NCBI GenBank assembly: GCA_934120315.1
Contig: CAKOTX010000001.1
Coordinates: 7,850 to 39,849 of the forward strand
Direction: 5' to 3'
From: an uncultured Clostridia bacterium
GTDB lineage: Bacteria; Bacillota; Clostridia; TANB77; CAG-508
DNA length: 32,000 nt
Under the pieces are notes generated by a model that was not told the DNA's origin, did no database searches, and saw nothing but the letters and a program-made list of their open reading frames with translations. The translations under genes and the position numbers were made by a program. Position 1 is the stretch's first letter. The number at the start of each line of letters is the position of its first letter. Below, piece by piece: positions 1 to 32,000 of this stretch.

Positions 1-98
1 ATTGCAAGCATTAGATATAAAACTTGTCTTAAACTTAAATAACCACCAAAAATCTTTTCTTCTCGTTTAATATCAAATGGAATTTTAAATATTCTCAC
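1..98 (-). CDS. PrgI-family (VirB3-like) conjugation membrane protein; N-terminal fragment running off the window
   Basis: GTG at 98-96 lies 6 nt after an AGGTGA SD. Translation is (M)RIFKIPFDIKREEKIFGGYLSLRQVLYLMLA, matching my recollection of PrgI-type N-termini (FGG-L-LRQ motif). It lies directly downstream of the Maff2-like gene, as in Firmicute conjugation modules. Confidence 0.5.
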   Translation of the reverse strand, partial: MRIFKIPFDIKREEKIFGGYLSLRQVLYLMLA

Positions 99-108
99 AA
101 TAAATCAC

Positions 109-490
109 CTAACTTCCAAGCAATGTGCCACTATTATTTGTAGCAACATTGATAATAATTCCAGCAATGATGAGTGAAGCACCTAAAATTACACCGCCAC
201 CACATATCCAGGCAAGTGCACCAATACTTTCAGCCCTTTTTTGTGGGTTATTTGAATTGGCTATCATTTTTAATGCTGCAACAACTACACTAGCAAAGAT
301 TAAAACACCGACCTAATGGCATTGCAATACTTGTGATAACTCTTTTAATATTATCTGTTGCAGTTTGCACTTCAGCTGTTCCAATACTTTCAGCAAAACA
401 TTGATTACTTTTTATTAATAACAATGTGAGTGTTGTTCCAATGCTTGATAATTTTGTAATAAATTTCTTTTTTCTTTTTGTAGCATTCAT
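109..490 (-). pseudogene. Maff2 / TrbC-VirB2-like small secreted two-TM protein, interrupted by a 1-nt frameshift near 310
   Basis: ORF 490-290 gives a signal peptide plus ...ITSIAMPLG. The +1 frame continues VLIFASVVVAALKMIANSNNPQKRAESIGALAWICGGGVILGASLIIAGIIINVATNNSGTLLGS to a TAG at 111-109. The joined product has signal peptide, TM, charged loop and TM, the same layout as the 105-aa protein at 18754-19071. Confidence 0.5.
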
Positions 491-541
491 AAAATATCAT
501 CTCCTTAACTTTAAGATAGGGCAAATTAAGAAGAACACTAT

Positions 542-790
542 TTATATTAAATTTTTAAATTGTACCAAAATGTAAGGTAGAAAAAGTAAAAAAATAAGAC
601 TTAATAATAAGCCTGGTACAATTTTTAAAAATTTCGATTTTATTGTTTGTGATTTTATAATACAACCAACTATTAGAAAAATAAGTGATAGTATTAGCAA
701 AATCACAAGTAAAAATAAAGTATATTTAAAGCCATAAAATAAAAAAGTTGACATTATACTTTCAAAATTATTTATATAATTATTTATCAT
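542..790 (-). CDS. Small polytopic membrane protein (82 aa), function unknown
   Basis: ORF track. Two long hydrophobic segments. Tightly spaced inside the minus-strand ICE operon. Confidence 0.45.
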   Translation of the reverse strand: MINNYINNFESIMSTFLFYGFKYTLFLLVILLILSLIFLIVGCIIKSQTIKSKFLKIVPGLLLSLIFLLFLPYILVQFKNLI

Positions 791-804
791 ATTTTAAAGC
801 TCCT

Positions 805-1488
805 TTATGAAGTATCTATATATTTATTTATAATAGATTTTTTATAATAACTAAAAAAATCATCTGTATTATGATCCTTGCATATTGAATACAATTTAAC
901 TAAATTTTCTCTTTCAAATCTATACATAATATTTTTGAAACTACTATTATAAATTAAAAACAAAGTATAAATGATTTCTTTTAATTTTAATAAATTAGAT
1001 TGTTCCATTGTATCTATAATTTTTTTAGGATATATAAATTCAAGTTTTTTTAAATTAGAATAAAATTCTTTTGAAATTTTATTACTATTATTTATAATTA
1101 AAATAAATAAATCATCTATATTATATTTTATATTATTATTGGTGAAATTTTTTTCGTACCCTCCTGTGAAATTATTTTCGTGGGGTGGTGTGAAAATTTT
1201 TTCATACCCTAGTGCATCAGTTAAATATATTTTTCTTTGATAATTATTTTCTATGATTATTTTTATATAGCCTTTTTCTTGTAATTTAGAAATTGTAAAT
1301 TGTATAGCTCGAGGAGTACAATTATATAAGTTTGCAAAATAATTATTTGTAGCAAAACAATATCCTTCTTTATTGCACAAACAAGTAATTTCGCCATATA
1401 ATAGTTTAGCTTTATCTGTTAAGTCTTTATCATATCGGACTGTTGCCGGTATAATAGCATAATAATTACTTTTAATATTTTCATCCAA
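805..1488 (-). CDS. Winged-helix/HTH replication-organizer-like protein of a mobile element (227 aa)
   Basis: The N-terminus YYAIIPATVRYDKDLTDKAKLLYGEITCLCNKEGYCFATNNYFANLYNCTPRAIQFTISKLQEKGYI resembles the HTH domain of phage/ICE replisome-organizer or DnaD-like proteins. An AGGAG-type SD lies upstream. Confidence 0.55.
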   Translation of the reverse strand: MDENIKSNYYAIIPATVRYDKDLTDKAKLLYGEITCLCNKEGYCFATNNYFANLYNCTPRAIQFTISKLQEKGYIKIIIENNYQRKIYLTDALGYEKIFTPPHENNFTGGYEKNFTNNNIKYNIDDLFILIINNSNKISKEFYSNLKKLEFIYPKKIIDTMEQSNLLKLKEIIYTLFLIYNSSFKNIMYRFERENLVKLYSICKDHNTDDFFSYYKKSIINKYIDTS

Positions 1489-1511
1489 AACCTAACTCCT
1501 CTCATAAAAAA

Positions 1512-1604
1512 TTATTCTTCTGACTTTTTTCCAGCCAGTATACAAGCATATAAAAAGAGGCTAAGATTAGCCCCCAATATTAGTCCAATTAAAAATTTTA
1601 GCAT
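1512..1604 (-). CDS. 30-aa hydrophobic peptide MLKFLIGLILGANLSLFLYACILAGKKSEE
   Basis: GGAGGTG SD lies 6 nt before the ATG at 1604. Single TM-like segment with a charged tail. It is the first ORF of the minus-strand ICE operon and is too short for the supplied ORF track. Confidence 0.35.
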   Translation of the reverse strand: MLKFLIGLILGANLSLFLYACILAGKKSEE

Positions 1605-1779
1605 ATACAACACCTCCGTAAAACCGATATTTTGAATTTATATTTTAGTTGGCGCAAATGATTTTTTATGCACCAATTTCAAATAAAAATGCACCAACTT
1701 TTTAAACTTTATCAAATTTATTTAATATTTTTCAAACCTCTTTAAACTATTTTAAATTGTATTTTTTTCTTAAAAAACA

Positions 1780-1808
1780 TTGATTTTTCCTTGAAAGTAC
1801 GGTATAAT
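1780..1808 (+). promoter_or_regulatory. Near-consensus sigma-A promoter TTGATT-17 nt-TATAAT reading toward the tRNA fragment
   Basis: TTGATT at 1780-1785, a 17-nt spacer, TATAAT at 1803-1808. Confidence 0.5.
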
Positions 1809-1859
1809 AAGGAAAATTTAGCTATTCAATATTTATAGAGAGTTACGAGGTGCGTCTTT

Positions 1860-1904
1860 CTCTTAATCTGGCGGTCCTCGGTTCGATTCCGAGATGGTGC
1901 ACCA
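1860..1904 (+). other. 3-prime ~45 nt of a tRNA gene (anticodon loop to CCA) lacking its 5-prime half; probable att-site remnant
   Basis: The sequence reads CTCTTAA (anticodon-loop-like, CTT) TCTGG CGGTC CTCGG-TTCGATT-CCGAG (a perfect T-arm) ATGGTGC A CCA. No complementary 5-prime acceptor strand (GCACCAT), D-arm or 5-prime anticodon stem (CCAGA) occurs upstream. Confidence 0.55.
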
Positions 1905-1914
1905 TTCTTAAGAA

Positions 1915-1947
1915 TATCAGTGTCTTTACGGCATTGGTATTTTTTTA
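1915..1947 (+). terminator. Rho-independent terminator downstream of the tRNA fragment
   Basis: TATCAGTG / CATTGGTA stem (8 bp including 2 G-U pairs), a 9-nt loop, then TTTTTTT. Confidence 0.4.
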
Positions 1948-1962
1948 TGTTATAAAAGCCTC

Positions 1963-1991
1963 TAGACAATTAGAGTAAAATATTTTATAAT
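1963..1991 (+). promoter_or_regulatory. Sigma-A promoter TAGACA-17 nt-TATAAT for the small-peptide mRNA
   Basis: TAGACA at 1963-1968, a 17-nt spacer, TATAAT at 1986-1991. The predicted 5-prime UTR can fold CCTTTC/GAAAGG, which partly covers the SD. Confidence 0.55.
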
Positions 1992-2023
1992 AAAAAAGCC
2001 TTTCGCTTAAAGGTAGAAAGGTG

Positions 2024-2063
2024 GTGAATTTGTACAAATGAAAAAATTTCTTAAATTACTTGC
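2024..2063 (+). repeat. Direct repeat copy 1, covering the SD-proximal region, start codon and first codons of the 22-aa ORF
   Basis: GTGAATTTGTACAAATGAAAAAATTTCTTAAATTACTTGC aligns with copy 2 at 2147-2182, GTGAATCTACACAAATGAATTTCTTAAATTACTAGC. There are identical blocks of 6, 9 and 14 nt. Confidence 0.8.
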
Positions 2064-2106
2064 ATTAATCATTATTCTTAATATATTAAAAGAATTTGAT
2101 GATTAG
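2038..2106 (+). CDS. 22-aa hydrophobic peptide MKKFLKLLALIIILNILKEFDD; candidate type I toxin
   Basis: AAAGGTGGTGA SD upstream of the ATG at 2038, stop TAG at 2104-2106, followed by a strong terminator. Hydrophobic core with an acidic tail. Confidence 0.45.
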   Translation: MKKFLKLLALIIILNILKEFDD

Positions 2107-2107
2107 A

Positions 2108-2147
2108 CAAAAAATAATCCCTAGACTTGCCCTCTAGGGATTTTTTG
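2108..2147. terminator. Bidirectional intrinsic terminator
   Basis: ATCCCTAGA (2117-2125) / TCTAGGGAT (2133-2141) forms a perfect 9-bp stem with a 7-nt loop. An A-run lies upstream and a T-run downstream, so both strands read hairpin plus U-tract. Confidence 0.8.
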
Positions 2148-2182
2148 TGAATCTACACAAATGAATTTCTTAAATTACTAGC
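2147..2182 (+). repeat. Direct repeat copy 2 (template of the antisense RNA)
   Basis: See copy 1. Relative to copy 1 it lacks 4 A residues and has 4 substitutions. Confidence 0.8.
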
Positions 2183-2195
2183 TTAAGCTATATTA

Positions 2196-2224
2196 ATTAT
2201 AATACTTTTTAGTATCATAGTCAA
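2196..2224 (-). promoter_or_regulatory. Consensus sigma-A promoter TTGACT-17 nt-TATAAT on the minus strand
   Basis: The reverse complement of 2219-2224 is TTGACT and of 2196-2201 is TATAAT. The spacer is exactly 17 nt. Confidence 0.65.
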
Positions 2225-2284
2225 TACCTTATTTATTTTATTCTAAAACATTTAAAATATCCATTAATTAATAAAACTTATCTT

Positions 2285-3487
2285 TTAATCTAACGTACCT
2301 TTAATTTTTACCAATTCCTTTTTTATCGTATTATATGCAGATTGCCCAATTGTCTGATTCTTGCCACTTTCATAATCAGAAATTGACTTTTCTATATCAA
2401 GTATTTTATATCTTCTAACTGTTCCAGTTGCAGATTTATACATATAAATTGGAATATAATCAACTTTATCTATTGTAATTTTTCCTGTCTCACCATTTTT
2501 AGTAATATCTAAATTTAATATAATAGAATTCTTGGTATTTTCTTTTACTTGTCCAGACATGAAATTTCCTAAAGAATATATTACAAATCCATCTTTTGTT
2601 GTTCCATCATCTAATGTTATAGTCCTTTTTTCCATTGGTTGCAATACATGAGGATGACTTCCTAAAATAATATCTACACCATTTTTGAATAATAATTCTG
2701 CTAATTTTTCTTGTTCTTTGTTCTGTTTAGTTTGATATTCTATTCCCCAATGCATACTTGTACAAATTATATCTGGATTCTGTTCTTTTGCTAATTCTAT
2801 TTGTTTTAATATAAGTTCTTCATTTATTAGATTTACTGAATATTCTTTTCCTGATGGAATTGGAATTCCATTAGTTCCGTATGTGAATGATAGAAATGCT
2901 ATCTTTATTCCGTTTATCTCTTTTACCAACACAGTTCCTTGCTCTTCTGGAGATCTACTTGTTCCTGTATGTGCAATTCCAGCAGAATCTAAATAATCTA
3001 ATGTACTTACTATTCCCTTGTATCCTTTATCTATACAATGATTATTAGCTGTTGATACAACATCTATTCCTAAATCTTTTAAATTTTCTGCTAGCTCTTC
3101 TGGTGTATTAAAAGTAGGATAACTACTATATCCTCTCTCTTTTCCTGCAAATGTTGTCTCTAAATTTCCTATTGCTAAATCTGCTGTACTAATATATTCT
3201 TTTATATCATCAAATACATAAGAAAAATCATAGTTTCCTGAATTTGCTTGATATGCATCATTATATTGTGTATTATGACACATTATATCTCCTATAACAG
3301 TCATTTTCATTTTAGAATTCTCTTTAGGCTCTTCTTTTATATTTGCTTCAGGTTCATTTTGTACTTCTTCTGTTTTGCTTTCTTCTATTGTATTTTCATT
3401 TTCTTTGTTTATCTTTTTATCATAGATAAATAATGCTGTACATACAATTATTGCAATTAAAATAAAAACTTTAAAAACTTTTTTCAT
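2285..3487 (-). CDS. CapA-family (poly-gamma-glutamate capsule synthesis-like metallophosphatase) membrane-anchored protein
   Basis: N-terminal TM anchor followed by MTVIGDIMCH...NLETT...STANNHCIDKG...GSHPHVLQP, motifs typical of the CapA/PGA_cap family. Confidence 0.7.
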   Translation of the reverse strand: MKKVFKVFILIAIIVCTALFIYDKKINKENENTIEESKTEEVQNEPEANIKEEPKENSKMKMTVIGDIMCHNTQYNDAYQANSGNYDFSYVFDDIKEYISTADLAIGNLETTFAGKERGYSSYPTFNTPEELAENLKDLGIDVVSTANNHCIDKGYKGIVSTLDYLDSAGIAHTGTSRSPEEQGTVLVKEINGIKIAFLSFTYGTNGIPIPSGKEYSVNLINEELILKQIELAKEQNPDIICTSMHWGIEYQTKQNKEQEKLAELLFKNGVDIILGSHPHVLQPMEKRTITLDDGTTKDGFVIYSLGNFMSGQVKENTKNSIILNLDITKNGETGKITIDKVDYIPIYMYKSATGTVRRYKILDIEKSISDYESGKNQTIGQSAYNTIKKELVKIKGTLD

Positions 3488-3538
3488 TTCAATTCCTCCT
3501 TTTGTATGAAGATATCATATTTCGACTTTTTTTTCAAG

Positions 3539-3570
3539 AAAAAATCCAACTCTTTTGAGTTGGATTTTTC
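3539..3570. terminator. Bidirectional intrinsic terminator ending the giant-protein operon
   Basis: AAAAATCCAACTC-TTTT-GAGTTGGATTTTT is a perfect hairpin flanked by A and T runs, 4 nt beyond the stop at 3574. Confidence 0.8.
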
Positions 3571-3573
3571 TAA

Positions 3574-6500
3574 CTATGATTTTTTAGATTTCTTTATGTC
3601 TTTTCTTATAAACCATGTTCCTATAAGTATAACTACTGCACCTACTAAACCTGTTATTATATAAGATGTCATATATGTTGTAGTTCCTGTTGGTGGTGTT
3701 ATTACTATTCTTACTCTGTCATCATCTTGTTGATGTTCACTGCTTAGTGTAGGAATGTAATTACCTGGTTGATATTCTTTATCTACTTGTTTTCCATTAT
3801 TAGATTCTTTTATTGTTCTTGCAATTCTTCCATCTAATTCTAGAATTTCAGTATGATTATCAAATACATAGCTTTCTTCTTGGTTTGCTAATTCTCTTCT
3901 TGCATATAATATACTTGTCTTTGTTCCACCATTTGGTTCTACATTTGCGAATGTATTTGTAACAAATAATTGTTGTTCTCTTTCTCCTACTGTTTTTTCA
4001 ACTTCTTCTGCTACATGTCCATTATTCTTTAATGTTGTTGCTGTTATTAAAGTTGTTCCATCATTTTGATATTTATACCATTCGTCATTGTTATTTTCTC
4101 CAGCTGGTGCTTCATTACCAACTCCGCATATTAGTTTTGATGTCATATAATCTGCAACTAAGTTTACTGATTTTTTTATTATATCTAATCCAGAATTATC
4201 ACCATATAAGTAATATTGTGTTCCTTGTGCATAATCATAATCAATTTCGCTATAGTTTGTTACTGTAATTGCATACCATACTTCTAGGTTTGCTCCTTGT
4301 AATAATTCTTGGTCAATTTCTATTGATAGTAATCTATCTAATGTTTGATATGTTGCTCTTTCTCCTACTGCAATTCCAGGTGCTTTAACATAATTTATTT
4401 TTTCTGATCTTGGATCTCCATTTATAAGAACTTGACCATTTGCTAATGTTACTTTAATTTTAGCTATTGTTTTGTTTATTACAATATTTTCTCTTGGTCT
4501 TTCTATAATACCAAAGTCAAATACGTCTAGGCCACTTGTAATTCCTGTATTACCATCTTGATCTACTTGTGATGATGTATTTTCTGTAAATTCTACTTGT
4601 AATTCAAATGGTTTACTATCTGCATTCATATTTATTTTATCATTATAAGTGCTATATTTTAAATTATCAATTTTTAGTCTTTCATTTATATCATCTGCTG
4701 CTACTGAAATTCCTCTTGATAATTTATTTGATAAATGCCATTTTGTATTTACTTCATTTTCTTTCATCATATTAGCGATTAATTCATTTGTAATTATTGT
4801 TGATTTGAAGTTTCTAGCATTTACAAAAGTATTTCCTCCATCTAATGTTGTTCTTATTTGATCTCCATTACCATAAGTATATTCAATTATGTATTTGTCT
4901 ACAACTAATCCCATACTTGATGAATTTCCTATTGTGAAGTTACCATTTGAATCTGTAAATGCTGATGCATCAGCAGTATAAGCTTGACCATTTTGTATGT
5001 AATATAATTGCGCTTCTTTTAGATTTCCATCATTATCAACTGTATATAATTTAGCTTTTACATTTTGAACGCCTTTTTCATTGTTGTCCTTCTTTCCGTT
5101 TCCTAATCTTTCTGCATCTCCAGTATTTGCATCTTTATCTTCCCATACATTTCCTGATATTGTTTTATATACTTTCTTTAAGCATAGTACAAATGATGGT
5201 GCTATATCTGTATCATCTTGTAGATTTCTTACATCTAATCTACTATTTGATGAATCATAATATACTCCTGCATTTCCTGGTTGTGAGTCAACATCAATAC
5301 CTGCATAATTATATCCTGTTTTTCCTATAGAACCTGCTGTTTTTATTCCTGCACATAATGTGTTATCACCATATTGTGTTGAATATTCATAAATTTCAAC
5401 TACATTATTTAATGTTGCATCTTGTCTTATTAAATCTCTTATTGCTGCTGTACTTATATCATATGTTACAAATGTTTCTGCAGAACCTCCTACATCCATT
5501 CTCAAGTTCAAATCTCCTGAAATTGATTGTGTATATGTTCCATTTGATCCATAATTTGACCATCCACTAGAAACTACTGTATATCTTGAATCACTATATG
5601 TTACTAATCTATGTACTGTTGTTCCTAATGTATTTGATTGATTTTTTACTACAAATCTATATGTTATTTGTACTCTTAAATCATCTTTATTTGCGTCATT
5701 TTTATTTACATATGCAACGTCTGCTGGGTTTATTTCTCTACTATATTTATATGTATATTTATTTTGGAATTTAACTGTTGCATCAAATGTGTTTGGATCA
5801 TCAGTTTGTATTCCTTTATTTCCATATATATATGTATATTCTTGTCCCTTCATAGTTACTTTTACATTAGCTATATCTGATGATATTGCTATGTCTGGTT
5901 GTTCTCTTTCAAACAATCCTAAGTTAACATTATCTATTACTAGTTTTGTTACTGTAGTACTTTGTAGTACATGTCCTCCACAGAATGTTCTGTGATCAAA
6001 TTTTTGTTCCCAGCTAACTGGTTTTGAATAATCATATTCCCAATCATCTGCAACTCCATATTTGTTCCATGATTTTGGTTTTGAATAATCTTTTTGCCAT
6101 CCATTAGGTCTATCATAATCATTTACATAGTGATCTGTTGGATGTGCATAATGGATTTCGTCATGAGTTGTTGTCCAGTGTGAATCTTGATTTGAATATG
6201 TATATGTTGTTTCTACATTATCTTGAGTTTTTAAAACTGCTCCACTACCATGGCAATATACTATTGGTACACTTTCTTTTACATAGCTTTGATATGGATA
6301 ACTTCTAAAATTGTAAATTACATTTCTTGTATCTGCTCTTAATGTTCCACTTGTACTTGACCATGGATTAATACGTGTTCTTGCATTATCAAATGAAATT
6401 CTCTCATTTTCATTTTCCATTGCTTTAGATGTATCTGTACCATATGGAGATGTATTAACTGTTGTATATTTTACTCCATCATATTCAAAGTCTACATATG

Positions 6501-7443
6501 CTCCGCTATATAATTTATTTATAACAGTCTCATAATCTTCATAAAGTTGGAATACTACATTGCTCTTATAATTTACTTTAATTGTATAATTTCCACTACC
6601 ATCTGTATATGCACTAGATCCTCCTGCAAATTCGCTTCCGCCACTATCTCTTAATGTTACTTTTATACCACCTAAGCCTTTATCTCCACTGCCTAATTTT
6701 CCATCTATTACGTTACTTTTTCCAGCTGCTCCGTCTACCCAAACTTTACCTTTTATTTCAATCCATCCATCAACTGTTTGTTCTGGTGGTGGTGTTGGTA
6801 CATCTGGATTATCTTTTCCATCAGCTGAAACAGCTCTTGGAACTGCAATTAATAAGTTTTGTACATTTGAATGTGATATACATTTTAACATATATATATC
6901 TACTCCACATTTCTTTGTACTTGCATAGTTAGCTGCAACTTGTGCATAATAACTTGCTTGTGAACCTATACCTTTTTTTGCACTATGGTTTAATCCACCT
7001 AAAGAAGATAATCCATATTGACTTCCTACTGCACTTACCCAAGTATCCCAATAAACATATAATGCTTGTTGTGCTTGTCCATAGTTATTTCCTGATGCTG
7101 TATATTTACCATAACCTTTTGATAATGGTCCATTTAATATTGCTGCTAATGTAGCATTTGCATCACTCTTAACTTCTGCTCCTGCATCATTTTTAGATGA
7201 TTTTCCTTCAATTTGCACATGATATACAATTTTAAATGTTGCTGGTACATTTCTTCCTCCTGTTATGTTAAAAAAGCCTTGACTATGTGCTATACAATAA
7301 ATATCCCCTGCTGCTGACATTGAATTTTCTGATATTGAAAGTACATCTCCAACTGAATATGCATCAGCTTTATTATTCATAAATATCAATGAACCAATCA
7401 TTATTAAAATGAATGCTAGCATTAATTTTATTTTCTTATTCAT
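3574..7443 (-). CDS. Giant cell-surface protein (1289 aa): signal peptide, possible thioester-like N-domain, Cna-B/SdrD-B-like and pilin-like beta-sandwich domains, C-terminal sorting-signal-like anchor
   Basis: Signal peptide MNKKIKLMLAFILIMIGSLIFMNNKADA. SdrD-B-like segment GNVWEDKDANTGDAE...TDSNGNFTI. C-terminus TPPTG plus a hydrophobic stretch plus RKDIKKSKKS. An AGGAGG SD overlaps the upstream stop. Confidence 0.75.
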   Translation of the reverse strand: MNKKIKLMLAFILIMIGSLIFMNNKADAYSVGDVLSISENSMSAAGDIYCIAHSQGFFNITGGRNVPATFKIVYHVQIEGKSSKNDAGAEVKSDANATLAAILNGPLSKGYGKYTASGNNYGQAQQALYVYWDTWVSAVGSQYGLSSLGGLNHSAKKGIGSQASYYAQVAANYASTKKCGVDIYMLKCISHSNVQNLLIAVPRAVSADGKDNPDVPTPPPEQTVDGWIEIKGKVWVDGAAGKSNVIDGKLGSGDKGLGGIKVTLRDSGGSEFAGGSSAYTDGSGNYTIKVNYKSNVVFQLYEDYETVINKLYSGAYVDFEYDGVKYTTVNTSPYGTDTSKAMENENERISFDNARTRINPWSSTSGTLRADTRNVIYNFRSYPYQSYVKESVPIVYCHGSGAVLKTQDNVETTYTYSNQDSHWTTTHDEIHYAHPTDHYVNDYDRPNGWQKDYSKPKSWNKYGVADDWEYDYSKPVSWEQKFDHRTFCGGHVLQSTTVTKLVIDNVNLGLFEREQPDIAISSDIANVKVTMKGQEYTYIYGNKGIQTDDPNTFDATVKFQNKYTYKYSREINPADVAYVNKNDANKDDLRVQITYRFVVKNQSNTLGTTVHRLVTYSDSRYTVVSSGWSNYGSNGTYTQSISGDLNLRMDVGGSAETFVTYDISTAAIRDLIRQDATLNNVVEIYEYSTQYGDNTLCAGIKTAGSIGKTGYNYAGIDVDSQPGNAGVYYDSSNSRLDVRNLQDDTDIAPSFVLCLKKVYKTISGNVWEDKDANTGDAERLGNGKKDNNEKGVQNVKAKLYTVDNDGNLKEAQLYYIQNGQAYTADASAFTDSNGNFTIGNSSSMGLVVDKYIIEYTYGNGDQIRTTLDGGNTFVNARNFKSTIITNELIANMMKENEVNTKWHLSNKLSRGISVAADDINERLKIDNLKYSTYNDKINMNADSKPFELQVEFTENTSSQVDQDGNTGITSGLDVFDFGIIERPRENIVINKTIAKIKVTLANGQVLINGDPRSEKINYVKAPGIAVGERATYQTLDRLLSIEIDQELLQGANLEVWYAITVTNYSEIDYDYAQGTQYYLYGDNSGLDIIKKSVNLVADYMTSKLICGVGNEAPAGENNNDEWYKYQNDGTTLITATTLKNNGHVAEEVEKTVGEREQQLFVTNTFANVEPNGGTKTSILYARRELANQEESYVFDNHTEILELDGRIARTIKESNNGKQVDKEYQPGNYIPTLSSEHQQDDDRVRIVITPPTGTTTYMTSYIITGLVGAVVILIGTWFIRKDIKKSKKS

Positions 7444-7448
7444 ACAGA

Positions 7449-10400
7449 TTACCTCCTTTCCTTTTTAATATTTATGATATTATTTTTTATCATTAATTTA
7501 ATTGCTACTGCTATTAATATAGTATTAATAATTGCTAATATAACGTACATTAAAATTGTTCCACCTGTTGATACTGCTATGATAACATCTGCAGAACCCA
7601 TATCATTTTCTGAAGCTACATTATTATTTGGTGTTGAGTTTACATCTGCTATTCCATATTCGTTATATGCATCATAAATTTCTGCTCTATTATTTACTAC
7701 ACCTGTATTTTCTGTTGTCATTGTTTTTGTTAAGATTAACTTAACTTCTTTTGTTTCTCCTGGATTTATAGGTTCATTTGCTAATTTCTTTGTGTATAAG
7801 TTTCCATTTGAAATATACCAATCTGGATTTAGCTCTGAACTAAATGTTAATCCATTTGTTAAGTAATCTACTATGTTGCTTACAAATCCTGCTATTTCTC
7901 CATTGTTTTTAACTTTTATAGTATATTCTAATACTACCAATGCTCCATCCATTTCTTTAGATTTTATTTCAGGTTTTGCAAGTACAGCGTCATTATAATC
8001 ATATGATTTTGTTCCGCTCTTACTTTGAATTGATACTTTTGTAATATATTTGTTCAATTCTAAATCAAATATATATTTATCTTTTAAACCAATATTTATG
8101 TTGGATATGTTATCTTGTAAATTAATTGTATCTGTTACTGCGTATGTTTTTTCTTCTCCATCAATTGTAATTGTTTTTAATATTGCTTTTGAATTTATAC
8201 TATCATCTACGCCTTCTTGCATATAGTATGTTGGTTCGTATTTACTTGTATCATATTCAAATAATACTATATAATTTCCATTTGGAATTTTTGTAAATGA
8301 ATATTCTCCTTTATCATTTGTTGTTGTTTCAATAATGTTTCCATTAGTATCTTTTAAATAGTTTGATGTAGAAATATCATATATTCTTACTTTTACACCA
8401 CTTAGCAATTGTTCTGTTGCATCTTTTTGACCATTTCTATCTGAATCTACCCATGCAACACCATTTATCATATTTTTAATATCTCCAACATAATATCCTC
8501 TTAATATATGAGTAACTGTTTGAGATGTGCCTTTGTGAACATCTGCAATTTCAATATCAACATAATTTGATATAGTCTTAACATCAAATTCTTCTGTTAT
8601 TGGTTTTACTTTTGCTTTTATTATAATTTTTGATTCATTATTTGCTAAAACTTGTACACTATATCTAATTTCATTTGATATAGATGCTGTATAAGTATCT
8701 TTATTATTTACTGAATCTGTTGTTTGGAATACTGTTTCACCATTTACAATAAATTCTTCTATTGCTAAATATTCTGGTACATTATCAATTACTGTTATAT
8801 ATTCATCACTTATTCCTTTATTAGAAACTGTTATATTGTATTGAACTTCGTCTCCAACTTTAATATATGCTTTATCTTGAGGACTTGTTAATGAAACTGT
8901 TGCCTCTGTTGTTAATACATTTTCTTCAAATTTATTTGATCTGTATGTATTATTAGAATTGTCTTTTACTTTTGCTATAACACTTACATTGTTTACATCT
9001 TTATCAATTTGAACTGCAACTAAGAATATTACTGAACTATTTCCTGATAATTCTTTAATTTCCATTGCATCTGTTGCTAATTTTACATTAAAATCTCCAT
9101 CTAAGAAACTTGTTGTTGTTAAATGGTCATATATCATTTCAATGCTTAAATCTTTAACTGTTTCACTTGATAAGTTTTCTACAATAACATTGTATTGTGT
9201 ATCTGCTCCTGCATATAAATCTTTGCTTAAGTCTATTGCTCTTTTTACTGTTACTCTTATATTTGAATTTTCAGATTTATTAATTATTTGTGAACTTTCT
9301 TTTACTGTTTCTCCACATTTTGCTGTTACTTTATTTGCTATATTATCTGTAGCTGATTTTACTCTAACTTCATATTCAAATGTATATGTTTCGTTAGAAT
9401 TCAATTTTTCGATGTTTTTAACTATTTGTTTAACATCTTCTTTTTCTGTGTAATAAGAAGTTCCTGAATATACATATCCTTCTTCTGGTTCAACATAAAC
9501 TGTTCCTTCTGGAACTAATGCTTGTGCTTCAACATTTGTTATTGGTTGTAATCCAGTATTTTTTACTGTTACTGTATATTTTATTACTTCTCCTACTTTT
9601 ACTGTAGCATTATTACTTACATCGTCATTTCCAACAGTTGCTTTTAATGTTGTTTCAATTTTTACTTCAGATTGTGTTTGTAAACCAATTTTTATAGAAC
9701 TTACTTCTACATTTTTTTCTGTATCTGTATCATATAAAACTTTGTAATCTGTAAAAGATTGTTTATCTTTTAATAATTGATTTGGTAATTGTGAAATATA
9801 AGAGATTTCATAATTACTTTCTACTGGCAATTCTGATAATTTTATTAAATATTTTCTTGCATTAGAAACTTCATTTAAATTTGTTTTCCATCCATTTGAT
9901 GAATTATCAACATTTTCTGTTGCATCTGCATTTTCTGTATAATATATTGTTGCATTCTCTGCATTCATAGATTTTAATTTTGTTGTTAATGTATTTTCAA
10001 CATTATCATATTTATTTCCATCTGTTGGTAATATTCCTAAAATTCTTACATTCTTTAAGTTAGCTCCTGTACTGTTTATTAAATAAGAATTGAATTCTAG
10101 ATTTTTTCCAGCATCACTATTTGCAACTTGTGCAATTTGTGTTTCTTCATTAATTCCACTTATTCCTTCTATATTATAAGTTGGTAAATTATTTACTGTT
10201 ACTAATCCACTTGGTGCAGCAATACTAATTTCTTTTTCAACTACACCTTTATCTGTAGTTCCACCATAGTATTCTGTTGCATTTTCGTTTGTGTATTCCA
10301 TAACAATTTTATCTTTTTTAGCTGCTGCCATTTTTGATAATGTTATATCTAAGTTAAGTTGTAAATATGCTTGTGTTGCTGATGTTTCTGAATAATCTAA

Positions 10401-12251
10401 TTGTTCTCCATTTAATGTCATTGTTATTGTCTTATTTGTGTTATTATAAGATGTTTTAACTTTAAATTCTTCTGCATATAAAGAACTTGTTTCACCATTC
10501 ATTTTTACACTTTCAACTACTGATGGTAATTGAATTTTTATTACTGGATTATTAAATAAATCATATCTTACATCATCTGTTCTTAATTTAATTCCAAGTA
10601 CAACATTTGAATTTGTTGCCATTGTAGATAATGTATCTGTACTTACAGTTAATTCTGCTTTTGAAACTGTTCCATTAATTTTTAATGTTGCTTCACTTGA
10701 ATTTTCTACAATTGCTGTTTCTTCTTCATTTATTGTAGCAATTCCTTTTACTGTACTTTCTGTTTTTATACCATTTATTGACTCGATTTGAGTTGCTGTA
10801 AATGATCCTGGTATTATTGCTTTTGCATATTTAAATTCTAACACTCCTGCTTTTTGTGGTTTACTTGTTGTAATTGTTAATTCACTTCTTGCTGCTTCAT
10901 AACTTACAACAATATTTCCATTTTCATCAACTTTTGTATCTTTGTTGATTGTTGTTGTTACTTCACCATTTTTTAATTCTATAGTACCATCTTGTCCTAA
11001 AATATCTAACATTTTATCTTTATTAATTGTTGTAGTTAAATATTTTGTATCAACTGACATGTCTTTTGATTCTGTTGTTAATTTATCTGAACCTTCTGTT
11101 ACTACAACTTTTTCTGGTATATTAGAATTTGTTATAATTATTTTGTTTTCTGTATTATATGTTACATCTGCAGTTGAATTTAATTGTCCTTTAAATAATT
11201 CTTCTGATGTCATTTTTGTAGATGTTGTTATTAAAGCATTTGGTTCTTGATTTTCTATACCTTTCATATATTTCGCTGTATATTTTGTAGCTGAATTATG
11301 AACTGTAATTTCTGAATTTGTTGTGATTTCTACTTTATTAGCATCTACATCTGAAGCATATATAAATGTTACAATTAATTCATCATATGCATTTTTATTC
11401 CATTTAATTGTTTTATCTTCATTTTTTAATGTTATTGTTAAATTTCCATCATTGTTTGTCCAATCTTTATCAGTTAACTCGTTTCCACCATTTGTTGCCA
11501 TTGTTCCTAAAGATAATACTTCTATTTTTTCTGGTAATTTATCACTTAATTTTGGAGCACTTACACTTATTGTTGTTTCTTTAATTGGATATTGATTATC
11601 TGATAATCTTGAATTTATTTTTAATTGAACAACTCTTTTTTCTGTTCCTTCTATATTAAATACTTTATTTGTAATAATGTCTGTTGTTAATTCAGCAGCA
11701 GCATTTGAGTCTGCTTGTAAATTCAAACTTACTGCTTGACTTCCTTTAATACTTAACCCTTTATATGATGTTTCCATATATTTTCCTGTTAATTTTAAGT
11801 CAGAAGCCTTAACTAACATATCTGCATCTAATGTATCTGTTATAATTGGTTCAATATTTAATTCAATTATAGCATTATCTCCTGCATTAATTTGTTTTAA
11901 TTTTACTTTGTTTCCATCTATGCTTTCTACCCATTTTGATGAAATATCCTTTTTCAAATTAAAGTTACTATTTTGTAATTCTAATTCTCCATTAAAATAT
12001 CCATCATTTCTTACTGAAATTTCAGCATACATTTTTAAATTTTCATTTTTAATACTTGCTGTTAAATTTTCAACTTTTTCATCTTTTTCATTTTTAAAAT
12101 ATGCAGAAAAACTTATATTTTTATTATTAGTTGTACTATTTGTTTCTGCTGCATAACTTATTAAGTTTGACCCTAACACGAAAAAGTCTGTTGACATTAC
12201 CATTAGTATCATTAAAATTGCTAATAATTTTTTTAACACTCTTTTCTCCAT
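7449..12251 (-). CDS. Giant cell-surface protein (1600 aa) with DUF11-like repeats, an SdrD-B-like domain and a C-terminal anchor
   Basis: Signal peptide. Repeats of the TVKNTGLQPITNVEAQALVPEGTVYV type. SdrD-B-like segment INGVAWVDSDRNGQKDATEQLLSGVKVRIYD...TNDKGEYSFTKIPNGNYIV. C-terminus AVSTGG plus TM plus KNNIINIKKERR. GGAGGG SD before the ATG. Confidence 0.75.
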   Translation of the reverse strand: MEKRVLKKLLAILMILMVMSTDFFVLGSNLISYAAETNSTTNNKNISFSAYFKNEKDEKVENLTASIKNENLKMYAEISVRNDGYFNGELELQNSNFNLKKDISSKWVESIDGNKVKLKQINAGDNAIIELNIEPIITDTLDADMLVKASDLKLTGKYMETSYKGLSIKGSQAVSLNLQADSNAAAELTTDIITNKVFNIEGTEKRVVQLKINSRLSDNQYPIKETTISVSAPKLSDKLPEKIEVLSLGTMATNGGNELTDKDWTNNDGNLTITLKNEDKTIKWNKNAYDELIVTFIYASDVDANKVEITTNSEITVHNSATKYTAKYMKGIENQEPNALITTSTKMTSEELFKGQLNSTADVTYNTENKIIITNSNIPEKVVVTEGSDKLTTESKDMSVDTKYLTTTINKDKMLDILGQDGTIELKNGEVTTTINKDTKVDENGNIVVSYEAARSELTITTSKPQKAGVLEFKYAKAIIPGSFTATQIESINGIKTESTVKGIATINEEETAIVENSSEATLKINGTVSKAELTVSTDTLSTMATNSNVVLGIKLRTDDVRYDLFNNPVIKIQLPSVVESVKMNGETSSLYAEEFKVKTSYNNTNKTITMTLNGEQLDYSETSATQAYLQLNLDITLSKMAAAKKDKIVMEYTNENATEYYGGTTDKGVVEKEISIAAPSGLVTVNNLPTYNIEGISGINEETQIAQVANSDAGKNLEFNSYLINSTGANLKNVRILGILPTDGNKYDNVENTLTTKLKSMNAENATIYYTENADATENVDNSSNGWKTNLNEVSNARKYLIKLSELPVESNYEISYISQLPNQLLKDKQSFTDYKVLYDTDTEKNVEVSSIKIGLQTQSEVKIETTLKATVGNDDVSNNATVKVGEVIKYTVTVKNTGLQPITNVEAQALVPEGTVYVEPEEGYVYSGTSYYTEKEDVKQIVKNIEKLNSNETYTFEYEVRVKSATDNIANKVTAKCGETVKESSQIINKSENSNIRVTVKRAIDLSKDLYAGADTQYNVIVENLSSETVKDLSIEMIYDHLTTTSFLDGDFNVKLATDAMEIKELSGNSSVIFLVAVQIDKDVNNVSVIAKVKDNSNNTYRSNKFEENVLTTEATVSLTSPQDKAYIKVGDEVQYNITVSNKGISDEYITVIDNVPEYLAIEEFIVNGETVFQTTDSVNNKDTYTASISNEIRYSVQVLANNESKIIIKAKVKPITEEFDVKTISNYVDIEIADVHKGTSQTVTHILRGYYVGDIKNMINGVAWVDSDRNGQKDATEQLLSGVKVRIYDISTSNYLKDTNGNIIETTTNDKGEYSFTKIPNGNYIVLFEYDTSKYEPTYYMQEGVDDSINSKAILKTITIDGEEKTYAVTDTINLQDNISNINIGLKDKYIFDLELNKYITKVSIQSKSGTKSYDYNDAVLAKPEIKSKEMDGALVVLEYTIKVKNNGEIAGFVSNIVDYLTNGLTFSSELNPDWYISNGNLYTKKLANEPINPGETKEVKLILTKTMTTENTGVVNNRAEIYDAYNEYGIADVNSTPNNNVASENDMGSADVIIAVSTGGTILMYVILAIINTILIAVAIKLMIKNNIINIKKERR

Positions 12252-12277
12252 TTTTTCCCTCCATATATTTTTATATT

Positions 12278-13981
12278 TTAATTACCTGTACCTACACGTA
12301 TTATTCTTGCCATTGCATTATATGTATCCCTAGATAATAATGTTGTTGAAACAACTTGACCATTTAACCTCATTACTTTATATGCTTCAACTTTTCTTCC
12401 TGAACTTCCAGCTTGAACCACTTTCTGTTCTCCTGCTGCTAAACTACTATCTTGCACATATTGAATTGTTGGATTTATTGTTGCAATTTTCTTGGTTTCT
12501 ATTGAAATATCATATTCAACTTCTTCTTTTACTCCCCAAACTTGTATTGTTGCAACACCGTTTTCTACTGTAGCCGTAATTCTTATTGGATATTTTCTTG
12601 AATTTACAAATTTAAAATCTTGAGCTCCCCATACAACAGTTGCATCTTTACCTGCTGGTAAATATGATGTTACAAATTGATGATTTCTTCGTGTTGTTAC
12701 TTTTAAATTTGCAAATACTACTGCATCATACAATGTTGAAGATATTTGGCAAATTCCTCCGCCTAAGCCATCAACTACTTTTCCATTTGAGAATGTTGCA
12801 GCTGATTTATACCCTGCTGCAATTGTTCTTTCTCCTACAACTTTGTTATAAGAAAATTCTTCATTTGGAAGTAATACTGTTCCATTAATCTTATTAGCTG
12901 CTAATATTAAATTTGTAGTTCTATTTGTATTACTTGCTTGATAGTTTGTTGAACATGTTCCTAATAAATCTGGGAATGCTTCTGTTCCTATATCTTTTGT
13001 TGTTTTTGTTGGTTCTGTTATAACTAAATCTACTTGGTATTCATCTTTCGTTTCTGCTATTATTGCCTTTGCATTATCTACATCAAAGTCAATTCCTTCT
13101 TCTTCAGGATATATTGTAAATGGATCATTTGTATAATATGCATCTTTTACTTGTTTATAGACTTCTTCATGTATTTTATCAATATCTATTTTTTCTGGTT
13201 TTGCATCTATAACTGGTATCTCTAACTTTTTCTCATCTTCTGTATTGGTATCTATTACTTCATATATGTCTTTGACTAACTGTTTTTCATCAACCTTTTT
13301 TCCTTCTTTTCCTGATGTTATTATTAATTTGTTATTTTCTCTGTCTAAATAATAACTTGGCTGAACTATTGCTCCTTCAATACTGTTATTTATATTTTGA
13401 GCAATTTGGCTAATCATATCATTATCAATCGATGCCTCTAATTTTACATTTTTTCCTTTTAGCATTGTTCCTAAAATATCATAATTATCTTTGAATAAAT
13501 TTCCTGTTCTTCCGATATCAAATGCATCTTGTATTGCATTTTCTACTTGATATTCCACTTCTAATGCTTCATATGTAATCGATGTTTCATATTCACCATA
13601 TTTTAAATAGATTTGTTTGTCTGATTTACTTTGATATACTTTGTCTAATTTTTCTTTTGCTTCTTCCTGTGTCAGGTTTGATACATCTATTTGTCCTATA
13701 ATTGTTCCTTTTACTATTTTCGAACTTTTAGCATTGATAAAAGCAAAAATTACAGAAAATACTAATGAAAGAATTATAAGAATTATTAATATTATTAACG
13801 TTATTTTTATCTTTTTACTCGAGCTGTTTTTTTCGTTTGGTTTATCATCACTTTCAATTGTGTTTTCTTCTGTTGTTTCAGCTTCTTTTAAGTCTTCTTT
13901 TTTTTCAGTTGTATCTTCCTTTTCCAGCAGTTTTACTCCACTTTCTTGCACCTCTTTTGTTGGATCTTTTTCTTCATTCAT
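12278..13981 (-). CDS. VanW-family protein with N-terminal TM and C-terminal G5 domain (YoaR-like)
   Basis: VanW-like core (...GGGICQISSTLYDAV...RRNHQ...) and a G5-like C-terminus (...AGEQKVVQAGSSGRKVEAYKV...). I trimmed the start to the ATG at 13981 (MNEEKD...), which has an AAAGGAG SD 7 nt upstream. The ORF-track start at 14098 has none. Confidence 0.75.
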   Translation of the reverse strand: MNEEKDPTKEVQESGVKLLEKEDTTEKKEDLKEAETTEENTIESDDKPNEKNSSSKKIKITLIILIILIILSLVFSVIFAFINAKSSKIVKGTIIGQIDVSNLTQEEAKEKLDKVYQSKSDKQIYLKYGEYETSITYEALEVEYQVENAIQDAFDIGRTGNLFKDNYDILGTMLKGKNVKLEASIDNDMISQIAQNINNSIEGAIVQPSYYLDRENNKLIITSGKEGKKVDEKQLVKDIYEVIDTNTEDEKKLEIPVIDAKPEKIDIDKIHEEVYKQVKDAYYTNDPFTIYPEEEGIDFDVDNAKAIIAETKDEYQVDLVITEPTKTTKDIGTEAFPDLLGTCSTNYQASNTNRTTNLILAANKINGTVLLPNEEFSYNKVVGERTIAAGYKSAATFSNGKVVDGLGGGICQISSTLYDAVVFANLKVTTRRNHQFVTSYLPAGKDATVVWGAQDFKFVNSRKYPIRITATVENGVATIQVWGVKEEVEYDISIETKKIATINPTIQYVQDSSLAAGEQKVVQAGSSGRKVEAYKVMRLNGQVVSTTLLSRDTYNAMARIIRVGTGN

Positions 13982-14008
13982 ATTTTTACTCCTTTTATCT
14001 CTTATTAT

Positions 14009-14037
14009 ATAATACCACAAAATCACAAATTTGACAA
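14009..14037 (-). promoter_or_regulatory. Sigma-A promoter TTGTCA-17 nt-TATTAT (TG-extended) for the VanW/giant-protein operon
   Basis: Reverse-complement reading gives TTGTCA (14037-14032), a 17-nt spacer ending in TGG, then TATTAT (14014-14009). Confidence 0.55.
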
Positions 14038-14127
14038 TTTTTTTTCGAAAATTTCTTATTAATATATATGTTTTTTTATACTTTTTATTCGTTTTCAAAA
14101 AATTTTACATTTTTTTTGAAAAAATAC

Positions 14128-14156
14128 TTGAATATTGTAAAATTTAATAATATAAT
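14128..14156 (+). promoter_or_regulatory. Sigma-A promoter TTGAAT-17 nt-TATAAT
   Basis: TTGAAT at 14128-14133 and TATAAT at 14151-14156. Confidence 0.55.
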
Positions 14157-14188
14157 AAGATCAACAAAAGATGAAGGAGTTTTTAAAA

Positions 14189-14659
14189 ATGGAATTGGTA
14201 AAAAACATATTTTTTAATACAGATAAATTAGTCGAAAATAGTAAAGTAAAAATTTCATATACAGGTAAATTTTTTCAAGACGCTTCTGAAGAAGTATTTT
14301 TTCATTATGGATTTGGAAGTAATTGGGATAATGTAAAAGATATACAAATGTCAAAAACAGACCTTGGTTTTCAGGCCGAAGTAGAATTAGCTTCAGCTGA
14401 AACATTCAATTTCTGTTTCTTTAACGAGAATGGTGAATGGGATAATAATAATGGTAATAACTATTCATTCCAAATAGAAAAACAACCTGTTGAATTAGTT
14501 GTTTTAGATGATGAGCCTGTTTCTCTTGGTAATGCAAGAAAATTAAGAAAATCATATATTTGGAGCAAAAAAATACGTTTAGCTGTTTACAAAATTATTA
14601 CATATTTACCAAAATTAATTTCAGGAAATTATAAGAAAAAAGCTTCAAGTGAAGAATAA
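14189..14659 (+). CDS. Carbohydrate/starch-binding-module-like protein (CBM25/CBM53-like fold) with a basic, hydrophobic C-terminal segment
   Basis: VKISYTGKFF...VFFHYGFGSNWDNV...FNFCFFNENGEWDNNNGNNYSF matches the W...W..DNN pattern of starch-binding modules. I moved the start to the ATG at 14189, which is 9 nt after a GAAGGAG SD. Confidence 0.5.
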   Translation: MELVKNIFFNTDKLVENSKVKISYTGKFFQDASEEVFFHYGFGSNWDNVKDIQMSKTDLGFQAEVELASAETFNFCFFNENGEWDNNNGNNYSFQIEKQPVELVVLDDEPVSLGNARKLRKSYIWSKKIRLAVYKIITYLPKLISGNYKKKASSEE

Positions 14660-14662
14660 TAA

Positions 14663-14692
14663 AAAAGGATAGATTTATAAGTCTATCCTTTT
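14663..14692. terminator. Bidirectional terminator between convergent genes
   Basis: AAAAGGATAGA-TTTATAAG-TCTATCCTTTT is a perfect 11-bp stem. Confidence 0.75.
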
Positions 14693-15407
14693 ATGTTATA
14701 ATCCATCCCCCATTTATTGAAATAACTTGTCCTGATGTATAATCATCTTCTAAAAGCCATTCAACACATTTTGATATATCTAATGTCTTTCCGATATGTT
14801 CTAATGGAATTTCTTCTTCTATATTTTTTATATCTTCATCACTCAAATTTTTATTCATATCTGTATCAATTATCCCTGGCGCAACAGAATTTACTCTTAT
14901 GTTTGAAGGTCCTAATTCTTTTGCCAATGATTTTGTCATTCCATCTATACCAGCTTTTGTAATCGAATAGATCGTTTCGCAAGATGCTCCTACCATTCCC
15001 CACACTGAAGAAATATTTATAATACATCCATTTTTTTCATGAATCATATTTTTTGCAACTTCTTGAGTAACGCAAAACGCCGAATATAAATTATTATTTA
15101 CAATTTCATTCCATTCGTCATCTGTAACATCTGTAAATAATTTTGTTCCTGATATTCCTGCATTATTTATCAATGCATCTATTTTTCCATATTTTTTTAT
15201 TATATAATCTACCATTTGCTTTACTTCAACTCTTTTAGAAACATCAGCTTTATATATTTCTATATTATCACTCATTTCTGCCAATTCTTGTGCTGCTTCT
15301 TCAGATTTGTTGTAATTAGCAATAATCTTATATCCTTTTTTAGCTAAATTTTTAGCAATTTCTCTACCAATACCTCTTGATGCCCCTGTTATTAAAACTA
15401 TATTCAT
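14691..15407 (-). CDS. Short-chain dehydrogenase/reductase (FabG-like 3-oxoacyl-ACP reductase family)
   Basis: TGASRGIG cofactor motif, NNAG, and a catalytic S...YxxxK (YSITKAG). Length 238 aa. Confidence 0.8.
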   Translation of the reverse strand: MNIVLITGASRGIGREIAKNLAKKGYKIIANYNKSEEAAQELAEMSDNIEIYKADVSKRVEVKQMVDYIIKKYGKIDALINNAGISGTKLFTDVTDDEWNEIVNNNLYSAFCVTQEVAKNMIHEKNGCIINISSVWGMVGASCETIYSITKAGIDGMTKSLAKELGPSNIRVNSVAPGIIDTDMNKNLSDEDIKNIEEEIPLEHIGKTLDISKCVEWLLEDDYTSGQVISINGGWIIT

Positions 15408-15458
15408 TTTATTTCCTCCATTTAATATTTTATCAAATTTTCACTTTTTTTGCAAATA

Positions 15459-15490
15459 TAAAAAGTATTTACAACATTTGCTGTAAATAC
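15459..15490 (-). terminator. Intrinsic terminator for the 186-aa gene
   Basis: GTATTTACA / TGTAAATAC is a 9-bp stem with an 8-nt loop, followed on the minus strand by TTTTTAT. Confidence 0.6.
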
Positions 15491-15506
15491 CTTTATAGAT
15501 TGCTAT

Positions 15507-16067
15507 TTAATTAAATCCAAAAAAAATTACTTTTTCACTATACAAATCCACTTTTTTTAGTTTATATTTAGAAAGAACCTCGAATACTTTATCTTCTTTT
15601 ACATTTTCAAACTTTTCTTTCAATTCAAATTTAGGAGAAAAAATCTTTACATTATAATCTTCTTCTCCCAAATAAATTTGTTCAATAGAAATATTCCAAT
15701 CGTCTAAAGTTTTAACTACATATATATATCCACGTTTTCTTCTACAATTAACAATCGCTTTCACATATTCCCATATCTTACAATATACCTCATCAGTAGA
15801 TTTTTTCTTGATTTCAGGATATTTTAAAAGTAAAACTTCCACATCTTGATAGCTCAAGTCTCTTTCCGTCTTTTTATCAATAACTCTTCTTTCATCATCA
15901 TTCAAAGTTCTTTTAATAGTACAAACATCATACATCATATCTTTTTTTGTTTCTGTTACTAACAAGTCATAACAATGTTCATTATCTCGAGTTCTAAATT
16001 CAACCCGCAATTTACCATTATTAGTTTTGGCAGATATAACATTTTCTTTAAATCCAAAATACTCCAT
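15507..16067 (-). CDS. Hypothetical protein (186 aa), no motif recognised
   Basis: ORF track. GGAG SD 6 nt before the ATG. It has its own promoter and terminator. Confidence 0.55.
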   Translation of the reverse strand: MEYFGFKENVISAKTNNGKLRVEFRTRDNEHCYDLLVTETKKDMMYDVCTIKRTLNDDERRVIDKKTERDLSYQDVEVLLLKYPEIKKKSTDEVYCKIWEYVKAIVNCRRKRGYIYVVKTLDDWNISIEQIYLGEEDYNVKIFSPKFELKEKFENVKEDKVFEVLSKYKLKKVDLYSEKVIFFGFN

Positions 16068-16112
16068 AAATAGCTCCTATATATTTATTTACCTTTTTAG
16101 GCATCGCTAATC

Positions 16113-16141
16113 ATAATAACACTTTTAACTTTTTATGTCAA
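16113..16141 (-). promoter_or_regulatory. Sigma-A promoter TTGACA-17 nt-TATTAT (TG-extended)
   Basis: Reverse-complement reading gives TTGACA (16141-16136), a 17-nt spacer ending in TGT, then TATTAT (16118-16113). Confidence 0.55.
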
Positions 16142-16218
16142 TAGTTTTTTGGATTTTAATGTTTTTAATGCACAAAAAAAGCCAGTAATTAAGCTTATTT
16201 GCAAAACTACTGACAATT

Positions 16219-16295
16219 TGGAGCCACTTCCCAGATTCGAACTGGGGACCCCCGCATTACAAGTGCGGTGCTCTGGCCAGCTGAGCTAAAGTGGC
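16219..16295 (-). tRNA. tRNA-Thr (anticodon UGU), CCA encoded
   Basis: The reverse complement is GCCACTTTAGCTCAGCTGGCCAGAGCACCGCACTTGTAATGCGGGGGTCCCCAGTTCGAATCTGGGAAGTGGCTCCA. It forms a full cloverleaf with anticodon arm CCGCA-CTTGTAA-TGCGG. Confidence 0.95.
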
Positions 16296-16299
16296 ATTG

Positions 16300-16374
16300 T
16301 GGTGACCCCGACGGGAATCGAACCCATGACTCCGCCGTGAAAGGGCGGTGTCTTAACCGCTTGACCACGGGGCC
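16300..16374 (-). tRNA. tRNA-Glu (anticodon UUC), CCA encoded
   Basis: The reverse complement is GGCCCCGTGGTCAAGCGGTTAAGACACCGCCCTTTCACGGCGGAGTCATGGGTTCGATTCCCGTCGGGGTCACCA. The anticodon arm is CCGCC-CTTTCAC-GGCGG. Confidence 0.95.
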
Positions 16375-16382
16375 ATAATGAG

Positions 16383-16414
16383 AGAATTCTAATTATATTT
16401 CAAATTAGAATTCT
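16383..16414. repeat. Perfect 12-bp inverted repeat in the tRNA-Lys/tRNA-Glu spacer
   Basis: AGAATTCTAATT-ATATTTCA-AATTAGAATTCT. Confidence 0.85.
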
Positions 16415-16419
16415 AATTT

Positions 16420-16495
16420 TGGTGAGCTATCCGCGACTCGAACGCGGGACAACTTGATTAAAAGTCAAGTGCTCTACCACCTGAGCTAATAGCCC
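16420..16495 (-). tRNA. tRNA-Lys (anticodon UUU), CCA encoded
   Basis: The reverse complement is GGGCTATTAGCTCAGGTGGTAGAGCACTTGACTTTTAATCAAGTTGTCCCGCGTTCGAGTCGCGGATAGCTCACCA. The anticodon arm is CTTGA-CTTTTAA-TCAAG. Confidence 0.95.
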
Positions 16496-16523
16496 GTATG
16501 CATGTATTGCACAACGCTTATTT

Positions 16524-16552
16524 ATATTACAACATTTTTTTACGATTGTCAA
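16524..16552 (-). promoter_or_regulatory. Probable tRNA-operon promoter TTGACA-17 nt-TAATAT
   Basis: Reverse-complement reading gives TTGACA (16552-16547), a 17-nt spacer, then TAATAT (16529-16524), about 30 nt upstream of tRNA-Lys. Confidence 0.5.
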
Positions 16553-16589
16553 TACATTTTTTAAAAAATTTTAAATTTTTTTTATTTTT

Positions 16590-16775
16590 TTATGCATTTA
16601 GTTTTTCAATGACTTCTTCAACATCTATTCCATGAACTTCACAAGCTTCTTCTAATGTTTCCATTTGAGATGCTGGACATCCTATACAATGCATTCCGCA
16701 GTCAATTAAAATTTCTGCTTTTTCTGGTGCAACTTGTAAAATTTCACCTATTTTTGTATCTTTATTAAATTTCAT
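16590..16775 (-). CDS. DUF1858-type small redox protein (hybrid-cluster-protein-associated disulfide protein family)
   Basis: 61 aa with ...IGEILQ..P...EIL...GMHCIGCPAS..ETLEEAC..HGID, the characteristic CxxC small-protein pattern. Confidence 0.7.
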   Translation of the reverse strand: MKFNKDTKIGEILQVAPEKAEILIDCGMHCIGCPASQMETLEEACEVHGIDVEEVIEKLNA

Positions 16776-16832
16776 TTAAAACCTCCTAAATTTATTGTCA
16801 AAAATATTTTACCACAAATTTTCAAAAAAGTA

Positions 16833-16861
16833 TAGACATTTTTCAAATTTTGTTATATTAT
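16833..16861 (+). promoter_or_regulatory. Sigma-A promoter TAGACA-17 nt-TATTAT heading T4SS block A
   Basis: TAGACA at 16833-16838 and TATTAT at 16856-16861. Confidence 0.5.
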
Positions 16862-16903
16862 GTTTATCGAAAAAGTTCAAATAAGGCGGTGATATTCTTT
16901 TTT

Positions 16904-17056
16904 ATGACATTAAATTCATTAATAAATATCTTTTTTATCTTTTATATTATTAGTGTTTTTATTACTTTATATTCAATTTATACTTTTTTTGATATTAAAT
17001 TATTTCATAATTTACAAGGCTCAAAATTAAAAATAAAACAAAATCAAAATTTATAG
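16904..17056 (+). CDS. 50-aa membrane peptide; leader ORF of T4SS block A
   Basis: An internal ATG at 16904 lies downstream of the predicted transcription start. The ORF-track ATG at 16850 lies inside the promoter. One long hydrophobic segment. The stop TAG (17054-17056) overlaps the AGGAGG SD of the next gene. Confidence 0.35.
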   Translation: MTLNSLINIFFIFYIISVFITLYSIYTFFDIKLFHNLQGSKLKIKQNQNL

Positions 17057-17063
17057 GAGGTTA

Positions 17064-18749
17064 ATTATAAAACGCTTAATTTTTTTAGTTACCACTTTAA
17101 TAATGGTATCTTTTTGCACTTTCCAATTTTTCTTACCTTTATATAAAGCAAAAGAAATCATTGTTTCATTTGGTCTACACCCTTTCGATATTTGTTGCAA
17201 TAATCCTTCTCTTTGGAATTTTCTAAAAATTAGTTTCATATTTTTTTATACATTTTCAAATTTTATTATAATCAATTCACTAATTTTAAGATTTAAACTT
17301 TTTGAAAAATCTTCTCCTAAAAGTTCAATCCAAAATATTTCAACAAAATCAAATTTACAATTGCTTATAGGCAAAAATTTAGAAACAAATCAAAACATTT
17401 ATATCCCAGAAATAGGATTATATCAAAACTTTATAATAACAGGAACAATAGGTACGGGAAAAACAAGTTCAGCAATGTATCCTTTTACTGAACAATTAAT
17501 AAAATTTAATTCTTTAAATCCAGATAAAAAACTAGGAATTTTAATATTAGATGTAAAAGGAAATTATTTCAAGCAAGTTAAAAATTTTGCTTCAAAATAT
17601 CATTTAGAAAAAGATATTATTGAAATAAGCCTTACTTCTCAAATTAGATATAATCCATTGCATAAGCCCAATTTAAACCCTATCGTTTTAGCTAACCGTT
17701 TAAAAACTATTTTATTGTTATTTTCTGAAAATAATTCAGAATCATTTTGGTTAGATAAGGCCGAGCAAATTCTTTCAGAATGTATTAAACTTTGTAGATT
17801 ATACAACAATGGCTATGTCACATTTATTGAATTGCATAAATTAATTACAGAACCAGAATATTATAAAAGTAAAATTGAAATTTTAAGAAATTTATTTTGC
17901 CAGTCAAAATTCACTCATAAAGAAATATATGAATTAAATTCCGCCTTAAACTTTTTCGAAAAAGAATTTAATTCACTAGATCCAAGAACTCTAGCAATAT
18001 TAAAATCTGAAATTTCTCGTATTACTAATATTTTTGTCACAGATTATAATGTTTCAAAAGTTTTTTGTCCACCAAAAAATAAATTAAATTTTAAAGGATT
18101 TAATTCAATGTTGCAAACTGGAAAAATTGTAGTTTTAAATATGAATATTGCAGAATATAAAAATTTATCTAAAATAATTGCAACTTATTTAAAATTAGAT
18201 TTTCAATCAGAAATAATGTACAGACTCTCTCATTCGCAAGTTCGCCCATCTGCATTTATTTGTGATGAATATTCTGAATACGTTACTAAAACAGATGCAG
18301 ATTTCTTTTCACTTAGTCGTGAGGCCAAATGCATTAATATTGTTTCTACTCAAAGTTATTCTTCTTTAAAAAATACCTTAAAAGACGAAACTGCTGTAAG
18401 AGTTATACTTCAAAATTTAATTAATAAATTATGGTTTAGAACTGATGATATTTTTACAATTGAAGAAGTTCAAAAGCAACTTGGTAGAGAAGACAAAAAA
18501 TACCTTTCAAAAAGCATTTCTGAAAATGCGAAAGAAACAAAATTCAGTTATATTACTAATTCTCTAAATTCACAAAATTCTAGTATTACAGAAAGTATTA
18601 ATACTTACACACAAAAAGATTTTATTTTTGACACAAATTATTTTACACAAAACTTAGAAACATTTTCATCATTAGCTTTTTTGTCTGATGGTAACAATAT
18701 TTTAAAACCAACAAAATTGAAAATGTTTCCATATTTTAAGAAAGGATGA
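17064..18749 (+). CDS. VirD4/TraG-type type IV coupling protein (T4CP) ATPase
   Basis: Walker A GTIGTGKTSS, ILILDVKGNY, NPL, Walker B FICDEYSEY, and an STQSYSSL motif. Two N-terminal TM segments. The first canonical ATG is at 17103 and has no SD. The AGGAGG at 17055-17060 is followed in frame by ATT (17064) and ATA (17067), so the start is uncertain. Confidence 0.75.
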   Translation: MIKRLIFLVTTLIMVSFCTFQFFLPLYKAKEIIVSFGLHPFDICCNNPSLWNFLKISFIFFYTFSNFIIINSLILRFKLFEKSSPKSSIQNISTKSNLQLLIGKNLETNQNIYIPEIGLYQNFIITGTIGTGKTSSAMYPFTEQLIKFNSLNPDKKLGILILDVKGNYFKQVKNFASKYHLEKDIIEISLTSQIRYNPLHKPNLNPIVLANRLKTILLLFSENNSESFWLDKAEQILSECIKLCRLYNNGYVTFIELHKLITEPEYYKSKIEILRNLFCQSKFTHKEIYELNSALNFFEKEFNSLDPRTLAILKSEISRITNIFVTDYNVSKVFCPPKNKLNFKGFNSMLQTGKIVVLNMNIAEYKNLSKIIATYLKLDFQSEIMYRLSHSQVRPSAFICDEYSEYVTKTDADFFSLSREAKCINIVSTQSYSSLKNTLKDETAVRVILQNLINKLWFRTDDIFTIEEVQKQLGREDKKYLSKSISENAKETKFSYITNSLNSQNSSITESINTYTQKDFIFDTNYFTQNLETFSSLAFLSDGNNILKPTKLKMFPYFKKG

Positions 18750-18753
18750 TTTT

Positions 18754-19071
18754 ATGAAAAAATTATTATTTACATTTATTTTATCGATTTTTTTATTATT
18801 ATTTTTATCAACAACAGTTTTTGGTGCAACTCCAAAACTAGTAAATAAAATTAATTCTGCTTTTGAAAATATAGAAAGTTGGATTATAAAAATATCAACT
18901 CCTGCAGCTGCTGTTGCAGTTTGTAGTGGTGCACTAATGAGAAAATTTAGTTTTGGAGATGAAGAAAAAATTCGAACTGGAAAAAAACTAATCACAGGCT
19001 CTCTCTTCTCATATGCTTTTATTTTAGCTATTGACCTTGTTTTATCTGCAATACAATCTCTTGTTGGTTAG
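18754..19071 (+). CDS. Maff2 / TrbC-VirB2-like small secreted protein with two TM segments (105 aa)
   Basis: Signal peptide ...TTVFGA, then TM (PAAAVAVCSGAL), a charged loop (GDEEKIRTGKK) and a second TM. This is the same layout as pilin-like Maff2 proteins. It starts 4 nt after the T4CP stop. Confidence 0.55.
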   Translation: MKKLLFTFILSIFLLLFLSTTVFGATPKLVNKINSAFENIESWIIKISTPAAAVAVCSGALMRKFSFGDEEKIRTGKKLITGSLFSYAFILAIDLVLSAIQSLVG

Positions 19072-19079
19072 GAGGTTAA

Positions 19080-19949
19080 ATGGAAAATAATTCAAATATT
19101 ACAACAAATATTATAGAAGCAATTAATACAATTTTAGGAAATTTATTTTCATCAATAGATACAAATATTTATAATATTTTAGATGATGTAACTTTTGTTA
19201 GTTCTGATATTATACATGACTCTTTTTTTGAAAAAATTTTAGGTACTTCTGCTACAAATGGAATTATTCTAATTTCAAATTCATTGCTTTTTGGATTCTT
19301 GCTTTTTTATGCTATAAAATATTTAATGTCACATTTTACATATTCACAAATAGAAAAGCCTCATCAATTTATATTTAAAGCAATTATTTTTGGAATTTGT
19401 ATTAATTGTTCTTATTTTTTAATAGGACAAGTCTTAGATTTAGTTTCTACGATAACACTTGCATTAAGAGGAATTGGTGAAGATTTATTTAATAAAAATA
19501 TTTGTTTTTCTGAACTGATTGTTGAAATAAATAAATCAAATTTATTAGATAAATCTTCTGATATTTTCTCATTAGACGGCATTATTAAAGCTTCACTTTC
19601 TGTTTCCCTATTAAACTTAGTTTTCACATATTCTTTTAGATATGTGATGATTAAAATATTTATTTTAATCACCCCTTTTGCAATTTTATCATTGATTTTA
19701 GAAAATACATCATGGTTCTTTAGAGCATGGATCCGTAATTTATTTTCATTATTATTTATTCAAATTATTGTTTCTATTGTTCTTTTAATATTATTTTCAA
19801 TGGATTACTCTTCTAGTAATTTAATGATAAAATTCATTTATGTTGGAGCTATTTATGCTTTGATAAAAGCAAATTCTTTTGCAAGAGATTTTTTAGGCGG
19901 AGTTTCCACAACTTTTTCTCAAAATGTGGAAAACTTGTTTAAAAAATAA
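19080..19949 (+). CDS. VirB6/TrbL-like polytopic membrane protein (289 aa)
   Basis: About 6 hydrophobic segments. AGGAGG SD 5 nt before the ATG. It sits between the VirB2-like and VirB3-like genes, as in Clostridial conjugation modules. Confidence 0.55.
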   Translation: MENNSNITTNIIEAINTILGNLFSSIDTNIYNILDDVTFVSSDIIHDSFFEKILGTSATNGIILISNSLLFGFLLFYAIKYLMSHFTYSQIEKPHQFIFKAIIFGICINCSYFLIGQVLDLVSTITLALRGIGEDLFNKNICFSELIVEINKSNLLDKSSDIFSLDGIIKASLSVSLLNLVFTYSFRYVMIKIFILITPFAILSLILENTSWFFRAWIRNLFSLLFIQIIVSIVLLILFSMDYSSSNLMIKFIYVGAIYALIKANSFARDFLGGVSTTFSQNVENLFKK

Positions 19950-19962
19950 GATTGGAGGTATT

Positions 19963-20247
19963 ATGAAATTTATTTTTCCACAGAATTATAATTTCAAAAA
20001 TAAACTATTTGGAATTATCGAATATTCTACGGCATTTTTCAATTTAATATGTTATTTAATAACCTTTTTATTTTTACATATTATCTTTAAAAATTGGAGT
20101 ATAAAAATTTTTTTATTAATCTCATTATGTTTTCCACTTACTATTTTCAGCATCATTGGATTTAATGGAGAACCCATTACATATGTCTTTTCATATGTGA
20201 TAAAATTTTTAATACACCCCAAATTATATTTATTTAAAAAATATTAA
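19963..20247 (+). CDS. TcpE/PrgI-family (VirB3-like) small membrane protein (94 aa)
   Basis: TGGAGG SD before the ATG at 19963 (MKFIFPQNYNFKNKLFG...). Two TM segments. The C-terminus NGEPITYVFSYVIKFLIHPKLY resembles the conserved TcpE-family tail. Confidence 0.55.
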   Translation: MKFIFPQNYNFKNKLFGIIEYSTAFFNLICYLITFLFLHIIFKNWSIKIFLLISLCFPLTIFSIIGFNGEPITYVFSYVIKFLIHPKLYLFKKY

Positions 20248-20256
20248 ATTTAAGTC

Positions 20257-20284
20257 TTGATTTTATTTTCTGACATGATATAAT
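20257..20284 (+). promoter_or_regulatory. Sigma-A promoter TTGATT-16 nt-(TGa)TATAAT for dnaD-like/dnaI-like genes
   Basis: TTGATT at 20257-20262, a TG-extended -10, TATAAT at 20279-20284. Confidence 0.6.
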
Positions 20285-20323
20285 TCTACTTAGCTTATCA
20301 AGATTTATGAAGGAGGATAACAA

Positions 20324-21361
20324 ATGAAACTAGAGCAACCAGAATTACCACTATTATTTTCAGAGACAATTGTACCAGACATTTTTTTTGCAGAATATTT
20401 ATCTCAAATGCCTGCCAATAGTGTAAAAGTTTATCTTTATATGATTTTTCTATCAAAATATAATAAAGATATAAAACTAAATGATATGTCTAGAAAACTA
20501 GCTTTACCTTTAAAAGATATAAATGACGCTATTGCTTATTTGGAAAATGAAGAATTAATAACCAAAAAAGAAACTGGTTATATAGTAACAAATTTACAAG
20601 AAAAAACTCTTCATAAATTGTATAAACCAAATTTAACAGCAACACCAGAAAAAGTTGCAGACGTTGCAAAAAATAAAGCTCGTGCTAAAGTTATAGACCA
20701 TATTAATAATGCATATTTTCAAGGAATTATGGGACCATCTTGGTATAATGATATTGACTTATGGTTCACAAAATATAATTTCGATGATCAAGTTATGATT
20801 GCATTATTTGATTATTGTTTTAAACGTTCTGCATTGCACAAAAAATATGTTCAAACAGTTGCTGAAGCCTGGGGAAATAATAGAATACAAACTTGGAACG
20901 ATTTAGATATGTATTATCAAAAGCAAGAAAAATTGGTTAAAATTAAGAAAACTATTGCCAAAAAACTTGGAAAACCTACACTTACTCAATATGAAGAAGC
21001 TTATATCGAAAAATGGGTTATTGATTTTGGATATGACCTTAATATTATCGAAATTGCACTTAAACGTACAACATTTAAATCTAATCCAACATTTGAATAT
21101 TTTAACAATATAATTACAGACTGGCATGATAGAAACTTAAAAACTGCAAATGAAATTCTAGCCTTTATAGAGCAAAGAAATAAACAGAAGAAAGATACTA
21201 AACAATTAGAAAAACAAGTTGCAAAAGCAACTTTTGATCAAAGACAATATGATAATTTAGCATTTTTATATGCAAATTCTGGAATGAATCCAGTTGAACC
21301 TAAAATTTCTGCTGATTCAATATCAGGATTTTCTAACATAGAAGGAGATATTAATGTCTAA
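20324..21361 (+). CDS. DnaD/DnaB_2-domain replication initiation (helicase co-loader) protein
   Basis: N-terminal winged-helix-like segment (VKVYLYMIFLSKYN...LNDMSRKLALPLKDINDAIAYLENEELI) and C-terminal DnaD-repeat-like segments (WFTKYNFDDQVMIALFDYCF..., IEKWVIDFGYDLNIIEIALKR). GAAGGAGG SD. An 8-nt overlap with the next gene. Confidence 0.7.
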   Translation: MKLEQPELPLLFSETIVPDIFFAEYLSQMPANSVKVYLYMIFLSKYNKDIKLNDMSRKLALPLKDINDAIAYLENEELITKKETGYIVTNLQEKTLHKLYKPNLTATPEKVADVAKNKARAKVIDHINNAYFQGIMGPSWYNDIDLWFTKYNFDDQVMIALFDYCFKRSALHKKYVQTVAEAWGNNRIQTWNDLDMYYQKQEKLVKIKKTIAKKLGKPTLTQYEEAYIEKWVIDFGYDLNIIEIALKRTTFKSNPTFEYFNNIITDWHDRNLKTANEILAFIEQRNKQKKDTKQLEKQVAKATFDQRQYDNLAFLYANSGMNPVEPKISADSISGFSNIEGDINV

Positions 21362-22361
21362 CGAAATATTATCTACACTTTTATTAGAATATGATAAAAA
21401 GAAATTAAAAGCTGAGCTAGATTTAGAAAAAAGAAAAGAAGAACTTTACCAAAAAATTCCTAGACTACAAGAAATTGAAACAGAATTAAATAATTTTGCA
21501 ATAGCCACAACAAAAGAAATTTTAAAAGGTTCTTCTACTTCTTTAGCAAATTTAAATCAAAAAGTTTCAGAATTAAAATTAGAAAAAGAAAAAATATTAA
21601 AAGAAAATAATATTAAACCAGATTATTTAGAACCTTATTATGAATGCAATATTTGTAAAGACACTGGATATATTCAATCTGAAAATTCTGCTTCAGTTTT
21701 ATGTTCTTGCTTAAAACAAAAATTATTAGATATATCTTATAATAAATCTAATATTTCAAATTTGGGTAAAGAAAATTTTGAAACATTTAATGTTAATATA
21801 TTTTCAGACAAAATTGAACCTGAAAAATATAGATTAAATATATCACCAAGACAAAATATTATTTCAATAAAAGAAAAATGTATCGAATTTGTTAAAAACT
21901 TTGACAACCCAGATACACACAATTTATTATTTACTGGAAATACTGGTCTTGGAAAAACTTTTATGAGTAATTGCATTGCTAATGAATTAATCAAAAATGG
22001 AAAAAACGTTCTTTATCAAACAGCTCCAGTTTTACTTGAAACTATTATTGATAATAAAATGAACAAATATAAAAATTCAAAACAAGATGATTTTTATAAA
22101 AATGTATTAGAATCTGATTTATTAATTATAGATGATTTAGGCACAGAATGTTTAAATAGTATGAAATTAAGTGAATTATTTACTGTTTTAAATACAAGAT
22201 TATTAAATTTAAATAATCATGTTACAAAAACAATTATTTCTACTAATTTAAATATTAATAATATTTTTAAAAATTATGAAGAACGTATTGGTTCCAGAAT
22301 CGCTGGATTTTATGATATATACTATTTCTTTGGTGATGATTTACGATTTAAACATAAATAA
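21354..22361 (+). CDS. DnaI/DnaC-like AAA+ helicase loader
   Basis: N-terminal zinc-finger-like CNICKDTG...CSC. Walker A GNTGLGKTF and Walker B LLIIDDLG. Translationally coupled to the DnaD-like gene. Confidence 0.8.
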   Translation: MSNEILSTLLLEYDKKKLKAELDLEKRKEELYQKIPRLQEIETELNNFAIATTKEILKGSSTSLANLNQKVSELKLEKEKILKENNIKPDYLEPYYECNICKDTGYIQSENSASVLCSCLKQKLLDISYNKSNISNLGKENFETFNVNIFSDKIEPEKYRLNISPRQNIISIKEKCIEFVKNFDNPDTHNLLFTGNTGLGKTFMSNCIANELIKNGKNVLYQTAPVLLETIIDNKMNKYKNSKQDDFYKNVLESDLLIIDDLGTECLNSMKLSELFTVLNTRLLNLNNHVTKTIISTNLNINNIFKNYEERIGSRIAGFYDIYYFFGDDLRFKHK

Positions 22362-22380
22362 TATATATTTTAATTAGCCA

Positions 22381-22418
22381 AAAAAGCATAAATAAAATTA
22401 TATTTATCTTGCTTTTTT
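22381..22418 (+). terminator. Probable terminator after the dnaI-like gene (imperfect hairpin plus T-run)
   Basis: AAAAAGCATAAATA...TATTTATCTTGCTTTTTT forms a stem with a 3-nt bulge. Confidence 0.4.
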
Positions 22419-22434
22419 ATATAAAATTTTCTAC

Positions 22435-22466
22435 AAAAAAAGAGACCATATAATGATCTCTTTTTT
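22435..22466. terminator. Bidirectional terminator serving gyrA
   Basis: AAAAAAAGAGACCA-TATAA-TGATCTCTTTTTT has one mismatch. It lies 8 nt beyond the gyrA stop. Confidence 0.65.
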
Positions 22467-22473
22467 ATTTATA

Positions 22474-24924
22474 TTAATCTTCTTCTACTTCTGCTATTTC
22501 TGGTGTTAATGTTTCAATACTTACTACTTTTCCACCATCTGTTGTTCTCATTAAAGTAACACCTTGTGTTGGACGACCTAATACGCTAATATCTTTAACT
22601 TTTAATCTTATAATTGTTCCTTTATCTGTTATAAGCATTACATCTTCATCATCAGTAGCAATTCTTGCTCCAACTAGCTTTCCTGTTTTTGGTGTTATTT
22701 TATATGTTACTACACCTTTTCCTCCACGAATTTGTACTCTATATTCATCAAGTTCTGTTCTCTTTCCAAATCCATTTTCAGTTATAGCTAATAGTGTTGC
22801 TTTTCCACCTGAAATAATAGATTCCATTCCAATTACTTCGTCATCTTCATCAAGTCTTATTCCTATAACACCTTGAGAAACTCTACCTATTGGACGTACA
22901 TCTTTTTCATCAAATGTAATACACATACCATTTCTTGTAACAAGAACTACATTGTCTTCACCATCTGTTAATCTAACAGCAATTAATTCATCATCTTCTT
23001 TTAATGTAATTCCTTGTAATCCTGTTTTACGTGCAGAATTGTACTCAGCTAAAGCTGTTTTCTTTATTAATCCTTTCTTTGTAGCCATTAATAAATATTT
23101 TCCTTCTGCAAAGTTTTGGATTGGAATTACTGCAGAAACTTTTTCACCTGCATCTAAGCTTAACAAGTTTACAATTGCTGTTCCCCTAGCAGTTCTACCT
23201 GCTTCTGGAACTTCATAACCTCTTAATTTATATAATTTTCCTTTATTAGTAAAGAATAAAATTGTATCATGTGTTGAAGCTGTAAAGATTTGTTTTACAA
23301 AGTCTTCTTCTCTTGTTGCAATTCCTGTAATTCCTTTTCCACCACGTTTTTGACTTCTATATGTATCTATTGGCATTCTCTTAACATATCCAAAATGTGT
23401 TAAAGCTATTACAGATTGTTCTTCTTTAATTAAATCATCAATATCAATTTCTCCTTCTGCTGCAACAATCTTTGTTTTTCTATCATCTCCAAATTTATCT
23501 CTAATTTCAATAAGTTCTTCTTTAATAATATCAAAAACTAATTTTTCGCTATTTAAAATTGCTCTTAAATGTTCAATTAATTCCATCAACTGTTTATATT
23601 CTTCTTCAATCTTTTCACGTTGTAATCCTGATAATGTTTTTAATCTCATATCAAGAATTGCTTGTGCTTGAATATCAGTTAATCCAAATCTTTTCATTAA
23701 TCTTTCTTTAGCATCATCATATGAACTACGAATAATTGCAATTACTTCATCAATATTATCAATTGCTATTCTTAATCCTTCTAATATATGTGCTCTTGCA
23801 AGTGCTTTATCTAAGTCGAATTGAGTTCTACGTAAAATTACTGTTTTTCTATGATCTATGTAACAATCTAAACATTGTCTTAAAGTTAAAATTTTTGGTT
23901 CATCATTTACTAATGCTAACATTATTACACCAAATGTGTCTTGCATTTGTGTATTTTTATATAATTGGTTTAAAACAACTTGTGGATTAGCATCTCTTTT
24001 TAATTCCATTACAATTCTAACTTTATCTTTTCTATCAGATTCATCACGTAATTCTGAAATTCCTTCAATTCTTTTTTCTCTTGTTAATCTGGCAATATTT
24101 TCAATTAAACGAGCCTTATTTACTTGATATGGTAATGATGAAACAATTATTCTTTGTTTGTTTCCACTCATTTCTTCTATTTCAGCTTCAGCTCTCATTA
24201 TGATTTTACCTTTTCCTGTTTTATAGGCCTCTTTAATTCCTTCTAAACCTAATATTAATCCACCTGTTGGGAAATCTGGTCCTTTTATAATTTTTATTAA
24301 ATCATCATCAGATACATTATCATCATCTATAATTTTTATAATACCATTTATTACTTCTGTTAAATTATGTGGTGGTATATTTGTTGCCATACCTACGGCA
24401 ATACCAGATGAACCATTAACTAATAATGCAGGTACTTTTGCTGGCAATACTTTTGGTTCTTGCAATCTGTCATCATAGTTTGGCATAAAATCTACAGTAT
24501 TTTTTTCAATATCTACTAACATTTGCTCAGCTATTTTTGACATTCTTGCTTCTGTATACCTCATTGCTGCAGCTCCATCACCATCTATAGATCCAAAATT
24601 ACCATGTCCATCAATTAACATATATCTCATTGAGAAGTCTTGTGCCATTCTTACCATTGCGTCATAAACAGATGCATCACCATGTGGATGATATCTTCCT
24701 AATACAGAACCAACTGTATTAGCACATTTCCTGTATGGCTTGTCTGATGTAATTCCATCTTCATGCATTGCATACAAAATTCTTCTATGTACTGGTTTCA
24801 ATCCATCTCTTACGTCAGGTAACGCTCTTGATACAATTACACTCATTGCATAATCTATATAGGCAGTTCTCATCTCTTGTTCAATATCTCTCTGGATTAC
24901 ATTTCCATCTTGTCGTTCTTCCAT
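22474..24924 (-). CDS. gyrA: DNA gyrase subunit A
   Basis: Unmistakable GyrA sequence: AYIDYAMSVIVSRALPDVRDGLKPVHRRILYAM, GRYHPHGDASVYDAMVRMAQDF, and C-terminal beta-pinwheel repeats. Confidence 0.98.
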   Translation of the reverse strand: MEERQDGNVIQRDIEQEMRTAYIDYAMSVIVSRALPDVRDGLKPVHRRILYAMHEDGITSDKPYRKCANTVGSVLGRYHPHGDASVYDAMVRMAQDFSMRYMLIDGHGNFGSIDGDGAAAMRYTEARMSKIAEQMLVDIEKNTVDFMPNYDDRLQEPKVLPAKVPALLVNGSSGIAVGMATNIPPHNLTEVINGIIKIIDDDNVSDDDLIKIIKGPDFPTGGLILGLEGIKEAYKTGKGKIIMRAEAEIEEMSGNKQRIIVSSLPYQVNKARLIENIARLTREKRIEGISELRDESDRKDKVRIVMELKRDANPQVVLNQLYKNTQMQDTFGVIMLALVNDEPKILTLRQCLDCYIDHRKTVILRRTQFDLDKALARAHILEGLRIAIDNIDEVIAIIRSSYDDAKERLMKRFGLTDIQAQAILDMRLKTLSGLQREKIEEEYKQLMELIEHLRAILNSEKLVFDIIKEELIEIRDKFGDDRKTKIVAAEGEIDIDDLIKEEQSVIALTHFGYVKRMPIDTYRSQKRGGKGITGIATREEDFVKQIFTASTHDTILFFTNKGKLYKLRGYEVPEAGRTARGTAIVNLLSLDAGEKVSAVIPIQNFAEGKYLLMATKKGLIKKTALAEYNSARKTGLQGITLKEDDELIAVRLTDGEDNVVLVTRNGMCITFDEKDVRPIGRVSQGVIGIRLDEDDEVIGMESIISGGKATLLAITENGFGKRTELDEYRVQIRGGKGVVTYKITPKTGKLVGARIATDDEDVMLITDKGTIIRLKVKDISVLGRPTQGVTLMRTTDGGKVVSIETLTPEIAEVEED

Positions 24925-24962
24925 AGTTTTCTACCTCTTTCTTTTTTTACTTTTACAGTTGT

Positions 24963-24991
24963 ATTATATTATACTAATCCTTATTTTGCAA
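24963..24991 (-). promoter_or_regulatory. Consensus sigma-A promoter TTGCAA-17 nt-TATAAT dedicated to gyrA
   Basis: Reverse-complement reading gives TTGCAA (24991-24986), a 17-nt spacer, then TATAAT (24968-24963), about 40 nt upstream of the gyrA ATG. Confidence 0.6.
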
Positions 24992-25022
24992 GGCTTTTCG
25001 GCAATTATTTTGTTTTTTTTCC

Positions 25023-25280
25023 TTACTTTTTTATACTATTTATTATGAAATTTATTCCATCTTTAAAACCCTCTTTATAATATAATTCACTAATTATTCC
25101 TAGCTTTATATTCTCTCTTTCTTCCACATTTTCTTCCTTTATATTTTTTATTCTTTTATGATATTCTTCTTGAATATTTTTCTCTACAATTTCTTGTCTT
25201 TTTATATAAATTTCATTTAAAATTTCATCAAACATATTATCACCAAAATTATTATTTACAATTTTAATTTTTTTATTCAT
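25023..25280 (-). CDS. Small charged hypothetical protein (85 aa, or 70 aa from the ATG at 25235), divergent from the XRE regulator
   Basis: ORF track. There is no SD before 25280, but a GGTGA SD lies before the internal ATG (MFDEILNEIY...). Predicted helical and lysine/glutamate-rich. Confidence 0.4.
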   Translation of the reverse strand: MNKKIKIVNNNFGDNMFDEILNEIYIKRQEIVEKNIQEEYHKRIKNIKEENVEERENIKLGIISELYYKEGFKDGINFIINSIKK

Positions 25281-25406
25281 TTAAAATATTCGTTTAAATA
25301 TTATATAATATTCTCGTTATATGTGAGTGTTAAATATACGCTTTTTGCATATTATCTGTTGGTATTTTTCGCTATATAATGTAAAAAAAATTTTTGAGGT
25401 GAGTAT

Positions 25407-25763
25407 ATGCAATTTAATCAAGATGATATTGATATTGGAGAAAGATTAAGAGGAATAAGAGAAGGAATGCAAATGACTAGAGAAGAGTTTTCTGAAAAAA
25501 TAGATATAACAGATTCTTTTTTAGGACAAATTGAAAGAGGCGAACGTTCTTTAAGTGTAAAAACACTAAAAAAAGTTGTAAAATACACCGGTGTTTCTGC
25601 AGATTATTTATTATTTGGAAATAATTCTCAAAATGATACTATTCAAAAAATAAATAATATTTTAACAGTAAATTCTAATAATTTAACCTCTGATTTCATT
25701 TATCATATAGTAATGTGTTCAAATGATTTTTGTAAAAAATTATCAGATGAAAATAAAAATTAA
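25407..25763 (+). CDS. XRE-family helix-turn-helix transcriptional regulator (118 aa)
   Basis: MTREEFSEKIDITDSFLGQIERGERSLSVKTLKKVVKYTGVSADYLLFG is a classic Cro/CI-type HTH. GAGGTGA SD. Confidence 0.85.
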   Translation: MQFNQDDIDIGERLRGIREGMQMTREEFSEKIDITDSFLGQIERGERSLSVKTLKKVVKYTGVSADYLLFGNNSQNDTIQKINNILTVNSNNLTSDFIYHIVMCSNDFCKKLSDENKN

Positions 25764-25769
25764 TATTTT

Positions 25770-32000: not shown

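Follow-up and report, generated by a model that had tools for sequence, protein, structure and literature searches.

A chromosomal peptide/small-RNA cassette beside a lysine tRNA gene of an uncultured gut Clostridia bacterium has the layout of par-type toxin-antitoxin loci

Introduction

On the chromosome of an uncultured gut Clostridia bacterium, a cassette of ~260 bases adjoins a lysine tRNA gene and lies ~100 nt from the junction with an ICE. Is this cassette a type I toxin-antitoxin module, and does it belong to the ICE or to the chromosome? An earlier note on the window (the whole 32,000-nt stretch of DNA analyzed here) had described a par/Fst-like architecture and had suggested an addiction module beside the ICE end. 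The family features employed for comparison were drawn from PMC7472228 and PMC8594479. Par-like loci combine convergent promoters with a bidirectional terminator; direct repeats (DRa/DRb) span the region where translation is initiated, and a 5′ stem-loop covers the Shine-Dalgarno sequence (SD) (PMC7472228).

Results

Genomic location of the cassette

Alignment with empty sites placed the ICE/chromosome junction within the anticodon loop of tRNA-Lys(CTT), with ICE DNA on the left side of the remaining 3′ part, in which ARAGORN did not find a tRNA. With the junction falling inside the tRNA, the cassette belongs to the chromosomal side (Table 1). The same cassette is present beside an intact tRNA-Lys(CTT) in the ICE-free contigs L002, L005, and L007, and thus the idea of an addiction module for the ICE, which the earlier note had put forward, fails. 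We found the cassette in further flanking contexts too, and among copies in differing contexts the homology starts at the T-run of the tRNA terminator. As judged from these contigs, the cassette is independent of the neighboring ICE and is not cargo of that conjugative element, which corrects the genome annotation. The surroundings of the locus are prone to recombination, and the contigs L025, L106, and L107 are rearranged.

The cassette (module A) has a diverged paralogue, module B, which is 84% identical to it; on the metagenomic contig L108, the order is tRNA-Lys, module A, tRNA-Lys, module B.

Table 1. Features of the cassette and its tRNA flank, in window coordinates
Feature	Position	Strand	Remarks
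tRNA-Lys(CTT), 3′ 45 nt, anticodon loop to CCA	1860..1904	+	Alignment with empty sites L002, L005, L007
tRNA terminator	1910..1944	+	Hairpin and T-run after tRNA
Peptide mRNA promoter	1963..1991	+	TAGACA-17-TATAAT; score 11/12
Predicted peptide mRNA, ~150 nt	1998..2148	+	MFE −36 kcal/mol, z = −3.6
5′ stem-loop of mRNA	1998..2022	+	Predicted fold, GCCUUUC/GAAAGGU; covers part of SD
Shine-Dalgarno	2017..2024	+	AAAGGTGG; 13 nt upstream of ATG
Direct repeat copies	2024-2063 / 2147-2182		Copy 2 lacks 4 nt of copy 1; 6-, 9-, and 14-nt blocks match exactly
Repeat block a, mRNA side (helix 1)	2024..2042	+	Predicted 19 bp with small RNA, 3 G.U; −14 to +5
22-codon ORF	2038..2106	+	Encodes MKKFLKLLALIIILNILKEFDD, plus stop codon
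Repeat block b, mRNA side (helix 2)	2047..2060	+	Codons 4-8; putative specificity-determining segment
Predicted antisense small RNA, ~82 nt	2108..2189	−	MFE −20.4 kcal/mol, z = −2.9; inferred ends
Shared bidirectional intrinsic terminator	2116..2142	.	10-bp stem, 7-nt loop; called on both strands
Second repeat copy	2147..2182	+	Predicted target-binding part of small RNA (minus-strand transcribed)
Small RNA promoter	2196..2224 (written 2224-2196)	−	TTGACT-17-TATAAT; score 11/12

Elements of the convergent gene pair

Sigma-70 promoters that score at least 11/12 with a 17-nt spacer are rare by chance: in the 1.2 kb between 1500 and 2700, where two are found that face each other, dinucleotide shuffling gave a mean of 0.044 and P(≥2) = 0.001. 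Promoter-like sites at the 9/12 level were no commoner in this AT-rich region than in shuffles. The terminator shared by the two genes has an A-run on one side of its stem and a T-run on the other, and terminator-like sites numbered 4, versus 0.2 expected. Its loops in the mRNA and in the small RNA are mutually complementary.

The hexamers of the peptide mRNA promoter are the same in 11 A-type haplotypes and in module B, and the small RNA promoter region (2190-2224) shows zero differences between A and B. Among the 11 haplotypes, the promoter hexamers, the terminator stems, and the small-RNA body (2147-2189) are all invariant. Sequence comparison shows the two promoters and the terminator to be there and to be conserved.

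The start of the peptide mRNA was inferred from the −10 element and its 3′ end from the T-run of the terminator. A 5′ stem-loop over part of the SD, a leader fold that the earlier note had already pointed out, is present in both the predicted MFE and centroid structures of this RNA. Its pairing withstands the change G>A at 1998, found in module B, as well as A>G at 2018, which is the one polymorphism of the SD itself. The 13-nt spacing between the SD and AUG is long for efficient initiation and counts against a toxin-antitoxin reading. A long-range helix joining the mRNA 5′ end to a distant segment is absent from the predicted mRNA MFE structure. Candidate U-turns (YUNR) occur as CUUG in the A mRNA loop and as UUCG in the B small-RNA loop, a 4-nt motif that is expected by chance; not every homologue has one (PMC7472228).

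Pairing between the two RNAs

A direct repeat of two blocks is transcribed from opposite strands by the two genes, which makes the small RNA complementary to the initiation region of the mRNA. The best same-strand self-alignment scored 43 versus 23.4 ± 3.3 in shuffles (z = 5.9). Contiguous matches of 6, 9, and 14 nt had been reported before, and these exact blocks are indeed there; nevertheless, their reading is to be refined, since the three mismatches in the first block (T/C, G/A, and T/C) all become G.U wobbles in an RNA duplex, such that helix 1 is predicted to form 19 continuous pairs from −14 to +5 of the AUG. Helix 2 spans +10 to +23. Taken together, the elements that the earlier note had listed are all present at the coordinates it gave and exceed chance expectation. 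The par/Fst-like architecture that it described holds: the promoters converge, a bidirectional terminator is shared, and direct repeats provide complementarity outside the overlap.

When the duplex was predicted, as had also been proposed, mRNA and small RNA gave −37.2 kcal/mol for their 5′ portions versus −12.9 ± 2.8 for shuffled small RNA (z ~−8.7). The cognate duplex of module B reaches −35.8 kcal/mol, and the cross pairs between A and B are at −27.1 and −26.6 kcal/mol. These noncognate duplexes are still strong because helix 1 (2024..2042) is identical in the two modules, and it is thus uncertain how far the paralogues are discriminated.

Coding constraint and covariation

The peptide begins with MKK, continues with a 14-residue apolar core (mean Kyte-Doolittle value of 2.7 in A and 3.3 in B), and ends with KEFDD in A or KEFDN in B. 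It has the hydrophobic segment and the charged C-terminal tail that are traits of Fst/Ldr, with a core shorter than that of Fst. No family matched either peptide in Pfam and NCBIfam at E ≤ 10, Fst models included, the PXXXG(C) motif is absent, and neither peptide contains proline or glycine. A full-text literature search for either peptide sequence returned no paper. The view that the peptide is not of the Fst type is thereby upheld.

The peptide of module B, MKKFIKIIALVIVLLILKEFDN, is also 22 aa long. It differs from that of A by seven replacements (L>I three times, I>V twice, and N>L and D>N once each), all of which are conservative save N15L. When the 14 A/B substitutions were placed randomly in a simulation, the frame stayed open with a BLOSUM62 score at least as good in only 5.5e-5 of the trials. 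Furthermore, the only ORF changes among the 11 A-type haplotypes are GAA>GAG, GAT>GAC, and TAG>TAA, all three of them silent. The earlier note had made its reading depend on conservation of the ORF, and by these substitution patterns the ORF is conserved as coding sequence and under protein-level constraint.

Differences between A and B are distributed as a mosaic. Promoters, leader, SD, and helix 1 differ by 0-9%, ORF codons 5-17 by 31%, the small-RNA 5′ part by 67%, and the terminator loop by 71% (5/7 positions). Within helix 2, four changes are compensated on both sides, one is a one-sided wobble, and none breaks a pair; likewise, the top pair of the terminator stem is A-U in A and a compensated U-A in B. 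Three fixed differences between the repeat copies are the same in A and B, so that the likeness of the copies is not maintained by gene conversion. The A/B alignment shows that complementarity is maintained by compensatory change, although this covariation rests on a single comparison since only two diverged module types were found. The repeat copies do co-vary in homologous loci, and lack of such covariation had been named in advance as a refutation of the toxin-antitoxin reading. On contig L106, toxin A stands beside a small RNA with a B-type helix 2 (predicted duplex of −27 kcal/mol); if this contig is real, helix 2 is not essential. On L107/P0018, a 147-aa protein is fused to the peptide; this contig and L106 may be either true recombinants or k-mer assembly chimeras.

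Distribution of the cassette

The distribution of the cassette is narrow, a point against the toxin-antitoxin reading. The synteny set comprised 80 CapA-like loci from GTDB species representatives. Beside the CapA-like gene, the cassette is absent from 79 of these 80 loci, and the remaining one (L025) has a partial copy that lost the promoter, leader, and ORF and kept the small-RNA gene with its promoter at 97% identity, next to a CapA-like protein (PGA_cap domain) that is just 61% identical. L034 holds only a 40-nt remnant. BLASTN, nhmmer with an A+B profile, and a screen for small ORFs that begin with MKK and continue with two hydrophobic residues revealed no further diverged copies in the 80 loci. 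Loci with the ORF and without the small-RNA gene were not seen, and no second copy was found within the window.

Mobile DNA was also searched. A BLASTN search with the locus in PLSDB plasmids and in GenBank phages yielded short chance matches only, and three pattern scans of IMG/VR viral contigs returned chance matches or nothing. In Rfam, the whole window at gathering thresholds, the locus at E ≤ 10, and module B at E ≤ 1 matched only tRNAs, with no small-RNA family and none of the antitoxin families, among them RNA II/Fst antitoxin, SprA1as, RatA, Sib, and Sok.

Discussion

The interpretation that we favor, with moderate confidence, is that the chromosomal cassette is a type I toxin-antitoxin module that works like par of pAD1. 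It would probably represent a new type I family with a par-like layout and a peptide that is unrelated to Fst and shorter. In the proposed mechanism, a strong promoter would drive the ~150-nt mRNA for a hydrophobic peptide of 22 residues, with a basic N terminus, a 14-residue apolar core, and an acidic KEFDD tail, and a convergent strong promoter would yield the ~82-nt small RNA, for which the bidirectional terminator is the end point as well. A first kissing contact could come from the complementary terminator loops, and the mRNA 5′ stem-loop would hold part of the SD until the small RNA is bound. Pairing at −14 to +5 and at +10 to +23 would then occupy the site where the ribosome lands, together with the AUG and codons 1-8. 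We infer that both RNAs are made and that the small RNA represses translation, such that peptide synthesis would be blocked as long as the small RNA is produced. The peptide presumably acts on the membrane and is toxic, and the two RNAs would be expected to differ in stability.

The ORF could instead encode a nontoxic small membrane protein, for example, one that modulates a transporter or the envelope, whose level is tuned by the small RNA. We regard this as rather unlikely. Coding constraint and covariation fit it equally well, the peptide is shorter than the 27-60 aa usual for Gram-positive type I toxins and carries no toxin signature, and L106 has a mismatched small RNA beside an intact ORF. 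However, the complete par-like layout has so far been described for toxin loci, and the loss of the ORF in L025 with retention of the small RNA follows the logic of toxin-antitoxin decay. Tandem duplication with diversified pairing determinants is, moreover, typical of type I toxin-antitoxin paralogues. The same L025 locus, which keeps a small-RNA gene at 97% identity without the upstream ORF, would suit a small RNA acting mainly in trans on other targets, with the neighboring ORF as one target or incidental, and so would the 21 identical nt that the toxin 5′ end has in common with a conserved 147-aa gene at the 3′ end of the latter. That 3′ end was dropped as a candidate trans target: its native duplex of −13.3 kcal/mol lies inside the shuffled range (−10.5 ± 2.7). 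Besides, in both paralogues the variable small-RNA 5′ part changes along with the ORF next to it, indicating the cis-encoded mRNA as the selected target, and we consider a primarily trans-acting role improbable.

Two further explanations are, in our judgment, very improbable. An addiction or stabilization module of the adjacent ICE would fit the short distance to the junction and a tRNA-Lys site that at least two integrative elements use, but the three ICE-free contigs carry the cassette, the junction lies inside the tRNA, and the cassette was not found in the viral contigs, plasmids, or phages searched. Nonfunctional debris, be it a partial tandem duplication or an old att-site arm at the tRNA hotspot with chance promoter- and terminator-like sequences, is just as hard to credit. 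The region is AT-rich, its 9/12 promoter-like sites are not in excess over shuffles, and it is recombination prone, as the three rearranged contigs attest. Yet two promoters at 11/12 (P = 0.001) and the repeat (z = 5.9) exceed chance, ORF polymorphisms are silent only, A/B conservation holds at the protein level (P = 5.5e-5), and helix 2 and the terminator show compensatory changes; the three repeat-copy differences shared by A and B also argue against gene conversion.

If the type I toxin-antitoxin interpretation is true, the par-type architecture gains a family with a very short, Fst-unrelated peptide and reaches a small-genome lineage of uncultured gut Clostridia in which hardly any RNA regulators have been described. 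A more speculative proposal, which we hold to be doubtful, is that tRNA-Lys(CTT) and the peptide/small-RNA module form a self-duplicating unit at an integrative-element hotspot. Its tandem paralogues would have diverged at the RNA-RNA contacts (the terminator loop and helix 2 with the matching small-RNA 5′ part) and in the apolar core of the peptide. Near-identity persists in the promoters, leader, SD, and helix 1. Were this so, it would be a natural case of selection making two coresident antitoxins orthogonal. The module might also protect the hotspot or act as a competitor of incoming elements instead of stabilizing a single element. The A/B paralogue pair and the hybrid contig with an A toxin and a B antitoxin offer a natural design for finding the contacts that determine antitoxin specificity.

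Among known systems, the closest is par of Enterococcus faecalis pAD1, together with the chromosomal par-like loci (Fst/RNA I-RNA II, including SprA1/SprA1as of S. aureus). There, as here, the promoters are convergent, the small RNA is located 3′, its overlap with the mRNA is confined to the shared bidirectional intrinsic terminator, and the interaction, which is predicted in the case of the cassette, takes place outside this overlap by means of two direct-repeat blocks (DRa/DRb) spanning the translation initiation region. Complementary terminator loops, a 5′ stem-loop over the SD, and a small hydrophobic peptide with a charged C-terminal tail are likewise common to both; convergent promoters, terminator, DRa/DRb, and 5′ stem-loop, as listed in PMC7472228, were all seen or predicted in the cassette. 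The differences lie in the peptide, which has 22 aa versus about 27-35 aa in par and lacks the PXXXG(C) motif and any Fst match in Pfam or NCBIfam, and in the small RNA, which matches no Rfam antitoxin family even at E ≤ 10 and goes with an mRNA for which no long-range upstream helix is predicted. The host also differs, being an uncultured gut Clostridia bacterium in which the cassette is linked to tRNA-Lys(CTT) and was duplicated together with the tRNA.

A very short hydrophobic peptide is likewise encoded by Ibs/Sib of E. coli (18-19 aa). Ibs/Sib also exists as several paralogues in which discrete variable antisense segments set cognate specificity, similar to the cassette here. However, Sib RNAs overlap the whole ORF fully, with neither direct repeats nor a shared terminator, and the host is Gram negative. 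The type I modules of Clostridioides difficile (CD2517.1-RCd8 and others) share with the cassette a Clostridia host, the convergence of toxin and antitoxin genes, small membrane peptides whose C termini are charged, and a location in regions rich in mobile elements. Their toxins are 34-59 aa long and have lysine-rich tails, sequence similarity is absent, and their antitoxins directly overlap the toxin mRNA over a long stretch, in contrast to the repeat-mediated pairing predicted for this cassette.

Architecture of the convergent cassette

All elements that the earlier note had listed for the candidate toxin-antitoxin cassette, which pairs a peptide mRNA gene with a convergent small-RNA gene, were recovered from the sequence where it had placed them. 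Within positions 1500-2700, a promoter pair of such quality has a P value of 0.001 in dinucleotide shuffles. The best same-strand self-alignment of 1940-2245 scored 43, versus 23.4 ± 3.3 for shuffled sequence (z = 5.9), and copy 2 of the direct repeat is copy 1 shortened by four A's. The predicted mRNA folds at -36 kcal/mol (z = -3.6), its 5′ hairpin pairing GCCUUUC with the GAAAGGU of the Shine-Dalgarno sequence (SD); for the small RNA, predicted to be 82 nt long, the folding energy is -20.4 kcal/mol (z = -2.9). A caveat on the locus is the SD-to-AUG spacing of 13 nt. The spacer between SD and ATG (2025-2041) holds a 12-nt palindrome, ATTTGTACAAAT, that is missing from the second repeat copy. 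The spacer may also contain a mini-ORF of three codons, TTG-TAC-AAA-TGA, with a stop that shares bases with the ATG (ATGA), an arrangement that might couple translation.

Features of the cassette and its surroundings (window positions)
Feature	Position	Strand	Basis
HTH_36 gene	805-1488		
DUF3789 gene	1512-1613		
tRNA-Lys(CTT) remnant, 3′ 45 nt	1860-1904		
Peptide promoter, TAGACA-17-TATAAT	1963-1991	+	promoter scan, 11/12
Predicted mRNA	1998-2149	+	
Direct repeat, first half	2024-2042/2147-2165		repeat finder
Palindrome in SD-ATG spacer	2028-2039		
Possible mini-ORF	2030-2041		
ORF encoding MKKFLKLLALIIILNILKEFDD	2038-2106	+	ORF translation
Direct repeat, second half	2045-2063/2164-2182		repeat finder
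Terminator, 10-bp stem and 7-nt loop	2116-2142	both	scan calls a terminator each way
Small-RNA promoter, TTGACT-17-TATAAT	2224-2196	-	promoter scan, 11/12
CapA-like gene (400 aa, PGA_cap domain)	2285-3487	-	
Two surface-protein genes (1289 and 1600 aa)	3574-12251		

Paralogous modules covary in the pairing region

On contig L108 the gene order is tRNA-Lys, module A (the window-type cassette), tRNA-Lys, and module B, a diverged paralogue that is also carried by contig L101. The two modules are 84% identical, and their differences are strongly clustered, amounting to 0-9% in both promoters, the leader, the SD and the first 19 nt of each repeat copy, 31% in ORF codons 5 to 17, 67% in the 5′ part of the small RNA, and 71% in the terminator loop. 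At the top of the terminator stem, the pair is A-U in module A and U-A in module B. Peptide B (MKKFIKIIALVIVLLILKEFDN) keeps the 22-aa length and the stop position of peptide A, with seven replacements (three L>I, two I>V, one N>L, and one D>N). When the same 14 substitutions were placed randomly in ORF A, the frame stayed open with a BLOSUM62 score at least as good in only 5.5e-5 of the trials. Among 11 distinct A-type haplotypes, the ORF changes are confined to GAA>GAG, GAT>GAC, and TAG>TAA, 3/3 being silent (P = 0.006), and the promoter hexamers, the terminator stems, and the small-RNA body (2147-2189) carry no change at all.

The small RNA-mRNA pairing blocks were then compared, with the A of AUG as the origin of mRNA numbering. 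Helix 1 (-14 to +5) does not differ between the modules, and its three fixed differences between the repeat copies all give G.U pairs. In helix 2, the two mRNAs differ at +13, +19, +21, and +22, with a complementary change in the cognate small RNA each time; one additional position has changed one-sidedly, to a wobble, and every pair from +11 to +23 is kept. Covariation of the repeat copies in homologous loci, on which the earlier note had staked its reading, is thus borne out by four two-sided changes in a single A/B comparison of two diverged types. RNAduplex gave -37.2 (A-A) and -35.8 kcal/mol (B-B) for cognate pairs and -27.1 and -26.6 kcal/mol for cross pairs, versus about -13 ± 3 for shuffled small RNAs. 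Gene conversion within a module, which could also have kept the repeat copies alike, was rejected as the cause, since the same three copy differences persist in both paralogues; selection for pairing is the simpler explanation.

Chromosomal position beside a tRNA-Lys(CTT) hotspot

A look-up with the exact 400-aa CapA-like protein retrieved ten human-gut metagenome contigs. Four of them (L001, L003, L004, and L006) share the window arrangement, with a conjugative element (ICE) bearing HTH_36, PrgI, TraG-like, and TrbL-like genes, and three (L002, L005, and L007) are devoid of the element, with the same cassette preceded immediately by an intact tRNA-Lys(CTT). Occupied and empty sites cease to match within the tRNA anticodon loop (junction, 1859/1860), and therefore the window retains only the remnant listed in the table, where ARAGORN called no tRNA. 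Since the cassette is present at ICE-free sites and the junction falls within the tRNA, it lies on the chromosomal side and is independent of the ICE, which rules out the earlier proposal that it serves as an addiction module of that element. The ICE portion in the window (1-1904) includes the HTH_36 and DUF3789 genes; T4SS genes lie further in, as seen in L001.

In two further contigs (L102, 6455-8120; L096, ~1050-1210), the cassette is followed by a second tRNA-Lys, interrupted in its anticodon loop at the point where the window copy is, between CAGACTCT and GACTCTTGTAGG; beyond it come tRNA-Gln(CTG), a tyrosine integrase, and an Xis-like HTH gene. Judged from these sequences, this is a different integrative element using the same tRNA-Lys(CTT) target position as the window ICE; hence, the locus is a hotspot for integrative elements. 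Of the two tandem tRNA-Lys(CTT) copies in L108, the second (3037-3112) scores 50 bits, versus 68 for the first, with the Rfam tRNA model, and it may be a decaying duplicate because its 3′ acceptor strand is altered. On the other side, two very large surface-protein genes adjoin the CapA-like gene: the 1600-aa product has CLIPPER and SdrD_B domains, and the 1289-aa product has no confident domain and ends in a TPPTG-plus-transmembrane tail. L003, L004, and L007 to L010 carry an IS element (rve transposase) between the 1289-aa and CapA-like genes.

Distribution and rearranged copies

The CapA-like protein was also used to scan a single genome of each GTDB species, which gave 80 loci, every one in a MAG of uncultured Clostridia from gut or rumen. 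In several, the CapA-like gene and tRNA-Lys are still neighbours across a short, unrelated spacer (L026, L031, and L035), and L034 has just a 40-nt cassette remnant. In L025 (3120-3441), from a different species whose CapA-like protein is 61% identical, the terminator, the small-RNA gene, and its promoter follow the tRNA directly at 97% identity, and the peptide-gene promoter, leader, and ORF are deleted; past the small-RNA promoter, the leader and start region recur as a decayed copy that has a poor SD and encodes MKKFLFVLKTLNLHP. No locus with the ORF and without the small-RNA gene was seen, and the L025 state, with the peptide gene gone and the small RNA kept, fits the decay logic of toxin-antitoxin loci. 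The decayed copy overlaps the CapA-like gene end, and the bidirectional terminator would act there as the tRNA terminator.

A scan of metagenome contigs for the repeat-core pattern gave 12 true cassettes, all from human-gut samples, and 3 chance hits. Their flanks vary: on the left they abut the tRNA-Lys terminator or a small unrelated gene that ends there, and on the right they meet the CapA-like gene, a surface-protein gene of LPXTG type that ends there, or a second tRNA-Lys(CTT). Searches of plasmids, phages, and viral contigs gave no copy. The bacteria that carry the cassette are uncultured Clostridia of the gut, and related proteins carry the label Clostridium sp. CAG:356.

Contig L106 (244-590) is a hybrid in which the promoter, ORF, and terminator are A-type and the small-RNA 5′ (helix 2) part is B-type; the duplex predicted for this small RNA and the adjacent mRNA weakens from -37 to -27 kcal/mol. 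The arrangement resembles the outcome of a deletion joining tandem modules A and B within a 25-nt stretch identical in both; it is either a real recombinant that tolerates the weaker duplex or an assembly chimera across that stretch. In two independent contigs (L107, 725-1210; protein P0018), the full 22-aa peptide is fused in frame to a conserved 147-aa protein that has RRWKEN-type repeats, and the terminator and small-RNA gene come next. The 147-aa gene lies between ileS and queA/tgt (native gene, L114, 3001-3444), its product ends in AEKMKKFLKCN in 104 of 120 homologues, and its 3′ end has 21 identical nt in common with the toxin 5′ end (AAATGAAAAAATTTCTTAAAT). The fusions may be real recombinants, assembly (k-mer) chimeras, or a clue to the origin of the ORF.

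Proposed mechanism and comparison with known systems

The par locus of pAD1 and its relatives combine convergent promoters, a bidirectional terminator yielding complementary loops, two direct-repeat blocks that, away from the physical overlap, direct the small RNA to the region of translation initiation, and a 5′ stem-loop across the SD (PMC7472228, PMC8594479). The par/Fst-like layout claimed earlier holds in each of these features, and the same regulatory logic is therefore proposed. The small RNA would be made from its near-consensus promoter, dock on the mRNA via the terminator loops, and zip helices 1 and 2 over -14 to +23, occluding the ribosome binding window, and the mRNA 5′ hairpin would delay translation of the nascent transcript. 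Sequence comparison shows the anatomy, conservation, and covariation of the cassette, and we infer that it is transcribed, that its peptide mRNA is repressed, that the peptide is toxic, and how stable the two RNAs are relative to each other. The peptide itself is short, its apolar span covering about 14 residues. A small membrane protein that is not toxic and is controlled by an antisense RNA would account equally well for all the computational evidence; this reading appears to us rather unlikely. 

As the earlier note had pointed out, the putative toxin lacks the Fst-type PXXXG motif, having neither proline nor glycine; it had no match in Pfam or NCBIfam, and the cassette RNAs matched none of the Rfam antitoxin families. 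The locus cannot be counted in the Fst toxin family or in any antitoxin family of Rfam. For specialists it is a solid, unsurprising addition; more interesting are the tandem, tRNA-linked paralogues, whose divergence at the RNA contact determinants and the peptide apolar core makes antitoxin specificity directly testable. The locus resembles par (Fst/RNA I-RNA II and SprA1/SprA1as) in RNA architecture and in its proposed function, and its best classification is as a new family, narrow in distribution, within the type I toxin-antitoxin kind and with a par-type RNA architecture.
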